64,000 nucleotides of DNA, taken from Escherichia phage vB-Eco-KMB39. The stretch lies in the sequence record OR539219.1. One strand, written 5' to 3'. The notes under the pieces are model-generated. The model saw only the letters and a program-made list of their open reading frames with translations. It was not told the DNA's origin and ran no database searches. This document shows positions 1-64,000 of the stretch, one piece after another. The stretch's first letter is position 1. The number at the start of each line of letters is the position of its first letter. A program made the position numbers and the translations under genes.

Positions 1-1
1 A

Positions 2-2179
2 TTAAGCCGCAAGGGCCTTCATAGTTTTAGCGATTTGGGAAACTTCATCATCACTTAAAGAGTTGCGATAACCGATGAAGTCGGAAACAATACGGAATTT
101 CTTGGTAAACTCAGCAACCATTTTATCACTATTTTTTGAAGCATTACGTGATAATTCATCAAAAAGATTAGTTACTGTCCAGATGTCATGACCGATGGTA
201 TCTTTTCCACCATTAAAATATACACCGCGCAATGAACTAACTATATTAGCGAGTCGTGTATATTCTTCAGAAACTTCATCTGTACTGAAGTACTTCATCA
301 TAAAATCTAGTTCAGGATACTTGATAATTTTATCAATATATCGTTGAGCTGAACTTGAATAACCTACATACTTATCATAATCTACATCATCAAAAGCATC
401 TACATATAAATCACGCAAAGCTTCAAAAATACATTGGCACTGACCAAGTTCTTTTACCTTTTTCTGTAAAAGCGGACGAATAACATAAAATTCATTAATG
501 CCAATAAGATTAGCCATACGAATCAAAATATTCATAGATGGATGACAAAGTGATGTAGTACCATCCATAGAGAAAATATCAGAACGATGCATATACGCTA
601 CATAACCAGTAATTTCATCTGCTTCTGATGTAAGTGTAAACAGTTCCTCTTTTTCCCAGCGCCCGTCTTTAATTTCAAACTTAAACGCAGTAGCAGCTTT
701 AGGACGAGGAGCTTTACTTTTAACTGCCTTCGGAATATAACTTTTAACTAAAGCTTCAATTTCTGACAAATAATGAATGTTAACTTCATCACTTTCAAAC
801 ATTGCCATAATATCAGGAAGTAAATCAATCTGCGATTCTACTTCCGGATTAATAAACAGAAGACGCTCATTATGATGAATATTCAAAGTGTTATTAAATT
901 CACTATCATCTAACGCATGTGCTAATCCACGGACAATATTAACACGATTTTTAATATTATCAATAACGATATTAATTTTTGTTGCATTAATACCAAACAG
1001 ACGATAACTTGATGCAACGGCTGAAGTTTCATGACTTTGCTTAATGCGCTTCAGTCGAGGGTCAAGATTTACTTCATACACAACTCCTGCATTGCATAAC
1101 TTACTATCAGGTTCAAACATGCTTTGCATCTTCTTATATGACAGATTTTTAGTCGTAAATTTGACTGAATTACTAATCATATAATCTCGAGCAGAATACC
1201 CCATCTTCATCAATTCACGATATGTATGACGGGGAGATGTGGATTCTTTAAATCGTTTTACATCTTCATTAAATGCTTTCTCACTGAGTTCTTTAACTCG
1301 TTCAATAATATTTTTACGAGTACGATCATCCAGTGAAAGAGCCTCGCGAGATGGAGCAATATCAAGTGAACCCATTGGAAACTTAATGTAATTCACTTCA
1401 TTGCGAATGCTTAGCCAGTTACGGTCTCTAATAACACCATCGATAGGATAAACAATACCGCCATAGATAGCATATAATCCACCACGATCTGGCCAGTATC
1501 TTTCTGGATTTACGCCATAATAATCATCAAAATCCGGAAAATAATCAATTTCGCGGTCAAGACCATTAATGATAGCCAAATCTTTGAACGGTCGCATGAT
1601 ATAAGAAACTTCATAAGCAAAGTTTCTAAAGTCTTTTTCTTCAACTGGAACTACGATTTCAATACCAGTTTTATCATCTGGACCCATTTCTTTCACGAAT
1701 GTAGGTTTAATTTGTGGACCATCGCCATCCATGTAAGCTACATAACCACGAATTTCACCTTTATGATACGAAGTAATACTAAATGTATCAGTATAACTAA
1801 ACGGAGATTTAGAACCTAAACCAAATCCGCCAATGAAATCGTTAGATTCAGCCTTAGATGAACTGAAGTATGAATTATACAAACCAGGAGAATTATCATC
1901 ACCCTGAATATCAAAATCACTCATACCCGGACCAAAATCTCGGCAAACAAATCGTGGATCTAAACGTCCAGGAACTTGAATGATAAATTTTTCAGGATTT
2001 CCATTGAGAGCATGGGCATCAATCATGTTGGTAATCAATTCACGAACAACTGCGCGAATTTTGTTTGTATACAAATCAGATGACAGAATTTTAAATACTT
2101 TAGGAGATGCTGTGATGCTAAATGCTTTTGATTTAGAACCATTACCAAGAATTGTTTCTTTTTCAGTGGTGATAATCAT
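2..2179 (-). CDS. rIIA: rIIA membrane-associated protein (725 aa, N-terminal HATPase-like fold)
   Basis: 725 aa equals T4 rIIA length; first gene of the T4 map; stop codon tta at 2-4. Confidence 0.85.
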
Positions 2180-2189
2180 AATTTCCTCA

Positions 2190-2393
2190 TTAATTCATAT
2201 TACGCTTAATAACTTCAGCAACTTCTAGTAGTTCATCTTTAGTTGCAGTGTCGGATTGAATTTTATCTCTAATATCTTTAAAGCGGTTTTTAAATTCTTC
2301 GGCTTCTCCCATATCGAAAAAGCGTTGAATGATTCTATATTCTCGATGAACTGCTTTATCAAAAAGTTCTAAATTTACTTTATATGATTTCAT
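2190..2393 (-). CDS. small protein upstream of rIIA (rIIA.1 position)
   Basis: 67 aa ORF between early promoter and rIIA; synteny only. Confidence 0.45.
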
Positions 2394-2418
2394 TCCAATA
2401 TCCTCATTTGCCCAATTA

Positions 2419-2448
2419 ATTATACCACATCCTTGTGGTAAAGTAAAC
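2419..2448 (-). promoter_or_regulatory. T4-type early promoter upstream of rIIA.1/rIIA
   Basis: minus strand GTTTAC - 17/18 nt - tggTATAAT; approximate coordinates. Confidence 0.6.
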
Positions 2449-4268
2449 TACTGGCTCATCCATTCTTTGCGAAGGTCAGCATTATCTCCCATGAGCATTT
2501 CAAAAAGCTCTTTCCAGTTCTCAGGAAGTTTAACAACATCATATACTGGATTTTGAATCATCTCACGATATTCAGATTTTTCCAAAGAGCCAAGTCCTTT
2601 AATATAACGGATGCTATGTTTAGGTAGAGCATCTTTGGCACTCTCATATTCAGCGACTGTATAAAACCATTCTTGTTTTTTACCGACCTGAGCGATGATT
2701 ACAGGAGTTTTGACAAAGCGAATTCTTCCTTGTTCAAACAGTTCTGGCCAATTACTAAAAAATCCGAGCAGAGAAGGATAAATGCTTCCTAGACCATCAT
2801 GGTCAGCATCAGTCATAATAGCAATATTATGATAATTCAAGTTTTCGGCTTTTTCACCAAGAACTAATCCAGTGATTGCGCAAATATCAAACAGCTCTTT
2901 GTTTTTAAGCATATCAGCATATGACATACCCCAGCTGTTAAGAACTTTACCACGCAATGGATAACCGCCATGAAGTTCTTTATCACGAACATCAATAAGA
3001 TATCCGATAGCAGAATCACCCTCAGTCAAGAAAAGAGTAGTGTCAGCATCTTTACCGCAAAGATTCGCTTTAATATGTTTGTGAACCTTAGCTTTAGAGG
3101 CCTTTTTAGCTGCTTTAGTTTCTGCTGCTTTTTCTGCCGCCAATTTACGAGCCAAAGCAGCTTCAATGATTGGCATTAAAATTGCTTCATTATTCAAAAT
3201 AGCACGTGAAATCTTTTTAGCATCAAGCTGAATATGACTACGGATTTCACCAAATGGAGAAGTCAGACGCTCTTTAGTTTGAGAATCAAATCGCATGTTT
3301 TTCATATCACGAACAAACATAACAATAGTCAAACATTCTTTAACACGTGCTTTAGTTACATCAATTTTGAATTTACGCTTGATTTGCGGAATAAGGTCTT
3401 CACAAATATCATCCATAACACAGTCAATGTGATGGCCACCATTCTTAGTATGAATGTTATTGACGTATGTTAATTGACGAAAACCATCCGGTGAACGACC
3501 AACCGCAATAGAACAATTTTCTTGTTCTTGAACAATAGCATGTTCATCATATTGGCGTGCATATTTCTTAAAATTACCCTGAACCTTTTTACCATTAAAG
3601 GTAAATTGAATATCAGGATAAACTACCGCAAGTGTCTGGAGACGATCTAGTGTAATGTCAAGATAAACTTGAGATAGCTCATTAGTTTCAAATGACATAA
3701 AATCAGGAATGAAAGTAACGCGAGTTCCTTTCCATTTTCCAGGAATATCTTCCCACGATTTATTTTCCATGCCATTCGAGCAGCGAACTACAATATTATT
3801 TTGACCGTCGCCAGTTTCACCGACAAACATCACAGAAAAAATGTTAGTTAAACTAGAACCAACACCATTCATACCACCGGTGACACGTTCTTTATCATCA
3901 CCAAAGTTACCACCCGCTTTTGGAATAGTCCAAGCAGCAACTGGACCAGGAATTTCTTCACCGGTAGGTGTTTTAACCATCGCTTGTGGAATACCACGAC
4001 CGTTATCTTCAACTGTTACTTGATTGTTTTTGATAGTAACATTAATTTTATTTGCGAATTTAAACTTAGTACGAATACCTTCATCTACTGAGTTATCGAT
4101 AATTTCATCAATAAGCTTAACAAGACCAGGTACATACTGAACACTTTCCCATTTACCAAACAGAAAGCGCTCATGCATTTCATTAGCAGAAGAGCCAATA
4201 TACATGCCGCTACGCTTTTTGATATGTTCAATATCGCTCAGAATTTTAATTTCATTCTTAATCATCAC
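2448..4268 (-). CDS. 39: DNA topoisomerase II large (ATPase, GyrB-like) subunit, uninterrupted form
   Basis: 606 aa with GHKL ATPase motifs (EDNGRGIP, GGMNGVGSS); single ORF, T2-like fused 39+60 arrangement. Confidence 0.9.
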   Translation of the reverse strand: MMIKNEIKILSDIEHIKKRSGMYIGSSANEMHERFLFGKWESVQYVPGLVKLIDEIIDNSVDEGIRTKFKFANKINVTIKNNQVTVEDNGRGIPQAMVKTPTGEEIPGPVAAWTIPKAGGNFGDDKERVTGGMNGVGSSLTNIFSVMFVGETGDGQNNIVVRCSNGMENKSWEDIPGKWKGTRVTFIPDFMSFETNELSQVYLDITLDRLQTLAVVYPDIQFTFNGKKVQGNFKKYARQYDEHAIVQEQENCSIAVGRSPDGFRQLTYVNNIHTKNGGHHIDCVMDDICEDLIPQIKRKFKIDVTKARVKECLTIVMFVRDMKNMRFDSQTKERLTSPFGEIRSHIQLDAKKISRAILNNEAILMPIIEAALARKLAAEKAAETKAAKKASKAKVHKHIKANLCGKDADTTLFLTEGDSAIGYLIDVRDKELHGGYPLRGKVLNSWGMSYADMLKNKELFDICAITGLVLGEKAENLNYHNIAIMTDADHDGLGSIYPSLLGFFSNWPELFEQGRIRFVKTPVIIAQVGKKQEWFYTVAEYESAKDALPKHSIRYIKGLGSLEKSEYREMIQNPVYDVVKLPENWKELFEMLMGDNADLRKEWMSQ

Positions 4269-4308
4269 TTATCCTCGTTTGGTTTCGGGAATATTATACT
4301 CCGGTAAT

Positions 4309-4326
4309 CATAAAGCTAAAGGCCCG
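4309..4326 (-). terminator. UUCG-tetraloop hairpin between 39.1-position gene and gene 39
   Basis: minus strand GGCC-UUCG-GGCC stem-loop then UUUAGCUUU. Confidence 0.4.
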
Positions 4327-4334
4327 AAGGCCTT

Positions 4335-4607
4335 TTATTTAAAACGAATAGTTGAATCCTTAAAGAACAGCCCAGAACATACTGTTCCTTCTACTTTCTG
4401 CCCAGTAGATCCAACAGCACGAAATCCAGTATGTTGGAAATCATTTTCAGAGCAACCGAACCAGTTATATCCAGTGATTTCAATATTCGTAAAACCACTT
4501 GATGATAAAATTTTAGTTGCATTATCAGCATCAGTGCATCCTACTAAAGATACTGCTAATACTAATGCTGCGATAGAACGATTAACATATTTCATAATTT
4601 CACTCAA
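4335..4607 (-). CDS. putative lipoprotein (39.1 position)
   Basis: 90 aa; signal peptide with lipobox LVGC near N-terminus. Confidence 0.45.
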   Translation of the reverse strand: MSEIMKYVNRSIAALVLAVSLVGCTDADNATKILSSSGFTNIEITGYNWFGCSENDFQHTGFRAVGSTGQKVEGTVCSGLFFKDSTIRFK

Positions 4608-4971
4608 ATTTAATGGCTTGAAGGAGACTAATAATTCTCAAGCGACTTCTTTCATCTTTAACTGTAAAAGAAAGAGGATCGCCGGATTTCATAGTAATAG
4701 TACATTCAAAATTAAAATCTTCGGAAACTTCTTTGAAGAAGTCAAATTCTTCATCATAAATTAGAACATTACTCTGACAACTATGAAGAATTTTTCCATC
4801 ATTTCCAGATGCTGTACTAATCATTGTAACATTATGACCTTTCATATCTTCAACGATAAATTCGCTAGTCAATATTACAGCATTAATAGAACTATTCCTA
4901 TTACTAGCAGAAAGTAGATATTTCTGTTCTTCACCTTCGCGAATACGATATTTCTTACCGATTTTAAACAT
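4600..4971 (-). CDS. hypothetical protein (39.2 position)
   Basis: 123 aa ORF, tightly packed with neighbours. Confidence 0.4.
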   Translation of the reverse strand: MFKIGKKYRIREGEEQKYLLSASNRNSSINAVILTSEFIVEDMKGHNVTMISTASGNDGKILHSCQSNVLIYDEEFDFFKEVSEDFNFECTITMKSGDPLSFTVKDERSRLRIISLLQAIKFE

Positions 4972-4973
4972 AA

Positions 4974-5150
4974 TTACCCTTTAAGTAAGTCGTAAAAACC
5001 ACCATTTACATGCTTAGGAGCAGAAGGCCGACGAGTAGACAAACGATGACATTTAGGGCAAACATCATTTTCTCGTTCAGAAATCTTTTTAATTTTTTCA
5101 TATTCATGCCAGCAATCTTCGGATTGGCATTTATAATCATACATTGGCAT
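4974..5150 (-). CDS. small zinc-ribbon protein (two CxxC pairs)
   Basis: 58 aa ORF read by eye (MPMYDYKCQSEDCWHEY...CPKCHRL), below the 60 aa track cutoff; fills gap between flanking genes. Confidence 0.4.
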   Translation of the reverse strand: MPMYDYKCQSEDCWHEYEKIKKISERENDVCPKCHRLSTRRPSAPKHVNGGFYDLLKG

Positions 5151-5152
5151 AA

Positions 5153-5572
5153 TTATTCCTTAAAGTGTGCTTTCAACATCTGATACAAGGACCATGCCTG
5201 TTCATTATTTTCAATAGTAACTTTCATGACTGGGAATTCTGTGAAATCTTCTATTTGTTCTTGCTCTTCCTGCTCTTGTTCTTCAGCTGCCTGGTATGGA
5301 TTTTCCACTTCATCAAAGAACTCAGCTTCGTTAGTAGAGAGCCAGATAAAGTTTTCGTCAAGGATATCACCATGTGTTGCATATCCAACTGTGCCAGTAG
5401 ATGTCACAATTTTAGTAGGACGACCAAGATGGTCAACATCTAAAATTTTAAAAGGTTCCATACCTAAACGTCGTGCATAGATTCCGTTCTCAGTATGGTC
5501 TTTAATAAAATTTTCTTGAGCCTGTTTATTTTTAAATTGATACCATTTATTAACTTCAAATCTAATAGCCAT
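5153..5572 (-). CDS. hypothetical acidic protein (goF position in T4)
   Basis: 139 aa, E/Q-rich acidic stretch; synteny only. Confidence 0.4.
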
Positions 5573-5787
5573 TAATAAATTTCCTTCCAGTAAGTTGTGC
5601 CATCTTCAGTAATTTCACGAAATACACCGTAAATTGGTTGTTTATCACCAACCTTTTCATACACATAAACCGAAGTCAAGTGAGTAAACTTAACAGTATG
5701 TTCCTTTTGAACTACTACCAAATCTGGATTGAATAATACATCTTCAAATTCGTCATTAGTGCAATTCTGAACAATTTTACGTTTCAT
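5572..5787 (-). CDS. hypothetical protein (cef position in T4)
   Basis: 71 aa; start overlaps stop of upstream gene. Confidence 0.35.
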
Positions 5788-5800
5788 TACAATTTCCTCA

Positions 5801-6082
5801 TTAATTGAACAGTGGAGAGATGCGTTTCAGAAGAGTAGCAGCACCTTTAGCGAATTTTACATCATGAAAAACAGTTTCTTCTTCCGTTACAACACGAGCT
5901 TTAATGTTTTCACAATCCCAATTTTTGCGAACAATCTTCAAAAGCTGCAGTAAATCTTTACATTCAGCAATATCGATAACACATCCACGAGAATCTTCCA
6001 TTATCGCACGATAACCGTAAGCCATACCATAATCATTGAAAGATTGCTCGATGATAATTAAATTTTCCATTTTATTCTCCAA
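5801..6082 (-). CDS. hypothetical protein
   Basis: 93 aa ORF directly downstream of promoter-leader cassette copy R1. Confidence 0.4.
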   Translation of the reverse strand: MENKMENLIIIEQSFNDYGMAYGYRAIMEDSRGCVIDIAECKDLLQLLKIVRKNWDCENIKARVVTEEETVFHDVKFAKGAATLLKRISPLFN

Positions 6083-6094
6083 GTTGTTTTCTGT

Positions 6095-6160
6095 ATCAGT
6101 AGTTGATATTGATATAGTACCATAATCAACTACTGATGTATATAGTTTTATGAAAAAATT
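6095..6160 (-). promoter_or_regulatory. promoter-leader cassette copy R1 (weaker -35)
   Basis: minus strand tggTACTATatcaatatcaactactgatacag...ggagaataaaATG; shares leader with R2-R5. Confidence 0.4.
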
Positions 6161-6167
6161 TTAAACT

Positions 6168-6659
6168 TTATGCATAGCGAGCTTTGCTATAGTGTTTAAT
6201 CCAACTTTCAGGAATGACTTTGTATGTTCCTAAAAATACCGCGTTGTATAACTTAACGCCATCTTCTACCCATTGATCAGTAATGTATGCACACATAGCG
6301 CGAGTACGGTTAACAACACCTTCCTCACCTTCAGTAAATTCAAACTCATAAGGAGCAACGAACTTAATAGCCTGACCGAGTTTCCACTTAAAGTCTACAC
6401 CTACATGCGAAGTATCAATCGTTTCAATTCCTTTAGCAGGAACAGCTTTCAAAAACGCAGACTCAAGAAATTTCGCACGAACATAGCCAAACTGAGGTTT
6501 AGACTTTCCATCTTTAGGAATGATACGCACTTTTACTTCAGAATCTTCATCTTTAACACCATGTTTAAGCTGAATGCTTACAATTTCGACCAATTTTCCT
6601 GCTGCTTTAGAACGTGATTTATCAGATACACGAGCAATTTCACCAATATTAATAATCAT
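6168..6659 (-). CDS. motB: MotB-like protein
   Basis: 163 aa (T4 MotB is about 162 aa); position before dexA; two early promoters upstream. Confidence 0.5.
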   Translation of the reverse strand: MIINIGEIARVSDKSRSKAAGKLVEIVSIQLKHGVKDEDSEVKVRIIPKDGKSKPQFGYVRAKFLESAFLKAVPAKGIETIDTSHVGVDFKWKLGQAIKFVAPYEFEFTEGEEGVVNRTRAMCAYITDQWVEDGVKLYNAVFLGTYKVIPESWIKHYSKARYA

Positions 6660-6703
6660 AGTTATCTCTCACTTGTTAAAAAGATTTTATACTCCACAGG
6701 ACC

Positions 6704-6733
6704 ATTATACTCTGGTCCCAAGAGTTTGTAAAC
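6704..6733 (-). promoter_or_regulatory. early promoter upstream of motB
   Basis: minus strand GTTTACA - 17 - TATAAT. Confidence 0.55.
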
Positions 6734-6856
6734 TATTAATTCAAAATAGCTACCACTGCACTACGAGGTACTACGCTAAAATCACCTGCATGAACAACGT
6801 TCAGGAAGTTCAACACGATAAATTTTCATTTTATTATCCTCAGTAGCTATGGTGTT

Positions 6857-6886
6857 ATAATACCATAACTAACCGAGGAAGTAAAC
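6857..6886 (-). promoter_or_regulatory. early promoter downstream of dexA
   Basis: minus strand GTTTACT - 17 - tggTATTAT. Confidence 0.5.
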
Positions 6887-6892
6887 AACTTT

Positions 6893-7576
6893 TTATCGTT
6901 TTGTTGGAAGGGATAGAGGATCGCAATCTTCCTCTGACGGAGCATCTTCAAGACCCATAGCATATCGCAAAGCATACTTCATCATCAGGATGTCTTTCGC
7001 ACAGTCATGAATAGAATCATGTGCAACGAATCCATCTAAAGTTCCCTTTGGAAGAGGACACGTGGTCATATCACGAACAAGGAGAAGTGCTTCAATTCTG
7101 GTACGAATATCACGCTGATTCCAGAATTTACATGGTTCTAACTTAAATGTATCAAGCTCATTCTCAGAAACGCCATTAAGACGTTGAATATCGCGAATGA
7201 GATCGACTAAAATTGGAAAATCAAATGACATTCCACGGCACCAGCCTTGAGATTTCCAAGGATCGATGTTATGTGCATTGATGTAATCATTAAATTTTGC
7301 AATACCATCGATAGTGCTTACATCTTCATCTGATGGCGCAATATTTTTTCGAGCTTCAGGAGACTGATTTTTCCACCATTCGATAGTGCTTTTAGTAAAA
7401 AGACGATGTCCTTTTTGGCTTTTTAAATCAAACTTGATTTTAATGCCGCGTGAAACTAATTCATCAAAGGATTCAACTACTTCTGGGTTAGGGTCAAAGG
7501 CAATAACAGCTAAGTCAATAACAGCTGCTTTTTCACCGCTTCCCATTGTTTCAAAATCTATAATAAAATCAAACAT
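6893..7576 (-). CDS. dexA: exonuclease A (DnaQ-like 3'-5' exonuclease)
   Basis: 227 aa equals T4 DexA; N-terminal FDFETMG exonuclease motif. Confidence 0.8.
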   Translation of the reverse strand: MFDFIIDFETMGSGEKAAVIDLAVIAFDPNPEVVESFDELVSRGIKIKFDLKSQKGHRLFTKSTIEWWKNQSPEARKNIAPSDEDVSTIDGIAKFNDYINAHNIDPWKSQGWCRGMSFDFPILVDLIRDIQRLNGVSENELDTFKLEPCKFWNQRDIRTRIEALLLVRDMTTCPLPKGTLDGFVAHDSIHDCAKDILMMKYALRYAMGLEDAPSEEDCDPLSLPTKR

Positions 7577-7851
7577 TAAATTTTCCTCGCTAAATCGCGA
7601 ATTTGACCTACAGTATAATCTTGGATATAAACTTTATTAATGGGCTCATCAATAAATTTTGCCATAGATTCAATATCTTTTTGTATCTCTTCAAGACTGT
7701 ATACTATCTTTAAAGCTTTTTCGCGAATAGTAACATTATCAGGTCCTGAATTTTCTTGAATGACAGCTTTAACATTTGTCATAAGAGATTTAAACTGCTG
7801 CAAACTTAATTCAATCATTAATAACCGCCTTATAAAGATGGCTAATTTCAC
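7576..7851 (-). CDS. hypothetical protein (dexA.1 position)
   Basis: 91 aa ORF. Confidence 0.4.
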   Translation of the reverse strand: MKLAIFIRRLLMIELSLQQFKSLMTNVKAVIQENSGPDNVTIREKALKIVYSLEEIQKDIESMAKFIDEPINKVYIQDYTVGQIRDLARKI

Positions 7852-8071
7852 CTAAAACATAATCACTGATTGTAACAGTTTTCACTTCACCGCAAAAGAA
7901 TTCTAACGCAATCAAATCTCGTTCAATTTCTTCCAATTGAAGCATTAACTTACCTGATTCAATTTTTACATTTTTGCGATTTTTACTATAAGCTATTTCA
8001 TAAATTTCGCTCACTTTATCTTGAAGCAGATAAAACTGGTCTTTAGTTATTTCCACGAATAGCTTCCTCAA
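7811..8071 (-). CDS. hypothetical protein (dexA.2 position)
   Basis: 86 aa ORF. Confidence 0.4.
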   Translation of the reverse strand: MRKLFVEITKDQFYLLQDKVSEIYEIAYSKNRKNVKIESGKLMLQLEEIERDLIALEFFCGEVKTVTISDYVLGEISHLYKAVIND

Positions 8072-8077
8072 ATTTAA

Positions 8078-9397
8078 TCATACATAAAACACATCATAAC
8101 GACCACGAGTGACACCAACATAAAGAAGCTGCTGAGCTAGTTCAGCATCTGCATAATGGATACAAGGCGTATAAATAAAAGCACGGTCTACAGACATGCC
8201 CTGAGCTTTGTGGAATGTTGATGCAGGAAGTGCTTTCACTTTACTAAACTGTGATTTAGCATCCCAAAAATCGCTCCACGGAGCTTTTCCGCCTTTGTTC
8301 CAATTTTTATAAGTTTCTGCTGTTTTACCTAAAAATAGGTTAAACTTATACAATTCTTCATCAGATGAAATTATTTTAATCTTTTCACGATAATATTCAT
8401 CATCGCCATAAGTTTCTACTGTTAAATCCCAATGACGAATTAGATATTCTCCAGAAACACCACGAGCTTTAACAAATGTTGATGTATACTCTGCTTCTAT
8501 AATACGAACTAATTGTCCGTTATTAAAAATAATTTCTGACACAGGCTTTCCATCAATTTTATATGTTTTAATTAATGGTTCCTGCATTACAATAATTTCA
8601 CCGACAATAAAATCTTTATCAGTTTCAAAAATCTTTTTGCGAATAATGCTATTTAACTTGTCAACAGATTTATTCGTAAATGCCATTACACGATTTTCAA
8701 ACAAATCATCTAGTGATTTTACGATTGAAAAATAATTTACCATAAAATCGCGTAAAGCGGTATCACCAGTAAATCCACGTACTCCGTGTCCGTCAACAAT
8801 TTTATCATAAATCCACTTACCATTACGAACATCAGTAGCTACATCAATAATAGGAGCATTACTGCGTTTAACTTCAGTGAGTTCACACTGATAAAAATCT
8901 TTGTGCGTAAAGAACGGACTGATATAAGCAGTGTTTTCTCCTGGGTCAACAGGTCTAATTTGCTTATTATCGCCTATTCCAATTATAGTACACCACGGCG
9001 GGATAGTTGAAAGCAGAATTTTAAATAGCTTTCTATCATACATTGATACTTCGTCGCAGATTAATACTCTGCATTTAGCTAAATCCGGTACTTCTTTTTG
9101 CTCAAAAAGAACGTTTTCTTCGTATGTTACTGGGTTAATTTTAAGAATACTGTGAATAGTACTCGCTTCTTTCCCTGACAGTTTTGAAAGAATCTTTTTA
9201 GCTGCATGTGTAGGAGCTGCTAAAATAATGCCAGTTTCGCCTGTAGATATTAAGGCTTCAATGATGAACTTAGTAAGAGTAGTCTTACCAGTACCAGCAG
9301 GTCCATTAATAGTTACATGATGTTTCTTTTCTTTAATAGCCCTCATAACGATGTTAAAGGCATTTTTCTGGCCTTCTGTCAAATCATCAAATGTCAT
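8078..9397 (-). CDS. dda: Dda DNA helicase (SF1B)
   Basis: 439 aa equals T4 Dda; Walker A GPAGTGKTT. Confidence 0.9.
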   Translation of the reverse strand: MTFDDLTEGQKNAFNIVMRAIKEKKHHVTINGPAGTGKTTLTKFIIEALISTGETGIILAAPTHAAKKILSKLSGKEASTIHSILKINPVTYEENVLFEQKEVPDLAKCRVLICDEVSMYDRKLFKILLSTIPPWCTIIGIGDNKQIRPVDPGENTAYISPFFTHKDFYQCELTEVKRSNAPIIDVATDVRNGKWIYDKIVDGHGVRGFTGDTALRDFMVNYFSIVKSLDDLFENRVMAFTNKSVDKLNSIIRKKIFETDKDFIVGEIIVMQEPLIKTYKIDGKPVSEIIFNNGQLVRIIEAEYTSTFVKARGVSGEYLIRHWDLTVETYGDDEYYREKIKIISSDEELYKFNLFLGKTAETYKNWNKGGKAPWSDFWDAKSQFSKVKALPASTFHKAQGMSVDRAFIYTPCIHYADAELAQQLLYVGVTRGRYDVFYV

Positions 9398-9705
9398 CGT
9401 AAATTCCCTGCAATTGGTATACTAACAATACGCCCAGTATCTAAAATTCGCCGATATAATCTTTGTGTGTCTACATCAGGCTTAACATGTTTAACTTCTA
9501 TTTTATTAAACCAAAACTTGCGTGGAGTCTCAACTAATCTCGGAATTCCCATACCTAAAGCTAGTCGATACTGCTCTTTAAGAGTTGTAAAAACTTTATC
9601 GGCAATCTCCCTTTCAAAAAATACAGCAGGACGATGTTCATCAAGAGGAACAGGCACCGCAAATCCATCTTTATCTCTATACACTATCGCATATACATAA
9701 AACAT
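9394..9705 (-). CDS. hypothetical protein (dda.1 position)
   Basis: 103 aa ORF. Confidence 0.4.
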   Translation of the reverse strand: MFYVYAIVYRDKDGFAVPVPLDEHRPAVFFEREIADKVFTTLKEQYRLALGMGIPRLVETPRKFWFNKIEVKHVKPDVDTQRLYRRILDTGRIVSIPIAGNLR

Positions 9706-9706
9706 A

Positions 9707-10453
9707 TTATCCTCGGATAAGTTTAAAAATTGAACAATTTAGCGGGTATCCTCTTTTCAGTTTAAGTTTATCAATAAAAGACAAGTTTTGATACCGCTCT
9801 ACACCTTGAATAATTTTATCACACATATCATATTGCATTTCTGCTTCTGACAACTTTTTCACAGTTTTCCAATCCGAGCCTTTAAGAAGAACGTTCAATT
9901 TAACAACTTCAGCGCCTTCTGCTATACGAGAACCATCAATACGAGCTTTGAGTGCTATAATCGTTAGCTTAACGTCAGAAGTTTGTTTTGATTTAGAAAG
10001 CTGAGAAATGTGCTCAATTCGGTTTTCACGTTTTTTCTGTATAGCTTTAATTTGATTATAAGTCTTTTTGATTTTAGCCCATTTCTTTTCATCTAAATTT
10101 AGTTTATGAACTTTTTTCGCAGATGAACGACCAATTCGCAAAGCAAATAAATCACGCTTTTCAATCAGCTCTTCTAAAGTATAATCAGAACGAAATGTAT
10201 TATACTTTTTCTTTACTGCAATAACATTCCCTTTAATGTATCCAACGTTATTATCAAAACGTTCTAACGATAATTTCTCTCCTTCAATACGATTATCAAA
10301 AGGTTCTCCTGAGTAAGCGCAAACTTTCTGATCTAAAATGTTCTTAATGTAATTGAAGTCTAAGTTAAAATCTTTAGAACGTCTTTTAGCTGATGCCTGA
10401 GTGTGCTCTAAACGACGTGTAATTTTACGAATTTGATTTTTAGACAGTTTCAT
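9707..10453 (-). CDS. basic protein at the srd position with HNH/His-Me-finger-like motif
   Basis: 248 aa; motif CAYSGEPF...LSLERFDNNVGYIKGNVIAV; early promoter upstream; Srd assignment from synteny and size only. Confidence 0.45.
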   Translation of the reverse strand: MKLSKNQIRKITRRLEHTQASAKRRSKDFNLDFNYIKNILDQKVCAYSGEPFDNRIEGEKLSLERFDNNVGYIKGNVIAVKKKYNTFRSDYTLEELIEKRDLFALRIGRSSAKKVHKLNLDEKKWAKIKKTYNQIKAIQKKRENRIEHISQLSKSKQTSDVKLTIIALKARIDGSRIAEGAEVVKLNVLLKGSDWKTVKKLSEAEMQYDMCDKIIQGVERYQNLSFIDKLKLKRGYPLNCSIFKLIRG

Positions 10454-10483
10454 ATTTTTCTCACGGACGGTTAACTACTTATA

Positions 10484-10512
10484 CTATATCATTTTTACTT
10501 CAGCTTGTAAAC
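10484..10512 (-). promoter_or_regulatory. early promoter upstream of srd-position gene
   Basis: minus strand GTTTACA - 17 - TATAGT. Confidence 0.5.
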
Positions 10513-10568
10513 AACTTTATGAAAAATGCTTTAAAACTTTCATGGTATAATGAATCTAAGTCCTTCCA

Positions 10569-11171
10569 TTATAGATTAAATCCTTCAAAATCAAGAGTAT
10601 AGATAGTGTATGTTGAATACTTTTTATACTCATATCTATCCGCAATTCTAAATACACTTCCAGCTGGTATCATTACTTCTTGTTCATCTGAAACTAATTC
10701 CATATTACGATAGCGATGGCTATCCGGAAACTTAAAACTTGGACTGTATTCTTTACAGCGTAGAGCTTTTATAGCATACTCCTGGAAATTAAATACCATA
10801 GGAGCTTTGAATTCAAAAATAACTTGTGTGTTGTATTCTAATCCAGAAGCAAAATGTAGAGCTATATTTTTATCATATGAAGCTGATACTACTTTATCAA
10901 ATGTAATAATATCAATTCCTTGATTTAACACTTGCTTAGTCTCAACTGGAACACCTCTCCAAAGAGGTTTATCGTTTGGTTCCAAACGAGATTTGATTAT
11001 TTCATTTAACCAAGAGTGGTCGTCTGGCTTATTAGTAATACAATGAATTAAAAGTTCAATTTCGGATAAATTAAATCCTTCAGAAAGTAATTCTTCACGA
11101 ATAGAAGCACGCACCGATGCATCCATTGATTTGATTTTAAAATCTTTTAATTGCATTGCTGAATATTTCAT
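10569..11171 (-). CDS. modA: ADP-ribosyltransferase ModA
   Basis: 200 aa equals T4 ModA; paralogue of adjacent ModB. Confidence 0.7.
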   Translation of the reverse strand: MKYSAMQLKDFKIKSMDASVRASIREELLSEGFNLSEIELLIHCITNKPDDHSWLNEIIKSRLEPNDKPLWRGVPVETKQVLNQGIDIITFDKVVSASYDKNIALHFASGLEYNTQVIFEFKAPMVFNFQEYAIKALRCKEYSPSFKFPDSHRYRNMELVSDEQEVMIPAGSVFRIADRYEYKKYSTYTIYTLDFEGFNL

Positions 11172-11803
11172 TCAACTACCTCAATATCATACACTTTAAA
11201 TGTTCCAAATGAATCGTGTAATTTTTCTTTTGAAATAGAAGTTATTTTATACTTTCCAATTGGAATCATCCATTCTTGTTCACGCACAATCATCATTAAG
11301 TTATCAGTACGTTCTGAATCTAATCCATCAGTATCTTCATATGTATACTTAAACTCAGTATTAGGAGAAGAAAGTATAATATCGCTGATATGGTCAGAGT
11401 AATTAAAAGCTTTATCAGTTTTTAAGCGAAGTACTATTTCAGTGAAATATTCAGCATAAGAAAAAGAACACGCTGTATGCAAACTAGTAGTAAATGAATC
11501 TACTCTGTTCGTTGAAAACACTTCTCCAACTTGTAAATCTTTAATGAGTTCTTTTGTCGATTTTGATATACCACGATATAGCTGATAAGGCGATTTAGTT
11601 AAATGCTTTTTAATGATTTTATTCAACTGCCGATGAAGAGCTTCATTCTTTTTGGCTTCCATACATTGCCAAAGAACTGACTGTTCAAAGTCAGTAAATT
11701 TTTCACAGACCTTTTTATACATATCATATTGAAAATCAACGCTTTCAGCTTTTATAGATAACTGTTCAACATCTGCAAGATTAATAATCATGATAGCCTC
11801 CAT
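11168..11803 (-). CDS. modB: ADP-ribosyltransferase ModB
   Basis: 211 aa; YRG...STN ART-like motifs; early promoter upstream. Confidence 0.7.
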   Translation of the reverse strand: MEAIMIINLADVEQLSIKAESVDFQYDMYKKVCEKFTDFEQSVLWQCMEAKKNEALHRQLNKIIKKHLTKSPYQLYRGISKSTKELIKDLQVGEVFSTNRVDSFTTSLHTACSFSYAEYFTEIVLRLKTDKAFNYSDHISDIILSSPNTEFKYTYEDTDGLDSERTDNLMMIVREQEWMIPIGKYKITSISKEKLHDSFGTFKVYDIEVVE

Positions 11804-11819
11804 ATACTTCAGAAGCTAT

Positions 11820-11848
11820 CATATCATTGTTAGAAAGGAAAGTAAACA
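11820..11848 (-). promoter_or_regulatory. early promoter upstream of modB
   Basis: minus strand GTTTACT - 17 - TATGAT. Confidence 0.5.
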
Positions 11849-11858
11849 ACTTTTTGAA

Positions 11859-12041
11859 TTATTTTGCCCAGGGAGCCCAGGGCGGAGGGTCAAGATGGTA
11901 TGAAGCTAGTTCTTCTAGAAGAGCATCTGGGGCTTCAATTCCATAATTCTGTAATACTATACGGTACTCTTTCTTATAATCACTAGAATCATTCTGGATA
12001 TTCGTAGAATGATTATCTTCTAACATCTCAAATAAATCCAT
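11859..12041 (-). CDS. hypothetical protein
   Basis: 60 aa ORF. Confidence 0.3.
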   Translation of the reverse strand: MDLFEMLEDNHSTNIQNDSSDYKKEYRIVLQNYGIEAPDALLEELASYHLDPPPWAPWAK

Positions 12042-12049
12042 ATTAATTC

Positions 12050-12520
12050 CTAGCGATAAAAACCAAAATAACGATTAGTTTCAATAATCTTTCTTTCTTC
12101 TTCGGACATTCTCCAGCGTAGTCCAACATCAAAATGAGCCCAGACCATCTTAACAAATGCATTTATATCTTTAATATCTTCAATAATGAATGTTTTACTT
12201 TTAGAAGGTTGACTAACTAATTTAACTTTATCGTCTTCAAACAGGTCAAAAAGACCATATTCATGAGCTCTTTTATAGCCTTTAATAGTTAAAGCTTCAG
12301 AAGAAGAAAATGGTGAATCAGTATTCTGCAAAATATCTTCAGTATGCTTTATAATTAGAATAACATTTTCTGGATATTTTCTTTCTTTTATATCTTTAAT
12401 TAAAAGATCCGGATTTTCTGCTAAAGGAATAATTAATGAGCACTTTTTATCAAGTGTATTTACTGATTTACCTTCTTTGGACATAAATTCTATTGAATAA
12501 TGTTTTGCTACTTCAATCAT
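12050..12520 (-). CDS. hypothetical protein (mrh region)
   Basis: 156 aa ORF. Confidence 0.4.
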
Positions 12521-12673
12521 GTGATTTCCTCTTGCCTACTAATGGGCCGTCAGGAATTTTGTTTTCCTGGATATATTTCTCATTTTCTTCCATCATTTTA
12601 CTGCCAATTTTAAGAAGCAAATCCAATGCTTCATTTGCTTTAGCCTTGGCCTCTTCTAGCGTCATATCTCTGT

Positions 12674-12877
12674 TCACGATTTATCCCCATAGATGTCTCT
12701 CATCAATTTAAGCGCTGAGCGTTCTAATTTCTTTTCTTTCTCAACGCTAATCATTGATTTCATCCATTCTTCTGATTCGTTCTGCATTTCTTTATTTGCT
12801 TGTTCAACCCAACCATCATCAATGTACATTGAGTTTGGTCTATTGAACCATTCAAACATTTTCTTCAGAACTTTCAT
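12674..12877 (-). CDS. hypothetical protein
   Basis: 67 aa ORF. Confidence 0.3.
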
Positions 12878-13349
12878 TTGTTTTACCTAAAACAACAGTA
12901 GGAGCATCATCAAATTCATGAATTTTTAGCAAATTTGGATGTAAACTATTCCACACAGAAGAAATAAAGTATGATAAAGCATCTTCGTCCACAATTATAA
13001 ATTTATTTCCTTTATCTATTTTCCAACTATATACTGAATCGTACGAATAAAAAGATAAAGGTTCATCATTATATTTTTCTGTGTTAACATTAATGTATTC
13101 TGATTTAGTAAATGCTTCAATTGCTCTAAACGGAATATTTGGTACAGTTTCAATAATACCAATCTTTTTAAGTTTTATTTCAGCATCTTCTGGAACTGGC
13201 ATTGAAACGAAATTTTCTACGAGATACATAGGGTTACGATAACCCTTATCAATCATTACGGCTACAGTAATTGGAACATCTTTAGCAAACGACATGCTAT
13301 TACTGCTAATATACATTTCAAACAAAATCGCTTCCATAATTTTCCTCAA
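12852..13349 (-). CDS. hypothetical protein
   Basis: 165 aa ORF. Confidence 0.4.
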
Positions 13350-13678
13350 TCACAAGATGTAGATGAACAACTAGAATCACAAGAACTTCCACATGAATCG
13401 CCCGCCCATACATGAACAGGAACATTAGTGTCATATGAATCAGAACTAGACTGTGTATTAGATGATGTAGTAGGTGTTGACCAGCGCCAAGGATTTTTAT
13501 AATATTCCTGGGCTTCTTCATAAGTCATAGTAACTGCTTCTACTGTTCCATCTCCCATATAAACATATTCAACTACAGTTAAAGGAAGGTAGTCATTTGA
13601 AATAGGAACTACACCTTCTCCGGGAGTTGTAGAGAAAAAATCCGTAAAGAAATTTTTAAACCAATTAAAGATAAACAT
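13346..13678 (-). CDS. hypothetical protein with Cys/Ser-rich C-terminal tail
   Basis: 110 aa; C-terminus [18 protein letters not shown]. Confidence 0.4.
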
Positions 13679-13884
13679 TACAAAAAGCCTCTCTTGAATT
13701 CAACTTGCTTCTCGCCATAATCATATCGAATCTCTGCATTAAATTCGACAGAACCATCTGCGTACATCATAAATGAATGCACAACAACTTCTGTAGACCA
13801 TGGCTGTAGTTCATATTTCTTCATTACATGTCGTGAAATGATAATATCTAAATCTTCATTTGGTTTAATCCAGCGATTTAACAT
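13678..13884 (-). CDS. hypothetical protein
   Basis: 68 aa; early promoter directly upstream. Confidence 0.4.
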   Translation of the reverse strand: MLNRWIKPNEDLDIIISRHVMKKYELQPWSTEVVVHSFMMYADGSVEFNAEIRYDYGEKQVEFKRGFL

Positions 13885-13909
13885 AGTGCTCTCCTCTATA
13901 AGATAATTC

Positions 13910-13940
13910 TATTATACCATACTCATTTTGGAAAGTAAAC
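13910..13940 (-). promoter_or_regulatory. early promoter upstream of 13678-13884 gene
   Basis: minus strand GTTTACT - 17 - tggTATAAT. Confidence 0.6.
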
Positions 13941-13950
13941 TGTTTAAATG

Positions 13951-13974
13951 AAAAAAGGACTCCCGAAGGAGTCC
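13951..13974 (-). terminator. intrinsic terminator after soc
   Basis: minus strand GGACUCC-UUCG-GGAGUCC followed by U6. Confidence 0.7.
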
Positions 13975-13981
13975 TTGAATT

Positions 13982-14227
13982 TTAACCGCCAGTTACTTTC
14001 CACAAATCTTCGTTTGCAGCAATCCATTCAGTACGTTGATTTTCTTCATATACAGTAGTATATGCTGCTTTTTCTGAAGGGAATGTCTGGTAATGAGCGC
14101 CAGAAATTTTGTGAACGTCAGAATAAAGAGGGAAAGCTACAGAAATTTCCTTTCCTTCAATTTTCTTATTTCCATCTAATTTCTGCTCAAACGTTTTGAT
14201 ATTAACATAACCGCGAGTACTAGCCAT
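13982..14227 (-). CDS. soc: small outer capsid protein Soc
   Basis: 81 aa beginning MASTRGYVNIKTFEQ, matching T4 Soc as recalled; late promoter upstream, terminator downstream. Confidence 0.85.
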   Translation of the reverse strand: MASTRGYVNIKTFEQKLDGNKKIEGKEISVAFPLYSDVHKISGAHYQTFPSEKAAYTTVYEENQRTEWIAANEDLWKVTGG

Positions 14228-14257
14228 GTAATTCTCCTTTTATTTAAATTACATGAT

Positions 14258-14265
14258 TATTTATA
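14258..14265 (-). promoter_or_regulatory. T4 late promoter upstream of soc
   Basis: plus tatttata = minus TATAAATA about 30 nt upstream of soc ATG. Confidence 0.65.
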
Positions 14266-14309
14266 ATAATTCTCGCGGCTTTTAAGTCGTCGTTTAAATA
14301 AACGAGCTA

Positions 14310-14828
14310 TTAATAACCTCGGTCTTGACGAGCGAAGTTTTCAGCATTTTTCAGATAATAAAGTTTAAAGATTTCTTCAGCCGTAAGACCAAGACCTTGG
14401 AACATGTTCAGAACGAAATGAAGAATATCAATCATTTCGAATTTAATTTCCAACTGGTCATGTGGAGACAAATCAGTAATCAGAGTTTCACGACGTTCAC
14501 CATGTTGAGCTTTCCAAGGCTTCCATACAGCAGATGCATCTTTTTCGCCATTGCTCATACCGCCAAGAGATGTCAGAAGTTCACGGAATTCATCGTCAAT
14601 ATAATCTTTCTGATTACGTAGCCAATCAACAACTTCACCAGCAGTAGCCAAATCATCAGGATGACGGTTATATTCAGGTTTATCTTTAGCTAAACGAACT
14701 TGCAGAGATTTTTGCATATCAAGCATAACTTGCAGCGGGTCTTTTTCATCACCGAGAATATCCCAGTATTCATTTTGAGCTTTATCAGCGCCTTCGATCA
14801 ATTGTGAACATTCATTAAAGTATGCCAT
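14310..14828 (-). CDS. 56: dCTP pyrophosphatase (MazG-like)
   Basis: 172 aa from internal Met MAYFNEC; track ORF 14310-14921 carries a spurious N-terminal extension. Confidence 0.75.
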   Translation of the reverse strand: MAYFNECSQLIEGADKAQNEYWDILGDEKDPLQVMLDMQKSLQVRLAKDKPEYNRHPDDLATAGEVVDWLRNQKDYIDDEFRELLTSLGGMSNGEKDASAVWKPWKAQHGERRETLITDLSPHDQLEIKFEMIDILHFVLNMFQGLGLTAEEIFKLYYLKNAENFARQDRGY

Positions 14829-14899
14829 TATTTTTCCTTTCAATTCATGGATTAGTAGATTAATTATACAATAAATATATAAAGCAATAAGGAGGACAT

Positions 14900-15100
14900 A
14901 TGGTACAAAAATTAATGGCACTTGTTAATGCCATCAAAGGTAATAAAAAACGTATAGCTTTTACTATTTCTGCTATGATAGGAATTTTACTTTGGAATTT
15001 TGTTTTATCACCAGTTGCTATTGCTCATGGCGTTAGTATTCCAGTAATTACTCTTGATACATTCGTGGATTTAGCATTTGCTTTAGTTGGGTTAATTTAA
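14900..15100 (+). CDS. small hydrophobic protein on the opposite strand
   Basis: 66 aa, two predicted TM helices; Shine-Dalgarno aaggagg 4 nt before ATG; sits where T4 carries dam. Confidence 0.4.
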   Translation: MVQKLMALVNAIKGNKKRIAFTISAMIGILLWNFVLSPVAIAHGVSIPVITLDTFVDLAFALVGLI

Positions 15101-16125
15101 ATCTTAGCATATTTAGATAGCCGCATTTTAGCCATCAACCCTTGGGCAATATTATTTTTCATATATTCCATAATTTGTTCAGGGGTTGCACCTTCCTTTC
15201 TAATCATATCATTAACATCTTTTGATTTCCAGGGAGATTTGTCCCAAAACATAACCCTTTCTCCTGCATCAACTAATTTAGTCATTCGTTTAATAGTGTC
15301 AGGGTGACGAGGTTCATTATCTAAAACCCATACACGTCTATCTTTAAATGGAACAATTTCTAGGTCTAATTGACCGCCTGTAATAGCTATACCATTTTCA
15401 ATAAAAAGCGAATCTATAGGTCCTTCTAGAACATATACATCGCCATCTTTAACCCGTTCAACACCATAAATTTTTGTTGCCTCAGGATAAGCTTTGATGG
15501 TGATATATTTTTGGGGAGCATCTTTCTTTAATGCACGTCCCTGAAAAGACTCAGCTTTTCCATTAGCATTATAAATTGGAATAACAAGACGAGGCTCAGG
15601 TATTTCCTTTTTATATGTTCCTGGTGCTATACTATTAACTAATTTAGGCCATTCAGTTGTAAACCAAAGATATTTCCATTTATCCTTTGGAATACAACGA
15701 GCTTTTACGTATTTTATAATTGGATGGTCTTCCGCCAGTTTATCTAATCTAATGCATGACGGAAGAGATTTAATTATTTTCTTCTCAGGTTGTTTAGGAA
15801 GTTCTTTAGGTTTTTCTACTGGACGACTTTTACCTTTTTCTTTTCTTATTTCAAAGATATACTCACGATATAAATCAGGTTCAAACTCCTTTAAATATAT
15901 TCCGATTGGTGCATGATAGTTACAGTTATAACAATGAATATTTCCTTCATTATTATCACCATAATACCATCCACGGGCTTTATTTTGGTCGGTTTTTGAA
16001 TCTCCACAAACAGGACATCTAAACCGTAATTTAAAAGTTGAACTATTATTTACTTGTGCGAATTTAGGTAAATGAGCTAGCGCACGATATGCAAACTCAT
16101 TATCAATCCAAGGTATTGATGACAT
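15097..16125 (-). CDS. 61: DNA primase
   Basis: 342 aa equals T4 gp61; N-terminal zinc ribbon CPVCGDS...HCYNC; TOPRIM-like core. Confidence 0.9.
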   Translation of the reverse strand: MSSIPWIDNEFAYRALAHLPKFAQVNNSSTFKLRFRCPVCGDSKTDQNKARGWYYGDNNEGNIHCYNCNYHAPIGIYLKEFEPDLYREYIFEIRKEKGKSRPVEKPKELPKQPEKKIIKSLPSCIRLDKLAEDHPIIKYVKARCIPKDKWKYLWFTTEWPKLVNSIAPGTYKKEIPEPRLVIPIYNANGKAESFQGRALKKDAPQKYITIKAYPEATKIYGVERVKDGDVYVLEGPIDSLFIENGIAITGGQLDLEIVPFKDRRVWVLDNEPRHPDTIKRMTKLVDAGERVMFWDKSPWKSKDVNDMIRKEGATPEQIMEYMKNNIAQGLMAKMRLSKYAKI

Positions 16126-16127
16126 TT

Positions 16128-16292
16128 TTACTCTTCTTTTTCTTTAGATTCCTCTTTTTTCTTTTTAGGAATCTGTTCAGGACCTTTATTTACTACAGCG
16201 CCTGACGTTGTTCCAGTAGAGATATTTTCAGGATTACCACCTGAATCTCCAGCTACCATATCTTCTTTAATAAATTCTTTATATGTTTTCAT
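16128..16292 (-). CDS. small protein with capsid-targeting-sequence-like N-terminus
   Basis: 54 aa ORF read by eye (MKTYKEFIKEDMVAGDSGG...); below track cutoff. Confidence 0.3.
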   Translation of the reverse strand: MKTYKEFIKEDMVAGDSGGNPENISTGTTSGAVVNKGPEQIPKKKKEESKEKEE

Positions 16293-16293
16293 A

Positions 16294-16920
16294 TTAACCT
16301 CTATTCATAAAAGCATTAAAAATTTGGTCATCAATAGAAACTTTTACTTTAAACTGTTTTTCCGATGGTAATTCATATCCGCATATTACAATTTTGTGAT
16401 CAATATCAAAATACACAGAAGCAATATGATTAATGGTGTTTTCAGTAAAGTCTAAATCAACATCAATATCTTTTTGACCACAACCCAAAGGATAAATAAT
16501 GCGAGTAATTCGATTATCTTTAACAAAGATTCCACCAATATACTCTGTGCTGCGTTTAAAGTCTACGCGCCGCCGAAATGAAAAATATTCAGGCTCTTTA
16601 TGAGCTCGGCTCATAGGACACAACGAGTAACTAGAGTAAGAGATGTCAAATCCTACGCCTTCGATATGAGCCAAAGTGTCACGATTAAACCAATTATAAT
16701 CGTACGCCAAGTCCATTAGATTATAATATGTAAAAGGCACCGGATTAACATCACTAGTCACAAGCACGTAATTAGCAACTGCTATAATTTCATTATTTTT
16801 AACAAATACAAATCTTGATTGATGCGAATGACCTGGACCTGCGTTTTCACGATTAATGATATAACACTGGGCACCTTTATATTTGTACGTGTCTTTGCAC
16901 TTGTGCATTTGATAGAGCAT
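16294..16920 (-). CDS. hypothetical protein (61.2 position)
   Basis: 208 aa ORF. Confidence 0.45.
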   Translation of the reverse strand: MLYQMHKCKDTYKYKGAQCYIINRENAGPGHSHQSRFVFVKNNEIIAVANYVLVTSDVNPVPFTYYNLMDLAYDYNWFNRDTLAHIEGVGFDISYSSYSLCPMSRAHKEPEYFSFRRRVDFKRSTEYIGGIFVKDNRITRIIYPLGCGQKDIDVDLDFTENTINHIASVYFDIDHKIVICGYELPSEKQFKVKVSIDDQIFNAFMNRG

Positions 16921-17213
16921 TATTCACCTACCACTTCAGCGATGATATTTTTGTTATTAAAGTTTTTATCGCAATACAGAACATAATTATACTGCATTAC
17001 ACCACCAGACTTAAGTTGTTTTTGCACTTCAGCTTTCATTTCAGGACGATCGCGCTCAACGATATTCATAATATCCGCTTCAATTTGAGTTTCAACCTCA
17101 GTCTGATCCGCAGTCATAGACCATTCGCACAAATCTTTATCATAACCTGCCATAGCAGGCTGAGCAGCACAAGAAGCTAAAGCAAAAATTGCGGCAAAGA
17201 TAAATTTTTTCAT
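16920..17213 (-). CDS. sp: spackle periplasmic protein
   Basis: 97 aa equals T4 Sp; cleavable signal peptide. Confidence 0.65.
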   Translation of the reverse strand: MKKFIFAAIFALASCAAQPAMAGYDKDLCEWSMTADQTEVETQIEADIMNIVERDRPEMKAEVQKQLKSGGVMQYNYVLYCDKNFNNKNIIAEVVGE

Positions 17214-17273
17214 GATAATCTCCTCAGTAGTTTATGTTTATATAGTATCTCAATTTCCAACAAAAGTAAACAG

Positions 17274-17576
17274 TTATTTTAAAACTTCTGCGTAATCACA
17301 TGTTACAAACTGTTTCTCTAGCTTGACGATTTTACGAAAGTATCTTTTACATTGACGAATCTGTCGCTTAGTAGGGCGCACAGCAAACTTAATAAATTCC
17401 ACTCGACCAAATGGAGGGCTTTCTTCTGATGGAATATCTAACACCAATTCCCACGTATCTGCAATAAGTGCTTTGAATTGAGTATTTTTCCTGACGTTAT
17501 ACGGAGTAGGTTTAAATAAAACCGTATGCATATTACCCTCGCCAATCAGATTCAAAAACTTTTTTATCATTAACAA
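17274..17576 (-). CDS. hypothetical protein (61.4 position)
   Basis: 100 aa ORF. Confidence 0.4.
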   Translation of the reverse strand: MLMIKKFLNLIGEGNMHTVLFKPTPYNVRKNTQFKALIADTWELVLDIPSEESPPFGRVEFIKFAVRPTKRQIRQCKRYFRKIVKLEKQFVTCDYAEVLK

Positions 17577-17724
17577 ATGCTTTAACTAAAGCTTTATTAA
17601 CTTCAGCAAGTTGTGAAGTGACCCATAGAATTTGATCTTTATCAGACACATCCATAGTGATTTCTTTGGTAAACATATTACCATTTTCAAACCAGCCAAT
17701 AAAAACAATCTTTGCTAATTCCAT
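17533..17724 (-). CDS. dmd: Dmd antitoxin (inhibitor of host RnlA/LsoA toxins)
   Basis: 63 aa; position immediately before gene 41 matches T4 61.5; early promoter upstream. Confidence 0.55.
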   Translation of the reverse strand: MELAKIVFIGWFENGNMFTKEITMDVSDKDQILWVTSQLAEVNKALVKAFVNDKKVFESDWRG

Positions 17725-17754
17725 AATAATTTCCCCAATTTAACCAACAAGACT

Positions 17755-17784
17755 ACTATACCATAGTCTTGTCAGATTGTAAAC
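17755..17784 (-). promoter_or_regulatory. early promoter upstream of dmd
   Basis: minus strand GTTTACA - 17 - tggTATAGT. Confidence 0.55.
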
Positions 17785-19211
17785 TAAAATTTTAATTCGT
17801 TTGCTAAAGCATCTAACTGGGCTCGAGTAGATTCATTTCTTTGATAGCGATTCTGCTCAGCTTGTATCTGTTGCGAACCTGCTACTTCGTTAACTTCAGT
17901 TGGAGTAGAATCTTGTTCAATTTCTACCCATTTCTGATTTCCTTTTTGAACACCCATCAAAAACTTATTCCATTTATTCTTATCACCATATCGTGATTTG
18001 ATTTGCTTAATGAGTTGTTGTTCAGCAGCTGCTAACTCCTCGGTTTCAATGACCGCAAGCATAAAATCGGCTGTTGCTGGAAGACCGGCAGATTCTGCAA
18101 TATCGCTCATGTTAACATCAGAAGAATCCCAAGCTTGCTTACCAACCTGTGCTGCAGTCCAAAGAATAGTTTCGGTTTCAACAGCCAGAGCACGCAATTC
18201 CTCTGCGATAGCTTTAACAGTTGTGTAACTATTTTCTGAGTAAACTCTGATGCGGCAAGATTTACAAATACCTAGATAGTCGACAATAATGATCGTTGGA
18301 ACAAAATTCTTCTTGAGCTTCAATTCGTTTAAAAGCGATCGAAATGTATTAGCGTCTGCTCCACCAGTAGGATACTGTTTAACGATTAAACGGCCGAGAG
18401 TAGATTTCTCACGCCATTTTTCCATTTTTCCTTTATATTCAGCGTAAGAAATATGCCCATCATCAATGTCATCAAGAGAAACATCGAGCATATTAGCGTC
18501 AATACGTTTAGCACAGACTTCTTCTGCCATTTCCATGGAAATGTAAAGAACATTATGTCCGAGCTGCAAATAATCTGCTGCCAATGAACACAGACCTAAT
18601 GACTTACCAACGTTAACACCAGCCATTAAAACGTTCAGTGTTCCAGTTTCAGCTCCGCCTTTAGTAATTTTATTTAGAATTTTGAGTCTAAATGGAACCT
18701 TACGAGCTTTATTCATATAAGATAGCCAACGTGCTTCGTAGTCATCCATCCAATCATGGCCAACGTAGCTATCAAATGAAATTGATAATGCTTGGCGCAT
18801 GATGTCAGGAATAGCACCTACATCTGGCATTTTCTTATTTCGTTTTTCTGGAGGAAGCTCAGCATTGGTTTGAATTTCAATTATTTTAGATGTGGCGTTA
18901 AACATCGCCCTTTGCTGAACATATTTTTCTGTTTCTTTTACTAACCAGCTGTGGTCTTCCGGAGAATCGGTTAGTTTTGAAATAAGTGTTTTTACACCAG
19001 AATATTCTGTTTCAGTAAATGAACTATTTTCTAATGCAACATTTAACGCATTAATAGATGGAACGCTATGGTACTCATTAACATGAGATTTAATTAATTT
19101 GAATGTATTTTTAGCTGGACCACTTTCAAAATATTCTGAATCCATATATGGCCAAACTTTTGAAAAATAAGCTTGATCAAATATGAGATGAGAAAGAATA
19201 ATTTCTACCAC
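17784..19211 (-). CDS. 41: replicative DNA helicase (DnaB-like)
   Basis: 475 aa equals T4 gp41; Walker A GVNVGKS. Confidence 0.9.
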   Translation of the reverse strand: MVEIILSHLIFDQAYFSKVWPYMDSEYFESGPAKNTFKLIKSHVNEYHSVPSINALNVALENSSFTETEYSGVKTLISKLTDSPEDHSWLVKETEKYVQQRAMFNATSKIIEIQTNAELPPEKRNKKMPDVGAIPDIMRQALSISFDSYVGHDWMDDYEARWLSYMNKARKVPFRLKILNKITKGGAETGTLNVLMAGVNVGKSLGLCSLAADYLQLGHNVLYISMEMAEEVCAKRIDANMLDVSLDDIDDGHISYAEYKGKMEKWREKSTLGRLIVKQYPTGGADANTFRSLLNELKLKKNFVPTIIIVDYLGICKSCRIRVYSENSYTTVKAIAEELRALAVETETILWTAAQVGKQAWDSSDVNMSDIAESAGLPATADFMLAVIETEELAAAEQQLIKQIKSRYGDKNKWNKFLMGVQKGNQKWVEIEQDSTPTEVNEVAGSQQIQAEQNRYQRNESTRAQLDALANELKF

Positions 19212-19220
19212 ACTTACTCC

Positions 19221-19583
19221 TTAAAAGAATTTAAATTTTTTCTTTGACCTTTTATTAAATGCATCTTGTAGTTGCATTGTAATACATTTTTCTACATGAG
19301 GAGCTAACTCAGCTTTTCTTTCTTGGTCAAGAACAGCAAAGTCCATTACTACTTTTCCATCAACCCAATCTAATTTTGTCACATACACAATGTGTGTAGA
19401 ACCATCTTCTAGTTTAATGACAATCTCCTGAATAACATTTTCCATGGCAGATTTAATTATCTTAAGAGATTCATTAAAAAGACGTTCTTTTCTTTCTTCT
19501 TCCCCCTCCGAAGAGGGGGACTCGTCAATAATTTCTAGATCTAAATCTAAATCATCTTTATTCATTAAATTCTTCCATATCAC
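19221..19583 (-). CDS. 40: gene 40-like protein
   Basis: 120 aa; position between 41 and uvsX. Confidence 0.45.
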   Translation of the reverse strand: MIWKNLMNKDDLDLDLEIIDESPSSEGEEERKERLFNESLKIIKSAMENVIQEIVIKLEDGSTHIVYVTKLDWVDGKVVMDFAVLDQERKAELAPHVEKCITMQLQDAFNKRSKKKFKFF

Positions 19584-20739
19584 TTAACTGATCTAGGTCA
19601 GTTTCTAAATCAGCTGCTGATTTGTTTTTACTTTCTGGAGATTTAAATTTTTCAACCTTTGAGTTAATCAATTCATCAACTTCAGCTTCAACAATTTCAT
19701 TACTATCAATAGCACCTAACTGATAAGCACGTTTAATAGCATCTCGGAATGGTTGATGCTTAAATAAAGGACCCCAGAATGTAGTGCAGTTGGTATCTTT
19801 TGCACGCCAAGATTTTTCTTCGCGAATCATCTCGCCTGTTTCTTCGTCAAGAAATTCACGAGCATACCAGCCATTTTTAGGTTTTACTACAAATCCTAAT
19901 TCAAGAGCCATATCTAACAATCCAGAATAAGGATCGATACCACCGTCAAATTTAACATCAATAAAGAATTTACTTTTTTCTTTAACGGTACGAGATTTTT
20001 CTACATTTAGAACAAATTGATACCCCTGAAGATCAGAACCATCTTTAATCTGACGCTTACCGATAATGAATACAGTATCAGCCGAATACATTACGCCTGT
20101 ACCACCTGTCATCACGGTTTTACTAAACATTTCAATTGTTTCAATTGTATGGTTAACCGCAACACACGGAATATTTTTAATACTAAAATAAGGAGTAACA
20201 ATACGGAATAATGACTTCAGTGATTTAGCACGAGTCATATCTGCCACAGATTTTTCATTCAAGGCATCTTCCGTTTCTTTCTTAGAAGCCATATTACCGA
20301 TTGAGTCGATGAATACAATAACCTTTTCACCGCGCTCAATAGCTTCAAGCTGATTCACCATATCAATTTTCAGTTGTTCAACTGACTGGATTGGTGTATG
20401 AATTACTCGTTCCGGGTCAACTCCCATGGATCGCAAATAAGCTGGAGTAATACCAAATTCGCTATCATAAAATAGACAAACCGCGTCAGGATATTTGTTC
20501 AAATACGCCGCAACCATAGTCAAAGACATATTTGATTTAAAGTGTTTAGAAGGACCTGCAAAAATGGTTAAACCAGACTGCATACCGCCATCAATCGCAC
20601 CAGAAATAGCAATATTAAGCATTGGGATTTTTGTACGAATTACATCCTTTTCATTAAAGAATTTAGATGTAGTCAGTTCAGCAGTCATTTTAGAAGTGGA
20701 AGCTTTAATCAAACGGGATTTTAAATCTGCAATAGACAT
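19558..20739 (-). CDS. uvsX: UvsX recombinase (RecA-like)
   Basis: 393 aa (T4 UvsX 391); RecA-fold ATPase motifs. Confidence 0.9.
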   Translation of the reverse strand: MSIADLKSRLIKASTSKMTAELTTSKFFNEKDVIRTKIPMLNIAISGAIDGGMQSGLTIFAGPSKHFKSNMSLTMVAAYLNKYPDAVCLFYDSEFGITPAYLRSMGVDPERVIHTPIQSVEQLKIDMVNQLEAIERGEKVIVFIDSIGNMASKKETEDALNEKSVADMTRAKSLKSLFRIVTPYFSIKNIPCVAVNHTIETIEMFSKTVMTGGTGVMYSADTVFIIGKRQIKDGSDLQGYQFVLNVEKSRTVKEKSKFFIDVKFDGGIDPYSGLLDMALELGFVVKPKNGWYAREFLDEETGEMIREEKSWRAKDTNCTTFWGPLFKHQPFRDAIKRAYQLGAIDSNEIVEAEVDELINSKVEKFKSPESKNKSAADLETDLDQLSDMEEFNE

Positions 20740-20816
20740 TCATTTTTTCCATAGGCATCATTATATTTTCCTCACTGGTTAAAGATAGGGTAATTATAAC
20801 ACAATAAATTTAGGCA

Positions 20817-21665
20817 TTAATCAACTGCTATTGGATGAATAGCATTAAACTTATGAAACGCTTCTGATTTTTCTTTGCGCGAAACACACATGCGAAGAAC
20901 CTTTAATGGCTCGTCTTCTTCACCCAACGATTTTCTCTTTTCAATATTAGAAGTTTTCCAACGAGCTTGCTCTGGAAATTCTTTATTGATTTGCTCAAGC
21001 GCTCTATTATGTTTAGAATTACTACGAATTGAGCTGCATCCACCAGGAGCTTGTGCTTTTCCGGATACAACCAGATATTTGAACAAGGCCAAATGCGGAT
21101 AACCTTGATTAATTAAATTGAGAAATGCATACATATCTTCGCATAAATCAATTTTTCCATACCCAATTTGTTCTGTCGTAAGTTTTCCAAGGTCATACCA
21201 TGTATTCGTGAATCCATATGAATTTTCACGATAATTACCCCAAGATGAAGTAATTTTAAAAATTGGTAGACGAGCATGGCCATGATAATACCCGCAATCC
21301 ATGGCATCTTCAACATATTGAATCAATTCATAGAACTGTTCACGGGTTAACTGATTAATTTTATCTACGCAGCGACGATCATCTTTCTTTCGCATTGAAC
21401 TCATACGAATAGTAGTATCATCATCGATCATCCAAATTCGCTGACCTGCATACATATCAGTAATCGCTTTACGAGTACCAGCAATTCCATTGACATCATC
21501 AGGAATAGTTATAATTTTAGCTCTAGACCCGTAAGCGTCATAATAAGCTTTTTCTTCATGTTCACGTACTACAATATGTGGTTCATAATCAGATGGAAAC
21601 ATATCAAGGGCAGAAACTGCCCCTACACGTTGATAGCTTGGAATTACGAATTGAATCATTTCCAC
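20817..21665 (-). CDS. putative glycosyltransferase, GT-A-like fold (DxD), at the beta-gt locus
   Basis: 282 aa; motif RIWMIDDDTTI; lies between uvsX and 42 where T4 has 351-aa beta-gt. Confidence 0.5.
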   Translation of the reverse strand: MEMIQFVIPSYQRVGAVSALDMFPSDYEPHIVVREHEEKAYYDAYGSRAKIITIPDDVNGIAGTRKAITDMYAGQRIWMIDDDTTIRMSSMRKKDDRRCVDKINQLTREQFYELIQYVEDAMDCGYYHGHARLPIFKITSSWGNYRENSYGFTNTWYDLGKLTTEQIGYGKIDLCEDMYAFLNLINQGYPHLALFKYLVVSGKAQAPGGCSSIRSNSKHNRALEQINKEFPEQARWKTSNIEKRKSLGEEDEPLKVLRMCVSRKEKSEAFHKFNAIHPIAVD

Positions 21666-22396
21666 TCACCATTATAATCTTTTTTCGCAATATGAGTTTC
21701 GCCAGTTTTCCACCAATGGTCAACCAAATAAAAATGACGAGAATACACATGAAGGCTTCCAACATTCCATATAATGGAACCTGCTTTATACTGACGAGTT
21801 GAATCACCTGCATTCAAATCAGATACTAATTTATCTAGTACGTATTTTTGCCATGCATAATCATTACGGAATCCAAAGACCACGTCATTTGAACGCATGC
21901 TTACTACTGCATTGACTTTCTTATCACGAATCAGGTACTGTACTGTATTCGTACACATGAAATCTGACATACCATCTTTATTGTAGTCAAACTGCATAGA
22001 TGGACGAGTATAAATCATGATACCACGTCGAGAATCAGGATTTTGACCAAGTTCAGATAAACACATATCATACTGAGCATAGTTATCTTCTGACCAGATG
22101 GCCCAACCATAATTCGAGTTAATTTCACCTTTAGAAGATGCTACCTGTTGCCAAATCTTTGGCGTTTCGCCTGGAATATCTTTAACAAACAAACTTTTAG
22201 ATTTATACCATTCAAGTTCACGTTGAATGTATTCATCATTAAGAGCACCAAAAATAAAAGGTTCATCTGCTACAAATGATGCGCCAATAATTTCAATAGT
22301 TTTAACACCAGTTTTATCAACTACGAAATCTTTTTCCTTTAATGCAAGCCCCAAATGAAGACGGATTTCTTCAACTGTCATAGAGTCACTAATCAT
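21656..22396 (-). CDS. 42: dCMP hydroxymethylase
   Basis: 246 aa equals T4 gp42; thymidylate-synthase-like fold. Confidence 0.9.
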   Translation of the reverse strand: MISDSMTVEEIRLHLGLALKEKDFVVDKTGVKTIEIIGASFVADEPFIFGALNDEYIQRELEWYKSKSLFVKDIPGETPKIWQQVASSKGEINSNYGWAIWSEDNYAQYDMCLSELGQNPDSRRGIMIYTRPSMQFDYNKDGMSDFMCTNTVQYLIRDKKVNAVVSMRSNDVVFGFRNDYAWQKYVLDKLVSDLNAGDSTRQYKAGSIIWNVGSLHVYSRHFYLVDHWWKTGETHIAKKDYNGEWK

Positions 22397-22403
22397 TTAA
22401 ACC

Positions 22404-22553
22404 TCAATTGATACATTCATATTTAACTTGTAACAGTAATAAACCCCAACCTAAAATAATAGTTGGAATCATAAGAGGAACTGCTACGCTATAGTATATA
22501 CTTATTATAATCATCAAGATTAAAAGCAATGCTGCTATAATTTTGCTTTTCAT
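22404..22553 (-). CDS. small membrane protein (imm.1 position)
   Basis: 49 aa hydrophobic ORF read by eye; ATG overlaps imm stop. Confidence 0.3.
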   Translation of the reverse strand: MKSKIIAALLLILMIIISIYYSVAVPLMIPTIILGWGLLLLQVKYECIN

Positions 22554-22801
22554 TCCTTCTCTCTGATGATAATTACTTGATTTGGTTGTGCAGACTTTTT
22601 AGTTTCACCCGCAATTGACCAAATAAATGTAATAAACCAACCAATGATTGACCAGTTAAACAGTAAAGATGTGAAAAAGATTCCTACTGTCGATTTTGAC
22701 CCACGCATCAAGGCGATAAACCATGGAAGCATGTATATAATAATAGCCAACACACCTGAAACTAAAACCATAAAAATTGAACCTGCTACTAAAGTTTCCA
22801 T
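22550..22801 (-). CDS. imm: immunity protein Imm (superinfection exclusion)
   Basis: 83 aa equals T4 Imm; two TM helices. Confidence 0.7.
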   Translation of the reverse strand: METLVAGSIFMVLVSGVLAIIIYMLPWFIALMRGSKSTVGIFFTSLLFNWSIIGWFITFIWSIAGETKKSAQPNQVIIIREKE

Positions 22802-22808
22802 CTTTTCC

Positions 22809-23189
22809 TCACTTAGTCAAATTTTTTACACATGAATTATAAGAATTTACTATATACTCCATCGGAGCATTTTTACCAGTACGCCATTGATAATTATTAG
22901 CCCAATTTGCCCAAAGTTCAGCGCAGTAGTTTTCAATTTTTTCTTCGCGTGTAATTACATCTGAATTACGATATGCTTGGGCAGATTCATCTGGACGAAT
23001 AGCTTCGTCAAAATTCGCCTGCATTTGTTCTACTGTCTGTTTTGGAGCTTCTTTATAACACTTGACATTAGGATTATAAAACTTGCTTGAACAGTTTACA
23101 ATTTTTCCTACATCAGACTGATTTACTACCGGTCCTTGAGCTACACAACCAGTAAGACCTAATGCAATAACCAAAATAGCGATTTTCAT
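22809..23189 (-). CDS. putative lipoprotein
   Basis: 126 aa from internal Met MKIAILVIALGLTGC (lipobox); track ORF extends through promoter and gp43 terminator. Confidence 0.5.
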   Translation of the reverse strand: MKIAILVIALGLTGCVAQGPVVNQSDVGKIVNCSSKFYNPNVKCYKEAPKQTVEQMQANFDEAIRPDESAQAYRNSDVITREEKIENYCAELWANWANNYQWRTGKNAPMEYIVNSYNSCVKNLTK

Positions 23190-23194
23190 TTCAT

Positions 23195-23260
23195 TCTCCA
23201 AATCTGTATCAGTAGTTGATAGTTGTATAGTACCATGGAAAAACGGGGATGTAAACCATT
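23195..23260 (-). promoter_or_regulatory. promoter-leader cassette copy R2
   Basis: minus strand GTTTACA - 17 - tggTACTATacaactatcaactactgatacagatttggagaatgaaATG. Confidence 0.55.
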
Positions 23261-23340
23261 TTGTGAAAAAATTTTTAATGAATTCCAGAGGTCCAGAATC
23301 ACCTATTTTTCCTAAGTATAGATTTATATTACTTGTATGA

Positions 23341-23360
23341 AAAAGGGACCCGGAGGTCCC
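23341..23360 (-). terminator. intrinsic terminator after gene 43
   Basis: minus strand GGGACC-UCCG-GGUCCC followed by UUUU. Confidence 0.65.
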
Positions 23361-23373
23361 TAGATTTATTCTA

Positions 23374-26070
23374 TCAGCCAAACAGGAAGTCTAACGAAGC
23401 TTTTTCTTCATAGTCCATACCAGCCGATTCACACATACCCGCAAGCGGTTTAACAAACGATTTTTGGAACAAAGTTGAGTAGTCAATCCAAGATAGTACA
23501 TCAGAACGAATTTCTTTTGGAAGTTCTGTACCTGATGGCCAAGCAATACACTTGTCACCAAATGGATTTCCTTCACGTAATGGAAGAACCATTACCTTAT
23601 TTCCATCCAAAATTGGAGCTACACCCAGACCACTAACAGCTCGACGATAAGTTAGCACACCACGAATATGGAACGGACATTTAAATCCTGGCCAACCTTT
23701 ATCATCATATTTCGCTATATCATTCGCAGTTTTTACTTCAGCAATAACTTTATAGTCAAGTTGACGATATTCTTTCTCGAAGTTTTTGTAATATTCTTGG
23801 ACAGACTCTTCACCTTCCTGAAGAATACGACGAATACTTTCTTCGAGAGCTTCTTGTACCGCCTTTGGTGTTGAACTCTGCTGAGTTTCCATACCCATGA
23901 TTTTTAGATGCGGTTCAGCAAATCGCTTATCTTCCATATCATAAACGTTCAGAGCATAACGCTTTTTCGCTTTCCAAAATCCACCAACGCCCTTTGAACC
24001 AAGCGGAGGGCAAGAAATAGCTTCACGGTCCATATGCATCAGATGCTCGCGGTTATTCATATAATCACATAACTCACGATATGCAACATCAATCATAGGT
24101 TCCATCTTTTTCTTACCAAACTGATTCATAAATTCAACTAAATCGTTCTGCTCTTTGAATCGGTCAAGACCAACTTTTTCAATAACTTTATCTACACAAA
24201 CATATACCGAATCAGTATCACCTGCTGCGATGAAATCTTCACCATTAGTTCCGCATACTTTATTCAGATATTCATTAATTTTACGAGCAATCCACTGAAT
24301 ACCGACTTGGCCGAAAATTGTGATAGCAGTAGCATTTCGCAAATCATAGTAACGGAAATGAATATTACCAAGAGCACCATAAAGACTGTTAATGAGAATT
24401 TTACGGTTCAGCTGATTTGTGTTAGCAAGTGTAGCTGCTTTTTCACATTCCTCGATCAGACTATTGAGAACAGATTCAGTATAATTCGGTAGTTCATTTA
24501 AGAAATCATCACTGAACTTAACATATCGTTCAACTTCTGGTTTAGTTGAACAAGACCCTGCGCCTTTCATAATAATCTTTTTAATAGCTTCGGCATTCAT
24601 TTCTTCAGCGAACATTTTCTTTTTCCAGTCTTTACGCTGGAAAAATACTTTAGCGATTTCCTTTGGAATGATACCTTCTTGATGCTTATCATACATCCAT
24701 CCATTCGGAGAACAAGAATATTCATCACTCGGTTTAGGAGCTGTTCCTGCGATATATTCATGAATTGGATGAACTTTGAACTGACCACGAATAGTTTCAG
24801 GACTAATGTTAACCTGACGAATAATGCTAGGATACAGAGACGTCAAGTCAAAACTCATAATATATCGACGAGCAATCGGTTTAGGTTCAAACACAAATGC
24901 ACCCGGAAAACTCTGTTTAACGTGCGAACCTTGTTGAGGAATAATCTTGTGTTCACCTTTCAACGAGTTAAAAATAATAGCATCCCAAGTTTTAATAGGA
25001 CTCATTACACCAGAAAAAGGCATTTTAGCGTAATAAGACATACTTAAAACTAGATCGATAAACCCGCGAATTTTATCAATTGCTTGAACTGATTCTACGT
25101 CAATAATATTATAACTAATGTATCGTTGATGATTAGTCTCACGAAGTTTATTAATAGGACCATCATATGGTAATTTACCTTTTTTGGTTTCATGTTGAGC
25201 AACTGATTCCAAAGAGAATGATGGCAAATTAGTAAATGCGAATTTCTTGTACAAATCTAAATAATCAAGAATAGATACGCCATCAATAGAATAAATTTCT
25301 TTGCTACCGTACATATTTTGAATTAGTTTAGATTTTACTCGACCGATTGGAGAGAAGCGTTTCATACTACGTTCACCGAGAACCATTTTAACACGATTCA
25401 TGATATACGGAACGTCAAATCCCTCAATATTCCAACCGGTAAAAATAGCAGGTCGTTTCTGTTCCCAGAGATTAATATATTCCATGAGCATATCACGCTC
25501 ATTATCAAATGGCATATAAATTACTCGGTCAAGAATTTCTTGAGGAACTTCATCACCACCTTCACAGTCAAGTTTAGCAGCTAACTTTGCATCCCATTTT
25601 GATACTGAACCGTACATTGAATTCAACAAATCAAAGACGTAAAAACGGTCGTCAATTGAATCATAATGAGTGATAGCATCAATTTCATATTCTGCTTTCA
25701 TTGGGTCAGGAAATTTATCACCAGTAACCTCAATGTCACAGTTAGCTACACGAACAAATTTTCGGTCATAAACAATTTCTGAACCATATGTATCACTGAT
25801 ATAAGCGAGTTTAAAATCGTTCATACCAAGAGCTTCGAGACCGATGTCTTCCATTCGCTTCATCCAATCTCGTGCATCTTTCATTGATGGAAATTTTTGA
25901 GGAGCACAGTTTTTACCGTAAATGTCTTTGTACTTTGACTCTTCCTTACAATGCCTAAACATAGTCGGAAGATATTCTACTTCGCGAGTACGTTCCTTTC
26001 CATTTTCATCAATATAACGTTCAACAATATTATTTCCGACTGTTTCGATAGAGATATAAAATTCTTTCAT
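23374..26070 (-). CDS. 43: DNA polymerase (family B)
   Basis: 898 aa equals T4 gp43; exonuclease and polymerase motifs. Confidence 0.95.
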   Translation of the reverse strand: MKEFYISIETVGNNIVERYIDENGKERTREVEYLPTMFRHCKEESKYKDIYGKNCAPQKFPSMKDARDWMKRMEDIGLEALGMNDFKLAYISDTYGSEIVYDRKFVRVANCDIEVTGDKFPDPMKAEYEIDAITHYDSIDDRFYVFDLLNSMYGSVSKWDAKLAAKLDCEGGDEVPQEILDRVIYMPFDNERDMLMEYINLWEQKRPAIFTGWNIEGFDVPYIMNRVKMVLGERSMKRFSPIGRVKSKLIQNMYGSKEIYSIDGVSILDYLDLYKKFAFTNLPSFSLESVAQHETKKGKLPYDGPINKLRETNHQRYISYNIIDVESVQAIDKIRGFIDLVLSMSYYAKMPFSGVMSPIKTWDAIIFNSLKGEHKIIPQQGSHVKQSFPGAFVFEPKPIARRYIMSFDLTSLYPSIIRQVNISPETIRGQFKVHPIHEYIAGTAPKPSDEYSCSPNGWMYDKHQEGIIPKEIAKVFFQRKDWKKKMFAEEMNAEAIKKIIMKGAGSCSTKPEVERYVKFSDDFLNELPNYTESVLNSLIEECEKAATLANTNQLNRKILINSLYGALGNIHFRYYDLRNATAITIFGQVGIQWIARKINEYLNKVCGTNGEDFIAAGDTDSVYVCVDKVIEKVGLDRFKEQNDLVEFMNQFGKKKMEPMIDVAYRELCDYMNNREHLMHMDREAISCPPLGSKGVGGFWKAKKRYALNVYDMEDKRFAEPHLKIMGMETQQSSTPKAVQEALEESIRRILQEGEESVQEYYKNFEKEYRQLDYKVIAEVKTANDIAKYDDKGWPGFKCPFHIRGVLTYRRAVSGLGVAPILDGNKVMVLPLREGNPFGDKCIAWPSGTELPKEIRSDVLSWIDYSTLFQKSFVKPLAGMCESAGMDYEEKASLDFLFG

Positions 26071-26131
26071 AGATATTCCTTAGTTTATAGCCCGAGTTAT
26101 TAGGCTCTTGATATATTATACTCCAAATAAG

Positions 26132-26150
26132 GGGCCGAAGCCCCTTGCTT
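26132..26150 (-). terminator. UUCG hairpin upstream of gene 43
   Basis: minus strand GGGGC-UUCG-GCCCC then UUAUUU. Confidence 0.45.
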
Positions 26151-26412
26151 AAATTAATACCATTTGTCGGTGAAAAATTGTTAATCCATCTGCATTAATT
26201 GACTTAACTACTGCGGTAAAGTGTTTTTGTTCTGGGTGAACTAATTTTTGAAATTCTATCTGAAATTTTAGTTGGAGGTTTTCTGGTAAATCAAAAAGTG
26301 TTTCTGTTGCAGAAAGATTATATTTTTCTTTAAGAGACGCCATGTATTCTTGCGGAGTTATAGCAGTCATATTAATTACCAATCGTGTATTTAGGAACGA
26401 GTTTCCATTCAT
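26149..26412 (-). CDS. hypothetical small protein between 43 and regA (uncertain)
   Basis: 87 aa track ORF overlapping regA 3' end by about 40 nt; may start at an internal Met or be non-coding. Confidence 0.25.
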   Translation of the reverse strand: MNGNSFLNTRLVINMTAITPQEYMASLKEKYNLSATETLFDLPENLQLKFQIEFQKLVHPEQKHFTAVVKSINADGLTIFHRQMVLI

Positions 26413-26740
26413 GTTTTTGTTTAAAGGAAATAACTCGGAAATTATTAGTTAAATCTTTCATAAAAGTTCTTTGACCGGGAGCGATTTCAATCAGCCCCCA
26501 ATCTTCTAACAGCCATGCGATTGAATCACGACGAACTTCATCTTCTTCTGTCATTTCAACCTGGCGACCATCCATACGAAGCATTTCTTTAAAATGAACG
26601 ATATAGTATAGTCCTTTTTTCTGGAGAATATGACAGGATTGATACAGAACTTTATCTTTATTATTAGCAATTCCCATACGAGTCAAAGTTTCTTTTACTT
26701 TCAGAAAATCTTCAGGTTTTTTAAGAGTAATTTCAATCAT
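26372..26740 (-). CDS. regA: translational repressor RegA
   Basis: 122 aa equals T4 RegA; position between 62 and 43. Confidence 0.75.
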   Translation of the reverse strand: MIEITLKKPEDFLKVKETLTRMGIANNKDKVLYQSCHILQKKGLYYIVHFKEMLRMDGRQVEMTEEDEVRRDSIAWLLEDWGLIEIAPGQRTFMKDLTNNFRVISFKQKHEWKLVPKYTIGN

Positions 26741-26741
26741 T

Positions 26742-27305
26742 TTACCATTCCAATGCTAGTTTTTTGAGTTGTTTCTGTTCTTTTACGTTCTTAGTCACTT
26801 CTTTCAAAAAATCATCCGTGACTAAACCTTTTAGTTCTTTTAATACTAAAGAAAGTTTTCCATTTTTAGTAAGAATTGATTTATAGTTAATTGCATCATT
26901 TGTATTAACTTGATACCGCTTAGCAAGTAACTTAATAATCAATACTTCGGTAGAATCTTCAACCAGTTTTGCCCATTTACCATATCTTTTACCCCGAGGA
27001 ACAGCAGCCATCAGATAATTAAAATGGGCTTCATCGCTTAAACCTGATCCAATTAAATTCATAGCATATACAGCTGGCATGCACTCCGGAAATTGTGATA
27101 ATGCATTCTCAACCATGTATTTTGAATAATCTTTTTGAGCAATAGAGCATTTAGTTTTATTATTGATAGCCCCAATTATTTCAAAAAATTCATTTTCAGC
27201 TTTTTCTTTAAAAGAATCAGCAGCAGATTGGACAGCTGTCCAATCTTTTGAATACCAAGCAACTTGATGCTCGTTTAATTGAATATCATCTTCAAATAAG
27301 CTCAT
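26742..27305 (-). CDS. 62: clamp loader small subunit
   Basis: 187 aa equals T4 gp62. Confidence 0.8.
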
Positions 27306-27306
27306 A

Positions 27307-28281
27307 TCACTTCCACTGCATTTCGCATGCCAATTGAATGAAAAGATATGCTAAATGTAATTCCGTATTAGCCGCAATTCCATGATACTGGTTATTTTCA
27401 CCAACAATTTCATACATACGAATAATACTTTGCGGAGTTACACGTGAATAAATTTCTTCGGCAAGTTTACCTACGAACCACGAATAATCAGCTGCATATT
27501 TTGGCGCTAAAGCTCTGAGCTGTTTAACATCTTTATTTTTGAGAGATTCAAGAACATCATCAATAGCACCACGATCGTTAGTAACCAGTGATAAAATACC
27601 AGCATCCAAAACACCTTTAGATGAATAACTATCGAGCTCACCAATAGTTTTACGAAAATCAGGAAAATTCTTTTTAACCAAAGCTGCTACAACTTTCATA
27701 TCAGCTATAGCAATTCCTTCACGCTTACAGATTTCAGTCAATCGACGAATCATCTGCTTCATCATTTCAATTTTATCTTCATCGGTTGGTTGACCGAATG
27801 TAATAACTCGGCAGCGTGACTGAAGAGGTTTAATAATACCATCAATATTGTTAGCAGTAATAATAATACTACAGTTTGAACTATAAGCTTCCATAAAGGA
27901 ACGAAGATGTCGCTGAGACTCTGCTAATCCTGAACGGTCAAATTCATCAATAACAATTACTTTTTGACGACCATCAAATGAAGCTGCACTAGCAAAATTA
28001 GTCAAAGGACCACGAACGAAATCAATTTTACAATCTGACCCATTCACAAACATCATATCAGCATTTACATCATGACATAATGCTTTTGCTACGGTTGTTT
28101 TACCTGTTCCTGGAGAAGGAGAATGAAGAATAATATGTGGAATCTTACCTTTACTTGTAATAGATTTAAAGGTTTCTTTATCAAAGGCGGGAAGAATACA
28201 TTCATCGATAGTAGATGGACGATATTTCTGTTCAAGAATGTGTTCTTTTTCATTTACAGTAATCATAATTTCCTCATTCAA
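27307..28281 (-). CDS. 44: clamp loader ATPase subunit
   Basis: 324 aa; Walker A SPGTGKTT; AAA+ clamp-loader motifs. Confidence 0.9.
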
Positions 28282-28295
28282 GTTTTAGTGTAAAT

Positions 28296-28316
28296 TATAA
28301 AGGGCCGAAGCCCTTT
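28296..28316 (-). terminator. UUCG hairpin between genes 45 and 44
   Basis: minus strand AAAGGGC-UUCG-GCCCUUU then AUAAUUU. Confidence 0.5.
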
Positions 28317-28317
28317 A

Positions 28318-29004
28318 TTAAAAATCGTGAGTAGAATCAGCTTCAAGAGCTACTACATAATTCGCATGTTCACCTTCAAATTTAGCAGCACCTTGTTTAC
28401 CTTTTGCCCAGAGCAGAAGTTTATAATTTCCTGGTTGCATTTTCATATTTGCCATATTGATAATGAAATTAAATGTATTTTCACCATCATAATCACCAAG
28501 AGTCAAAGAATATTTAACACGAGTCAAAGCAGAATCTTCTACTTTATTAAAACCGTTAATTACGATTTTACCTTCTTTTACTGTGATAGCAATTGTATCA
28601 ATCTGCAGACCGCGAGATACACGCAACAGCTGTTGAAGGTCTTCAGCTTTAATTTCAGTAACAACAGATGCTACCGGGAATGGAATTGGTTTATTAGGAG
28701 CAACTACTGTACTCGGATCGGCTGCTGGCCAAAAAATTGTTGAACGAGCATCAGCAATTTTAATATTACCATCTTCTGACTGGGAAATTTCTGCATCATC
28801 ATTAACTAGAGACAGAATACCGAGAAAACCGTTCAAATCGTAAATTGCTACATCAAAATCAATAGTGTCAGAAATATTTGCTTCCGCATAAGTTGTACCA
28901 TTAACCGCGCGAGTCATAATAAATTGACCGGATTTAAGCATAATACCAGAGTTAATAGTAGCGAAATTTTTAAGCAGAGCAGTAGTATCTTTAGACAGTT
29001 TCAT
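28318..29004 (-). CDS. 45: sliding clamp
   Basis: 228 aa equals T4 gp45. Confidence 0.9.
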   Translation of the reverse strand: MKLSKDTTALLKNFATINSGIMLKSGQFIMTRAVNGTTYAEANISDTIDFDVAIYDLNGFLGILSLVNDDAEISQSEDGNIKIADARSTIFWPAADPSTVVAPNKPIPFPVASVVTEIKAEDLQQLLRVSRGLQIDTIAITVKEGKIVINGFNKVEDSALTRVKYSLTLGDYDGENTFNFIINMANMKMQPGNYKLLLWAKGKQGAAKFEGEHANYVVALEADSTHDF

Positions 29005-29030
29005 GTAATTTCCTTCAATTCAAATGAGAT

Positions 29031-29060
29031 TTAATTTTATAACTAATTTAATAAAGCAAT
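29031..29060 (-). promoter_or_regulatory. candidate MotA-dependent middle promoter upstream of gene 45
   Basis: minus strand aaTTGCTTTA (MotA-box-like) followed about 10 nt later by TATAAAAT. Confidence 0.4.
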
Positions 29061-29449
29061 TAACGATTAAAATCAGCAGCAATTGTTTCCGCAACAATTT
29101 GAGCAGCAACAATTAGACGTTCATCTGCATTACCGCAATAATCATCTTCAAGGCGTTCACCACATGAAGTCATAATAAATTTAGCACCAGCATTTAGAGA
29201 TTCTGTCGTATGTTTGCGCATTAGTTCAATCCATTTATCACTCACTTCACGATCGATAGCTTCATAATACGCATGACGAGCAGGTGCAGATTTAATTTTG
29301 TTCTGAATAACTTCCATTGCGTTATCAGAAAGAGACAAAACCCATGCTCGACGAATTTTATTTTGGTTTTGCGGATTTGATTCAGAACGCACGTGTTTTG
29401 GCTGAATATCTTTTACGTCAACAGTATAATTCACAGTAATTTTAGTCAT
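29060..29449 (-). CDS. rpbA: RNA polymerase-binding protein RpbA
   Basis: 129 aa equals T4 RpbA; position upstream of 45. Confidence 0.6.
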
Positions 29450-29458
29450 AATACACCT

Positions 29459-29650
29459 TTAGTCATAATAATCAGTAACAGTCCAAGCTTCATTTCTATT
29501 GGACATTATTTTCGTATATTCTGCTTTAAATGCATTCTTAAGCATAGATTCAGTAACTATATGCTCTTCATTAGAAAAATTATTTCTCAGAATATATCGT
29601 TTTATTTCAGGAATAGTTAATAGATGCTGTCCAGTTGAATATTCTGCCAC
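29459..29650 (-). CDS. hypothetical protein (45.2 position)
   Basis: 63 aa ORF. Confidence 0.4.
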   Translation of the reverse strand: MAEYSTGQHLLTIPEIKRYILRNNFSNEEHIVTESMLKNAFKAEYTKIMSNRNEAWTVTDYYD

Positions 29651-29663
29651 AATTCCTCCGTAT

Positions 29664-29671
29664 AAATATGT
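29664..29671 (+). promoter_or_regulatory. T4 late promoter upstream of the HNH endonuclease gene
   Basis: plus strand TATAAATA about 30 nt upstream of ATG at 29702. Confidence 0.6.
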
Positions 29672-29701
29672 TTATCACTCGCTGTATCAAAAGGATATGT
29701 T

Positions 29702-30418
29702 ATGAATTATAAACTAATTTATGAAAAGTTAATCTCTAATGCTAAATCTCGAAAACTTGATTGCTATACTGAATCTCATCACATTATACCACGCTGTTTA
29801 AATGGCAGCGATGATGCTTCAAACTTAGTAGATTTAACACCAGAAGAGCACTATGTAGCTCATCAACTTTTAGTAAAAATTTATCCTTCTGAACCAAAAT
29901 TAGTCTATGCTGCTAACATGATGACAGTTTCCACGAAATACGCTAAACGCAACAATAAAACTTTCGGTTGGATTCGTCGTAAACTCTGGGAAATAGAAAA
30001 GAATAAAGAATTCTCCCAGGAGACACGAAAGAAAATGTCTGATGCAGTAGCTAATAAAGCAAGACTAACTTGTCCTCATTGCGGTAAGTCTGGATTAAGC
30101 GGGAATATGAATCGATGGCATTTTGATAACTGCCCGAATCACCCTAATCCTAAAGTTAGACCACCGATGTCTAAAGAACACAGAAATAATATCTCAAACG
30201 GGCTTAAAGCAATCATTCTTGAAGAAACATCCTGCGAATTCTGCGGAATGATAGGCAAGAAATGCGTTATCGCAGCGCATAGAAATTTCTGCAAGAAAAA
30301 TCCAAATGGACGCAAGAAAACTGAAAAGACTGGTACTTGCGTCCATTGTGGTAAAGTTACCACTTTCGGAAATTTATCAAGGTGGCATAATGATAACTGT
30401 AAATATAAACCTAGCTAA
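29702..30418 (+). CDS. HNH homing endonuclease with three C-terminal C2HC zinc-binding repeats
   Basis: 238 aa on opposite strand; HNH motif ESHHIIPRCLNGSDDASNLVDLTPEEH; repeats CPHCGK...RWHFDNC, CEFCG...HRNFC, CVHCGK...RWHNDNC. Confidence 0.8.
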   Translation: MNYKLIYEKLISNAKSRKLDCYTESHHIIPRCLNGSDDASNLVDLTPEEHYVAHQLLVKIYPSEPKLVYAANMMTVSTKYAKRNNKTFGWIRRKLWEIEKNKEFSQETRKKMSDAVANKARLTCPHCGKSGLSGNMNRWHFDNCPNHPNPKVRPPMSKEHRNNISNGLKAIILEETSCEFCGMIGKKCVIAAHRNFCKKNPNGRKKTEKTGTCVHCGKVTTFGNLSRWHNDNCKYKPS

Positions 30419-32099
30419 TCTTAGCTAAACTAAATCTACCAACTTTTTCCATTTGAATATGCTGACCATATTCTTGTGGGTCATGGTCTTTATGCGAAAT
30501 TATGAAGAAGTTGGTATCCTTTAAACCATCTAAAATTTTAGCTACATTTTTAATACCTTCAGCATCAAATGCACCGTCATACACTTCATCAAGAAATAAA
30601 CAACTTATTTTAACACCTGAAACTTTTTCAGCAATATCACGCCAAGTAAATAAAAGAGCAATATCAATTCGTGCTTTTTCACCTTGACTAAATGAAGCAT
30701 AACTAAAATCTTCACGACCACGGGATTTAATTGTCTCATTAAATTCTTCATCTAATGTAAACACATAATCCGCTTCCATTATTTTAAGATAATGGTTAAT
30801 CTGCTTATTAAATAATGGAATGTACTTTTTAATAATAGCACCTTTAATACCAGAATCTTTGAGCATATCAGTCAAAATTCCTCTATGGTATTTTTCCATT
30901 ACTAAATTAGTTTTTGTCTTAACAATTTTATCAAGTTCTTCTTGAAGCAGTGCTATTTCATCAGCATGGTCAATAAACTCGGATGATGCTTTTTCTATAG
31001 CCGCTTTAACTTTTTTAGCTTTATCTACCGTCGTGATTAGAGATTGCTTTTTATTGCGAATATCATTTGCCAACGTCTGCTGGGTTTTAATATTATCTCG
31101 GTATTCATCAACAAGAACTTTTAAATTATCACGGTGTGTTGAAAGCTGTTCAAATGAATGCGTACATTCAGAAACTTTATCTTTAATTTTAGAAACAACT
31201 TTATCACCGGAACTTAATTGTGACAAACAGGTTGGACATAATCCACCTTCGTGATACATATTAATGACTTTATTATACGAGTCAATTTTTGATTTAATTA
31301 AAAATGCTTCTTGACCGATTTTATTAAATGCATCAGTCGGGTCTTCATCCAAAACAATATTAACTAATCTTTCATTAGCTTCTTCTATTTCCGATTTTAG
31401 CGTTCTAGCTTCTTTTGCCAAATCGTCATACATATTCTGCAGACGAGTAAGGTTGTCACCAGACAATTTTTTCTGGCGTTCAACATTATCATTATATATT
31501 TTAATTTGTTGGATAATACTATCTTTTTTAACATCAAGCACTTGGTTTTGTGAATTTAATTCACGTATTAGTGCTTTATTAAGCTTATCCATTTCAGCTA
31601 ATGTTCCTACTTCGAGCAGGTCTTCGACAAGCTTTCTTCTTGCAGGAGTGGATAGGCCCATGAAAGGGGTATATCCAGCCGTGCCGAGTACGACGATCTG
31701 TTTGAAACTGGCGTATGACATTCCGATAAGCTGTTCAAATTCTGCTTGGAAATCTTTACTGCTGGCAGATTCATTAAGACGTGTACCGTTAACGGTGATT
31801 TCGAAAACATTTGGTTTTTGTCCTCTTTTAATATAGTATTTTTTCTCATCATATTCCATCCACAATTCAACTAAAAGTTCTTTCTTATTTGTACTGTTTA
31901 TTAATTGGCCTTTCTTTACATCACGAAATGGCTTGCCAAAAAGCCCAAATGTGATGGCTTCTAACATAGTAGACTTTCCACCGCCATTTCGTCCAGTAAT
32001 AAGAGTTTTTTGAACCTTATCTAATTGAATGTCAATAGGATTTCCACCTACTGACATTATATTTTGATACCTAACTCGGTTTAGTTTAAAATTCTTCAC
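30411..32099 (-). CDS. 46: recombination nuclease subunit (Rad50/SbcC-like)
   Basis: 562 aa; Walker A GRNGGGKST, coiled-coil, zinc hook CPTC. Confidence 0.9.
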   Translation of the reverse strand: MKNFKLNRVRYQNIMSVGGNPIDIQLDKVQKTLITGRNGGGKSTMLEAITFGLFGKPFRDVKKGQLINSTNKKELLVELWMEYDEKKYYIKRGQKPNVFEITVNGTRLNESASSKDFQAEFEQLIGMSYASFKQIVVLGTAGYTPFMGLSTPARRKLVEDLLEVGTLAEMDKLNKALIRELNSQNQVLDVKKDSIIQQIKIYNDNVERQKKLSGDNLTRLQNMYDDLAKEARTLKSEIEEANERLVNIVLDEDPTDAFNKIGQEAFLIKSKIDSYNKVINMYHEGGLCPTCLSQLSSGDKVVSKIKDKVSECTHSFEQLSTHRDNLKVLVDEYRDNIKTQQTLANDIRNKKQSLITTVDKAKKVKAAIEKASSEFIDHADEIALLQEELDKIVKTKTNLVMEKYHRGILTDMLKDSGIKGAIIKKYIPLFNKQINHYLKIMEADYVFTLDEEFNETIKSRGREDFSYASFSQGEKARIDIALLFTWRDIAEKVSGVKISCLFLDEVYDGAFDAEGIKNVAKILDGLKDTNFFIISHKDHDPQEYGQHIQMEKVGRFSLAKIS

Positions 32100-32359
32100 A
32101 AAAGATTCCTTTTAATGTATCTTTTAGACCATTCTATCATATCATCATAATCTAAAAAGTATTCATCAAATTCAGCCATGCAAACAACACCCTGTGCTGC
32201 TTTTGATGTGATATAAATTATTCCAACATATCTAGAATCTTCTTCGGTGTAATCAATATTTGCTATGAATTCATCGTTAATGTCAAATGTCGAAAACTTC
32301 ACAGTATGCATCCTTAATACAAGATACAGCCATATCTTGTAATGATTTAGGTGTGTCAT
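32096..32359 (-). CDS. hypothetical protein (46.1 position)
   Basis: 87 aa ORF. Confidence 0.4.
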   Translation of the reverse strand: MTHLNHYKIWLYLVLRMHTVKFSTFDINDEFIANIDYTEEDSRYVGIIYITSKAAQGVVCMAEFDEYFLDYDDMIEWSKRYIKRNLL

Positions 32360-32546
32360 TATCTAAAATGTTGAAGTTAAAAGATACAGCCCAGTCAGTG
32401 CAGACCGTAACCTTTTTAATACAATTATCTTCAACCTCTAGTGGTTCAAACCAGTATTCAATAATTTCTTTATGCCCAATATCATCTTTTACTTCGCATT
32501 CAAAATGCTGACTCATCATAACATTTTTAAATTCATCAAAAGTCAT
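32283..32546 (-). CDS. hypothetical protein (46.2 position)
   Basis: 87 aa ORF. Confidence 0.4.
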   Translation of the reverse strand: MTFDEFKNVMMSQHFECEVKDDIGHKEIIEYWFEPLEVEDNCIKKVTVCTDWAVSFNFNILDNDTPKSLQDMAVSCIKDAYCEVFDI

Positions 32547-33562
32547 TGTGTTGCCTCTACATATAACTGATTTGCATATTGAATAAGTGCTTCGCGATCA
32601 GAATCAGTGATGTCTGGAATTGCATTAATGTATTCTTCCATCAACGTCTGAAGAGATTGAACTTCAACCTCTTCGCTATCATCTGACTCGACAGAGTTAT
32701 CAATCTTTGACACAACTCGTAATGAATGCACAACTTTTTCTAGTTCAGATTCGAACTTCGTCAGATTTTTGTCTACCTCAGTTACTATAACACGTACTGA
32801 CAGATTTGTAAAATCTTTATAGTCAATTTTTCCCTTAAATGGATATTGAATTCGACGATGCCAGGTAGTGTTGTTTGGAATAAATTCCATTCGTTCTGTT
32901 TCTGTATCAAACATCCAGAACCCGCGAGGGTCATTCTCGTCACCTGCAGTTAGTGTCCATGGTGTCCCAATATATTTGACGTTAGCAGCCTCAGAGATAG
33001 TATGGAAGTGACCAGACCACACTTCTTTATAAGTCTTAAGGAAATCAGGTTCAAGACCGTGAGATTTCATTCCTTTATAAAAATAAAATCCATTCAGTTC
33101 CCAGTGACCAACACAAAAGGAAGCAGATGAAGTTTTAATATGTTCAAGAATTTCACCGGTATTTTCTTCACACATCCAAGGAATTAAATCAATCAAACAT
33201 CCGTCAAAATCTACTGTAGTAGGCTTATCATATACTTTAACATTAGGATATTTAGCCAAAAGCTCAGTAGAAGCATTTGGAGTTAAAGTATTTTTAAAGT
33301 GCATATCATGGTTTCCTACAACAGTATGTAGGGTAATACCAGCATCATCAAGCATTTGAACTATTTCACGTGCGAACTCCATAGTTTTATGCGTGATTGC
33401 TTTTCGCACATCAAAAATATCACCGTATTGAATCCATGTAGTAATTCCATTTTTCTTAGAATATTCTATCGCCTGCTTAATTCCATCCAGCTGGATTGAT
33501 TGAACCCACTCATCATCGGCTTTAACGCCTAAATGCCAATCACCTAAATTTAAAATTTTCAT
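32543..33562 (-). CDS. 47: recombination nuclease subunit (Mre11/SbcD-like phosphoesterase)
   Basis: 339 aa equals T4 gp47; metallophosphoesterase motifs GDWH, GNHD. Confidence 0.9.
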   Translation of the reverse strand: MKILNLGDWHLGVKADDEWVQSIQLDGIKQAIEYSKKNGITTWIQYGDIFDVRKAITHKTMEFAREIVQMLDDAGITLHTVVGNHDMHFKNTLTPNASTELLAKYPNVKVYDKPTTVDFDGCLIDLIPWMCEENTGEILEHIKTSSASFCVGHWELNGFYFYKGMKSHGLEPDFLKTYKEVWSGHFHTISEAANVKYIGTPWTLTAGDENDPRGFWMFDTETERMEFIPNNTTWHRRIQYPFKGKIDYKDFTNLSVRVIVTEVDKNLTKFESELEKVVHSLRVVSKIDNSVESDDSEEVEVQSLQTLMEEYINAIPDITDSDREALIQYANQLYVEATQ

Positions 33563-33699
33563 ATATCAAGAACCGTCATTGAAATGCAAAATAAAATTAT
33601 TGAAATAAATCCATCTGGAGTGCTAAAGAACCCAATCCAACATGCTCTAGTGAATAGATAAAATGCGAGAAAAAGTATCACATATCCAAGAAATATCAT
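33559..33699 (-). CDS. small membrane peptide (47.1 position)
   Basis: 46 aa hydrophobic ORF read by eye; stop overlaps gene 47 start. Confidence 0.3.
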   Translation of the reverse strand: MIFLGYVILFLAFYLFTRACWIGFFSTPDGFISIILFCISMTVLDI

Positions 33700-33718
33700 T
33701 ATATCAAACTCCGTATAA

Positions 33719-33737
33719 AGCTAAAGGGCCGAAGCCC
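33719..33737 (-). terminator. UUCG hairpin after alpha-gt
   Basis: minus strand AGGGC-UUCG-GCCCU then UUAGC. Confidence 0.45.
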
Positions 33738-33738
33738 T

Positions 33739-34941
33739 TTATTTTGTAATAATGTCAAACTGCTCTTTAAAGCAGAAGCTTGAATCTTGATGCTGATACA
33801 AAAATTCATAAGCTTTTTCGCGTTCACGGTCATAAAGAGCTCGGTCAGATGACAGTTCTTTAATATGTTCAAATGTTGATTCCATGTCATTTTCATCAAA
33901 CCAAACGATACCGCTATCGTGCGAAATTAATGGAGTATTATCAACACGGAATTTTAAATTTTCGCCAGTAGATTTCCAAAATACTGGAATTGTTCCACAT
34001 GCACCAAGCTCGAGATGAGTATATTCTAAAGAACGCTGTAGATATTTTTTATCTAATTTACTCAGCTGATAACCAAATCCGGATTTACTCATGCGTTCAA
34101 GCATTTCGCTATTTACATAACGGTCGAGAATTTGCGTCGGCAAATTAGGAGCAATTTTAATTTGGTCTACTTGATGAAGACGATAATACTCGTATGGAAT
34201 TCCTTTTTCTTTAATAGGAATGAACGCTGGAGAACGTTCCAGACCTTCCATAATAGTACTTAGTCCTGCAGGTTTAAGATGTTTTTCGTGAAAATCAAAC
34301 ATCTGATAAAAGCCTTTCCATGTAGTAGTACGACCAATCCAACGGTTGATATTCATGTTAATTTCAGAAACATCTTTCCAGTAAGTTGATCGAACCTTCG
34401 CAATATCCATAGGAGGCTGAAAGTTATATACAGTCGGTGCTTCTTCAATATCATCAAACAGTGAAACAGTTTCTGGATACCATTCTTTCATTAAAACTTT
34501 ATTAAAATCGCCATTATCAGAATGGCTAAAAATAACATCAGCTCGACGAACAGTTTCTTCTAATCCCAAATTTCGACGCAAAGAAAGAGAAGAATGGTCA
34601 TGCTGATAAACTACAACACGAACCGAAGGTTTAATGTTATCAATAATTTTTTTATAGTTATTAATCGTGTCTTCTTCAACTGAAGTAGCAGGAACTGAAT
34701 TGATAACTAGAATATCACAATCATTTACCAACTTAAGTGTTTTATCGTATTCTTTTGCCAATAAAACCGGAATTGAAAATGATTTATAATCATGCGCGCA
34801 ATTACGAGTAAATGATTTATCTTTAGCATAAACCAAAGTTACTTCATGACCATTTTTAATAAACCAATCACGCTGCTCAAGAGAAAATTTAGTTACACCG
34901 CAACCTTCAAGACCTCGAGCCATAAAAATGCATACTTTCAT
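33739..34941 (-). CDS. a-gt: DNA alpha-glucosyltransferase
   Basis: 400 aa equals T4 alpha-gt; N-terminus CIFMARGLEGCGVTKFSLEQ. Confidence 0.85.
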   Translation of the reverse strand: MKVCIFMARGLEGCGVTKFSLEQRDWFIKNGHEVTLVYAKDKSFTRNCAHDYKSFSIPVLLAKEYDKTLKLVNDCDILVINSVPATSVEEDTINNYKKIIDNIKPSVRVVVYQHDHSSLSLRRNLGLEETVRRADVIFSHSDNGDFNKVLMKEWYPETVSLFDDIEEAPTVYNFQPPMDIAKVRSTYWKDVSEINMNINRWIGRTTTWKGFYQMFDFHEKHLKPAGLSTIMEGLERSPAFIPIKEKGIPYEYYRLHQVDQIKIAPNLPTQILDRYVNSEMLERMSKSGFGYQLSKLDKKYLQRSLEYTHLELGACGTIPVFWKSTGENLKFRVDNTPLISHDSGIVWFDENDMESTFEHIKELSSDRALYDREREKAYEFLYQHQDSSFCFKEQFDIITK

Positions 34942-35184
34942 TTAATATCCTCATTGTTTTGGTTTATTTTACCAAAAATTTATAAAGCAATATAAGAGCC
35001 GAGGCTCCTATCCGCATAATACGCCATACAGAGGCTCATTAGAGCTTCTAAATTTTATGCGCTTATATGTTATAGTTCCTTCTGCTTTAGCTTTATCATG
35101 AGACTCTTTAAAGCGTCTCATCATTTCTACTTTAGAGGAACGAATTTTATTATAATCTATTTCAGAAGTCTGGGTGTTCATCTT

Positions 35185-35391
35185 TCACAGTTGCCACCAT
35201 TTTTTGACTTGATAAGAATCAACCCACACTTTCATATTAGGGTCTGCTCTTACAATAGGAGGATTAACTTCTTTAATTGAACTATCATGGTATTCTTTTT
35301 CAGAAATTTTCACACAAAGATGACCGTTCAAAGATTCAGTAAATCCTGCATTAATTTTAAGACGCTTGAATTTTACGTGTGTAAGCATCAA
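35185..35391 (-). CDS. hypothetical protein
   Basis: 68 aa ORF. Confidence 0.35.
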   Translation of the reverse strand: MMLTHVKFKRLKINAGFTESLNGHLCVKISEKEYHDSSIKEVNPPIVRADPNMKVWVDSYQVKKWWQL

Positions 35392-35674
35392 TCATATCCT
35401 CAATCTGCGATCTAGTAGTCTTCCAAAGAATACTAATGAGTTCATCATTATATGGCTGTTTTAGAATATCCCGACTTTTCTTGATAGCATATTCGTATTG
35501 AGCAAAATTATTGTTTTCAGCTGCAATTTGAGCGTGTTTATAAAGACGGTTCAGTTCGCATTTGTTTTTAGACAATAACTTATTTGCTTTTCTTTCTGCT
35601 TCAAGACGGTTCTTTTCTTCAATAGAAGAAATAAGCTTTTCCACTTCATCATTAATTTCGGGTTTATCAGTCAT
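35357..35674 (-). CDS. hypothetical protein
   Basis: 105 aa ORF. Confidence 0.4.
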   Translation of the reverse strand: MTDKPEINDEVEKLISSIEEKNRLEAERKANKLLSKNKCELNRLYKHAQIAAENNNFAQYEYAIKKSRDILKQPYNDELISILWKTTRSQIEDMIDAYTRKIQAS

Positions 35675-35675
35675 A

Positions 35676-35894
35676 TTATTTCTCTAATATAAAATAAAAA
35701 TCATCATCTGTTAAATGATACCGATAGTTTAATTCTACACCATTAGATTTAAAAGCGGTATCATACGGATTTTCTGGATCAATATCAATGTCAAGAGCTA
35801 AAACTTCCCTGAGATACATTTTAAGTAAATAGGGAATAGCTTCAACTTCAGGTATTTCTTCCAAGAATCCGGAGAGGTTAATCGTTAGCCTCAT
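35676..35894 (-). CDS. hypothetical protein
   Basis: 72 aa ORF. Confidence 0.4.
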
Positions 35895-36441
35895 ATAAAA
35901 AATCCAAACTAGGAGAATCGTCTACAACACTTTTCTTTTCAGCCCCCGGTGTTCTATAGGTTGATTCTTCGTAATGCGTCATTTTATCGTAGATGTCTTG
36001 AATAAAAGTTTCATCTACTAACGCAACCATATCGTCGTCACGACTGTCATAGACATTGTGAACGAAGTAACTATATTTCTTTGCAACTTCCTTACGTTCT
36101 TTTTTAATACGTTGGACGAATGCATTAAAACAAGCTTGAGTTATATATGCATGTGGGTTTTTATATTTCGTTTCATCAAAATTATGAAGTCCCTTAATAG
36201 AAGCTTCTATACCATCTGCAATCATTTCTTGTTTCCAAGACTGGGTGTATCCTGAAAAGTTGAAACGTTTAGATAAGCCTTCTGCAATAAGCATAATGGC
36301 TAATCCGATAGTATCATTCTGACGAACTACTTTATTTGGGTCTTTATTATTTGCTAATTCTGTTTTCCAATCAATAATAGCTTGTAAAAGCTCTTTATTG
36401 TTTACGTAATTATATTTAGGCTTAGTTTCTGACATTTTCAC
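35878..36441 (-). CDS. 55: late-transcription sigma factor
   Basis: about 185 aa; N-terminus [18 protein letters not shown]; start may be third codon of track ORF. Confidence 0.85.
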
Positions 36442-36513
36442 CTCTTAGCTCAATTCATAGATCTATTATATCATAATATTTGAAGATCTATCTTAAAGCA
36501 TAGAGGATATCAG

Positions 36514-36783
36514 TTATCTAAGTAAGCAGTATGCTTGGAATACTTTCTCCATCATCTTTTTAAATTCATGAATATCTATATAATGACTAGTTAAATCAGC
36601 ATGATATAAAAAGTCTAAAAACTTTTCATGTGTGCTAACATATTCGCTTTCATTTAATTCAGAAACATGGCTTTCCCAATATCCAACACCAGTCTTATTT
36701 GGGAAAAATGAAATTTTCATATATTGGTCAACATAGAAAATTCCATAATTTTCAATAGTAATAGAAATATTAATAAATTTCAT
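36514..36783 (-). CDS. hypothetical protein
   Basis: 89 aa ORF. Confidence 0.35.
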   Translation of the reverse strand: MKFINISITIENYGIFYVDQYMKISFFPNKTGVGYWESHVSELNESEYVSTHEKFLDFLYHADLTSHYIDIHEFKKMMEKVFQAYCLLR

Positions 36784-36995
36784 GCATTCATCAACTTAGC
36801 CGCTTCAAGAGCTGCATCTAGTGAATCAAATTGATCGACATATTCAATCAATTCGCCGTAATTAGCATATAACCACCATTGGCTAAATTCATACTCAAGG
36901 ATAAATCCATTTCCTTCAATTTGAGTTAAACCAATGCCATTTGTATTTACTTCATATCCGGCAAGACGCAAATCATTGATAAGAGATTCATTCAT
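36780..36995 (-). CDS. hypothetical protein
   Basis: 71 aa ORF. Confidence 0.35.
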   Translation of the reverse strand: MNESLINDLRLAGYEVNTNGIGLTQIEGNGFILEYEFSQWWLYANYGELIEYVDQFDSLDAALEAAKLMNA

Positions 36996-36997
36996 AA

Positions 36998-37324
36998 TTA
37001 TACCTTAGTAATTTTCAGATCAGCAAATTTTTTCTTGCGTTGATTTTTCATACGACGAATAGTTTTATCAGAAATTTCATGCTTTTGATAAGCTTTAGAT
37101 TCTACACCAAAAGCTTTAACATCAAATTCTGACAAGATATATTGAACCAACAATTCACGAATAGTATTTCGTCCAATTTTCTGATCATTCTGTTTCATCA
37201 TCTGATGAAGCTCTTTTTCCCATTTATCCAAAATTTGAGGAGTTACAATATCGCCTTTTTCTAGCAGAGAAACTACTTTATCATATGCATAAGAATTGAT
37301 GGCGTTTTTAATTTGAATAGTCAT
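36998..37324 (-). CDS. hypothetical protein
   Basis: 108 aa ORF. Confidence 0.4.
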   Translation of the reverse strand: MTIQIKNAINSYAYDKVVSLLEKGDIVTPQILDKWEKELHQMMKQNDQKIGRNTIRELLVQYILSEFDVKAFGVESKAYQKHEISDKTIRRMKNQRKKKFADLKITKV

Positions 37325-37361
37325 ACATTATCCTCAATTGCGTTAAAATTTTATTATCCAA

Positions 37362-37380
37362 AAAGGGCCGAAGCCCTTAG
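37362..37380 (-). terminator. UUCG hairpin terminator
   Basis: minus strand AGGGC-UUCG-GCCCU followed by UUUUUGG. Confidence 0.55.
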
Positions 37381-37577
37381 CTAAACTGTTTGGCGCCCTT
37401 CCAGCCTTCGTACATCATTGCGGCTGATATTAATATTGCTCCTGCGCATTTTGAATATTTGTGATTCCAAAACCAGTTCAGAAAAACTTCGTCATCAATA
37501 CCTTGGGCTATCATATTTTCAAAGAACTGACGACGAGCTTCGGCAATTCGTTGCGATAATTTAGATTCAGGATTCAT
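37377..37577 (-). CDS. hypothetical protein
   Basis: 66 aa ORF. Confidence 0.35.
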   Translation of the reverse strand: MNPESKLSQRIAEARRQFFENMIAQGIDDEVFLNWFWNHKYSKCAGAILISAAMMYEGWKGAKQFS

Positions 37578-37793
37578 TTAAATTTTCCAGTTACCATTTT
37601 CATCAATGAATTTAATCCAGTCATTTACTGACCACTTGGTCGTATCGCCTTTTGGAGCAACATTTAAAGTGTATAATCCTTGTTTAAAAAGCATTCGTTT
37701 GATATTCATATTTTCCTCAGCTGTAACGATAGCACTCGTTTGATTTGCGCTTAGCAACTCGTTGAGAAGTATTGTAATCAAAATCATCGTCAA
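37578..37793 (-). CDS. hypothetical protein
   Basis: 71 aa ORF. Confidence 0.35.
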   Translation of the reverse strand: MTMILITILLNELLSANQTSAIVTAEENMNIKRMLFKQGLYTLNVAPKGDTTKWSVNDWIKFIDENGNWKI

Positions 37794-38010
37794 TGTAAAC
37801 TGATTTTTTCAACTTTCTTACTTCACTACGTAATTGACGATTTAGCTCATCTTTAACTTCTGAATCAATGCCTTTCATTCTACGCCATTTATCAGAGCGA
37901 AAAATGTTTTCAACCATATCTTTATGACTTACACCATCAGGAGCTTTACGCTTTCCGAAATAGTCATAATCACGCACTTTTAAATCTTTACGACGATACG
38001 TTTTACCCAT
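37717..38010 (-). CDS. hypothetical basic protein
   Basis: 97 aa from internal Met MGKTYRRKDLK; track ORF has N-terminal extension overlapping neighbour. Confidence 0.35.
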   Translation of the reverse strand: MGKTYRRKDLKVRDYDYFGKRKAPDGVSHKDMVENIFRSDKWRRMKGIDSEVKDELNRQLRSEVRKLKKSVYIDDDFDYNTSQRVAKRKSNECYRYS

Positions 38011-38185
38011 GGAGTTTAATTTCCTTAGCAACTGAACTAAATACAGCACGATCACAAATCATCTGTTTATGTAACTTAAGTATAAGATAATAAACTTCAA
38101 AACCGTTTACATAAGTAACACGAACAACATTACCATTAATAAAATAATATTGTCCCTTTTTAATTTCTTTATCAACCACAACCAT
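38003..38185 (-). CDS. hypothetical protein
   Basis: 60 aa; early promoter upstream. Confidence 0.35.
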   Translation of the reverse strand: MVVVDKEIKKGQYYFINGNVVRVTYVNGFEVYYLILKLHKQMICDRAVFSSVAKEIKLHG

Positions 38186-38214
38186 ATCAAATCCTCAAAG
38201 GCAATTCATATGTT

Positions 38215-38245
38215 AATAATACCACAGTTTGAACTTCTTGTAAAC
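38215..38245 (-). promoter_or_regulatory. early promoter upstream of 38003-38185 gene
   Basis: minus strand GTTTACA - 17 - tggTATTAT. Confidence 0.55.
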
Positions 38246-38320
38246 AACTTTGTGAAAATTATTTTAGGGAATGATAAGAAGTGAATGATAGTTAGAATGG
38301 TAATATACAGAATGTGAGAA

Positions 38321-38342
38321 AGAAAGGCCCAGAGGGCCCGTC
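38321..38342 (-). terminator. hairpin terminator after nrdH
   Basis: minus strand GGGCCC-UCU-GGGCC then UUUCUUUCU. Confidence 0.5.
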
Positions 38343-38666
38343 TTAGTCTTCTATGATATCTCTATCATATCCAAGTGAAATGAGAGTTTCTTTGAAGTGT
38401 TTAATGTTCTTTTGTCTAGAATCATTAATGAAAATGACTGGATAACGAATGTTAAGAGATGTGAATCCAGCGCGTTTAGCAAGAGATACAATCAGTGGAC
38501 GATCATACTCAATCTTGCCATTATTTGTAAGAACTTTATAGAAAGTAAAAGGAGCATTGAGCTCCTTTAGAAGTTTTGTAACTGATTGACATCCAGGACA
38601 ACGACCTACTTCTTCGGGGATGCCATAGATTTCAATCTTATTCTTTAAGTTCGAGTTTTGTTCCAC
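38343..38666 (-). CDS. nrdH: glutaredoxin/NrdH-like redoxin
   Basis: CPGC redox motif; likely GTG start at 38666; first 43 aa of track ORF 38343-38795 are other-frame read-through of upstream gene. Confidence 0.5.
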   Translation of the reverse strand: MEQNSNLKNKIEIYGIPEEVGRCPGCQSVTKLLKELNAPFTFYKVLTNNGKIEYDRPLIVSLAKRAGFTSLNIRYPVIFINDSRQKNIKHFKETLISLGYDRDIIED

Positions 38667-38949
38667 GAGAAATAATTCCTTGATAAGCCCAGTATGGCGG
38701 GTTAACAGAATCATCGCCAGAATTTTCTTCAGGAAAATAAACCTGGATAACAAATCCAGATGCATCAAAGGTAAAATAAACCGTAGGTAATTCACCTAAC
38801 AATTCAGCGCGGTTATTAATTTCTTCAAGTTCTCGTTCACGCCCAGCCCAAAAACTAGGATTTAGACTGCATTCATAAAAATAATAGTCATTACCGAACA
38901 TATCAAAACCCTTCCAACTCTCTACCACATACCGCTCAAAACTAATCAT
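38638..38949 (-). CDS. hypothetical protein
   Basis: 103 aa ORF. Confidence 0.45.
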   Translation of the reverse strand: MISFERYVVESWKGFDMFGNDYYFYECSLNPSFWAGRERELEEINNRAELLGELPTVYFTFDASGFVIQVYFPEENSGDDSVNPPYWAYQGIISRGTKLELKE

Positions 38950-38951
38950 AA

Positions 38952-39167
38952 TTAAGCCTTTTTATCAAGAACCGCATTCAGTTTGTTAGTAATTTTATCC
39001 AGACGCTCATTGAACTCACTAGAAGATAAGCCTTTTTCTGGAGAAATCAAACTAATCACGAAAAATATAGCAATAAAAGGAATAAGAAAAATAGCTCCAA
39101 CTGCCATAAACAAAAAGAACGTTACAGTTGTAAGAAAATCAGCTAAACCTTTACGAAATTTATACAT
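38952..39167 (-). CDS. small membrane protein
   Basis: 71 aa; two hydrophobic helices. Confidence 0.4.
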   Translation of the reverse strand: MYKFRKGLADFLTTVTFFLFMAVGAIFLIPFIAIFFVISLISPEKGLSSSEFNERLDKITNKLNAVLDKKA

Positions 39168-39282
39168 ATTTTACCCTTAATTGATTAACCAAGCATTGAT
39201 AAGTACTAAACTATACTGCGAATAAAATTCTGGACCAAAATGAAAAATCATATCATTTATAGTATCAATAATATAATTCAGT

Positions 39283-39753
39283 TTAATCATGTTTCCACAC
39301 CCCATCGGTATTTGACCAAAGTCGCTGATTATCTGAACCTCGCCACAGCTTTTTGGTCGGAAGATTTTTCTCATACTTCCCATCAATAATAACATCAACA
39401 TATTTAAGCATTTCTAGTTGTTTAATATCTTCAAATTTATATCCTGTCCACAACCAAATGCTTTTATTCGGATAAAGATTTTTTACTGTTTGAACCACAG
39501 AGTGAATCACGTCTCTGTTATCAGGATAAAGAGGGTCACCTCCGGTTATAGTTAATCCTTCTATATAATCATTATTCAAACATTCAATTAATTGTTCTAG
39601 TGTTTCATCAGTGAATGGAATACCATTTCTAGCATTCCATGTTGATTTATTATAACACCCTTCGCATTTATGCAAACAACCTGTAACGAAAAGAACGACC
39701 CTGCATCCAGGGCCATTCACAAAATCGCAAGGATAAAATCTATCATAATTCAT
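39283..39753 (-). CDS. nrdG: anaerobic ribonucleotide reductase activating protein (radical SAM)
   Basis: 156 aa equals T4 NrdG; Cys cluster GCLHKCEGCYN. Confidence 0.85.
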   Translation of the reverse strand: MNYDRFYPCDFVNGPGCRVVLFVTGCLHKCEGCYNKSTWNARNGIPFTDETLEQLIECLNNDYIEGLTITGGDPLYPDNRDVIHSVVQTVKNLYPNKSIWLWTGYKFEDIKQLEMLKYVDVIIDGKYEKNLPTKKLWRGSDNQRLWSNTDGVWKHD

Positions 39754-41567
39754 TGGTGTTTAACCCTATGCATGATTTCTTTATTTTTACCGAGATTAAA
39801 TCCGCGTTCGTTCGGATTTCCCAAATAACCACATGTTCTTCTTATTGTGTTCATCTTTTTAGGATCAGTTTCTCCACAAATAGAACAAACAAATCCGTTT
39901 TCAGTAGGAGTCATTTCATGGGTACTTCCACATGTAAAACATTTATCTACTGGCATATTAACACCAAAATAATCTAAATGTTGTGCAGCATAATCCCATA
40001 CGGCCTCAAGGCCTTTCAAGTTATTTTTCATATCAGGAAGTTCAACATAAGAAATGTGACCACCTGTCGCAATGAAATGATATGGCGCTTCACGAGAAAT
40101 CTTTTCAAACGGAGTAATATTTTCTTCTACTGAAACGTGGAAACTGTTAGTGTACCAGCCTTTATCGGTAACATCTTTTACACTTCCATATTTTTCTGTA
40201 TCAAGTTTACAGAAGCGATAACAAAGGTTTTCAGCAGGAGTAGAATACAAACTAAAAGCAAACCCAGTTCTTTCAGTCCACTGTTTAAGACGAGCATTCA
40301 TTTTAGTTAAAATTTCTCGTCCAATATCACGACCGACAAGAATATTCAATTCGTGAATACCAATGTATCCTAGAGACACTGAACTTCTACCATTTTTAAA
40401 TAACTCAATTATATCGTCATCAGGTTTAAGACGAACCCCGAATGCACCTTCTTGGTAAAGAATAGGAGCAACAGTCGCTTTAACTCCTTTTAAGGAACTA
40501 ATTCTACACATCAATGCTTCAAAACATAAATCCATTCGTTCATTGAACAATTCAACAAATTTCTGTTCATTGAACTGTGTTCCAATATAAGAATCTAACG
40601 CGATGCGAGGAAGATTCAGTGTTACAACGCCAAGATTATTACGTCCATCAAGAATTTCATTACCAGTCGAATCTTTCCATACACTCAAGAAACTACGGCA
40701 GCCCATTGGAGAAACTGGAACTGAAGAACCAGTAATAGCTTTATTATTCTTAACCGAAATAATGTCAGGATACATTCTTTTGCTTGCACATTCTAACGCA
40801 AGTTGTTTAATATCATAGTTCGGATCATCTTTATAAAGATTAACACCTTCTTCAACAAACATAACAAGCTTAGGGAAAATAGGAGTTATCCCATCACGAC
40901 CAAGACCTTTAATACGATTTTTCAGAATTGCTTTCTGAATCATTCGTTCAGTCCAGTCAGTTCCTGTACCAAATGTAATTGTTACAAAAGGTGTTTGTCC
41001 GTTTGAACTAAAGAGAGTATTTACTTCATATTCATAAGCTTGGAATGCATCGTATACATCTTTTTCTGTTTTAGATTGAGCATAATTCAACGCATCAGCG
41101 ATTTGCCATTTTTCTGCATCCTCAATATGTTTTGCATAGGTGCGTTTAACATAAGGAGAAAGTACTTTATCTACATTAGCAAAAGTCGTTCCGCCGTATT
41201 GATGGGAAGCAACCTGTGCAGTAATTTGTGCCATAATTGCAGTAGCAACACCGATTGATTTAGGAGTTTCAATCTGTGCATTACCAAGCTTAAATCCATT
41301 CTCAAGCATTCCTTTTAAATCTACTAAACAACAATTAGTAAATGGAAGAGCAGGGGAATAATCAATATCGTGGAAATGAATAATTCCGCTTTCATGCGCT
41401 TTCATAATAAAAGACGGGACCATATTTTTGGCAATGTGTTTAGACACAATACCAGCCATAAGGTCCCGTTGAGTTGGAAAAACACGAGAATCTTTATTAG
41501 CATTCTCGTTTAAAAGGTCTTTATTAGTTTTATGAATCAATCCTTCAATTTCTTTTTCAATTGTCAT
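39750..41567 (-). CDS. nrdD: anaerobic ribonucleoside-triphosphate reductase, uninterrupted
   Basis: 605 aa contiguous; C-terminal zinc ribbon and glycyl-radical region. Confidence 0.95.
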   Translation of the reverse strand: MTIEKEIEGLIHKTNKDLLNENANKDSRVFPTQRDLMAGIVSKHIAKNMVPSFIMKAHESGIIHFHDIDYSPALPFTNCCLVDLKGMLENGFKLGNAQIETPKSIGVATAIMAQITAQVASHQYGGTTFANVDKVLSPYVKRTYAKHIEDAEKWQIADALNYAQSKTEKDVYDAFQAYEYEVNTLFSSNGQTPFVTITFGTGTDWTERMIQKAILKNRIKGLGRDGITPIFPKLVMFVEEGVNLYKDDPNYDIKQLALECASKRMYPDIISVKNNKAITGSSVPVSPMGCRSFLSVWKDSTGNEILDGRNNLGVVTLNLPRIALDSYIGTQFNEQKFVELFNERMDLCFEALMCRISSLKGVKATVAPILYQEGAFGVRLKPDDDIIELFKNGRSSVSLGYIGIHELNILVGRDIGREILTKMNARLKQWTERTGFAFSLYSTPAENLCYRFCKLDTEKYGSVKDVTDKGWYTNSFHVSVEENITPFEKISREAPYHFIATGGHISYVELPDMKNNLKGLEAVWDYAAQHLDYFGVNMPVDKCFTCGSTHEMTPTENGFVCSICGETDPKKMNTIRRTCGYLGNPNERGFNLGKNKEIMHRVKHQ

Positions 41568-42037
41568 TTTAAACTCTTTCTAAGCTGCTTCTTAAATGAA
41601 GCTATTAATTGTGTTTTGGTGTCAGATTCATTATATTCAAATCCTCTTTGAAGCATCTCGGCCATCATTTCCTCTTTTCCTAAACGAGAAAATTCCTTTG
41701 ATTTATCTCCAACGAAGTTAGGGTGAATATTATTTTGGGTGTAATCGGATTTTAAATAAGTAAGTAAATTTTCTAACCATTCAAGATAATCAACGCCTTG
41801 TCCCTTTAAACCAGAGCGATTAAATTTATGTTTCATTTGACCTTCTGCAGCATTGCAGAGATTACAAAGCAATCCACGTACCTTTCCTGCTTTTGGTCCA
41901 TTTAATTCATGGTCATGATCGAGGTGATTAGCTTGAACATCAGGATTTAGTTCTCGTTGGCAAATTAAGCATTTACCGTTTTGTGCATCATAAAATTTCT
42001 GTTTTTCTTCTTTATATAATTTGCCAGTCAATAACAT
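41564..42037 (-). CDS. 49: endonuclease VII (Holliday junction resolvase)
   Basis: 157 aa equals T4 endo VII; zinc motif CLICQ...CNLCN. Confidence 0.85.
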   Translation of the reverse strand: MLLTGKLYKEEKQKFYDAQNGKCLICQRELNPDVQANHLDHDHELNGPKAGKVRGLLCNLCNAAEGQMKHKFNRSGLKGQGVDYLEWLENLLTYLKSDYTQNNIHPNFVGDKSKEFSRLGKEEMMAEMLQRGFEYNESDTKTQLIASFKKQLRKSLK

Positions 42038-42079
42038 AATAAAACCCTTACCTTAAATAGATAAGGGTATTTATTATTT

Positions 42080-42583
42080 TCAAGTATTGTAAAACATTTG
42101 ATGCAATCGCTTATATTGCCGAATCATTTGGTCAGAAAAAGAAATTTGAGTTTCAAGCCATTCAATGTATTCTGCCGCAGCTTGCATCAAATTTCCTTCA
42201 TAACCATCGTTATTTTCTTGCGCAGCCAATTTAGCTAATGCATATGAAATGCGTTCACCTTGAAAAGCGGCTTTAGGTTTATGAATAGCTTGATCAACTC
42301 GTTCTACAACTTCTTCAATTTCGCCATTTTCTACTGATTCAGTATTCCACAAGCACCAATACGTAATTGGCTTATCATAGATGTTAATAATCTTTCCGTC
42401 AGAAAGTTCAATTTCAATAATTCCAGTATCAGGTTCTATATCATCTTCGCATTCTTTTGCAAGTTCACGAACTTTAAAGACAGTACCTGCACTAAGTTCC
42501 GGCCAGTAATTACACAGCCCTTTATCAGCACGATTAATTCTAAACCACTTATCTACTGTAATCATGTCCCATCTCCATATCAA
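42080..42583 (-). CDS. hypothetical protein
   Basis: 167 aa ORF. Confidence 0.4.
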   Translation of the reverse strand: MIWRWDMITVDKWFRINRADKGLCNYWPELSAGTVFKVRELAKECEDDIEPDTGIIEIELSDGKIINIYDKPITYWCLWNTESVENGEIEEVVERVDQAIHKPKAAFQGERISYALAKLAAQENNDGYEGNLMQAAAEYIEWLETQISFSDQMIRQYKRLHQMFYNT

Positions 42584-42688
42584 TTATGTCATTTATTGTA
42601 GGTTCATTATATACTGTTTCTTCATCAGTGTAAACCGGTTCTTCCGGCTCTGGCTCTACTGTTTCCCATCTAGCCGCCCACCAAGGTT

Positions 42689-43009
42689 TTATAGCGTAAT
42701 CCATTCTCGTATTGTCTGAGTTACTACACGTTCACGGGGCTCGACTAATTCAACAGTCGGAACTGCATAATACCAGTCAGAATGGTAAGAACCTGAACGG
42801 CATTCATTTACGGAAACATGTACATTATGTTTTTGGCTAAAATAAACACACTGCCGATATTGACATTTGCCATCTTGTACCCAGTCTTCTATTTCGATAG
42901 GTTTAAGATAATCCGAAAAATCGAAATCATAGTTTTCTGAAAATGCATCATGGTCTTCAATGATTTCACTCAGAACTGCATCAACATCTAATTTATTTTC
43001 AATAGTCAT
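42689..43009 (-). CDS. hypothetical protein
   Basis: 106 aa ORF. Confidence 0.4.
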   Translation of the reverse strand: MTIENKLDVDAVLSEIIEDHDAFSENYDFDFSDYLKPIEIEDWVQDGKCQYRQCVYFSQKHNVHVSVNECRSGSYHSDWYYAVPTVELVEPRERVVTQTIREWITL

Positions 43010-43019
43010 TTTTCACCAA

Positions 43020-43229
43020 TTAATTTCGCAATTTATTAAGTTCTTCATAATCAATCCAGGATTCTAATCCTGATGGCAAATCAGATTCAATTTCCCAAAG
43101 AAGTTCTTCAATTTTATGAAGACGATCTAGTTCTTCAGCAGGAATAGTAACCATTGACGGAGCTCTTGCTACATTAATATCGTAAATCATATTTACCCCA
43201 GTTTGACCATACAATCGCCGTATTTCCAC
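43020..43229 (-). CDS. hypothetical protein
   Basis: 69 aa ORF. Confidence 0.35.
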   Translation of the reverse strand: MEIRRLYGQTGVNMIYDINVARAPSMVTIPAEELDRLHKIEELLWEIESDLPSGLESWIDYEELNKLRN

Positions 43230-43408
43230 TTAGAAATAGACTTTTCACCGTTAGAATAATAAACTTCAAGTTTAGCACGATTATTTTTAATTTGAATAAC
43301 CTTTGCTGTCATCAAAGTTCCATACCCATAATAAACTGCAACTTCATCACCTACATATACCGCGCTTCCGCGGTAATCGTGAATATAGTCAGTTCCTTCG
43401 AGCATCAT
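43193..43408 (-). CDS. hypothetical protein
   Basis: 71 aa ORF. Confidence 0.35.
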   Translation of the reverse strand: MMLEGTDYIHDYRGSAVYVGDEVAVYYGYGTLMTAKVIQIKNNRAKLEVYYSNGEKSISKWKYGDCMVKLG

Positions 43409-43668
43409 TTAAAATATTCTCGCAGTTGGTCAAATCCACCAATATGACTTCCATCAGGAGCAAATACTTGTGGCATTGTCAAACCAATTTGAGTATCACG
43501 ACCTAGTTTAGCCAGAAGCTCAGCGATTTTCTCATCATCAAAAACACCTTTTTCCGGCATAATGTTGATAAATTCAAACGGCTGTTTCTTCACGGTCAAA
43601 AGACGTTTTGCATTATCGCAATACACACATTTATGAATGTTGCTATCATAACCATATACTTTAAACAT
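43405..43668 (-). CDS. nrdC: thioredoxin (glutaredoxin-like)
   Basis: 87 aa equals T4 NrdC; redox motif CVYC. Confidence 0.8.
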   Translation of the reverse strand: MFKVYGYDSNIHKCVYCDNAKRLLTVKKQPFEFINIMPEKGVFDDEKIAELLAKLGRDTQIGLTMPQVFAPDGSHIGGFDQLREYFK

Positions 43669-43669
43669 A

Positions 43670-43912
43670 TTATTCCTTAATTCCTAGTACTCGTTTAAAA
43701 GTCTCGTCGTAATCAAGACTTTGGCCCGTTTGTTCTTTATGTTTGTATATAATATCACTTACTTCTGATAGCATATTTTTATATGAACGAGTTAAAGCAG
43801 ATTTAAGCACGCTGTATCTATCAGGAAATTTACCATGTTCATTATAATACGCTATTGCTAATTCACGGACTGCCTTTTCAGCAGTCTCCATATATTCTTT
43901 ACGCTTTGTCAT
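43670..43912 (-). CDS. hypothetical protein
   Basis: 80 aa ORF. Confidence 0.4.
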
Positions 43913-43914
43913 TT

Positions 43915-44304
43915 TTAATCCAAAATATTATTAGGCATTGGTTGAACACTCACAAGTTCTTTAAAGAACTCAGTAGAATCAGGCAATTTAACCATTTCCG
44001 GAGCATGCTTACTGAATTTATGTTTACATTGACGGCATTTATATTCAAGCTCTGGTTTACGCCAGTTAATCAATTGAACTTGTTCAGTACCGCATTCAGG
44101 GCAATTAGGAACGTTTTTAGAAGCTCTTTCACGTCGTTCAACCATAGCCATAATAGCATCCCATGCTGGAGGTTTAAAATCTAAATCGTCGCAGCCGTGA
44201 ATCTTTCCACGCATTTCCATATCATCTTCCTCACCAGCCATAATAATTTTAATTAAACTGGAATTACTTGAAGCTGCAATGTCTTCTAATAAACGCTTTT
44301 TCAT
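43915..44304 (-). CDS. hypothetical zinc-ribbon protein
   Basis: 129 aa; CPECG...CRQC. Confidence 0.4.
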
Positions 44305-45230
44305 TTCAATACCTCAATAGCATTACGTAAACCATTTGCTTTTGCATTAAGAGCTTTTAACAATTTGGTGTGTTCTGCAATTTGGGCTTCAACTCCAATC
44401 AAACGGGCATTGAGATATTCACGTTCTTCACTCAGATTATCAACCTTTTCTACTTTAGGCTCTTTTACAACTGTCTTATATGTATTAGGGTTCTTCAGTT
44501 TAATTAGAATGCGTGAACTGTATAACATTGAACCATTATCTTCGGTTTCGTCATACATTTCCACTACGTCCATAATTTTTAACATCATGCGGAGTTTATA
44601 AGACAACGAACGAATAGTTTTGTTGTGCTTATTAATTTCTTTAGCTGTCATGGTGCCAAGATTACGTGAGTAATAATAAGGAACCTGGATATTAATTAAT
44701 ACTGATGAACCACCTGGCTTGTGTGTTACTTCATCAGCAATAACCCAGTCCTTAACATGAACTGTATTTGTACGGTCATCGCCCGCGGTAAATAGTTTGC
44801 GAGCATGCTTAAAAAGCATATTCACTTGGTCATTGAATTGACAAGCAAATTTATCAGCAAATTTAGTTTCAGGAATGGTAGAAAACCAATCAGCCAAATG
44901 AGTCTTTTTAACATCATTAACAATAGTAAATTCAACCAAATCGGTTATAGATGTCTCAGATTTAATGAAGCTCGGCTTCATAAAGTTTTTAATGTTCTCA
45001 TGAGCTACAGTAGAAGATAACATACGAGAACGTTTAAACCATTCAAGCAAATTGCCTAACGAATGAGAATAAGCGTTTTGAGTATCTTTACAGATATGAT
45101 TTTCCTGGCTAACATATTGAAGGAAATCACGAAGAATATTATTGATTACTGCTCTGTGTCCGATCTGATAATTACGATGTTTAGTAATAAGACTGTCAAA
45201 ATAATCAATATAATGTTTACGAGTTTTCAT
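44301..45230 (-). CDS. hypothetical protein with C-terminal coiled coil (tandem family member A)
   Basis: 309 aa; starts MKTR; heptad-like C-terminal 40 aa. Confidence 0.5.
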   Translation of the reverse strand: MKTRKHYIDYFDSLITKHRNYQIGHRAVINNILRDFLQYVSQENHICKDTQNAYSHSLGNLLEWFKRSRMLSSTVAHENIKNFMKPSFIKSETSITDLVEFTIVNDVKKTHLADWFSTIPETKFADKFACQFNDQVNMLFKHARKLFTAGDDRTNTVHVKDWVIADEVTHKPGGSSVLINIQVPYYYSRNLGTMTAKEINKHNKTIRSLSYKLRMMLKIMDVVEMYDETEDNGSMLYSSRILIKLKNPNTYKTVVKEPKVEKVDNLSEEREYLNARLIGVEAQIAEHTKLLKALNAKANGLRNAIEVLK

Positions 45231-45284
45231 GTTCTTCTCACTTGGTTAATGATTTATACTCCGAGCCATCCTTGGCTTTAAATT

Positions 45285-46316
45285 TTACTTAATTAACTGT
45301 AAAGCCTGTTCTAAACGATCAAGACGATTAACAGATTCTTCCCAAATCCTTTTAGCCTGCTCATATTCTTTCTGCGCTTTATTAGAAATTTCTAGAACTT
45401 CTTTATAAGCTTTTTCTAATGCAATAACTTCTGGACGAATTTCTACCTGTTCAGGTGAATCATCAAGACATTCCATTAGTTCCTCAAGGGTAGTTTCTTC
45501 TTTAGGAGTATTCACAATTTCATCACATTTTTGTTGGTAAATTTCTTTATTAGTCGGTGAGTACGCACACTTTACTTCACGAAGACTAATTATAATTTTA
45601 TATCCTTCCCATCCACACATATTTTTGAAAGGATATGTATGAATACTTTTTACAGTTTCCATACAGCCCAAAGCCGTCTCTAATTGATGAGTTATAGTGC
45701 TAGCAATTGAGAAAAATTTATTAATGTTCTTTTGATTAGCTGCTGGTGTAAAAAATCCATAATTCACAAAAATAGCTACTTTATTTTTATCAAGCTCATA
45801 TTCTTTTACGATAATCATATCAGAAGCCAAAGGATGAATTTGACGATAATCGCCATAACATAATTTAGAAGCTGATTTTAGAATTTGTCCTTTGAAAAGT
45901 CTGAAATTACTAATCCAACGACGAGTAAAAATATTCTCAGGGTCTTCTTTGATATTAAGATGATAAGAATTAACATCACCGAACCAATTATATCCTACTA
46001 CATCTTTGGTTCGTTTAATTTCTTTCCCAAAATTACCAAGAATATCCCGATTAACCAAATATGAAAGAAGACGAGATCCTTTAAAGGTTTTCTTAATGGC
46101 ATCTTTATTTGTACGACTAGAAATTTCATGAACTTCATGAATAAATTTGCCGGAAGAAACAATACTTGCATCAATATTATTGAGCCATTGATTGATAATA
46201 GAAAGAACACTATTTTGGCCAAACAGCGGTATAACTTTATCATCAATAACGCTATTGAATGATTTGATATATTCGTTACGAGTCATATTAATCTCCTCAG
46301 TAGAAAGTAAGAACAT
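45285..46316 (-). CDS. hypothetical protein with C-terminal coiled coil (family member B)
   Basis: 343 aa; early promoter upstream; C-terminal coiled coil. Confidence 0.5.
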   Translation of the reverse strand: MFLLSTEEINMTRNEYIKSFNSVIDDKVIPLFGQNSVLSIINQWLNNIDASIVSSGKFIHEVHEISSRTNKDAIKKTFKGSRLLSYLVNRDILGNFGKEIKRTKDVVGYNWFGDVNSYHLNIKEDPENIFTRRWISNFRLFKGQILKSASKLCYGDYRQIHPLASDMIIVKEYELDKNKVAIFVNYGFFTPAANQKNINKFFSIASTITHQLETALGCMETVKSIHTYPFKNMCGWEGYKIIISLREVKCAYSPTNKEIYQQKCDEIVNTPKEETTLEELMECLDDSPEQVEIRPEVIALEKAYKEVLEISNKAQKEYEQAKRIWEESVNRLDRLEQALQLIK

Positions 46317-46344
46317 TATACCACATCCTTGTGGCGAAGTAAAC
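46315..46344 (-). promoter_or_regulatory. early promoter upstream of coiled-coil family member B
   Basis: minus strand GTTTACT - 17 - tggTATAAT; near-identical to promoter at 2419-2448. Confidence 0.6.
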
Positions 46345-47363
46345 TAGTTCAGTGCATTTAGTGCGTTGTTCAGTTTAGAACGTTGCTTCGTGAGATTTTT
46401 GACTTTTTCTTGAGCTTTTTCTAGCATCTTTTCAGCTTCTAGCACTTCATTGGTCGCTTTAACGAGTTCATCATCTACTGCCTTGATAGACTTCTCAATC
46501 GCATCCGCGTGCCATTTTTCAACAGGTTTAAGACTCGGATTTTCAATAGGAAGAAAATTCACTTTATTGAATTTCCATGCATCTTTATTGCCTGAACTAT
46601 ACATCCAAAATTTAGGATCGTTTGATGAGTAATTAGATAAATTTAAGTTATCTTGCACTTCTTGCTTTTTCTCTTGCGGGACTTCATCCTTTCTCAAAAA
46701 ATCGTATTTAAATGAAACGATCATATCAAGTTCATATGTTGTTGTATGTTCCCAATTTCGCTCAAAACGAGGTAAAATCTTAGAATGAACAGCGGCAACA
46801 ACATCCATATACTTAAATGCTTCTGTCAACTGCGATTTAAGGCATTCGCAAATTGAAAGAGAATTTTTTGTATTAGGTTTAAAGCTAATTCGTGCAGTTC
46901 TATTATTTTCTTTTAATGGTCTTACTTCCATCTGAAGAGTATAACCATCAAATTTCAGGTTCTTTAAGTTAATGTCAGAACCTTTTAATCGACTAGCCGT
47001 CGACAAAATTTGCTTTAATTGTTTACGGAATAGAGCAATAAATCTCCATTCAATACGATAATGATTTGGATTGAAAAATCCAGATGATAAATCGACCTTA
47101 CTCTGACCAACACCTTGAACAAACAGAGGATTTTTATAATCAATAGTTTTACAGAAATCGGTGAGCTGCTCACGAGCAGTCATTTGTGTAATATACCCCG
47201 CTTTACTAAAATGACGTAACCATTCACTGCTATTCATATATTTAAAGTGAATATCACGATTAACTTTATCAGGGTCTAAATTATTTTGGCACAAAAATGT
47301 CATAACATCACGAGTATAGCTGGCATTACGAACCATATCTTCAATTTGAGAACGAGTTTTCAT
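46344..47363 (-). CDS. hypothetical protein with C-terminal coiled coil (family member C)
   Basis: 339 aa; starts MKTR; C-terminal coiled coil. Confidence 0.5.
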   Translation of the reverse strand: MKTRSQIEDMVRNASYTRDVMTFLCQNNLDPDKVNRDIHFKYMNSSEWLRHFSKAGYITQMTAREQLTDFCKTIDYKNPLFVQGVGQSKVDLSSGFFNPNHYRIEWRFIALFRKQLKQILSTASRLKGSDINLKNLKFDGYTLQMEVRPLKENNRTARISFKPNTKNSLSICECLKSQLTEAFKYMDVVAAVHSKILPRFERNWEHTTTYELDMIVSFKYDFLRKDEVPQEKKQEVQDNLNLSNYSSNDPKFWMYSSGNKDAWKFNKVNFLPIENPSLKPVEKWHADAIEKSIKAVDDELVKATNEVLEAEKMLEKAQEKVKNLTKQRSKLNNALNALN

Positions 47364-47371
47364 GGTGTTCC

Positions 47372-48274
47372 TTAAGATTTAAGTAAATCAACAATTTTAA
47401 TTAACTTTTCACGCTCAGATTTAGCTTTACTACTCAATCCAGATAGTCTAAAGATTTCATCGTCATATTGTTGAATAGAAATATTCAGCTCTTCAATCTG
47501 CTTATTAAAATAATCAATTTGTTCAGAATGTTTTTCGTTACTACGAACTGGTATAGGTTTTGTAGGCAATTTAGTTGAACTGGATTCATCCGGGCGATAA
47601 ATTAAAATACAACTTGAACCAATCGGGCATTTTGCTCCAGATGAATATTCTAATGTTCCGGCTTCTTTTAAAACTTCAAAAGCTAAACAGAGATGATGCC
47701 CCATATTAACATAATCTGTAGAGCGAGCTCTGATATAATAATCATCGCCACGAGTACTAAATTTAAAGCATTTAAGGTCTTCTGTATTATTGGTCTTAAA
47801 AATCATTTGTTTATCTAGACCTTTAGCTAATCGAGCGCCTAATGCTAATAATCGTCGTTGATTTTCCCACAAATCCGCAATCATTTGATCGAATGACAAT
47901 TTCGGCATTAGTCGACCATAAAGGTCATATCCTTTATTATAATTGCGAAGGATTTCACTCGCGTTAATACGAGACAATGCTCCAATTTTATTAAGGGCTT
48001 TCATGATGCGATTAGATAAACCCATTCCAGACCCGTTTGTTCGTTGTAAATGTTTTTCTAATCCAAATCCAATATCAACTTTAAATTTATCTAAAATTTC
48101 AGCATGAACATCTCTGTCAATAACATTCAAATCCAAAGTTGGGTTAAATCTATGAAAAAATTTATCTGGCTCTCCACGACGAAGTACAGTCCATTCATTT
48201 AATTTTTTATTAACTAAAGATTTAATTACTGCATTGACATTATTAATTACTACTGACATATTTTTCTCACTCAA
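47372..48274 (-). CDS. hypothetical protein with C-terminal coiled coil (family member D)
   Basis: 300 aa; C-terminal coiled coil. Confidence 0.5.
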   Translation of the reverse strand: MSEKNMSVVINNVNAVIKSLVNKKLNEWTVLRRGEPDKFFHRFNPTLDLNVIDRDVHAEILDKFKVDIGFGLEKHLQRTNGSGMGLSNRIMKALNKIGALSRINASEILRNYNKGYDLYGRLMPKLSFDQMIADLWENQRRLLALGARLAKGLDKQMIFKTNNTEDLKCFKFSTRGDDYYIRARSTDYVNMGHHLCLAFEVLKEAGTLEYSSGAKCPIGSSCILIYRPDESSSTKLPTKPIPVRSNEKHSEQIDYFNKQIEELNISIQQYDDEIFRLSGLSSKAKSEREKLIKIVDLLKS

Positions 48275-48675
48275 TTTTCAATTTTACTAAATACACAGAA
48301 TATGATGGAAAAGACTATATAAGCACCGCATACAGATTGAACTAATACCATTCCAAAGAACCAAACAATATTATCAAACACTGTCTGTTTTACGTCGAAA
48401 GGACGTAAACTTACAGTAATATTATCGCCTTTTTCTATTGATGAATACATCTCTGGTGAAATATATTCACTAAATCTATAACCGTCTTTGAGTTCATATA
48501 CGGCAATAAACGATAAACTAGACCCCTTTCCTTGAGTTCCTGTAAGGGTATTAACTACAGTAACATCATAATCTTTATAATGCATATAATCATTAATTGC
48601 ATAATAACCATATGCAACTACTACACATAAACAACATATCAATAAATTCAATCTTTTAATTATCAACTGTTTCAT
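48271..48675 (-). CDS. membrane protein
   Basis: 134 aa; N-terminal and C-terminal TM helices. Confidence 0.45.
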   Translation of the reverse strand: MKQLIIKRLNLLICCLCVVVAYGYYAINDYMHYKDYDVTVVNTLTGTQGKGSSLSFIAVYELKDGYRFSEYISPEMYSSIEKGDNITVSLRPFDVKQTVFDNIVWFFGMVLVQSVCGAYIVFSIIFCVFSKIEN

Positions 48676-48730
48676 AATAATCTCAATTAAAAGGGCTTAG
48701 AACCATTATACCATCCTTGGTATAAAGCGG

Positions 48731-49258
48731 TTATGCGAGTACCGTCTTTAACCGTTCTTCAAACTTCCGAAGAGTATTTTGGCGTTCAGCTCTTTGCTTT
48801 TTGTAAGTTTCAATACGCTCTGAAATGAGATTGTATCGTTCATTTACTGATTCTTTCATAAAATCAGGAATTTCACGAGAAGCTTTAATCTCGTCAAATT
48901 TATCAATAACAGCTTGCTCTTCAGCAATTAAGTTATCATACATCAAAATATCTTTCTTGATGAACTCAATATCTTCTTGAGTTACACGAGATAATTTAGA
49001 TGCTTTATCCTTTTTGTACTGTTCGTTAGTATCACGAGACCAGTGTAATGTACGATTTTTATTCGTATTCTTGTAAATTTCTACAATACCAATCTCATCG
49101 ATAATAACGATCCAATTCCAACGAGATTTGTAAATTTGTCCTCCATCAACCGTGATTTCACCTCCAATTGAGATGTCATTAAAGAACTTGCTTTGTGCTT
49201 CTGATTTAAATTTACCATCATTGTAATTTACCAGGTTGAAAATATCTTTAGCGTTCAT
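48731..49258 (-). CDS. hypothetical protein
   Basis: 175 aa from internal Met MNAKDIF; track ORF extends through promoter-leader cassette R3. Confidence 0.45.
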   Translation of the reverse strand: MNAKDIFNLVNYNDGKFKSEAQSKFFNDISIGGEITVDGGQIYKSRWNWIVIIDEIGIVEIYKNTNKNRTLHWSRDTNEQYKKDKASKLSRVTQEDIEFIKKDILMYDNLIAEEQAVIDKFDEIKASREIPDFMKESVNERYNLISERIETYKKQRAERQNTLRKFEERLKTVLA

Positions 49259-49261
49259 TTT

Positions 49262-49310
49262 GTGTTCCTCCGTAGTTGATAGTTGTATAGTACCACAGAG
49301 GAACGGTCTT
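49262..49310 (-). promoter_or_regulatory. promoter-leader cassette copy R3
   Basis: minus strand GTTTACA - 17 - tggTACTATacaactatcaactacggaggaacacaaaATG; 7-bp inverted repeat gttcctc/gaggaac flanks it. Confidence 0.55.
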
Positions 49311-49318
49311 GTAAACAA

Positions 49319-49633
49319 CTAAAAGAAACTTCTTTCACAATTTTTTCCACTGAACCAAGCGCTCACTGCTTTCTTAGTCTCAGGAGCAGTGTTATCCATA
49401 AACCATTCAAAGGCAGCCTTTTTATGATTCTGGAGGGCTTCTCGGGCTTTAATCTGCTCACGGTCTATTAACACTAACATATGAGCCTTTCTTGTCACCA
49501 AGGGCTTCTTATGATTTTTTGAATACTCCCAATCATTTGTCCATCGCATCGTTGTTGCGAACTGAAATACTGCTTCTTTAATTTTAGTTTCGTAAATTTC
49601 ACGAGCCTTTGAGTATAACATTACTACCTCCAT
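49319..49633 (-). CDS. hypothetical protein
   Basis: 104 aa ORF. Confidence 0.4.
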   Translation of the reverse strand: MEVVMLYSKAREIYETKIKEAVFQFATTMRWTNDWEYSKNHKKPLVTRKAHMLVLIDREQIKAREALQNHKKAAFEWFMDNTAPETKKAVSAWFSGKNCERSFF

Positions 49634-49722
49634 TTACCAGTTTAATTCTAGTCATCTTTTTGATGGCAGTCCATATAATCTATTTCTGAACTGCCTTTTT
49701 ATCTTAGAAGGCCTCTTATGAA

Positions 49723-50691
49723 TTATTTCAGAAGAGTAACCTCAGCGATTTCTTCCCAACCGTCTTTATCGGTCATAATAAAGTCAGCAAGATAAAGAGC
49801 AGTACGCAGTGAAACATTGCGTAAACGATTAACATTGACTTTCATCCATGATAATGCTTTATAAGTTTCTTCATCAGAAAGACCACGCTTTTGCATCATG
49901 TCAGTTGAAAGAATAACATCTTCAACCCTGACCATAATTTCTTCATTAGTGTGAACACCCAAATCCAAATAAACTGAGCGGGACACTAATGCTTGTAAAT
50001 GTGGAGCAAGTTTAGTACCACGGTCTAATTCGCGGTCAATATCAACGTTTGTGATAAAAACAATCGTTCCTTTAAATTCAAACTCACGCTCAATGCCTTT
50101 TTCTTCTAAGTAAGAAGATGCGGTGCTCCAGCAGACTTTACGGGTCTCTCCAGTATCCAGAGCGGCTTTTAGAAGATTAAGAATGTCCATATCAGAGAAA
50201 ACATCCACATCATCAATCAAAAGGACAGAATTCTCTTCACGATTATTCCAAAGCTGTTCATAAAGACCGATACCGGAGATTTTACCATTAATGCTTTTAT
50301 ATTCAATGTATCCAATATCATTTGCTTTATTTAAAGCTTTATCTAAAGAATACGTTTTACCAATACCTGCTGCACCAGAGATAATTAATGAACGAATGTT
50401 TCCGTTAATAATACCATTCGTCATCATTCCCATAACATTAAATCTTTTATTAATGCGGGTTTTCATATCTTCATATGATTCTTTAACTTCTTCAACTTTT
50501 ACACCATCATATGAAATGTCTGATTTGTAAACCCAAACACCGCGACGTTTACCGTCAATTTCAACAAAAACTTTACCATCTCCTTGTGCATCTACCGGAG
50601 CATTATCTGGGAACCATTCGCCTAAGAGCTCAAAAGTTCCAGAGATTTCTTTACCGAAGTAGATACCCTTATTGATAGTTACAGTTTTCAT
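49723..50691 (-). CDS. AAA+ ATPase
   Basis: about 322 aa from internal Met MKTVTINKG; Walker A GAAGIGKT, Walker B VLLIDDVD. Confidence 0.55.
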   Translation of the reverse strand: MKTVTINKGIYFGKEISGTFELLGEWFPDNAPVDAQGDGKVFVEIDGKRRGVWVYKSDISYDGVKVEEVKESYEDMKTRINKRFNVMGMMTNGIINGNIRSLIISGAAGIGKTYSLDKALNKANDIGYIEYKSINGKISGIGLYEQLWNNREENSVLLIDDVDVFSDMDILNLLKAALDTGETRKVCWSTASSYLEEKGIEREFEFKGTIVFITNVDIDRELDRGTKLAPHLQALVSRSVYLDLGVHTNEEIMVRVEDVILSTDMMQKRGLSDEETYKALSWMKVNVNRLRNVSLRTALYLADFIMTDKDGWEEIAEVTLLK

Positions 50692-50695
50692 TTTA

Positions 50696-50765
50696 TTCTC
50701 CAAATCCGTATCAGTTGATAGTTGTATAGTACCATAAAGCTTTATGCTTGTAAACCGTTTTGTGA
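50696..50765 (-). promoter_or_regulatory. promoter-leader cassette copy R4 upstream of AAA+ ATPase
   Basis: minus strand GTTTACA - 17 - tggTACTATacaactatcaactgatacggatttggagaataaaATG. Confidence 0.55.
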
Positions 50766-50776
50766 AAAATTTTTGA

Positions 50777-50802
50777 AATAAAAAGGGAGCCCGAAGGCTC
50801 CC
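50777..50802 (-). terminator. intrinsic terminator after nucleotidyltransferase gene
   Basis: minus strand GGGAGCC-UUCG-GGCUCCC followed by UUUUUAUUU; directly upstream of cassette R4. Confidence 0.7.
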
Positions 50803-50804
50803 TA

Positions 50805-51818
50805 TCATTTATAATAACTTCGGTGGTTTTCAAGATAGACCTTCTCAAGGAAGTCATCCCAGAAACCCATGTCTACTTTTTGCTGCATACCGTTCTTAGA
50901 AGCTTCAGTAGATGCTGCTTCTACTTGATCGACCACATCTTCCAAAAACTCTTGAACTGTTTTAAATGGATGTTTACCCAACTTCACGTCGAGAATAAAT
51001 GGAGCGTCTTGAAGTGGATAAACTAAGTCACCAGTTTTGTAAATTTCCAATAGTTGAAGTCCACCACGACAGGCATGGCTCAGAGCTTTCCAGTCAATGC
51101 CTTCATTGGCTTCGGCCTTACGAGCACGTTCACCATATTCAGCATCTAATTTGTTCAGTGACTGCTTAAGCTCAATAAGAGAAAGCGTTGTCTGATATTT
51201 ACGACCCAATACAGTGTAGAACGTTTGTGGACCTGTTTTCTCATGATTATGGAATACCCATTCACAGAACTCGTTTTCTGGAAGACGATGCTTAATATCT
51301 TCAATTTTAGTGCGACGTTGTCCTTGTGTTCCATCTTCTCGGTAGACATTCCGTTGATCAGGAATTTGATTAACTACTTTCAATACATCACGTAATGCAG
51401 CCAAACGAGAACCCTTGACACCGTATTTAGAAGCTTGCTTGCGGACATATCCTAAATAGGATTTCATGTTAGTCGTATAAAAACGAGAACGGTTGTCTTG
51501 AATAAACTTCCACACATCAGGCAAATCAGATTTAACCACTAATTCAGGTGGAGTGTGAAGCATATCCAATGCTACAGTTTCACCATCTGCTGCTAATTTA
51601 AAGAAATATTTAAGACTGTATAGTTCATGGTCAATATCATCTTTAGTGTTTTTAGATGATGTGTTGTTAGTGTTTTTACTCATGTGCTCTTTGACATTTC
51701 CGATAAGAATATCGCGAGCAGGAGGAACAAAGATTTCTTTAAAATCTACATCAGATTCTGGGGTAGAAGTTCCATAAAGATGACTACCAAAATAGCTTTT
51801 CATTACTGTTTTCATCAT
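50805..51818 (-). CDS. Pol-beta-superfamily nucleotidyltransferase-like protein
   Basis: 337 aa; N-terminal motif GSHLYGTSTPESDVDF (GS...SDxD). Confidence 0.5.
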   Translation of the reverse strand: MMKTVMKSYFGSHLYGTSTPESDVDFKEIFVPPARDILIGNVKEHMSKNTNNTSSKNTKDDIDHELYSLKYFFKLAADGETVALDMLHTPPELVVKSDLPDVWKFIQDNRSRFYTTNMKSYLGYVRKQASKYGVKGSRLAALRDVLKVVNQIPDQRNVYREDGTQGQRRTKIEDIKHRLPENEFCEWVFHNHEKTGPQTFYTVLGRKYQTTLSLIELKQSLNKLDAEYGERARKAEANEGIDWKALSHACRGGLQLLEIYKTGDLVYPLQDAPFILDVKLGKHPFKTVQEFLEDVVDQVEAASTEASKNGMQQKVDMGFWDDFLEKVYLENHRSYYK

Positions 51819-52276
51819 TCAGCCTTATATTCAATAACAGGACATACTTTAGCTTTACGAGCTTTTAAAAATTCGACGATAATCGATTTCTTGGGTTGAA
51901 TAGGAGGTAAACCTTTATACGCTCTATCAATATTTTCTACGTGTAAAGCATAATCCTTTTTCCATTTATAATCTTTATATTTTTCACGCAAATGTGCAGG
52001 AATAACAAATGAACCGATAATAAGTAAAACAACCAAAAGCGCAAGTATAAATGCTGATGGAAGCAAAGTCCATAAACTGCCAAAAATAAACCAACGCTGT
52101 AGGCTTTCTGCACAAATAATTGTTAGCCCTACGAGTATAGCACATCCAAAAATAGAAACGAAAAATGTAGGAATGACAATAGACCAAAAATATGCGCATA
52201 ATGTCTTAGGTCGTTGCCATTCATCGTTAAACAATTTGAATAATTTATAGTGCCAAGAGTTTTCATTAATAATCAT
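51815..52276 (-). CDS. membrane protein
   Basis: 153 aa; 2-3 TM helices; stop overlaps start of nucleotidyltransferase gene. Confidence 0.45.
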   Translation of the reverse strand: MIINENSWHYKLFKLFNDEWQRPKTLCAYFWSIVIPTFFVSIFGCAILVGLTIICAESLQRWFIFGSLWTLLPSAFILALLVVLLIIGSFVIPAHLREKYKDYKWKKDYALHVENIDRAYKGLPPIQPKKSIIVEFLKARKAKVCPVIEYKAE

Positions 52277-52278
52277 AA

Positions 52279-52800
52279 TTATCCTTTCATTGAAGGCGTA
52301 ACGGTTGTTAAATACTTAATCATAGCTTCAGCTTCTGATTTTGATAATGAAATTTCTCCATTGTTTTGACGAATAGAAATAAAATCCGGATGACGGTCAC
52401 CACCAGCTTTTAAAACACACATATAAGTATCAACTTCGCCTTCAATATTTGAAATGATTGAAGCAGTTCCGCATGAATGCGGTTTTTGATAAATCAATAC
52501 AGCTTTTCTTCCACCATTTGACTGTTCATAGGCTTTTAATACATCAAACAAATCAGTTCTTTTATCAATAGCTAAAATGTTATTTTCATCTTCAATGTTA
52601 AATCCTTCGGATACTTCATAAAGTGTTACCCATAAATCACCGATGTCAATAACAGCATTTACGTTTCCACGGCTTTCAAGAGTATGACAAATTTTCTTGA
52701 TTTCATCATAACTCATTTTAATAATATCATCTCCTTGACTAAGAAAGATGTCATTTTTAAATTCAACGCGAATTAAACCACTTCCACTTGAAATAAACAT
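52279..52800 (-). CDS. hypothetical protein (paralogue of 52807-53361)
   Basis: 173 aa; C-terminus SKSEAEAMIKYLTTVTPSM resembles neighbour. Confidence 0.4.
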   Translation of the reverse strand: MFISSGSGLIRVEFKNDIFLSQGDDIIKMSYDEIKKICHTLESRGNVNAVIDIGDLWVTLYEVSEGFNIEDENNILAIDKRTDLFDVLKAYEQSNGGRKAVLIYQKPHSCGTASIISNIEGEVDTYMCVLKAGGDRHPDFISIRQNNGEISLSKSEAEAMIKYLTTVTPSMKG

Positions 52801-52806
52801 ATTTCC

Positions 52807-53361
52807 TCACTTTGAAATCATAGTTGGAATAACAGAATCAAGATAAGTCTTTAGTGCAATAGCTTCGTCTTTGTTTAATGTAATGATATGTGATCGAAAA
52901 TCGTCAATTTGACGAATAGATACTACATCTCCCTCTTCATAGCATTTTGAAACATTTAAAATAGTTTCATCATTCTGATTACAGGAGTTAGTAATAATAG
53001 CATTACATTTTTTAAACCATTTTAAATTATGTTTTCTTTTAGTAGAATCATAAAAATATTTAATGTTAGTTATAAAATTATCCCAATTATTAATTGATAA
53101 GCACATTGACTCGCTTTTAATATTAAATCCTGGGCATGAAGAATAAAAATGAATTTTATGCTCATCATTAATGCTTACAATTTTATCAGTGTAAGCATAT
53201 TCAATTTGGGTTAAACGAACAATTTCACTAGACGTAAAATATAACATATCATCTTCTTGCGTCAAACGATACATGTTATTTACTTTTTCTATAGCCAATT
53301 CACCAAAAAGCACACTATCTTCTAATACTAATCGTTTCATATTAATCCTTTTTATTGGCAT
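52807..53361 (-). CDS. hypothetical protein (paralogue of 52279-52800)
   Basis: 184 aa; C-terminus NKDEAIALKTYLDSVIPTM. Confidence 0.4.
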   Translation of the reverse strand: MPIKRINMKRLVLEDSVLFGELAIEKVNNMYRLTQEDDMLYFTSSEIVRLTQIEYAYTDKIVSINDEHKIHFYSSCPGFNIKSESMCLSINNWDNFITNIKYFYDSTKRKHNLKWFKKCNAIITNSCNQNDETILNVSKCYEEGDVVSIRQIDDFRSHIITLNKDEAIALKTYLDSVIPTMISK

Positions 53362-53620
53362 GAATTTGTTCTAAAATTTTAGAGTATTCCTTTGTATCAG
53401 ATTTACGTACAATCGATACACTATACGGCATACTATCGGTGTCTTTTATAAAGCGTTCCAAATGACATTCTAATAAAATTTCTGGATTATAAATCGTGTA
53501 CATCAAATTACCTGTTGCTCCACGATATTGACAGATTTCTACTGATTGAACACCATTCCATAATTTTGTTAAGACCAAATCACCTACTTCTAATTTAGGA
53601 AAGCCCATGTTATTCACCAA
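53342..53620 (-). CDS. hypothetical protein
   Basis: 92 aa ORF. Confidence 0.4.
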   Translation of the reverse strand: MVNNMGFPKLEVGDLVLTKLWNGVQSVEICQYRGATGNLMYTIYNPEILLECHLERFIKDTDSMPYSVSIVRKSDTKEYSKILEQIHANKKD

Positions 53621-53795
53621 TTAAAGTTTCAATATAAGAATCAAGATTTACTTTAGCTTCTTCCATAAGAGTTTTGTATTTAATCTTGTTGGCATGTCCG
53701 GAGAAAGCTGATTCATCAATAATTGTTGATGTATGAACAGCTTTACTATACGTCTCAATTAATTCTCTTAATTTAAAAGCCTGCTCACTTGTCAT
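53610..53795 (-). CDS. hypothetical protein
   Basis: 61 aa ORF. Confidence 0.35.
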   Translation of the reverse strand: MTSEQAFKLRELIETYSKAVHTSTIIDESAFSGHANKIKYKTLMEEAKVNLDSYIETLIGE

Positions 53796-53927
53796 TACAT
53801 ACTCCTTTGAATAATATCAATAATGTTGTTCACCAAATTATAAGTAAACATTGGGTAATTATATTGAATCATCACATACACAACAAACAAAACTTTCATT
53901 CTCTTCTCCTTGACAGTTGACAAGATT

Positions 53928-53957
53928 ACTATACCATAATCTTGCCAACTTGTAAAC
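53928..53957 (-). promoter_or_regulatory. early promoter
   Basis: minus strand GTTTACA - 17 - tggTATAGT. Confidence 0.5.
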
Positions 53958-54122
53958 CATTAAATGACGTTTTCGATAAAATTCTGAAGCTTTGTATGAG
54001 CATCAACCATGATTTTCAATTCTTCTTTAGCGAAAGCTGTGCCTCTTTCACGAGAAGAGCATTCATAGTCAGAAACTGCATTAGCATATTCTTCAATTAG
54101 TTTCATTAAAAACATCTGCTTT

Positions 54123-54317
54123 TCAGTTTTCATTATTCCACCTAATCATTTCAAGATATTGAACTAACTTAGCTTTAGATTTATCCAAATCCTTTTTAGC
54201 TGTTTCTATACCGTCGTATGAATATCCTTCACAATGCTCAACTGCTAATTGATATGAATCTATTTCAATATCACGTGCTAATTTAATGATTTTTTCAAAC
54301 TGTTCATGTGTTAGCAT
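54123..54317 (-). CDS. hypothetical protein
   Basis: 64 aa ORF. Confidence 0.35.
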   Translation of the reverse strand: MLTHEQFEKIIKLARDIEIDSYQLAVEHCEGYSYDGIETAKKDLDKSKAKLVQYLEMIRWNNEN

Positions 54318-54319
54318 AC

Positions 54320-54559
54320 TTAAACTCTCGTATTATGATCGATAATTTCATCAAGAAACATATCTAACGCTTCTAAAGCATTATCAACTTTAGTTTCAAA
54401 GTCTTTAATGCCTTTATTCGAAATACCCGATGAATACCAAGCAAAGTCAATCAGCTCTTCATCTGCTTTACGAATTGAAGCCACTAATTCCTTGATTTTA
54501 TCTGCTTGCTCTATACTAATCATTATTCCACCACATATGAAAGAGAGAATATTGCACAC
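54320..54559 (-). CDS. hypothetical protein
   Basis: 79 aa ORF. Confidence 0.35.
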
Positions 54560-54711
54560 GCCATGTGAGTTGCAACTTCATCACACATATTATAACGTTT
54601 CTTAAGAAATTCTACAAGTTCTTCACTAGTAACTTCATCCATGTCGACGAAAAAATCACCGTTAATGATGACGTAGATATTTCCTTCTTGATTGAGTGCT
54701 TCAATTTTCAT
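54523..54711 (-). CDS. hypothetical protein
   Basis: 62 aa from internal Met MKIEALN, downstream of promoter-leader cassette R5. Confidence 0.35.
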
Positions 54712-54714
54712 GAT

Positions 54715-54775
54715 GTTCTCCTCTTTATCTGATAGTTGTATAGTACCACAGCTCAAACGGAAAGTAAACCGGTAA
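54715..54775 (-). promoter_or_regulatory. promoter-leader cassette copy R5
   Basis: minus strand GTTTACT - 17 - tggTACTATacaactatcagataaagaggagaacatcATG. Confidence 0.5.
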
Positions 54776-54776
54776 A

Positions 54777-54802
54777 ATGAAAAAAGTCTCCCGAAGGAGA
54801 CC
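54777..54802 (-). terminator. intrinsic terminator after rI.-1-position gene
   Basis: minus strand GGUCUCC-UUCG-GGAGACU followed by U7; directly upstream of cassette R5. Confidence 0.7.
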
Positions 54803-54807
54803 TAATG

Positions 54808-55194
54808 TTATTCGAGGGAAAGAAGATACTTACTTTGGTAAAACATTCCAGTAATATCATCTATCGTGCTTTGGATGGCTGGAGGCATTTCTTTATAAAT
54901 GCTGTTAGATTGGTCTAGTATACGATCAATCATTTTAATTGTGTCGGTAGGAAGTTTACTGGCATCTGGAATAGAAGGCGTGTATTTTCTACCAGAATAC
55001 CCCAAATATTGCTCACCAAATTTATCAATCAAATCTGGCAATTCGGAGAAAATAAAATCGTATGCTTTGTGTCTAGCATAACTTTTAGTTTCAAAATGCG
55101 CAGAATGAAAATAAGCTTGTGCAGCCATTAATAAACCTAAGTATTCATCTGCCTTTGAAGGTTTTCCACTTTGTGAAAAGTCGCTGAATTTCAT
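54808..55194 (-). CDS. hypothetical protein (rI.-1 position)
   Basis: 128 aa; terminator hairpin after stop. Confidence 0.4.
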   Translation of the reverse strand: MKFSDFSQSGKPSKADEYLGLLMAAQAYFHSAHFETKSYARHKAYDFIFSELPDLIDKFGEQYLGYSGRKYTPSIPDASKLPTDTIKMIDRILDQSNSIYKEMPPAIQSTIDDITGMFYQSKYLLSLE

Positions 55195-55484
55195 TCAGTC
55201 TCCAATTTAATGTTCATAATTCTAGCGTATGATTGTGCCATCTCCGCGCCTCGTTCTATACATTCAAAATCAGAAGAGCACGGGTCATTTTTATAGGTCG
55301 TTCTCATAAAACTATAGAACTGTTCAGATGATTCTACGCTTTTATTTTCAAAAAGCATATAAACATGTCTAATACCAGATTCCATAAATTTATCAAAATG
55401 AGGATCGACATTCGCTTCAATCGATGGTGATAAAGCAAATGACAATCCTAGCATGGCAAATAGTGCCGTTGCTTTTAAGGCCAT
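55191..55484 (-). CDS. rI: lysis inhibition regulator rI (periplasmic)
   Basis: 97 aa equals T4 RI; N-terminal signal-anchor; adjacent to tk. Confidence 0.65.
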   Translation of the reverse strand: MALKATALFAMLGLSFALSPSIEANVDPHFDKFMESGIRHVYMLFENKSVESSEQFYSFMRTTYKNDPCSSDFECIERGAEMAQSYARIMNIKLETE

Positions 55485-55496
55485 AAAGGCCTCCTA

Positions 55497-55709
55497 TCAT
55501 TTTTGTCCTGTATTTACTTTATGCCGATGCACGGCCTTAACTTTATCAAGGTATTTTTCAAAATTTCGCAATCTAGTATAGTCTGCCGGAGATTGGTTGA
55601 GTGATACTTCTCGACGCAAAGCTGAAATGATATTTCCAACTTCCCTACGAATTTCATCTAATTGAAGCACAGTAAGATTGCGAAGTTGCTTTTCAGTTAA
55701 TTGTAGCAT
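55497..55709 (-). CDS. hypothetical protein (rI.1 position)
   Basis: 70 aa ORF. Confidence 0.35.
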
Positions 55710-55751
55710 ATATACCCCTTTAGTTAGATAAACCTATTTATAACTTTTGCA

Positions 55752-56333
55752 CTAACCGAGCTTTTTAGTTAATTCGTTCCAGTGTTTTCTACACAAAGAA
55801 ACATAAATTTCATCACCAATACAGATTTGATTACCTTCTTTAACTGGTGTTCCATCTTCCATTAATCGAGCTGTCATAATCGCTTTTTTGCCGCAATGAC
55901 AAACTGCCTTTAGTTCAATAAGTTTATCTGCAATCGCCAAAAGTTCTTTAGAACCTTCAAACAATTTTCCAGCGAAATCAGTCCTTAATCCATAAGCCAT
56001 AACAGGAACATTATATGTATCAACAATTCGGCTTAATTGGTGCACCTGTTCAGTTTTTAAAAACTGAGCTTCATCTACAAATACGCAATGAATATCTTTT
56101 TGTGCTTCAGCCCATTTATAGAACTCGAAAATATCCATATCATCTGTAATAATATTCGCTTCCTGCTTAATTCCAATGCGAGAAACAACTTCACAGACAG
56201 AATCGCGAGTATCAATAGCAGGCTTAAGAACTAATACACCCATTCCACGTTCTTTATAATTATGTGCAGCAGTCAAAAGAGAAGCAGATTTTCCAGCATT
56301 CATTGCTGCATAAGTAAAAATTAAACTCGCCAT
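55752..56333 (-). CDS. tk: thymidine kinase
   Basis: 193 aa equals T4 Tk; P-loop MNAGKSASL; zinc ligands CHCGK. Confidence 0.9.
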   Translation of the reverse strand: MASLIFTYAAMNAGKSASLLTAAHNYKERGMGVLVLKPAIDTRDSVCEVVSRIGIKQEANIITDDMDIFEFYKWAEAQKDIHCVFVDEAQFLKTEQVHQLSRIVDTYNVPVMAYGLRTDFAGKLFEGSKELLAIADKLIELKAVCHCGKKAIMTARLMEDGTPVKEGNQICIGDEIYVSLCRKHWNELTKKLG

Positions 56334-56342
56334 ATCACCTTC

Positions 56343-56528
56343 TTAAAGCGTATTCACATAAGCTATTAATTCATTTTCTTTCTTATCAAACCGATCAGCA
56401 AATTCTTCCTGCTGTTCGGGAGATAGCGGGCCGTATTCATCATAAAAGGTGTTTGCTTCTGTATGCTCATCTAGAAGTTCATGGATAAGCTCAAACAATT
56501 TATCTTTTTGTTCTTTACTCAGACTCAT
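56343..56528 (-). CDS. hypothetical protein
   Basis: 61 aa acidic ORF. Confidence 0.35.
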   Translation of the reverse strand: MSLSKEQKDKLFELIHELLDEHTEANTFYDEYGPLSPEQQEEFADRFDKKENELIAYVNTL

Positions 56529-56694
56529 ATATTAATTTCCAGGAGTTTTAAAATAATTCGCTTTTGCTTAAATATTTCCATAGTTAAATGATCAGTATCT
56601 TTTTGACCAATTCCAATGGCAAAACCTTTATTAGCAGCGAGTTCAATTAAATTATCAAGCTCACGTAACACTTCGTATTGTAACTCAAAACTAT

Positions 56695-56922
56695 TCATTT
56701 TGGTTTACCTTCTTTAACGAAATCTGGATAAGGATAAAATCCCGAATAAAATCCTTCACCTTTATGATTGATACATCCTTTATTAGAACAATAGCACCAA
56801 TAATCGAAATCACAAGTCATTTCATCGTTGCATAAAGCAAAAACAACCGGCCACTTACACTTTTCACAGTGGGCATTTTTAAGAATACTAGTTTGGCTCA
56901 TAACCATGTAACCTTTAAGCAA
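56695..56922 (-). CDS. hypothetical Cys-rich protein
   Basis: 75 aa; multiple Cys pairs. Confidence 0.35.
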   Translation of the reverse strand: MLKGYMVMSQTSILKNAHCEKCKWPVVFALCNDEMTCDFDYWCYCSNKGCINHKGEGFYSGFYPYPDFVKEGKPK

Positions 56923-57110
56923 TATTCTTCTACATGTTGTTTACGACCTTTCTTATCAATAAAGGTATATTCAACGAATGTTCCAATGTAGTCTTTATCT
57001 ACATCATGTGGACTATTAATTGGGCATTTAGTACGGCAAATGCGTTCCCATTGACGAATAATTACTGCTTTGTTTTTAGGATCAAACGGATGCGGGTAAT
57101 GCACTTTCAT
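56898..57110 (-). CDS. hypothetical protein
   Basis: 70 aa ORF. Confidence 0.35.
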   Translation of the reverse strand: MKVHYPHPFDPKNKAVIIRQWERICRTKCPINSPHDVDKDYIGTFVEYTFIDKKGRKQHVEEYCLKVTWL

Positions 57111-57561
57111 AATCCACCACTATTAAATCAATATCAGGAGTAAACATGTCGATTAATTTAGAAACCTTATCCCAATCGCCGCCAGCAATACCACAACCTA
57201 TGCGTGGAATGTAAATTACCGGTTTAAACAAAAGGGTTTCTGCCTGTAGATTTAATTCTATCATGCAGTTTACTAAAGCACCATAATCAAGATTAGGACC
57301 TGGTTCGTATTGCGTATACAGGTTATAGCATATACCAAATCCCGTAGGACTATGTTTAAAAACAATAGACATATCGCCTAATTTATCACGAGAACCGTAC
57401 TCAGTAGTGGTTTTATCTATTTCTAAAATTTTGGGATAGGCTCTTGCTAATTGACCCGCTACGCCTGAACCCATAGTATGAAAACAATTGCACCCGTGCG
57501 CAATAATATTACCTTGAAGAAATAGGGCGACAATATCGCCCTTGATATATTTTACAATCAT
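57082..57561 (-). CDS. macrodomain protein (ADP-ribose binding/processing fold)
   Basis: 159 aa; glycine-rich motif HGCNCFHTMGSGVAGQLARAYP typical of macro domains. Confidence 0.5.
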   Translation of the reverse strand: MIVKYIKGDIVALFLQGNIIAHGCNCFHTMGSGVAGQLARAYPKILEIDKTTTEYGSRDKLGDMSIVFKHSPTGFGICYNLYTQYEPGPNLDYGALVNCMIELNLQAETLLFKPVIYIPRIGCGIAGGDWDKVSKLIDMFTPDIDLIVVDYESALPASV

Positions 57562-57905
57562 CTAGTACTCAATCCTCGATTATAAGAATCTACTAAACGG
57601 TCAACCATTGAATGACAAGCGGCTTTATCTTTTTCCTCCGCAACTGAACATTCTAGGGTATTCCACTTTTTAGCATATCGTTTTAATAATGTATCGTTTT
57701 TGTATCTGCTTGATTTATCTCTTTCTCCGTCTTTATATGCATATATTAATTTCTGCGCAAATTCAGCTTGGCATGCTTTATTTTTCCCACAATAATCTGC
57801 CGCAGTGCGGTTCACATACTCCCTAATTTCAGTATATGATGTATCTGCTGACGCATAAGCAGAAAATGAAATTAATCCTATACATAAAACCAAAATTTTA
57901 GTCAT
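57558..57905 (-). CDS. vs: Vs protein (valyl-tRNA synthetase modifier)
   Basis: 115 aa equals T4 Vs; N-terminal signal peptide. Confidence 0.5.
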   Translation of the reverse strand: MTKILVLCIGLISFSAYASADTSYTEIREYVNRTAADYCGKNKACQAEFAQKLIYAYKDGERDKSSRYKNDTLLKRYAKKWNTLECSVAEEKDKAACHSMVDRLVDSYNRGLSTR

Positions 57906-58443
57906 TTACTATTTCCAAAAGTTTATTATTTTTAAGGTAATTAGCCTTTTCTAGGACTTCAGAAGCATATTTAGAACCTGCTTTAACATTCCATCCCGAA
58001 TTATAAGAGGATATTGCTTTTCTTATATCGCCCTTATGTATATTTAACCAATAAGAAAGTTCAATGTACGCCCAGGAAGCTGAATTGGATCGTTTATTCA
58101 ACATTCTTTTTATTTCAGCATCGGTCATATTATAACCAAGTTCCTTAACTCTCGCTCGCATAGTAGGCAAATAATTTTGGAACATTCCGTAAGCATGATG
58201 TTTTGGTTTAGATTTTAAATTAACTCCGCCAGAGCTTTCTTGCCATAAAATAGCAGCCATTATATGACCTAATCCGCTCTTGTGGATATTTTTGTGTGTT
58301 TTATATTTTCCATCCTTAGAAAATTGTTCCCCGAATTGATACGCGTAACGCATGTTATCGAGTTGGACATTACTGAAAGTATGCTCGGAGCTATGTGCCA
58401 TCATTGAAATGGCCAATAGACCAGCGAGTAGTGCTTTTCTCAT
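57898..58443 (-). CDS. secreted lytic transglycosylase-like protein (vs.1 position)
   Basis: 181 aa; signal peptide; SLT-like motif ILWQESSGG. Confidence 0.5.
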   Translation of the reverse strand: MRKALLAGLLAISMMAHSSEHTFSNVQLDNMRYAYQFGEQFSKDGKYKTHKNIHKSGLGHIMAAILWQESSGGVNLKSKPKHHAYGMFQNYLPTMRARVKELGYNMTDAEIKRMLNKRSNSASWAYIELSYWLNIHKGDIRKAISSYNSGWNVKAGSKYASEVLEKANYLKNNKLLEIVND

Positions 58444-58450
58444 GTTTACC

Positions 58451-58912
58451 TCATTGAGTTTTAATTACTGCTTTAGAAGCCTTTCCTGGTAAACGACGAC
58501 TGTTGATAATTGCCATCCTACATTGAAGTGACGGGTCTTTGAACTTCTCATTAGGTTTACAAACTGTAAATCCAAGCCAAAGATTTCCATCTGTAATTTC
58601 TAAACGTCCAGGACGATATTCAACTCCATCAATAAAATCCTCATCAATGTCAGGACGCGGAGGCATACTCAGGAATTCATTAACTTCTAAAACATGGTCT
58701 TTTATTTTATGGAATAATTCAAAAACATATGTCTCATCAATCTCCCGTTGAATTGCACGATCAAGAAGATGTTGAGAATATTTTAGATGAAACGATGAGA
58801 CCCCTGCTGCTTTTGATGCCTCACGAATCTCATTGTTAATTTGACGAAACTCCGACTCAAAGTGACGACGAAGCTTATTTCGACGGATAAAAACTTCTGT
58901 ATTGATAGTCAT
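58451..58912 (-). CDS. regB: RegB site-specific endoribonuclease
   Basis: 153 aa equals T4 RegB; strong early promoter upstream. Confidence 0.75.
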   Translation of the reverse strand: MTINTEVFIRRNKLRRHFESEFRQINNEIREASKAAGVSSFHLKYSQHLLDRAIQREIDETYVFELFHKIKDHVLEVNEFLSMPPRPDIDEDFIDGVEYRPGRLEITDGNLWLGFTVCKPNEKFKDPSLQCRMAIINSRRLPGKASKAVIKTQ

Positions 58913-58939
58913 GTTATTCTCCTCTTAACTGATAGAAAA

Positions 58940-58969
58940 ATTATACCACAGTCAAGAGGAAAAGTAAAC
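58940..58969 (-). promoter_or_regulatory. early promoter upstream of regB
   Basis: minus strand GTTTACT - 17 - tggTATAAT. Confidence 0.6.
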
Positions 58970-58971
58970 AG

Positions 58972-59292
58972 TTATTCTTTAAATCTAATCAATTTATTCA
59001 TAGACTTTGAAACTTCTGCACGAACCTCATGTAGATTTTTGAGCTGTTCAAGACGCTGCTCATAGTAAGCAATTTCATCTTCTTCGAGACAGTCCTGTGA
59101 ATCTTCTTTAAGATAACGTGCATAGTCCTGAAAAGCTTTACGGACTACTTCCTGGAAGTCATCAAGACTTTGAATTTTCTTAGGAGCGACAGATACACGA
59201 CGAGGTGCAGTATAATACTCATAACCAAACCCTGCACTTAATTGAGCCATTAGTATTTTTCCTCTGGTTGGAACACTGCACGACAAGCCCAC
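58972..59292 (-). CDS. hypothetical protein
   Basis: 106 aa ORF. Confidence 0.4.
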
Positions 59293-59552
59293 ATACTGGC
59301 TTCTTTGAGTTTCGTTTTAGCAATAGTTAACTGATCGAGGCTTTCAGCATAATTCTTCGCGAGTTCATCATCTTCACAGCTATCAAATGCTTCCCAAAAT
59401 TCATCGTATAAAGCATCAAAGATAAGTCCTAAACGAACTTCAGCGTCTTTGATAGCATTCACTTTACCGATTTTCTCTTCGGTATGCGGCTTATAACCCT
59501 TAATATCTTCAATCATATTTGACTTCCTCACCAGTACATAAATCATATTCAA
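59250..59552 (-). CDS. hypothetical protein
   Basis: 100 aa ORF; start may be internal. Confidence 0.4.
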
Positions 59553-59730
59553 CTAAACGAATAGGTTCATGAATGCCATATCCCTGAACAGAAATTTCTG
59601 TCGTAGGATAAATTCCATCAATATCACCCATATTCCAGGCTTCATTAAATTGCTGTTCGCCTGAATTACTAAACCACTCGGCGAAAGCATTTAGCACATC
59701 TTCAGAACCTTCAATAATTATCTTTGCCAT
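59509..59730 (-). CDS. hypothetical protein
   Basis: 73 aa acidic ORF. Confidence 0.4.
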   Translation of the reverse strand: MAKIIIEGSEDVLNAFAEWFSNSGEQQFNEAWNMGDIDGIYPTTEISVQGYGIHEPIRLVEYDLCTGEEVKYD

Positions 59731-60147
59731 TACAAACTCTCGGTGAAGGTACGAGCGATAACGTCGCGCTGCTGTTCCGGAGTCAGAGAGTTAAAGCGAA
59801 CTGCATAACCAGATACACGGATGGTCAGCTGCGGATATTTTTCCGGATGCTTAACTGCATCTTCCAGAGTTTCACGACGCAGAACGTTAACGTTCAGGTG
59901 TTGACCACCTTCAATTTTAACTAGTTTCACGACGCAGAACGTTAACGTTCAGGTGTTGACCACCTTCAATTTTAACTGTAGGTTGTGTTTCAATTTCAAT
60001 TTCACGGGCATGCAAACCGTAGAAAATTTCCGGGTCTACAAAAGAGTCCTCTTTAAAGGTTTTAGAGACAATAATTCGTGCTTGAATACCATCTTCAAAA
60101 TAAATAGTACCTTTATGTGTGCCTTCAAGAATTTGATATGCTTTCAT
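59730..60147 (-). pseudogene. autonomous glycyl-radical cofactor (GrcA/YfiD-like) gene split by a 55-bp tandem duplication
   Basis: track ORFs 59917-60147 and 59730-59930 both encode [18 protein letters not shown]; distal ORF ends [29 protein letters not shown]; joined frame restored by removing one repeat copy. Confidence 0.7.
59868..59977. repeat. perfect 55-bp tandem direct duplication (2 copies) inside the grcA-like gene
   Basis: unit agtttcacgacgcagaacgttaacgttcaggtgttgaccaccttcaattttaact seen twice back to back. Confidence 0.8.
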
Positions 60148-60154
60148 ATAAACC

Positions 60155-60481
60155 TCAATTAGAAAATAAATTTATCCAAGATTGTTCTTTAATTAAAAAC
60201 GGCTCAGAATCATATGCCATTAAACTTTGCGTAATTAATCCTTTAAAAGGTCCATCAATAAATTCCATGGTAAAATATGGAATTTTATTCATTAGCCGTG
60301 CATTAGGAGCAGTACATAAAACTCTGCATCCTTTGAATACACCTTTTTGTAATTTGTATTGCTTGGGATAAAATTCGCTCAAAATGTTATTATTTGCTAA
60401 AATTTCAAAATGATTCACCAATTTATTTTTAATAGTTTTTGGCGAAAAATAAAGATATTCGAAAAGTTGCGTATCTGTCAT
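60155..60481 (-). CDS. hypothetical protein
   Basis: about 108 aa from internal Met (MMTDTQ); track ORF start overlaps upstream gene by 55 nt. Confidence 0.35.
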
Positions 60482-61074
60482 CATTGCATTCCAATTACGA
60501 AAAACTGCGGACGAGTAATACCACCAATACAGCATTTACTATTGCAGCAATATTGCACAGTTTCAATATGAATATCGTAAATTTTATCCATATCAGGAGA
60601 TTTAACAGGCTCATCGATTATATACAAAATTCGAGAAAGCGATAAACCTCTGAACTTGCTACCTCTATTACCAACAAAACTACGGACAGAATCAGTAAAT
60701 AAACGGAATCGAATATCATCGCTAGAATAACGAGAAAATTCTTTTTTAATGCGGCCCACAGAAATTTTAGCGTAAGCTGAAGTATTAGAAAGAACAATAA
60801 CTGTTCCACCATCATACAACCAATTAGCGGCAAAATTAGTTACTGCAGTTGATTTACCGGATTGTCTGCCACCATCTAAACGAAGTGTACAATATTCTTT
60901 AAATAAATACGACGAATCAGGTACATAAAATCCACTATTACAAATTTCTTCTACTCTAGCGTCAGAATGGTGTGTAAAAGCATTCATCAGGGATAGATAA
61001 GGACCAGTTAAAAATGTTCTCATGTTATTTCTCTTAAGGTTTTTGGGCCATTCCGTGGCGCATGAATTGTCCAT
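60481..61074 (-). CDS. P-loop NTPase-like protein
   Basis: Walker A GGRQSGKST, Walker B-like ILYIIDEP; start may be internal Met at about 61023. Confidence 0.45.
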   Translation of the reverse strand: MDNSCATEWPKNLKRNNMRTFLTGPYLSLMNAFTHHSDARVEEICNSGFYVPDSSYLFKEYCTLRLDGGRQSGKSTAVTNFAANWLYDGGTVIVLSNTSAYAKISVGRIKKEFSRYSSDDIRFRLFTDSVRSFVGNRGSKFRGLSLSRILYIIDEPVKSPDMDKIYDIHIETVQYCCNSKCCIGGITRPQFFVIGMQ

Positions 61075-61167
61075 TTCTGTATTTACCCATTACCGCACTT
61101 GGGCTCGACCTTATTACAGGTTGGCGGGAATCCCTCATAGAATCATGAGGTCCAGGTTGTTCCCATA

Positions 61168-61641
61168 TTATTTGAACGATTTAACGTACTGAATAGAACC
61201 TTTACTATTTACAAAGGCAATTTTACCATTTTTATTATACATGGTAGCAGTACGCTGATAGCCATAAGTTTGCTTACCAGATTGATAACCAACTAATGCA
61301 AAATTATCTTCACCCATTTTATTCTGTTTAGCGCGAATGCGTTCATGACCATGTGCCATAAGAACCTTAGCATCACCAGTTACAATGGATCGACGAGTTT
61401 TTTCATCTTCAACTGTATTAACAAAGTCGTCAAATGAATCAAATTTAGCATGAGATTTATTATACAGTTTTCCATCTACTGCATAATTATATCCCTGTAC
61501 ATCCATCTCAACTTCTGTACCATCATCCAATACAGCAGTAATTTTCTGTCCTTTTTTAAATTTCAAAAGATCAGTAAAAGATTCAGCAATAATTTGAGAA
61601 TTAATAGCTGCTTCAGTGATAAATTCTTGATATGTTTTCAT
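61168..61641 (-). CDS. internal (capsid-packaged) protein with capsid targeting sequence
   Basis: 157 aa; N-terminus MKTYQEFITEA matches the T4 internal-protein targeting sequence cleaved after Glu; early promoter upstream. Confidence 0.65.
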   Translation of the reverse strand: MKTYQEFITEAAINSQIIAESFTDLLKFKKGQKITAVLDDGTEVEMDVQGYNYAVDGKLYNKSHAKFDSFDDFVNTVEDEKTRRSIVTGDAKVLMAHGHERIRAKQNKMGEDNFALVGYQSGKQTYGYQRTATMYNKNGKIAFVNSKGSIQYVKSFK

Positions 61642-61694
61642 GTGTTTCCTTTAAATATTTTAATTAGTAATTTGTCTCTTCAAGCAACTGTGAA

Positions 61695-61725
61695 TATACT
61701 ATCACAATTCTAGGAGAAAGTAAAC
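61695..61725 (-). promoter_or_regulatory. early promoter upstream of internal protein gene
   Basis: minus strand GTTTACT - 17 - TAGTAT. Confidence 0.45.
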
Positions 61726-61729
61726 AACT

Positions 61730-62260
<531 letters not shown>

Positions 62261-62716
62261 TTAAAAGAGGCTGTTCATTATTCGGTAAAGTGAAGGACCC
62301 ATCACATATTGCCACTGAGTACGAGGAATAAGAGCAAAAGCATCCATCTCTGGAATCATAACGCCATCTTTATTTTCAAAATAAGACTCGCAATGGCAAT
62401 TTCTGAACATCTCATGCTCTACTGGAATCGTATAATAAAATAACTGTAAGTCTTTATTACTAGAATATTTAAATACACCTAGGTCTTCTAGAAGGTCTGG
62501 ATTATAATTGCTAAAACCGGTCTCTTCTAAGCATTCTCTTTTTGCAGCTTCCAGTGCATTCAAATCAGAACTTTCTACACGGCCCTTTGGAATATCCCAA
62601 CGATGTGCCATCATTCCAGGCTTACGAGAACCAGTAACCCGACCCATAAATAAATCTTTATCTTCTGTCATAAAGATAATACCAGCTGATAGTGTTTTCA
62701 TTTTAATTTCCTGCAT
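62261..62716 (-). CDS. nudE: Nudix hydrolase
   Basis: 151 aa equals T4 NudE; Nudix box GRVESSDLNALEAAKRECLEETGF. Confidence 0.8.
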   Translation of the reverse strand: MQEIKMKTLSAGIIFMTEDKDLFMGRVTGSRKPGMMAHRWDIPKGRVESSDLNALEAAKRECLEETGFSNYNPDLLEDLGVFKYSSNKDLQLFYYTIPVEHEMFRNCHCESYFENKDGVMIPEMDAFALIPRTQWQYVMGPSLYRIMNSLF

Positions 62717-63186
62717 TCAGTGATAAAGTTATTTAAATTTTGAGTATATTTCTTTTCATCAAAAATCTTTTGTTGTCTGCGTAGCCGCCATGGCATTTCA
62801 ATGAACGTGTACCATATCCCAGATAATATTGCTGCTGTAAAAATATTAACAAGTATGGTTAAAAGAATCCAATCTCCTATTCTGTCCATTGGATTTTTTA
62901 TAAAAAAGTAAAATACGAATGATGTCACAGGAAGACTAATAATATACCACAGAATCATAATCTTATCTGTGAACCAATCAGCGTTCGTTAACTTAGCGCG
63001 ACCATTATAAATACACACGAATTTATCATCTGTTGCAGTAGATGGCTTAACTGGTTGATATCCCATTCTAAACTCCCTAATTAACAAATTTTTCATATCT
63101 TCGGAACAGCCATTCCAGTCAACTCTATCAACTGGAATGCCATCATCCCCATCATCTAAATCATACCAGCGAGTTTTTAAAATCAT
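62698..63186 (-). CDS. membrane protein (e.2 position)
   Basis: 162 aa; TM helices. Confidence 0.4.
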   Translation of the reverse strand: MILKTRWYDLDDGDDGIPVDRVDWNGCSEDMKNLLIREFRMGYQPVKPSTATDDKFVCIYNGRAKLTNADWFTDKIMILWYIISLPVTSFVFYFFIKNPMDRIGDWILLTILVNIFTAAILSGIWYTFIEMPWRLRRQQKIFDEKKYTQNLNNFITECRKLK

Positions 63187-63545
63187 TTAATTTTCCTGCA
63201 ATCGCTCACAAACTCTTTCATTGATTCATTTTCAATATAAGACATATAGTTATTATATTCTTTTAATTGTATTTTGTAATCCTTTTTTCTTTGCCAATTT
63301 ATTTTAAAATTATCATAATGAAAATATAGCATGGTGCCAAAGAATGAAAATAATGAAATCGCTATAGTAAAACGAAGTTCACTCCAAACCTCTGTTATAA
63401 TTGCTGAACCATCGATGTTTAAAATAATACAGTCAATCATTAATCCAATAAGACTACCAGCAAGAGCTGCAAATACTGACACGGCAAGAATTAATAGTGC
63501 CTCGGGAAACGAATATTTGACTTTATTTAGTTTTGGCTTTTGCAT
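63183..63545 (-). CDS. membrane protein (e.3 position)
   Basis: 120 aa; two TM helices. Confidence 0.4.
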   Translation of the reverse strand: MQKPKLNKVKYSFPEALLILAVSVFAALAGSLIGLMIDCIILNIDGSAIITEVWSELRFTIAISLFSFFGTMLYFHYDNFKINWQRKKDYKIQLKEYNNYMSYIENESMKEFVSDCRKIK

Positions 63546-63940
63546 CGTGATTCCTTAACAAATTTCATAATTTCATCAAATTCATGCATATCAAGTTTAA
63601 GCTGGTGTTCATTTTTAATCTTTTTACACTGAGCTTTCCATTCGCGTACACGTTTACGATAATGTCTTCCTTGATACCAGTATCCTACCCAATTTACAGG
63701 TACTAATAAAAATGGAACTACTAATGGAAGAATTAATACTGACAGAAATATTACACCAGATTCAATATCAGTCATAACGTCTATAACCATTCCAATAATC
63801 AATAGAATTACAAATGATATAGCTGTCACAGGACCTATTAATACATCGGTAGAAATTATCTGGTGCTTTGGTTCATACTTCAAAGGTTTACTTGGAAGGT
63901 ATAGTGATGGCTTTGACATATTCTCTACATTCCTTAACAA
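63527..63940 (-). CDS. membrane protein (e.4 position)
   Basis: 137 aa; TM helices; true start may be internal Met MSKPSLY. Confidence 0.4.
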   Translation of the reverse strand: MLRNVENMSKPSLYLPSKPLKYEPKHQIISTDVLIGPVTAISFVILLIIGMVIDVMTDIESGVIFLSVLILPLVVPFLLVPVNWVGYWYQGRHYRKRVREWKAQCKKIKNEHQLKLDMHEFDEIMKFVKESRCKSQN

Positions 63941-64000
63941 ATTTTTCTAGTAATAAATCGCTTTCAAAATTGGGATTTTCCACGAATTTATCAAAAAGAT
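63888..64000 (-). CDS. 3' end of a gene that starts beyond the window edge (partial)
   Basis: open frame from window end to stop near 63888 (...EKFVKECREYVKAITIPSK); read by eye. Confidence 0.25.
   Translation of the reverse strand, partial: LFDKFVENPNFESDLLLEKFVKECREYVKAITIPSK

Follow-up and report, generated by a model that had tools for sequence, protein, structure and literature searches.

In the window, i.e., the whole 64,000-nt stretch of the genome of Escherichia phage vB-Eco-KMB39 (a Tequatrovirus, or T4-like phage) that was analysed, four open reading frames are found on the minus strand: nrdC.3 (44301..45230; 309 aa; named after the ime09 annotation), nrdC.4 (45285..46286; 333 aa), nrdC.5 (46344..47363; 339 aa) and nrdC.6 (47372..48259; 295 aa). 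nrdC.3 consists of a head and a C-terminal coiled coil and is a paralogue of nrdC.4. nrdC.5 belongs to Pfam family DUF7235 (PF23882) and is the orthologue of the T4 anti-Dsr1 protein, while nrdC.6 is the most divergent paralogue of the family. Two further minus-strand genes adjoin: nrdC.7 (48271..48675), which specifies a small predicted membrane protein outside the family and is missing from the Mosigvirus locus, and nrdC.8 (48731..49258; 175 aa), the orthologue of bas37_0203, where a similar C-terminal heptad tail follows an unrelated head.

The strand and the coordinates of the four genes were given correctly in the original prediction, but the 5′ ends of nrdC.4 and nrdC.6 had been mis-set. 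nrdC.4 starts at the ATG at 46286 and not at the one at 46316: the latter falls within the −10 box of an early promoter, a GAGGAG ribosome-binding site occurs just upstream of the former, and most nrdC.4 homologues in the databases are annotated with 332–335 aa. For nrdC.6, the most likely start is the ATG at 48259 (295 aa) rather than the TTG at 48274, since its homologues all open with MS..IN and that ATG has a GAG-rich ribosome-binding site in front of it. Two of the proteins (nrdC.3 and nrdC.5) indeed begin with MKTR, as had been noticed, but the MTRNEY of nrdC.4, taken to be internal, is its true N-terminus. Divergent nrdC.5 orthologues carry M(N/K)IKTRxEY near their N-terminus.

The T4-type early promoter (46315..46344, minus strand; GTTTAC, 17 nt, TGGTATAAT), reading GTTTAC-17-TATAAT from 46344 to 46315, drives nrdC.4 and presumably nrdC.3 too. 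Its predicted near-identity with the promoter of rIIA.1 holds: a second copy of the 30-bp element, with 2 mismatches, is located on the minus strand at 2419..2448, directly upstream of the rIIA.1 open reading frame (2190-2393), and a match such as that at 2448-2419 arose in 0/100 shuffles.

All four proteins end in an amphipathic, most likely coiled-coil-forming helix of 47–61 residues, in agreement with the original prediction. A single unbroken heptad register runs through the tails of nrdC.3 (44304..44444, minus strand; 47 residues), nrdC.4 (45288..45437, minus strand; 50 residues), nrdC.5 (46347..46529, minus strand; 61 residues) and nrdC.6 (47375..47545, minus strand; 57 residues), with hydrophobic residues at 12/14, 12/14, 15/18 and 12/16 of the a/d positions, respectively. 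Where a coiled coil is defined by at least four unbroken heptads with hydrophobic a/d positions within a helix, these tails span 6.5–8.5 heptads, their a/d positions are 75–86% hydrophobic, and residues 285–332 of nrdC.4 constitute one helix in its AF2 model. With an ad hoc heptad score of our own, applied to the C-terminal 35 residues of 85 open reading frames of the window, nrdC.5, nrdC.3, nrdC.8 and nrdC.6 ranked first to fourth and nrdC.4 seventh; such clustering of high scores is far above chance. By the tail alone, the set is larger than four and includes nrdC.8.

The tails had also been called conserved, which is correct within orthologue groups, in every one of which the tail is the best-conserved part of the protein: across genera, it is 58–65% identical in nrdC.4 (head, 39–48%) and 58–71% identical in nrdC.6 (head, 37–40%). 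Between paralogues, the description does not hold, since the tails are alike only generically and comparisons of their profiles across families mostly do not rise above background. All tails carry a similar terminal motif, L-x-x-A/V-I/L-x-x-L-K, and the T4-type nrdC.5 tail has one extra heptad compared with its divergent orthologues.

Similarity amongst the heads is remote. BLASTP detects one pair only, nrdC.3–nrdC.4, and Pfam and PHROGs split the four genes into three families. nrdC.3 and nrdC.4 both match phrog_1435 over their full length (E 9e-114 and 5e-166, respectively) and each other in hhalign (97.4% probability, E 1e-11); nrdC.4 homologues carry PF26897. nrdC.5 matches PF23882 over its full length with 422 bits (cut-off 30), and that model has no match at E<=1 in nrdC.3, nrdC.4 or nrdC.6, nor did an exhaustive HMMER search with an nrdC.3/4 profile reach nrdC.5 or nrdC.6. 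When the tails are removed, profile–profile comparison (hhalign) links nrdC.3/4 to nrdC.5 with 83–94% probability (E 9e-6 to 9e-8) over ~165 columns, ahead of all 45 background families by about three orders of magnitude and with a score reached by 0/100 column shuffles. The motifs K.FK.SRLLS.LV..DIL.NFGK and ILK.A.KL..GD.R, the order of secondary-structure elements and the M(K)TRxEY N-terminus are shared as well.

The link of nrdC.6 to the family is at twilight level. Its head matches the merged nrdC.3/4/5 head profile weakly (hhalign; 52% probability, E 1.4e-4), scoring 37.1 against 21.3 for the best of 200 column shuffles and 14.2 for the reversed profile; in the reverse hhalign direction, the probability drops to 5.9%, and the score against nrdC.3/4 alone is equalled by 1/100 shuffles. 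Structure comparison points the same way. The AF2 model of nrdC.4 (pLDDT 84, pTM 0.69) shows an N-terminal helical subdomain, a central alpha/beta domain, a disordered linker and the long C-terminal helix. In BFVD, a library of predicted viral protein structures, Foldseek matches this model to an nrdC.3-type protein (E 4e-8) and to the nrdC.6 of phage JS10 (E 1.1e-5, probability 1.0, at a TM-score of only 0.37–0.43). The shared fold is modelled for this one member, the nrdC.5 head model being of low confidence (pLDDT 43). Together, these comparisons support the predicted paralogy of the four genes, for nrdC.6 only weakly, with the homology signal residing in the heads and not in the tails; nrdC.3, nrdC.4 and nrdC.6 would be related to nrdC.5 only at the superfamily level (hhalign, Foldseek). 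None of the searches, Pfam, NCBIfam and PADLOC among them, found an enzymatic or known domain in the four proteins; the sole match to a PADLOC defence-protein model, BrxC, is at coiled-coil level (E 0.004, 13 bits).

The copy number at this locus differs between genera. T4-like phages of Klebsiella, Acinetobacter and Salmonella have a single copy of equal architecture at the same locus, Mosigvirus and a second group of ~170-kb coliphages three copies each, and Tequatrovirus four. nrdC.3, nrdC.4 and nrdC.6 occur in about 550–740 sequenced phages. The nrdC.3 gene, whose copy here shares 97.4% identity with bas37_0198 and 60% with T4 nrdC.3, exists in three deeply diverged allele classes and has undergone allele replacement as well as exchange between genera. 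Phages G8 and T2 carry an nrdC.4 broken by a frameshift but retain its neighbours. Selection is purifying on average, with heads evolving faster than tails (pooled dN/dS 0.11–0.37 and 0.01–0.26, respectively). The family had been described as diversifying; average dN/dS is below 1 everywhere and gives no direct sign of arms-race selection, even though the heads evolve faster and nrdC.3 has its three allele classes.

On K-12, none of the genes from nrdC.3 to nrdC.8 is essential (10.1101/2025.11.20.689424), and the proposed location of the four in an accessory, dispensable region is supported. The proposed anti-defence function has published support for two of them. Plasmid-borne T4 nrdC.5 alone restores plating of a T4 deletion mutant on cells expressing Dsr1, a SIR2 defence protein (NADase) which it counteracts (PMC9391042). 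The syntenic nrdC.5 in the window is 92.9% identical to it, and we transfer the putative anti-Dsr1 role on that identity. Druantia type III is inhibited by bas37_0203 of a near-identical phage (10.1101/2025.11.20.689424), to which nrdC.8 is 98.9% identical. nrdC.3, nrdC.4 and nrdC.6 are candidates; the HIDEN-SEQ screen does not report them as conditionally essential in the isolates tried, and the tables consulted give non-significant values for them (10.1101/2025.11.20.689424). With the inhibition of Septu by nrdC.1 (10.1101/2025.11.20.689424) and of OLD by gp49.2 (PMC13096335), an anti-defence island, including 49.2, nrdC.1, nrdC.5 and nrdC.8, is emerging in the stretch from pin to nrdC.11.

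We propose, at slightly better than even chance, that the four genes encode anti-defence proteins, early and dispensable, of a family that has expanded and that combines a target-binding head with an oligomerising tail, and that nrdC.3, nrdC.4 and nrdC.6 are inhibitors of further defence systems. A single ancestral accessory gene of Straboviridae would have been duplicated in tandem to yield nrdC.3 to nrdC.6, all transcribed early and not required for growth on laboratory E. coli. Each protein would present a head of ~240–280 residues (a small helical subdomain plus an alpha/beta domain that lacks any catalytic signature), connected by a flexible linker to the helix of 47–61 residues. The head may bind one host immune protein and block it stoichiometrically, the published target of nrdC.5 being Dsr1, and the tail may form homo-oligomers that raise avidity for oligomeric defence proteins. 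After duplication, the heads would have diverged towards different targets, with each tail fixed for self-pairing; nrdC.8 uses the same kind of tail on its unrelated head.

Known systems allow comparison. T4 NrdC.5 (Srikant, Guegler and Laub 2022) shares its architecture with nrdC.3, nrdC.4 and nrdC.6 and, by profile and fold comparison, its head with nrdC.3 and nrdC.4 and more tentatively with nrdC.6, but these three fail the DUF7235 model and are 13–25% identical to it at most. Bas37_0203 lies in the same gene cluster and is early, non-essential and provided with a like C-terminal heptad tail, as are the four, but it is about half their length and no paralogue of theirs, profile comparison of the nrdC.8 head with the other heads revealing no relation. 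DSAD1 of phage SPbeta, which binds and neutralises a defence-associated sirtuin without enzymatic action, would be a functional analogue of nrdC.5 as proposed here, but, compared by its published description, it targets DSR2, is devoid of a coiled-coil tail and has no sequence or detected fold relation to nrdC.5.

The four proteins could instead modulate host takeover or housekeeping (nucleoid, transcription, metabolism), the anti-Dsr1 effect of nrdC.5 being indirect. Early expression would suit such a role; we found no report in the literature of direct nrdC.5–Dsr1 binding, and, in nrdC.3, the N-terminal helical subdomain bears a faint likeness to the SAM-like DNA-binding domain found in tyrosine recombinases. 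These matches (Pfam E 0.025, NCBIfam E 9e-4) are not significant, both falling far below cut-off, however, and the four genes are dispensable on K-12, situated amid four genes whose anti-defence activity has been demonstrated by experiment, and, in nrdC.3, subject to the allele replacement and inter-genus exchange typical of accessory counter-defence genes. We consider this reading unlikely, though not negligible.

Somewhat less probable still is a multi-headed hetero-oligomer of nrdC.3, nrdC.4, nrdC.5, nrdC.6 and possibly nrdC.8, acting as a unit by inter-pairing of the five tails. Three coliphage groups keep nrdC.6, nrdC.5 and nrdC.3-or-4 together as a trio in one order, the tails show more conservation than is usual for coils that simply homo-oligomerise, and all end alike. 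Nevertheless, given the single copy in distant genera, the ancestral protein must have been able to act without partners; G8 and T2, in which nrdC.4 is split by the frameshift, have not lost its neighbours; and the tails of different families mostly fail to recognise each other in profile comparison. nrdC.5 alone on a plasmid rescued the T4 deletion mutant, which may still carry the neighbouring genes (PMC9391042). An equally doubtful variant has the C-terminal helix as a reusable T-even anti-defence module on the heads of nrdC.3–nrdC.6 and nrdC.8, a combinatorial "anti-immune hub" in place of independent inhibitors; if so, the tails would either gather several inhibitors into a single multi-headed particle or tether them all to a partner, from host or phage, that they have in common.

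It is quite improbable that the heads mimic a tail-terminator-like phage structural protein and serve as decoys for immune sensors of virion proteins. Foldseek against the PDB yielded nothing significant (best, TRAPP Bet3, E 0.026; gpU, E 0.26–0.4), two-layer alpha/beta sandwiches like that of the modelled head are common, and Dsr1 is reported to sense the major capsid protein, not a tail protein, via a TPR sensor (PMC12803255). The four proteins have no sequence similarity to tail terminators of the lambda gpU fold and differ from them in being early and non-structural, with an extra helical subdomain and the coiled-coil tail. That there is no family at all, merely four unrelated orphans of like coiled-coil composition, is in keeping with the single BLASTP link, the three Pfam/PHROGs families and the HMMER profile stopping short of nrdC.5 and nrdC.6, but it is already disfavoured and hardly credible in view of the tail-less matches that survive background and shuffle controls, the Foldseek match of the nrdC.4 model to the JS10 nrdC.6 model, the shared motifs, N-terminus and secondary-structure order, and the series of one, three and four copies at one locus.

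Well over a hundred T4 genes are still without known function. Under the proposed anti-defence family, nrdC.3, nrdC.4 and nrdC.6 would be good and specific candidate inhibitors of other defence systems, because their paralogue nrdC.5 already disarms an immune protein. The map of head, linker and tail provides a basis for dissecting the block of Dsr1 by nrdC.5, and the copy series constitutes a natural experiment in widening a counter-defence repertoire by duplication.

In many GenBank records, these genes are labelled "thioredoxin", yet none of the four proteins has a thioredoxin or glutaredoxin match in Pfam or NCBIfam. The label appears to stem from the naming of the genes as "nrdC.N", a widespread misannotation that is now flagged.

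The window comes from a Tequatrovirus, one of the T4-like coliphages. The segment 44301-48274 is 99.3% identical to its counterpart in phage vb_EcoM_bov9_1 and is matched by 656 phage records (megablast). Its four ORFs, all on the minus strand, were named after the ime09 and T4T annotations: nrdC.3 (44301-45230), nrdC.4 (45285-46316 as the longest ORF, 343 aa), nrdC.5 (46344-47363) and nrdC.6 (47372-48274 as the longest ORF). Downstream of them come endonuclease VII, pin and nrdC; on the upstream side are nrdC.7 to nrdC.11, among them nrdC.8 (48731-49258, minus strand; 175 aa). A T4 early promoter of textbook form, GTTTAC-17 nt-TGGTATAAT, is located before nrdC.4 at 46344-46315 (minus strand). 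A second copy of this 30-bp promoter occurs with two mismatches at 2448-2419, immediately upstream of the rIIA.1 ORF, and none of the shuffled windows yields such a match; the near-identity of the two promoters had been predicted correctly. Since the ATG of the 343-aa ORF falls inside the -10 box and a GAGGAG ribosome-binding site directly precedes the ATG at 46286, we place the start of nrdC.4 at the latter, the predicted protein being 333 aa long and beginning with MTRNEY; the majority of its database homologues are annotated near 333 aa. The MTRNEY motif, previously taken to be internal, is present, but as the true start. The start of nrdC.6 is most likely the ATG at 48259.

BLASTP, run all-against-all, linked only nrdC.3 and nrdC.4 (24% identity, E 1.6e-5), and is too insensitive to decide the paralogy of the four genes. 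In PHROGs, nrdC.3 and nrdC.4 share phrog_1435, while nrdC.5 belongs to phrog_2351 (Pfam DUF7235) and nrdC.6 to phrog_2257. At the sequence level, these families are very narrow: an exhaustive HMMER search of 1.84 billion proteins with the nrdC.3/4 profile returned just 10 cluster representatives, none of them from the nrdC.5 or nrdC.6 families. A search with a concatenated two-family alignment gave, among the matches listed, nearly all close nrdC.5 relatives and one nrdC.6. Sequence searches of the PDB gave no match, and PADLOC and NCBIfam searches found nothing.

A full-length hhalign match between nrdC.3 and nrdC.5 was confined to the C-terminal coiled-coil tail and was discarded; for this reason, the tails were trimmed off and 45 background families were added before the N-terminal globular heads were compared, profile against profile. 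The profile set derives from 14 contigs of related viruses and a number of annotated phage loci, the coding-strand ORFs of which were clustered into 46 families. Without tails, the nrdC.5 head aligns with the nrdC.3/4 head over 165 collinear columns (94% probability, E 9e-8), the runner-up among the 45 other families being a 16-column fragment (E 3e-3). The observed score of 58.1 compares with at most 20.4 in 100 column shuffles and 12.3 for the reversed profile. For the nrdC.6 head, nrdC.3/4 is again the best match among 45 families, weakly (E 0.014); against the merged nrdC.3/4/5 head profile, it aligns over 120 collinear columns (52% probability, E 1.4e-4; score 37.1, the highest of 200 shuffles reaching 21.3). 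Two motifs, K.FK.SRLLS.LV..DIL.NFGK and ILK.A.KL..GD.R, are common to the aligned head segments. Hence, the paralogue-like character proposed for the four genes is supported: nrdC.3, nrdC.4 and nrdC.5 are homologous outside the coiled coil too, and nrdC.6 is very probably homologous to them, at twilight level.

The structural evidence agrees with this. In an AF2 model of nrdC.4 (pLDDT 84, pTM 0.69), residues 1-84 form a helical subdomain and residues 88-235 an alpha/beta domain; a disordered linker and a long helix (285-332) follow. Among predicted viral structures, Foldseek matched the model to an nrdC.3-type protein (E 4e-8), to the "nrdC.6" of phage JS10 (E 1.1e-5, probability 1.0) and, further, to uncharacterised 300-370-aa proteins from T4-like phages of Acinetobacter, Klebsiella, Pectobacterium, Erwinia and Serratia; against the PDB, it found no significant match. 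The two top matches in BFVD, a library of predicted viral protein structures, are 155-158-aa fragments of split nrdC.4. The nrdC.5 head model, built from a shallow alignment (pLDDT 43), was used for secondary-structure order alone; its helix-strand order parallels the central domain of nrdC.4 at the offset predicted by hhalign.

As predicted, all four proteins have a heptad-like coiled coil at the C-terminus: a single register runs over the terminal 47-61 residues of each, with 75-86% of the a/d positions hydrophobic. By an ad hoc heptad score, computed for 85 ORFs in the window over their last 35 residues, nrdC.5 ranks first, nrdC.3 second, nrdC.6 fourth and nrdC.4 seventh. Third is nrdC.8, whose head is unrelated to those of nrdC.3-nrdC.6. 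Given the unbroken registers and these ranks, the tails are real and strongly clustered, reaching to nrdC.8 as well. Tail profiles of different paralogues are mostly no closer than shuffled controls, and the few tail-to-tail scores above that level are uninformative because column shuffles destroy the heptad pattern; tail-to-tail profile homology was therefore rejected as evidence. By eye, the paralogue tails have in common a loose ending, L-x-x-A/V-I/L-x-x-L-K. Coiled coils typically change length in heptad steps; the T4-type nrdC.5 tail (46347-46529) is longer than the tails of the divergent orthologues in contigs L008 and L010 by exactly one heptad, the seven residues DDELVKA.

In each of the four orthologue groups, the tail is the best-conserved segment. 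Identities across genera are 73-77% (tail) and 57-59% (head) for nrdC.3, 58-65% and 39-48% for nrdC.4, 28-31% and 18-26% for nrdC.5, and 58-71% and 37-40% for nrdC.6. The dN/dS ratios (NG86, pooled over nine Tequatroviruses) are, for head and tail, respectively, 0.37 and 0.26 (nrdC.3), 0.25 and 0.04 (nrdC.4), 0.18 and 0.12 (nrdC.5), and 0.11 and 0.01 (nrdC.6). Heads are clearly less constrained than tails. The divergent heads and conserved tails of the original prediction are thus found within orthologue groups, but between paralogues the tails are near background; the diversification that it proposed is not borne out, and no gene-wide positive selection was found in the four genes among the nine Tequatroviruses. 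Tails that are unlike between paralogues but frozen within orthologue groups would fit a tuning of each for specific self-association.

The survey of related phages proposed at the outset gave one, three or four copies depending on the group. By tblastn against 50,697 phage records, nrdC.3 occurs in 653, nrdC.4 in 553, nrdC.5 in 581 and nrdC.6 in 741. Tequatroviruses have all four genes; Mosigvirus LF82-3 carries nrdC.6-like, nrdC.5-like and nrdC.3-like genes without nrdC.4 or nrdC.7, and a second coliphage group (L007-L015, ~170 kb) carries nrdC.6, nrdC.5 and nrdC.4 without nrdC.3. In distant genera, where the locus was found via the conserved neighbour nrdC.11, Klebsiella phage Kpn6N (Jiaodavirus), Acinetobacter phage 3014 (Lazarusvirus) and Salmonella phage Melville (Gelderlandvirus) each have one gene of 324-335 aa on the nrdC side, with a strong C-terminal heptad tail (scores 13-19). 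The Kpn6N head matches the family profiles with a probability of 93-95% (E 3.5e-7 to 1.7e-8), that of 3014 the nrdC.5 profile at 68% (E 4.7e-5) and that of Melville a family profile at 49% (E 1.8e-4). Read from this distribution, with one copy in the distant genera, three in Mosigvirus and the second coliphage group and four in Tequatrovirus, the family grew from one to three to four copies at a single locus.

The most fluid member is nrdC.3, with three allele classes (361 records of at least 90% identity, 208 at 60-80% and 84 below 60%). The window allele resembles the Mosigvirus gene (~75% protein, 83-86% nucleotide identity) more closely than it does T4 nrdC.3 (60% protein identity), which suggests exchange between genera. 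In some lineages, nrdC.4 is evidently decaying, being broken into two ORFs, apparently by frameshift, in G8 (L006:9971-11003), T2 and vB_SenS_Jbel. The 299-aa database protein P0120 fuses mid-nrdC.5 (to ...AWKFNKVN) in frame to the C-terminal half of nrdC.3 (from MLFKHARKLF...), a deletion that took out nrdC.4, with its junction at the short shared string FN..VN.

Most likely, nrdC.3-nrdC.6 are counter-defence proteins, early and dispensable, whose family has expanded and whose head would be a non-enzymatic binding module neutralising one host immune protein. For nrdC.5, such neutralisation has been shown genetically: T4 lacking it no longer plates on ECOR17, and nrdC.5 expressed alone lets the deletion mutant plate again on cells with the SIR2 protein Dsr1 (PMC9391042). 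The window nrdC.5 is 92.9% identical to that of T4. For nrdC.3, nrdC.4 and nrdC.6, we infer the same. According to the supplement of the HIDEN-SEQ preprint (10.1101/2025.11.20.689424), nrdC.3 to nrdC.8 are non-essential on K-12. Among neighbours, the preprint describes inhibition of Septu by T4 nrdC.1 and of Druantia type III by bas37_0203 of phage Bas37; elsewhere, T6 gp49.2 inhibits OLD (PMC13096335). From the preprint's annotation table and MZ501089, bas37_0198 to bas37_0201 correspond to nrdC.3 to nrdC.6, and bas37_0203, to which the preprint does not apply the name nrdC.8, is the nrdC.8 orthologue (98.9% identical to the window gene). An indirect role of the four proteins in host takeover is the strongest alternative, though an improbable one.

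In the counter-defence reading, the tail would form a coiled coil and so oligomerise the inhibitor, as its sequence and one monomer model suggest. That nrdC.8, whose Bas37 orthologue is a proven inhibitor of another system, has a like tail behind an unrelated head suggests a generic module, not a target-binding element. A hetero-oligomeric hub of several tail-bearing proteins appears rather unlikely. The idea that the heads are decoys of a structural protein (the tail terminator) was down-weighted to a quite doubtful one after the Foldseek result against the PDB and the report that Dsr1 senses the major capsid protein via a TPR sensor (PMC12803255), which disfavours a tail-protein decoy. Least credible is the absence of any family: although pairwise alignment links only nrdC.3 and nrdC.4, head profiles link all four, nrdC.6 weakly.

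Earlier publications cover the individual genes, the action of nrdC.5 against Dsr1 and that of the nrdC.8 orthologue against Druantia; in the literature searched, we found no earlier recognition of nrdC.3/4/5/6 as one family, of its copy-number series or of the tail common to nrdC.8 and nrdC.3-nrdC.6. The one-family reading is directly testable.

In many deposited genomes, nrdC.2 to nrdC.11 (43915-49633 in the window) bear the label "thioredoxin", apparently an artefact of their naming as "nrdC.N"; no thioredoxin domain was found in nrdC.3, nrdC.4, nrdC.5 or nrdC.6. The gene at the nrdC.2 position (43915-44304, minus strand) has a product of 129 aa that is 100% identical to bas37_0197 and bears the zinc-ribbon signature CPxC...CxxC, matching Pfam Zn_ribbon_8 below the cut-off (E 7e-6); as nrdC.2 of T4T measures 315 nt, this slot is variable too. 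Within the nrdC.4-nrdC.3 spacer (45231-45284, minus strand), a short stem-loop, GCCAAGGATGGC, precedes GTATAAATC. The latter is similar to TATAAATA, the core of T4 late promoters, so that nrdC.3 may also be transcribed late or the spacer may carry an RNA-processing signal.

Follow-up and report, generated by a model that had tools for sequence, protein, structure and literature searches.

Genomic context and layout of the five cassettes

The window, which is the whole 64,000-nucleotide stretch of Escherichia phage vB-Eco-KMB39 (OR539219.1) that was analysed, was assigned on sequence grounds to a Tequatrovirus, that is, a T4-like phage. It was 98% identical to Tequatroviruses such as KarlGJung, Sf23 and teqhad and was collinear with T4 over the region between rIIA and about 68.8 kb, with all genes of this part on the minus strand. 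Five copies of a cassette, R1 to R5, were found, each leading into the start codon of a different gene. Their parts are given below; the +1 positions are predicted by register from T4.

6068..6167, minus strand: R1 cassette, with an UP-like A/T tract, TGn and the -10 TACTAT at 6119-6114
6143-6138, minus strand: R1 -35, degenerate (ATATAC)
6107, minus strand: R1 predicted +1
6080-6070, minus strand: R1 leader GGAGAATAAAA
5801-6070, minus strand, ATG at 6070: gene downstream of R1, a cef-proximal ORF of 89 aa
23187..23280, minus strand: R2 cassette, with an UP element, -35 GTTTAC at 23256-23251 and -10 TACTAT at 23232-23227
23220, minus strand: R2 predicted +1
23199-23196, minus strand: R2 Shine-Dalgarno (SD) GGAG
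22809-23189, minus strand, ATG at 23189: gene downstream of R2, imm.1 (DUF5481, lipoprotein-like)
49256..49340, minus strand: R3 cassette, with -35 GTTTAC at 49316-49311 and -10 TACTAT at 49292-49287
49280, minus strand: R3 predicted +1
49271-49267, minus strand: R3 SD GGAGG
48731-49258, minus strand, ATG at 49258: gene downstream of R3, nrdC.8
50689..50803, minus strand: R4 cassette, with an UP element, -35 GTTTAC at 50755-50750 and -10 TACTAT at 50731-50726
50803-50784, minus strand: intrinsic terminator of nrdC.11 in R4, GGGAGCC-UUCG-GGCUCCC
50719, minus strand: R4 predicted +1
50701-50691, minus strand: R4 leader GGAGAATAAAA
49723-50691, minus strand, ATG at 50691: gene downstream of R4, nrdC.10 (AAA-type NTPase)
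54709..54803, minus strand: R5 cassette, with -35 GTTTAC at 54769-54764 and -10 TACTAT at 54745-54740
54803-54784, minus strand: R5 terminator, GGUCUCC-UUCG-GGAGAC
54733, minus strand: R5 predicted +1
54721-54718, minus strand: R5 SD GGAG
54523-54711, minus strand, ATG at 54711: gene downstream of R5, mobD.5 (62 aa)

The R3 promoter overlapped the end of nrdC.9 and had no upstream stem-loop. The 89-aa ORF behind R1 matched no Pfam family, and it was affected by a 200-bp deletion in T4 and in approximately 40% of the sampled relatives. Protein comparison revealed no relation among the five downstream proteins, in agreement with the claim, made by the sequence-only reading of this DNA, that unrelated genes stand behind a shared start region.

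The repeated core and its family

A search of the window with the 21-mer TGGTACTATACAACTATCAAC, allowing up to three mismatches, returned exactly five matches, all on the minus strand:

6102-6122, minus strand: R1, three mismatches
23215-23235, minus strand: R2, no mismatch
49275-49295, minus strand: R3, no mismatch
50714-50734, minus strand: R4, no mismatch
54728-54748, minus strand: R5, two mismatches

The 21-mer without its last two bases, the 19-nt core TGGTACTATACAACTATCA, was exact in four copies (minus strand, at 23235, 49295, 50734 and 54748) and had three mismatches in the fifth, at 6122. Dinucleotide shuffles contained 0.00 matches to the 21-mer, so that no chance copies are expected. 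In a multiple alignment (A1), all five copies shared GTTTAC (degenerate in R1), a 17-nt spacer and TGGTACTAT followed by A(C/T)CAA(C/T)ATCA. A longer leader, ACTAC(T)GATAC(A/G)GA..TTGGAGAAT(A/G)AAATG, was common to R1, R2 and R4 only; R3 and R5 had the core alone in common with the others and continued directly into a GGAG Shine-Dalgarno of their own. The same two layers of sharing were recovered by a repeat finder (families D3, D5, D10 and D12). The five-copy repeat combining promoter and leader, as first proposed, was thus confirmed by mismatch search, shuffles and alignment. The leader, proposed to be conserved throughout, was conserved in its long form in R1, R2 and R4 and reduced to the core in R3 and R5.

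The family is larger than the five copies to which it had been limited. In T4, the sub-family has 11 members:

6609: before the remnant ORF adjoining cef
27059: before imm.1
53922: before nrdC.8
55363: before nrdC.10
58759: before mobD.5
65393: before denV
70675: before e.8
146854: before frd.3
163652: before motA
166786: before ndd.4
167065: ndd.6 region

A 90-nt cassette query of the phage collection matched 3,719 places in 549 records, about seven per genome. The records were almost all Tequatroviruses, and one near-identical e.8 copy lay in a Mosigvirus. On this comparison, the window copies are identified as orthologues of the T4 early promoters before the cef-proximal ORF, imm.1, nrdC.8, nrdC.10 and mobD.5. 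The spacers of the nrdC.10 and frd.3 copies were identical (AAGCATAAAGCTTTA), and those of the imm.1, ndd.4 and nrdC.8 copies were also alike. Since the polymerase does not read the spacers, their sharing by distant copies points to common descent or exchange and not to convergence alone.

Promoter status and upstream terminators

R2 to R5 had an exact -35 GTTTAC(A/T), a 17-bp spacer, an extended -10 TGn and a -10 within TAYWAT; the -35 of R1 was ATATAC. R1, R2 and R4 had the UP element AAAA(A)TTTTT(T)CA(C/T)AAAA, where R5 had TTTTTTCATTTTA. Upstream of R3 the sequence is coding, yet A/T-rich. A generic sigma-70 scan independently picked R3 and R4 (TTTACA-17-TACTAT with TG) as well as both terminators. 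Existing annotation agreed. In the T4 record U76612, a terminator is annotated between nrdC.11 and nrdC.10 along with -35 and -10 signals, the latter under the label 'early promoter 54.4'; -35 and -10 signals also stand before nrdC.8. Two paralogous copies of the ndd region are annotated as promoters in the T4 record X75802. At the match to R5, the records of T4, fPS-90 and fPS-65 list a terminator together with a promoter or -10 signal, and 'predicted early promoter' annotations occur in the records of relatives.

In a T4 transcription paper, the region that follows Pe26.4 downstream begins at map unit 27,044. This position is the A seven nucleotides after the imm.1 TACTAT, which fits a +1 at that register; by the same register, transcription from the window copies is predicted to start at the positions listed above. 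According to the review literature, T4 early promoters have the UP/-35/TGn/-10 layout and additional consensus regions beyond the hexamers. TACTAT had been regarded as a variant -10. It falls within the T-even consensus TAYWAT given by Comeau, Arbiol & Krisch (2014; PMC4122927), and hence is no special or unusual box.

The placement of R4 and R5 directly behind strong UUCG terminators held. The hairpin before R4 had a folding energy of -18 kcal/mol (z -3.9) and that before R5 -11.4 kcal/mol (z -3.3), each followed by a T-run. Elsewhere, R1 and R2 had weak, non-significant hairpins and R3 had none.

Variation at the cassette junctions

Gene content around the cassettes was surveyed in an evenly spaced sample of the matching phage records for each junction. 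The survey covered the five cassette junctions and two promoter-free controls, which is too few for a formal test:

nrdC.11/nrdC.10 (R4): indel in 25 of 53 sampled genomes, at least six size classes
gene 43/imm.1 (R2): indel in 26 of 37, an extra ORF of approximately 245 bp directly after the leader
motB/ORF/cef (R1): indel in 24 of 40, -200 bp and +443 bp
nrdC.9/nrdC.8 (R3): indel in 0 of 29, invariant
rI.-1/mobD.5 (R5): indel in 1 of 40, essentially invariant
nrdC.10/nrdC.9 (promoter-free control): indel in 6 of 39, five of them an HNH homing endonuclease
nrdC.8/nrdC.7 (promoter-free control): indel in 0 of 33, invariant

The R1, R2 and R4 junctions are indel hotspots with breakpoints that map, by loss of homology, inside the cassette; at the R1 junction, breaks were found at both cassette edges (about 6174 and 6064). 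Several forms were seen between nrdC.11 and nrdC.10. The window and T4 had the plain arrangement. T2/SV76 had a modA-like gene, with a promoter and a terminator of its own, between direct repeats of the stem-loop, UP element and -35. Phage fPS-90 contained a module in which a family promoter precedes a small ORF and a DUF4031 gene, EH2 a second module with a TGATACTATAGACCTATCAA promoter and another small ORF, and L021 both modules together; in L028 the -35 was deleted. The modules were combinatorially present or absent, with a family promoter at the start of each, and homology between the forms stopped either just after ..CTATCAA or in the terminator/UP/-35 part. The exact core preceded at least 12 different start regions across eight IMG/VR contigs and T4. 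An apparently chimeric promoter in EH2 proved to be the ordinary nrdC.8 promoter. As a modest descriptive addition, the nrdC.11/nrdC.10 site acts as a landing pad on which promoter-bounded modules are combined.

The suggestion that the repeats serve as recombination substrates linked to variable genes was therefore borne out in part. Among relatives, insertions and replacements broke inside the cassettes at R1, R2 and R4, and the flanks of R3 and R5 did not vary across the sampled genomes except for the single R5 indel. A recombination role is not universal: with two sister cassettes frozen, having a cassette is not sufficient for plasticity.

These frozen junctions are also what one would expect if the copies were ordinary early promoters at fixed orthologous sites, alike solely through selection (for RNA polymerase binding and for RegB and ribosome recognition) and without a real role in recombination. 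Three further results agree with that explanation. The simple R4-by-R3 deletion predicted by a minicircle model was found in 0 of 678 records in a synthetic-junction search. Breakpoints of indels between the window and T4 were not enriched at early promoters in a permutation test (2–3 of 20 versus 1.4–1.5 expected, p = 0.19–0.42). Many indels of the region are homing endonuclease genes. Against it, the unread spacers are identical or nearly so in distant copies (nrdC.10 and frd.3), where pure convergence fails; the alternative architectures lose homology inside the cassette; and polymorphism is far greater at the R1, R2 and R4 junctions than at the two controls without a promoter. We therefore consider selection on fixed promoters, as the sole cause of the likeness, unlikely.

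In the window, every TGG-TACTAT promoter had the start region A(C/T)CAA(C/T)ATCA, which was absent from the early promoters of the TATAAT type. It is conceivable, although improbable, that the invariant 19-nt core identifies T-even early promoters that form a sub-class of distinct function. If so, the discriminator and start region would confer a specific regulatory property; candidates are that they respond selectively to polymerase ribosylated by Alt or ModA, or that they take part in shutting early promoters off. In the proposed sub-class, the core runs from TGn and TACTAT through the discriminator ACAACT to the start region ATCA. Crossovers might also occur preferentially at the 19-nt core, as the homology of alternative architectures repeatedly stops directly after ..CTATCA(A).

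Leaders and putative RegB sites

All five copies had GGAG 6–10 nt before the ATG, and the leaders were predicted to be unstructured. The optimal target of T4 RegB/S1 is the single-stranded 11-mer GGAGAAUAAAA, with the consensus GGAGRAYARAA (Durand et al. 2006, PMC1702504). From SD to AUG, R1 and R4 were identical to this optimum, and these two stretches were the only exact occurrences of the consensus in the 64 kb (0.39 expected). R2 matched the optimum at 10 of 11 positions; R3 and R5 matched partially, with GGAG but without the full A-rich part. In T4, the GGAG of nrdC.8, the orthologue of R3, is moderately cleaved by RegB in vivo, and motA, a member of the family, is a good RegB substrate (PMC1702504). 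For the 3' part of the leader a function is thus documented, and the shared TTGGAGAATAAAATG would both bind ribosomes strongly and provide a built-in site for inactivation.

The leader had also been read as carrying a conserved hairpin, TATCA-n5-TGATA. On a rival explanation, the leader is a structured cis-regulatory RNA whose hairpin would control translation or stability. A 5-bp hairpin can indeed form in R1 and R2. It was weak there (R1: -2.7 kcal/mol, z 0.04; R2: -3.2 kcal/mol, z -0.46). R3 and R5 lack it, and R4 cannot form it, as only 2 nt would be left for the loop. Orthologues had non-compensatory changes, among them CGATA, an altered loop and the loss of TG; the first base of the stem is lost at the predicted +1, and RegB requires a single-stranded site (PMC1702504). 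Rfam covariance models at the gathering score found no match in the whole window, and a known RNA family was rejected on that basis. The hairpin was likewise rejected as a functional structure, being weak, limited to two copies, unconserved and free of compensatory change, and we regard a regulatory RNA structure in the leader as very improbable.

The peptide GTIQLST is the in-frame translation of the promoter core and occurred in the ORF extensions at 48731-49318, 49723-50808 and 54523-54756. That the repeat is coding, with GTIQLST... as an N-terminal peptide on longer downstream proteins, is hardly credible: in each of the five window copies the core lay in the reading frame of the ATG (distances of 36, 42, 36, 45 and 51 nt) and three ORFs were extended through it, but in relatives the core-ATG distance was also 35, 37, 44, 46, 49, 50 and 52 nt, orthologous e.8 copies varied by 1-nt indels (50, 51 and 52 nt), some copies had in-frame stops, every copy had a canonical GGAG and ATG, and the predicted transcript begins within the supposed extension. 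With the varying frame and the in-frame stops, a coding extension was rejected, and the extension is an artefact of ORF calling, as the sequence-only reading had held.

Proposed mode of action

We conclude, with a probability of about 0.9, that the copies are T4-type sigma-70 early promoters joined to a translation-initiation leader, two of them with an upstream terminator, in the form of T-even promoter-early/stem-loop elements (PeSLs). Judging from the sequence and from the annotation of the T4 orthologues, host RNA polymerase in its unmodified state would bind them within the first minute of infection. It would contact the UP element (AAAAATTTTTTCACAAAA), the -35 GTTTAC(A/T), the 17-bp spacer, the extended -10 TG and TACTAT, and transcription would start at the A seven nucleotides downstream of TACTAT, within ACAACT-A-TCA. 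The resulting leader of 22–37 nt, A-rich and unstructured, with GGAG 6–10 nt before the AUG, would give strong early translation. As partly shown in T4, RegB would cleave this leader when the early period ends. Since the sequence for strong translation coincides with the RegB target, the mRNA would be marked for cleavage at that time. The UUCG hairpins before R4 and R5 would end the upstream transcript and so provide insulation.

In the same reading, and on the comparison of relatives, the roughly 7–11 near-identical patches of 20–90 bp scattered over each genome would act as crossover points, through which promoter-bounded modules would be inserted, lost or swapped. Each shuffled module would bring its own ready-made expression signals. 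The cassettes would thereby explain how the changing small accessory genes of T4-like phages are expressed right after infection and then silenced by RegB.

Comparison with known systems

The interpretation is correct and the feature is already known: it is the early promoter/RBS/terminator cassette of T4-like phages, a described hotspot of gene shuffling. The window copies are orthologous to classical T4 early promoters (54.4, Pe26.4 and motA) and share with them the UP/-35/TGn/-10 layout and the extra consensus. There is no substantive difference; a few bases vary, such as ACAACTATCA in R5 versus ACAACCATCG in T4. Compared with the RegB/S1 sites of T4 (PMC1702504), R1 and R4 carry the exact optimum of these sites, whereas R3 and R5 deviate in the A-rich part.

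The PeSLs of RB49 and phi1 (Arbiol et al. 2010, PMC2839356), in which an AT-rich tract and a sigma-70 promoter are combined with a stem-loop, an SD and an ATG, mediate modular shuffling. As in the window, composite promoter/terminator/SD/ATG units flank small accessory ORFs. Minicircles were demonstrated in RB49/phi1, and crossovers there were mapped to the AT-rich region and to the interval from the -10 to the ATG, which is also where homology ends in the window cassettes and their relatives. The two sets differ in that RB49 promoters are near-perfect TTGACA-N17-TATAAT and that their stem-loop, instead of preceding the promoter, usually falls between its boxes or across them.

The closest likeness is to the PeSLs of T4 and PST, phages to which the concept was extended after RB49/phi1. 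By Comeau, Arbiol & Krisch (2014; PMC4122927), these are defined by TTTACW-N17-TAYWAT with a stem-loop just upstream, a Shine-Dalgarno and ATG at the 3' end and an AT-rich upstream region, and they occur in hyperplastic early regions adjoining indels. The likeness to PeSL cassettes that had been noticed from the sequence was sustained, as this definition fits and the T4 orthologues are annotated early promoters. R4 and R5 carry every sequence feature of a PeSL. R1 to R3 are without a convincing stem-loop; because a significant one is present in R4 and R5 only, R1 to R3 are promoter-leader units and not complete PeSLs. Two differences from the PeSLs of that source are thus the restriction of the stem-loop to R4 and R5 and the lack of population variability at R3 and R5. 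The window copies probably correspond one to one to PeSLs individually listed for T4 and PST. Phage group, promoter consensus and the 3' SD and ATG are the same, and the worked example in that paper, the ndd.4/.5 exchange, concerns the T4 region that holds both ndd copies of the sub-family.

Gene content at cassette-flanking and other early loci

The 89-aa ORF (5801–6070) behind R1, the cassette near cef, matched no Pfam family. In T4 and approximately 40% of the sampled relatives, this ORF was a remnant through a 200-bp deletion, which started approximately 9 nt past the ATG and appears to be bounded by short AAA(A)TT repeats.

The promoter-free intergenic region between nrdC.10 and nrdC.9 (49633–49723) was occupied by an HNH homing endonuclease gene of approximately 700 bp in T6, RB7, IME537 and other phages. 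This gene is a separate insertion mechanism at work in the same region.

At 61168–61860, the window contained 442 bp, compared with 1.4 kb in T4 (denV-ipII-ipIII). An early promoter at approximately 61725 was followed by a gene beginning MKTYQEFITEAA, with an N-terminus of the internal-protein type, and the interval looks like the polymorphic internal-protein locus.

The vs.6 gene, whose product was a GrcA-like glycyl-radical cofactor, contained a perfect 55-bp tandem duplication (59868–59922 and 59923–59977; 59868–59977 in whole) that shifted the frame and split the gene into ORFs 59917–60147 and 59730–59930. Since this region was 281 bp in the window and 226 bp in the closest relatives, the duplication was private to the window sequence. 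It could be a true mutation or an artefact of assembly.

Recurrent promoters and hairpins

Two further pairs of early promoters outside the TACTAT group, the sub-family of R1–R5, were near-identical, including the spacer between −35 and −10 (2419–2450 and 46315–46346, 94% identity; 17747–17784 and 53920–53957, 87% identity). As these pairs also share spacers, spacer-sharing sub-families are general in this genome, and the TACTAT group is not special in this respect.

A family of GGGCC-GAAG-GCCC hairpins, read on the minus strand as UUCG-loop terminators, recurred across the early region:
4316–4342, plus strand, GGGCC-GAAG-GCCC hairpin
26127–26153, plus strand, GGGCC-GAAG-GCCC hairpin
28297–28323, plus strand, GGGCC-GAAG-GCCC hairpin
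33721–33747, plus strand, GGGCC-GAAG-GCCC hairpin
37360–37386, plus strand, GGGCC-GAAG-GCCC hairpin

Cassettes in Mosigvirus PhAPEC2

The e.8 cassette of Mosigvirus PhAPEC2 (L033) was near-identical to that of Tequatrovirus across a genus-level distance, and the PhAPEC2 frd.3 homologue adjoined e.8 and e.6, rather than lying close to gene 32:
1500–1595 and 2230–2290 of L033, segments to which these two observations refer

This cassette likeness and the placement of the frd.3 homologue suggest that genes headed by cassettes have been transferred or relocated.

Follow-up and report, generated by a model that had tools for sequence, protein, structure and literature searches.

We report that a single-domain macrodomain protein, encoded by a T4-like phage (Tequatrovirus) at the position of T4 tk.4 (adfM), is likely to act in counter-defence, where it would remove DarT2-made ADP-ribose from phage DNA in the manner of SCO6735. 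This reading, which we favor with reasonable though not full assurance, draws on sequence comparisons, a structural model and analogy with characterized proteins. The gene lies in a stretch of 64,000 nucleotides from Escherichia phage vB-Eco-KMB39 (OR539219.1), referred to below in its entirety as the window.

Parts of this picture are already known: public records include the macrodomain annotation, and a preprint has described a DarTG2 phenotype for the T4 orthologue. What is new here is that the gene occurs as two alleles with sharp recombination boundaries. Two further points, as judged from alignments and trees, are also new: Tk.4 and SCO6735 have a Gln-for-Lys active site in common, and the T4-type family appears to stand apart from both DarG and the AdfM of phage PhiKZ. 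No new kind of biology is opened, and the gene had largely been explained already. A recently identified phage counter-defence gene is now seen to have a second allele that is just as common, and the analysis suggests that the T4-type factor has a Gln active site and belongs to a clade other than that of the DarG antitoxin, which it supposedly mimics, and other than that of its PhiKZ namesake. These distinctions bear on naming, on the prediction of phages that escape DarTG2, and on the choice of residues to mutate.

Identification of the gene

The preliminary description had reported a protein of 159 aa, with the glycine-rich signature of macro domains, encoded in the tk-vs interval. The corresponding open reading frame was recovered unchanged at 57082..57561, on the minus strand and with an ATG start, and the motif, HGCNCFHTMGSGVAGQLARAYP, corresponds to residues 22-43 of the protein. 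The product scored 32 bits with the Pfam Macro profile (PF01661), for which the gathering cutoff is 22, and the match (E=1.3e-7) spanned positions 2-117 of the 118 in the profile. It also matched PHROG 335 with E=1.4e-71 and had 794 homologues at E<=1e-3. The window-type allele is under purifying selection, dN/dS being 0.04-0.23 among five such alleles, whose differences are mainly synonymous. Together with the overlap of the start codon with the upstream gene vs (ATGA), these observations establish 57082..57561 as a real, constrained gene, more than a chance reading frame.

Over the 3.25 kb surrounding the gene, identity is 99.8% to Escherichia phage vB-Eco-KMB42 and 95-99% to several hundred records of Tequatrovirus phages. 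All genes in this region are on the minus strand, in the order tk (55752-56333), four small open reading frames, the macrodomain gene, vs (57558-57905), vs.1 and regB. T4 has tk.4, with a product of 155 aa, in the slot between vs and tk.3, and the macrodomain gene is accordingly its positional orthologue. The search for a T4 orthologue, proposed initially, thus ended in a gene at the same position with 58% identity. The two share locus, orientation and family, and all 16 invariant residues are present in both proteins. They differ in length, the window protein having a 4-residue C-terminal extension that overlaps tk.3.

Fold and relationship to other macrodomains

An AlphaFold2 model of the protein (55-sequence alignment; pLDDT 94, pTM 0.89) shows the three-layer alpha/beta arrangement of macro folds, in which the ADP-ribose cleft is lined by two glycine-rich loops. 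When compared with the PDB by Foldseek, the top structures were TARG1, BT1257, Poa1p and DarG, and sequence searches concurred. The initial macro domain call is therefore borne out by the profile search above threshold, the confident model and the structural neighbors. The best Foldseek match was human TARG1/OARD1 (4j5s; E=5.5e-10, TM 0.72-0.83), which was also detected with the family profile at E=4.6e-17. Because its closest structural and sequence neighbors all belong there, the window protein is, to judge from sequence and model, a single-domain macrodomain of the TARG1/DarG/SCO6735 ('ALC1-like') class. This class removes thymidine-linked ADP-ribose from DNA (PMC9411070; PMC8501950), an activity described for TARG1 itself in the second of these reports.

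We placed the protein in a neighbor-joining tree (200 bootstraps, 12 Tk.4-family members sampled), which is small and distance-based and has weak deep branches. The Tk.4 family formed its own clade: the node uniting 11 of its 12 members, among them the window protein and T4 Tk.4, had 100% support, and the node adding the twelfth (P0095) had 38% only. The window protein paired with T4 Tk.4 (85.5%). PhiKZ gp104 fell inside the DarG group (100%), and SCO6735, BT1257 and ALC1 were grouped at 92% with the Tk.4 family outside. Bacteroides BT1257 (2afc/2fg1), like Streptomyces coelicolor SCO6735, accordingly stands in a clade separate from the Tk.4 family. Placement of the window protein inside the SCO6735/BT1257 clade was considered and given up, as the tree does not support it and the DNA-contact lysines are missing; only the statement that the protein works like SCO6735 was kept.

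DarG provided the best PADLOC and NCBIfam matches of the window protein, in both cases through the macro domain only. The NCBIfam DarG profile (NF048014) scored 27.6 bits against a cutoff of 250, with profile positions 2-138 of 338 covered, and the PADLOC profile was matched over positions 3-144 of 329. In DarG, the C-terminal domain binds DarT and the darT gene lies adjacent; the window protein has neither such a domain nor such a neighbor, its gene being flanked by vs and tk.3. The listed members of the Tk.4 family, at 95-199 aa, are too short for the second domain of DarG, and no DarT neighbor was found for the Pelagimonas homologue (P0094) at the one bacterial locus examined. A further difference concerns the catalytic lysine, which is present in DarG (FPTKK; structures 5m3i from M. 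tuberculosis and 5m31 from T. aquaticus) and in PhiKZ gp104 (FPTKD), and for which the window protein has Gln. Identity with DarG was rejected on these grounds, i.e., a score far below the cutoff, the absent catalytic Lys, the lack of a second domain and the lack of a darT neighbor. From the sequence comparisons we concluded that the T4-type protein is not simply an orphaned DarG.

PhiKZ gp104, which was independently named 'AdfM', removes DarT2-made ADP-ribose from DNA in vitro (Cell Reports 2026; PMC13309987). The published construct translates to FPTKDNW, i.e., it is of the lysine type. Our conclusion is that T4 Tk.4 and PhiKZ gp104, in spite of the shared name, appear to be separate recruitments from one macrodomain class.

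Active-site residues

For residue comparisons, the DarG and TARG1 sequences used were exact matches to the deposited PDB chains over the region compared, and those of SCO6735 and BT1257 were taken from PDB alignments. Conservation was assessed in 55 members of the Tk.4 family. All motifs are given with their minus-strand coordinates in the window.

Gly8 and Asp9 of an N-terminal KGD (57535..57540) align with the GD of DarG, SCO6735 and TARG1. At least 90% of family members have Gly8; Asp9 presumably contacts adenine, as in macrodomains generally. In HGCNC (residues 22-26, 57484..57498), H22, G23, N25 and C26 are invariant. In the alignments, His22 corresponds to Poa1p His23 and SCO6735 His24, and Asn25 to Asn27 of SCO6735, the residue that positions the Gln of the catalytic site. 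A metal site in the extended motif, HGCNCFH, was dropped as a candidate: H28 varies, and a beta strand carries the Cys and His residues. MGSGV (residues 30-34, 57460..57474), the first of the two glycine-rich loops of the ADP-ribose cleft, aligns with MGKG of DarG and WGKG of SCO6735; every family member has G33, and at least 90% have M30 and G31.

The second glycine-rich (diphosphate) loop, GCGIAGGDW (residues 122-130, 57172..57198), has G122, G124 and W130 invariant, and in the window allele it follows the family consensus. The loop of T4 AdfM (T4 record 2501-2968) is GAGIGKGNW, which is atypical, with Lys where at least 90% of the family has Gly.

The position of the catalytic lysine falls in NLYTQ (residues 80-84, 57310..57324), where Gln84 corresponds to DarG Lys80, TARG1 Lys84 and SCO6735 Gln85. 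Gln84 was placed on DarG Lys80 by hhalign, with the family profile against M. tuberculosis DarG. An hmmsearch alignment placed Gln84 on TARG1 Lys84 and Ala126 on TARG1 Asp125, so that the Lys84/Asp125 dyad of TARG1 reads Gln84/Ala126 in the window protein. A joint alignment confirmed both the Gln84/Lys and the Ala126/Asp125 placements. Gln84, like Asn25, is invariant in all 55 members. With the DarG/TARG1 catalytic lysine replaced by Gln84, chemistry of the DarG/TARG1 lysine type is unlikely in the window protein.

The Gln/Asn pair of SCO6735 (PDB 5e3b), Q85/N27, corresponds to Q84/N25 here. SCO6735 Q85A is inactive and N27S, which changes the Asn that positions Gln85, is nearly inactive; the wild-type enzyme cleaves thymidine-linked ADP-ribose off DNA and rescues E. 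coli from DarT (PMC9411070). The chemistry of the window protein is, by analogy, probably of the SCO6735 type: Gln84, held by Asn25, would position the distal ribose for water-mediated attack. As regards catalytic and binding residues, the preliminary macrodomain claim thus stood in part: the DarG/TARG1 lysine is absent, but the Gln found in its place is essential in SCO6735.

SCO6735 and the window protein also differ. SCO6735 Val25, a Val/Ile position, is Gly23 here, and the DNA-contact residue Lys34 is Ser32. The long basic mobile loop of SCO6735 (Lys89, Lys93) is replaced by a short acidic/neutral one, YEPGPNLDY, and the pI is 5.0, vs. 9.5 for SCO6735. The absence of K34 and K89, which hold DNA in SCO6735, and the acidic character of the protein are points against a role on DNA.

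Proposed role in counter-defence and alternative activities

Evidence for a function of this family comes from T4. In a November 2025 preprint, a T4 transposon library grown on DarTG2 hosts gave tk.4 as the single significant hit, and a clean tk.4 knock-out rendered T4 DarTG2-sensitive (10.1101/2025.11.20.689424). These findings are genetic. The name adfM, for anti-DarT factor Macrodomain, was given in the same preprint, whose authors proposed, from predicted structural similarity to M. tuberculosis DarG, that AdfM takes ADP-ribose off DNA thymidine; the passages covered describe no enzyme assay (10.1101/2025.11.20.689424). The adfM finding fits an earlier report in which T4 was still resistant to DarTG2 after loss of both adfA and adfN, so that another factor had to be assumed (PMC11825919). 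The suggestion in the preliminary description that the macrodomain might counter a host defence thus agrees with the published genetics of T4 tk.4 (10.1101/2025.11.20.689424).

In the proposed mechanism, host DarT2 would ADP-ribosylate thymidines in single-stranded phage DNA, and Tk.4 would bind the ADP-ribose in its glycine-lined cleft and hydrolyze the N-glycosidic bond to the base, freeing ADP-ribose and restoring replicable DNA. By analogy with T4 AdfM we infer that the 58%-identical window allele does the same job, and the window protein would, on the same reasoning, be catalytically active on DNA. Against this stand the difference from T4 AdfM at 42% of positions, the diphosphate loop included, and the missing DarG/TARG1 lysine.

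The window also contains, at 16294-16920 on the minus strand, an open reading frame of 208 aa that is 94% identical to T4 gp61.2, i.e., adfA (anti-DarT factor A; PMC11825919). It thus carries two anti-DarT-type genes; a third, adfN (gene 30.3), falls outside the window in T4 coordinates.

Macrodomains have other substrates, and we weighed these against removal of ADP-ribose from DNA. The protein might act on soluble ADP-ribose derivatives instead of DNA, as a Poa1p-like ADP-ribose-1''-phosphate phosphatase, an O-acetyl-ADP-ribose deacetylase, or a degrader of ADP-ribose-derived immune signals, which we consider unlikely. The 'phosphatase' annotations derive from this reading, but their names are products of homology transfer. 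The N-terminal half of the window protein resembles yeast Poa1p (6lfq), an ADP-ribose-1''-phosphate phosphatase, and an acidic surface (pI 5.0) would suit a small substrate; the C-terminal half aligns poorly. Of the residues probed in Poa1p, His23 falls on the conserved His22, Ser30 on Thr29, and Phe152, which has been studied by mutation, on Ala126. The substrate of Poa1p is a small molecule from tRNA splicing. We know of no counterpart to it in T4 infection and, to our knowledge, T4 RNA repair does not yield ADP-ribose-1''-phosphate, which we counted against a soluble substrate. In a comparative survey, soluble ADP-ribose derivatives were argued to be the substrates of most phage macrodomains (PMC9503650), yet the sole T4 tk.4 phenotype known is lost resistance to DarTG2, which modifies DNA (10.1101/2025.11.20.689424). 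ADP-ribosylated RNA, e.g., with uracil-linked marks, is very unlikely to be the main substrate. TARG1, DarG and SCO6735 do reverse uracil-linked ADP-ribose on single-stranded RNA (PMC13036486), and defences that ADP-ribosylate RNA exist, CmdTAC being one of them (PMC11618068). But CmdTAC strongly defends against T4, which carries tk.4, and it follows that Tk.4 does not neutralize the adenine-linked mRNA mark; neutralization of CmdTAC mRNA ADP-ribosylation was rejected for the T4 allele for this reason. A bacterial defence that modifies uracil was not found in the literature covered.

It had also been suggested that the macrodomain could reverse or read the marks of ADP-ribosyltransferases ModA and ModB encoded in the same window. 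Both genes are indeed there: a ModA-like open reading frame of 200 aa (10569-11171) and a ModB-like one of 211 aa (11168-11803), both on the minus strand and both matching phrog_832, 'RNA polymerase ADP-ribosylase'. The stop and start codons of the two overlap, and the closest GenBank record wrongly labels small open reading frames near them 'molybdenum ABC transporter ModA'. Reversal of protein ADP-ribosylation by Tk.4, whether of Alt, ModA and ModB marks as a timing switch or of marks left by host or competitor toxins, would be consistent with this shared presence and with the ability of SCO6735 and TARG1 to strip ADP-ribose from proteins as well (PMC9411070). The proposed connection to ModA and ModB was not upheld, however. 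Their genes lie 45 kb from tk.4, with no genomic linkage. Alt and ModA modify arginine, and we know of no macrodomain of the TARG1/DarG/SCO6735 class that removes arginine-linked ADP-ribose; the chemistry would be wrong for the class. The Lys84/Asp125 dyad with which TARG1 acts on Glu/Asp esters is absent (Gln84, Ala126). Moreover, in the T4 transposon screen, tk.4 had no phenotype and was dispensable without DarTG2 (10.1101/2025.11.20.689424). We set aside reversal of ModA/ModB marks as a main reading and retain a protein substrate as a quite improbable rival.

Finally, the protein might be a reader or sponge that binds ADP-ribose without cleaving it. It has no counterpart to the catalytic lysine found in DarG and TARG1, and the Gln-type macrodomain of ALC1, which acts as a binder and is not known to be a hydrolase, belongs to the same class. 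A mere binder nevertheless seems most improbable, given that SCO6735 hydrolyzes its substrate rapidly with this very Gln/Asn pair (PMC9411070), that Q84, N25 and H22 are all invariant, and that it is not obvious how stoichiometric binding could let modified DNA replicate again. Hydrolytic removal of DarT2-made ADP-ribose from phage DNA is the reading that we prefer.

Two alleles of tk.4

The window protein and T4 Tk.4 are 58% identical by BLASTP (155 aa, E=1e-70). DNA identity to T4 drops to 37-72% in a cassette at 57061..57500, while the flanks (regB, vs.1, vs and tk.3) are 95-100% identical to T4. These boundaries come from the identity of window and T4, computed in sliding steps after alignment with MAFFT. 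The first ~20 codons of the window gene are still T4-like, and the 42% of protein positions that differ are concentrated in the cassette, with the diphosphate loop included. Given 58% protein identity despite 95-100% identical flanks, the window tk.4 is, by these comparisons, best described as a second allele that was swapped in as a recombination cassette.

A chimeric tk.4 was observed in phage vB_EcoM_F1 (MT682712.1, 52-531): residues 15-19, AEGKN, are as in T4, and the remainder is of the window type. Its breakpoint differs from that in the window, so recombination breakpoints fall inside tk.4 as well.

Both alleles are common. About 290 phage records have the window-type core at 90% identity or more, and about 220 have the T4-type core at that level, with about 160 further records near 80% for the T4 type. 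Carriers of the window allele include vB-Eco-KMB42 and AugustSocin (99.4% identical protein).

A wider interpretation can be put forward as speculation that we regard as doubtful. The Tk.4 family may represent a third, Gln-type lineage of macrodomains that remove ADP-ribose from DNA, recruited by phages independently of the DarG-derived 'AdfM' of PhiKZ. Tequatroviruses might then keep two 58%-identical alleles by cassette recombination because these differ in specificity, i.e., in the DarT2 variants countered or the ADP-ribose linkages cleaved, and the loop difference between T4 (GIGKGNW) and the consensus (GIAGGDW) would be functional.

Expression and neighboring sequences

The gene would be expressed from a leftward early-region operon, regB-vs.1-vs-tk.4. 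A check of the translations showed that the vs stop and the tk.4 start overlap as ATGA at 57558..57561 (minus strand). At the vs/tk.4 junction (57505-57600, minus strand) two RNA hairpins are predicted (MFE -25.3 kcal/mol, z=-3.2). In the first, the end of vs pairs with the tk.4 Shine-Dalgarno sequence (GAGGA) and AUG. The second has an 8-bp GC-rich stem (57542-57524) and a U-rich tail, lies in tk.4 codons 7-13, and was also flagged as terminator-like by a scan. In view of the ATGA overlap and the predicted sequestration of Shine-Dalgarno sequence and AUG, translation of tk.4 is probably coupled to that of vs. The hairpins may enforce this coupling or attenuate expression.

At its other end, tk.4 overlaps the start of tk.3 (56898..57110) by 29 nt (57082..57110, minus strand), whereas the two genes share just 4 nt in T4. 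Collinearity with T4 is absent from the tk-tk.3 interval (56334-56897), whose DNA matches T4 weakly or not at all. Small open reading frames on the minus strand are found here at 56343-56528 (phrog_653), 56525-56698 (phrog_3452) and 56695-56922 (Cys-rich, phrog_2306); the T4 counterpart carries tk.1 and tk.2. Judged by this comparison, the interval appears to be another swapped cassette, adjoining the macrodomain gene.

Elsewhere in the window, a 15-nt hairpin-forming sequence, AGGTGTTGACCACCT and then TCAATTTTAA, is present twice, at 59896-59910 and 59951-59965, 55 nt apart. The overlapping open reading frames 59730-59930 and 59917-60147 both encode an identical 17-residue stretch. The repeats and the shared residues point to a local duplication.

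Follow-up and report, generated by a model that had tools for sequence, protein, structure and literature searches.

A 55-bp tandem duplication that splits vs.6/grcA in the genome record of Escherichia phage vB-Eco-KMB39 is very probably an assembly artefact

Introduction

The closest described relatives of the gene considered here are Y06I of phage T4, the product of vs.6, and YfiD of E. coli, which PMC8683613 describes as the two "spare part" proteins with biochemical validation, able to restore pyruvate formate-lyase (PFL) once it has been cleaved by O2. According to Wagner et al. (2001), as related there, T4 Y06I takes its radical from PFL activase and rescues the O2-cleaved enzyme. In RefSeq, the T4 orthologue and that of phage G4507 go by the name GrcA (autonomous glycyl radical cofactor). 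The vs.6 gene is chimeric, joining a phage N-terminus to a host-identical radical domain; it is a known gene, and its structure is likewise known, if little discussed.

A second set of precedents concerns the way in which phage genomes are assembled from short reads. For another T4-like phage, a SPAdes contig with 55-bp overlapping ends was said to have "indicated a circular genome", and one of those ends was trimmed before the sequence was reopened to match the T4 reference (PMC8483715). Internal repeats of ~79 bp in short-read phage assemblies have been shown by Sanger sequencing to be artefacts (PMC10438801).

Escherichia phage vB-Eco-KMB39 (record OR539219, 168,887 bp) is described in PMC11162368. 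Near the end of the window analysed here, by which we mean the whole 64-kb stretch taken from that record, lies an orthologue of vs.6 that closely resembles both described proteins. Once a single copy of an internal 55-bp repeat is removed, its 120-aa product (hereafter the collapsed product) is 98.3% identical to T4 vs.6 and is encoded in the same vs/regB neighbourhood, while its C-terminal 61 residues, the RVSGYAV motif included, are equal to those of E. coli YfiD/GrcA. It differs from E. coli GrcA in its N-terminal ~60 residues, which are phage-specific and unrelated at the DNA level, and it differs from both T4 Y06I and E. coli GrcA in that the gene, as deposited, is split in two. We argue below that this last difference very probably belongs to the assembly and not to the phage.

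The gene and its host-identical domain

KMB39 is a Tequatrovirus, and the locus, in the vs/regB region, is 98-99.8% identical to that of hundreds of T4-like phages. The collapsed product scores 67 bits against Pfam Gly_radical (PF01228; cut-off 22 bits) and 154.6 bits against the TIGR04365 GrcA equivalog, the latter below the curated 170-bit cut-off because the phage-specific N-terminal ~60 residues diverge. As a stand-alone protein of 120 aa with a C-terminal glycyl-radical domain and the RVSGYAV motif, it fits the GrcA type of ~120-127 aa. It is also 100% identical to the GrcA of phage G4507; many Tequatroviruses encode the identical protein, which is present on 122 contigs in public data. 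Taken together, these comparisons support assignment of the KMB39 gene, as judged from its sequence, to the GrcA/YfiD-type glycyl-radical cofactors as the orthologue of vs.6/Y06I. By analogy with T4 Y06I and E. coli YfiD/GrcA, the intact 120-aa product would be given its glycyl radical by the PFL activase of the host and would then take the place of the C-terminus of host pyruvate formate-lyase after cleavage of the latter by oxygen. The same window encodes a glycyl-radical enzyme of the phage itself, NrdD (39750-41567, minus strand; NRDD 572 bits, plus Gly_radical), next to its activase NrdG (39283-39753, minus strand; Fer4_12 168 bits, plus Radical_SAM).

Within vs.6, a 169-nt tract on the minus strand (59746-59914, TTGAAGGTGG...CGTACCTT) encodes the glycyl-radical domain and is nearly identical to E. 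coli grcA. In 2904 E. coli genomes, grcA matches the KMB39 tract at 168/169 positions, and every one of 5426 complete E. coli genomes contains the tract itself; in G4507, the match to E. coli grcA includes an exact run of 167 nt. Over the 183 nt of the C-terminal domain, identity to E. coli amounts to 177/183 for KMB39, 178/183 for G4507, 180/183 for T4 and 179/183 for the Mosigvirus mogra, as against at most 167/183 (about 91%) for the best non-Escherichia genome in a panel of 80 enterobacterial and other species. At third codon positions, the Tequatrovirus and Mosigvirus phages differ from E. coli at only 1-7 of 61 sites; the median for bacterial species is 23/61, and 25-34 of the 61 sites differ in T5-like phages and in other genera of T4-like phages. 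Base composition follows the same division: GC content is 0.492 in the 3' part of vs.6 and likewise in the corresponding part of E. coli grcA, against 0.333 for the 5' part of vs.6 and 0.344 for the window as a whole. Identity to E. coli grcA falls abruptly at both edges of the tract. On the right, the tract gives way to a phage-type gene end (59730-59745, minus strand), where the last six codons of the gene show five synonymous differences relative to E. coli.

Inside the tract, KMB39 departs from E. coli grcA at one position only, 59811 (minus strand), where it has a private synonymous SNP, Ser TCC>TCT in VSGY. Among complete E. coli genomes, none carries the TCT allele in an otherwise identical tract, the best match being 168/169 and none reaching 169/169; Escherichia sp. 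MOD1-EC7003 does carry TCT at this position. A megablast search of window positions 1-59720 against all E. coli genomes returned no further E. coli-like DNA save one 51-bp match. That match (50737-50787, 94%) falls at an unannotated chromosomal site in just one E. coli genome, that of strain BE104 (NZ_CP040643.1).

The 3' half of vs.6 is, by these DNA-level comparisons, derived from Escherichia grcA. In being sharp-edged, of host GC content and near-identical to grcA from a single host genus, the tract resembles other host-derived auxiliary metabolic or mosaic genes of phages; it differs from them in that only the C-terminal domain is host-like and in that the edges vary with phage lineage. 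An earlier, sequence-only reading of this DNA had already recognized a GrcA/YfiD-like gene with a GC-richer, host-derived distal half, in a genome that also encodes NrdD and NrdG, and each of these points is borne out: the orthology with vs.6/Y06I by the domain score and the identity to T4, the difference in composition by the GC of the two halves, the host origin by the alignments to E. coli grcA, and the two nrd genes by their detection on the minus strand at 39.3-41.6 kb. That reading went on to propose a relatively recent host-to-phage capture, of which the host origin stands and the recency calls for qualification. The host-identical tract is common to Tequatrovirus and Mosigvirus, T4 included, and is not new to KMB39; being shared with T4 and other phages, it is therefore unconnected to the duplication discussed below.

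The manner in which the tract has stayed so close to the host sequence is a separate matter. Its left edge does not vary among the Tequatrovirus and Mosigvirus sequences examined (T4, mogra and O157 typing phage 6 were compared), while the right edge is lineage-specific, with five differences within the final six codons of KMB39 and G4507, differences confined to the last two codons in T4 and to the last three in mogra. Between the two genera, the tract is 97-99% identical, as compared with 89-92% for the rest of the gene and 12-13/16 for the last 16 nt. Because the tract is less diverged between the genera than the rest of the gene, and because its right edges are lineage-specific, the pattern suggests that the tract has been homogenised against host grcA repeatedly, or still is, and was not simply captured once. 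The more specific proposition, that gene conversion from host to phage still goes on during infection and keeps the 169 nt host-identical, and that these do not descend from one ancient capture, is one that we advance tentatively and regard as possible but on balance doubtful.

It is observed, moreover, that the phage radical domain tracks the protein variant of the host. Klebsiella phages (Jiaodavirus, Slopekvirus) have the GrcA variant LLDAVEHPEKY, shared with the GrcA of Klebsiella, Raoultella and Salmonella, and the radical domain of E. coli phages carries the E. coli variant at the equivalent segment. At the nucleotide level, grcA of the Klebsiella phages is at most 88% identical to any member of the 80-species panel, a panel that K. 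pneumoniae lies outside. A search of the literature on grcA and horizontal transfer in phages turned up nothing relevant.

The duplication in the deposited sequence

As deposited, vs.6/grcA of KMB39, the T4 Y06I orthologue, occupies 418 nt (59730-60147, minus strand) and contains a perfect 55-bp tandem repeat whose two copies are directly adjacent (55/55 identity, spacing 55). Copy 1 (59923-59977) is the promoter-proximal one in the orientation of the gene and is 100% identical to copy 2 (59868-59922), a unit that is single-copy in the 40 relatives listed; the first 47 nt of the host-identical tract recur within copy 1 (59923-59969). Since 55 cannot be divided by 3, gene callers find two ORFs here. 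ORF1 (59917-60147, minus strand; 76 aa, ATG start) is deposited as WPJ71299.1 and labelled "pyruvate formate-lyase" in GenBank, and ORF2 (59730-59930, minus strand; 66 aa, GTG start), deposited as WPJ71298.1, holds the entire glycyl-radical domain. The two overlap by 14 nt and contain the same 18-residue segment, and deletion of one 55-bp copy yields a 363-nt ORF of 120 aa. On all of this, the sequence-only reading was correct: the back-to-back repeat, the pair of overlapping minus-strand ORFs with their common peptide and the frameshifting of an otherwise single protein of ~120 aa, with the glycyl-radical motif at its end, were each recovered as it had described them. It had left three explanations side by side, namely a real recent inactivation, a slippage-prone contingency state and an assembly artefact. 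The last of these is upheld by what follows and the other two are not, the same 55-bp signature being present in five of six sister genomes and the junction being absent from the relatives and collections searched.

Besides the 55-bp repeat, no tandem repeat in the 64-kb window scores ≥60, and a scan of every period from 20 to 400 finds no second perfect tandem duplication there. At the junction between the copies, the KMB39 record reads ...GAAACT followed directly by AGTTAAAA...; the junction-spanning letters are ...CGTGAAACT and then AGTTAAAATTG..., also written as ...CTGCGTCGTGAAACT and then AGTTAAAATTGAAGG.... The junction, ACT/AGT, has no shared bases and no microhomology. Within the duplicated unit lies a 14-nt perfect palindrome, GAACGTTAACGTTC, which is found at 59882-59895 and again at 59937-59950 and encodes LNVNVL; its role is not evident. 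We rejected this palindrome as the trigger of a real duplication, given that E. coli grcA and all single-copy relatives have it too.

In none of the comparisons that we made does the duplication extend beyond KMB39. All 40 relatives listed, of 793 matching phage records, span the region in 846 bp as compared with 901 bp in KMB39, and these relatives, being 55 bp shorter, therefore have a single copy of the unit. A 40-nt megablast query centred on the junction, which matches only records containing that junction, had no match among 50,697 phage records, and an exact 34-mer of the junction was in neither IMG/VR nor the JGI metagenome contigs. The proteins WPJ71299.1 and WPJ71298.1 are found on one contig each, at NCBI only.

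The decisive evidence comes from the other genomes of the same study. Six of them were scanned for perfect tandem duplications at every period from 20 to 400, and five contain exactly one, always of 55 bp and at unrelated loci: the Murrayvirus KMB41 (OR539216) at 21484-21594, the Kagunaviruses KMB35 (OR525704) at 41411-41520 and KMB36 (OR525703) at 41155-41265, the Vectrevirus KMB47 (OR424385) at 41879-41988, and the Tequatrovirus KMB42 (OR539221; complete, 165,962 bp) at 125009-125119. In KMB42, vs.6 is intact at 363 nt. The sixth, the Tlsvirus KMB25, has no perfect tandem duplication at any of these periods. As a control, the duplicated region of KMB42 was compared with the phage collection, and colinearity over the full 531 bp is limited to KMB42 itself; each of the 11 further records listed for this region, among them an otherwise 100% identical phage and the sister genome KMB40, measures 476 bp.

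These sister records invite a few further remarks. The duplications lie mostly under small CDSs that are overlapping, split or truncated, such as 21256-21522 and 21344-21715 in KMB41 or the "holin" at 41007-41258 in KMB36. The annotation of KMB42 contains name-driven errors, all of the nrdC.1-nrdC.11 ORFs (e.g. 44598-52999) being called "thioredoxin", and modA.2-modA.4 (e.g. 13079-13897) being mislabelled as "molybdenum ABC transporter ModA"; the "pyruvate formate-lyase" label of the truncated ORF1 in KMB39 is an error of the same sort. KMB23 (OR525702.1) is 166,939 bp long in GenBank as opposed to the 151.5 kb, with 254 CDSs, given in Table 1 of PMC11162368.

Because six of the seven genomes from this pipeline, four of them unrelated phages, each have a single 55-bp duplication at an unrelated locus, we attribute the duplication in KMB39 to assembly rather than biology, a conclusion drawn from deposited sequences rather than from reads and about which we nevertheless have very little doubt. 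The study used MiSeq 2x300 reads, assembled them de novo with SPAdes 3.10.1, and after assembly performed a "genome zeroing", that is, rotation to a reference phage (PMC11162368). The same paper does not mention overlap trimming and does not state the SPAdes k values. Base 1 of the KMB39 window falls within 1-10 nt of base 1 in many records that begin, by T4 convention, at rIIA, and the start at this T4-convention origin means that the genome was rotated after assembly. A plausible sequence of events would begin with the circularly permuted KMB39 genome giving a SPAdes contig whose two ends overlap by the final k-mer length, 55. That end overlap would have been left untrimmed, and rotation to the rIIA start, as in the T4 reference, would then have placed the overlapping copies side by side inside the genome, by happenstance within vs.6/grcA.

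The likeness to the k-mer terminal overlap of circular de Bruijn contigs is close: the KMB39 copies are identical, adjacent and of a length equal to a SPAdes k, and they occur in a circularly permuted, SPAdes-assembled and rotated genome from a pipeline in which the same length recurs. Where the comparison departs from the known artefact is in the k list, which is unreported for KMB39. SPAdes works with k values of 55, 77, 99 or 127, and its defaults for 2x300-bp reads would normally reach k=127, so that for the final k to be 55 the values must have been set by the user, the --meta or --sc mode chosen, or the reads shortened. We infer both the final k of 55 and the omission of trimming, neither of which is stated in the paper.

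A real and recent 55-bp duplication, produced by illegitimate recombination or replication slippage and inactivating vs.6/grcA in the KMB39 stock, would account for the deposited sequence just as it stands. As a non-essential accessory gene, vs.6 could be lost by a viable phage, and the site lies within the only tract that is identical between phage and host, where an aberrant phage-host recombination is imaginable. Both copies, however, bear the phage-specific left end AGTTAAAA, so that no host DNA was involved, and the lack of microhomology at the junction is a further point against such an event. More tellingly, a real duplication would have to share its length with those of five genomes from the same pipeline, at unrelated loci and in four cases in unrelated phages, while its junction recurs in none of the phage records or metagenomes searched and its split proteins are limited to a single NCBI record. 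We consider this explanation highly improbable.

Still less credible, to the point of being almost negligible, is the proposal that the locus is in a slippage-prone contingency or phase-variable state, or that programmed frameshifting or re-initiation yields a separate 66-aa glycyl-radical domain. It is true that ORF2 by itself spans the full Gly_radical domain (69 bits; 137 bits for TIGR04365) and that it overlaps ORF1 by 14 nt. There are, on the other hand, just two copies of the repeat, whose number is invariant among the relatives searched, and the evidence from the pipeline applies here with equal force. Expression of ORF2 by re-initiation or +1 frameshifting was rejected, there being no Shine-Dalgarno sequence upstream of its GTG start and no plausible slippery site for the +1 shift that would be required.

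If the duplication is, as we conclude, an assembly artefact, there is still the question of why the contig should have broken in grcA. The 55-bp unit overlaps the only host-identical tract, for which the probability by chance is ~0.35% in the 64-kb window and ~0.13% in the genome, and this position hints at a specific cause rather than at chance. One such cause, compatible with the artefact, would be a branch in the assembly graph created by E. coli reads that share the 169-nt tract. Phage preparations commonly contain host DNA, window positions 1-59720 offer no other E. coli-identical DNA, the tract is found in all 5426 of the E. coli genomes, and the low odds of a chance overlap weigh on the same side. 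Against this, the unit is neither the first nor the last 55-mer shared with E. coli grcA, beginning as it does 8 nt upstream of the boundary of exact identity, with AAAA where the host has CGCG; and the T4-like sister KMB42, which has the same tract, broke at 125 kb, 64 kb away. We therefore entertain a host-read branch only as a possibility, and a rather unlikely one. Alternatively, the graph branch may have arisen from a minor phage variant, Tequatrovirus having C (ACA) and Mosigvirus A (AAA) at the base immediately 5' of the unit.

Implications

For the database record, attributing the duplication to assembly would mean that a spurious 55-bp insertion is present in OR539219 and in no fewer than five further GenBank genomes of that study, with genes frameshifted or truncated as a consequence, and that these records need correction. 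The bogus proteins WPJ71299.1 and WPJ71298.1 have already passed into NCBI nr and downstream clusters. More generally, when a rotated phage genome shows a perfect tandem duplication equal in length to an assembler k (55, 77, 99 or 127), the duplication should be presumed an artefact unless reads show the contrary, and sister genomes from the same submission offer a cheap, read-free check for it.

For the phage itself, the real KMB39 almost certainly has an intact vs.6/grcA of 363 nt and almost certainly retains an intact spare-part protein of the Y06I type. Should the 3' tract indeed be kept host-identical by ongoing conversion, vs.6 would offer a natural readout, the only one in the genome, of T-even phages recombining with the chromosome of their host.
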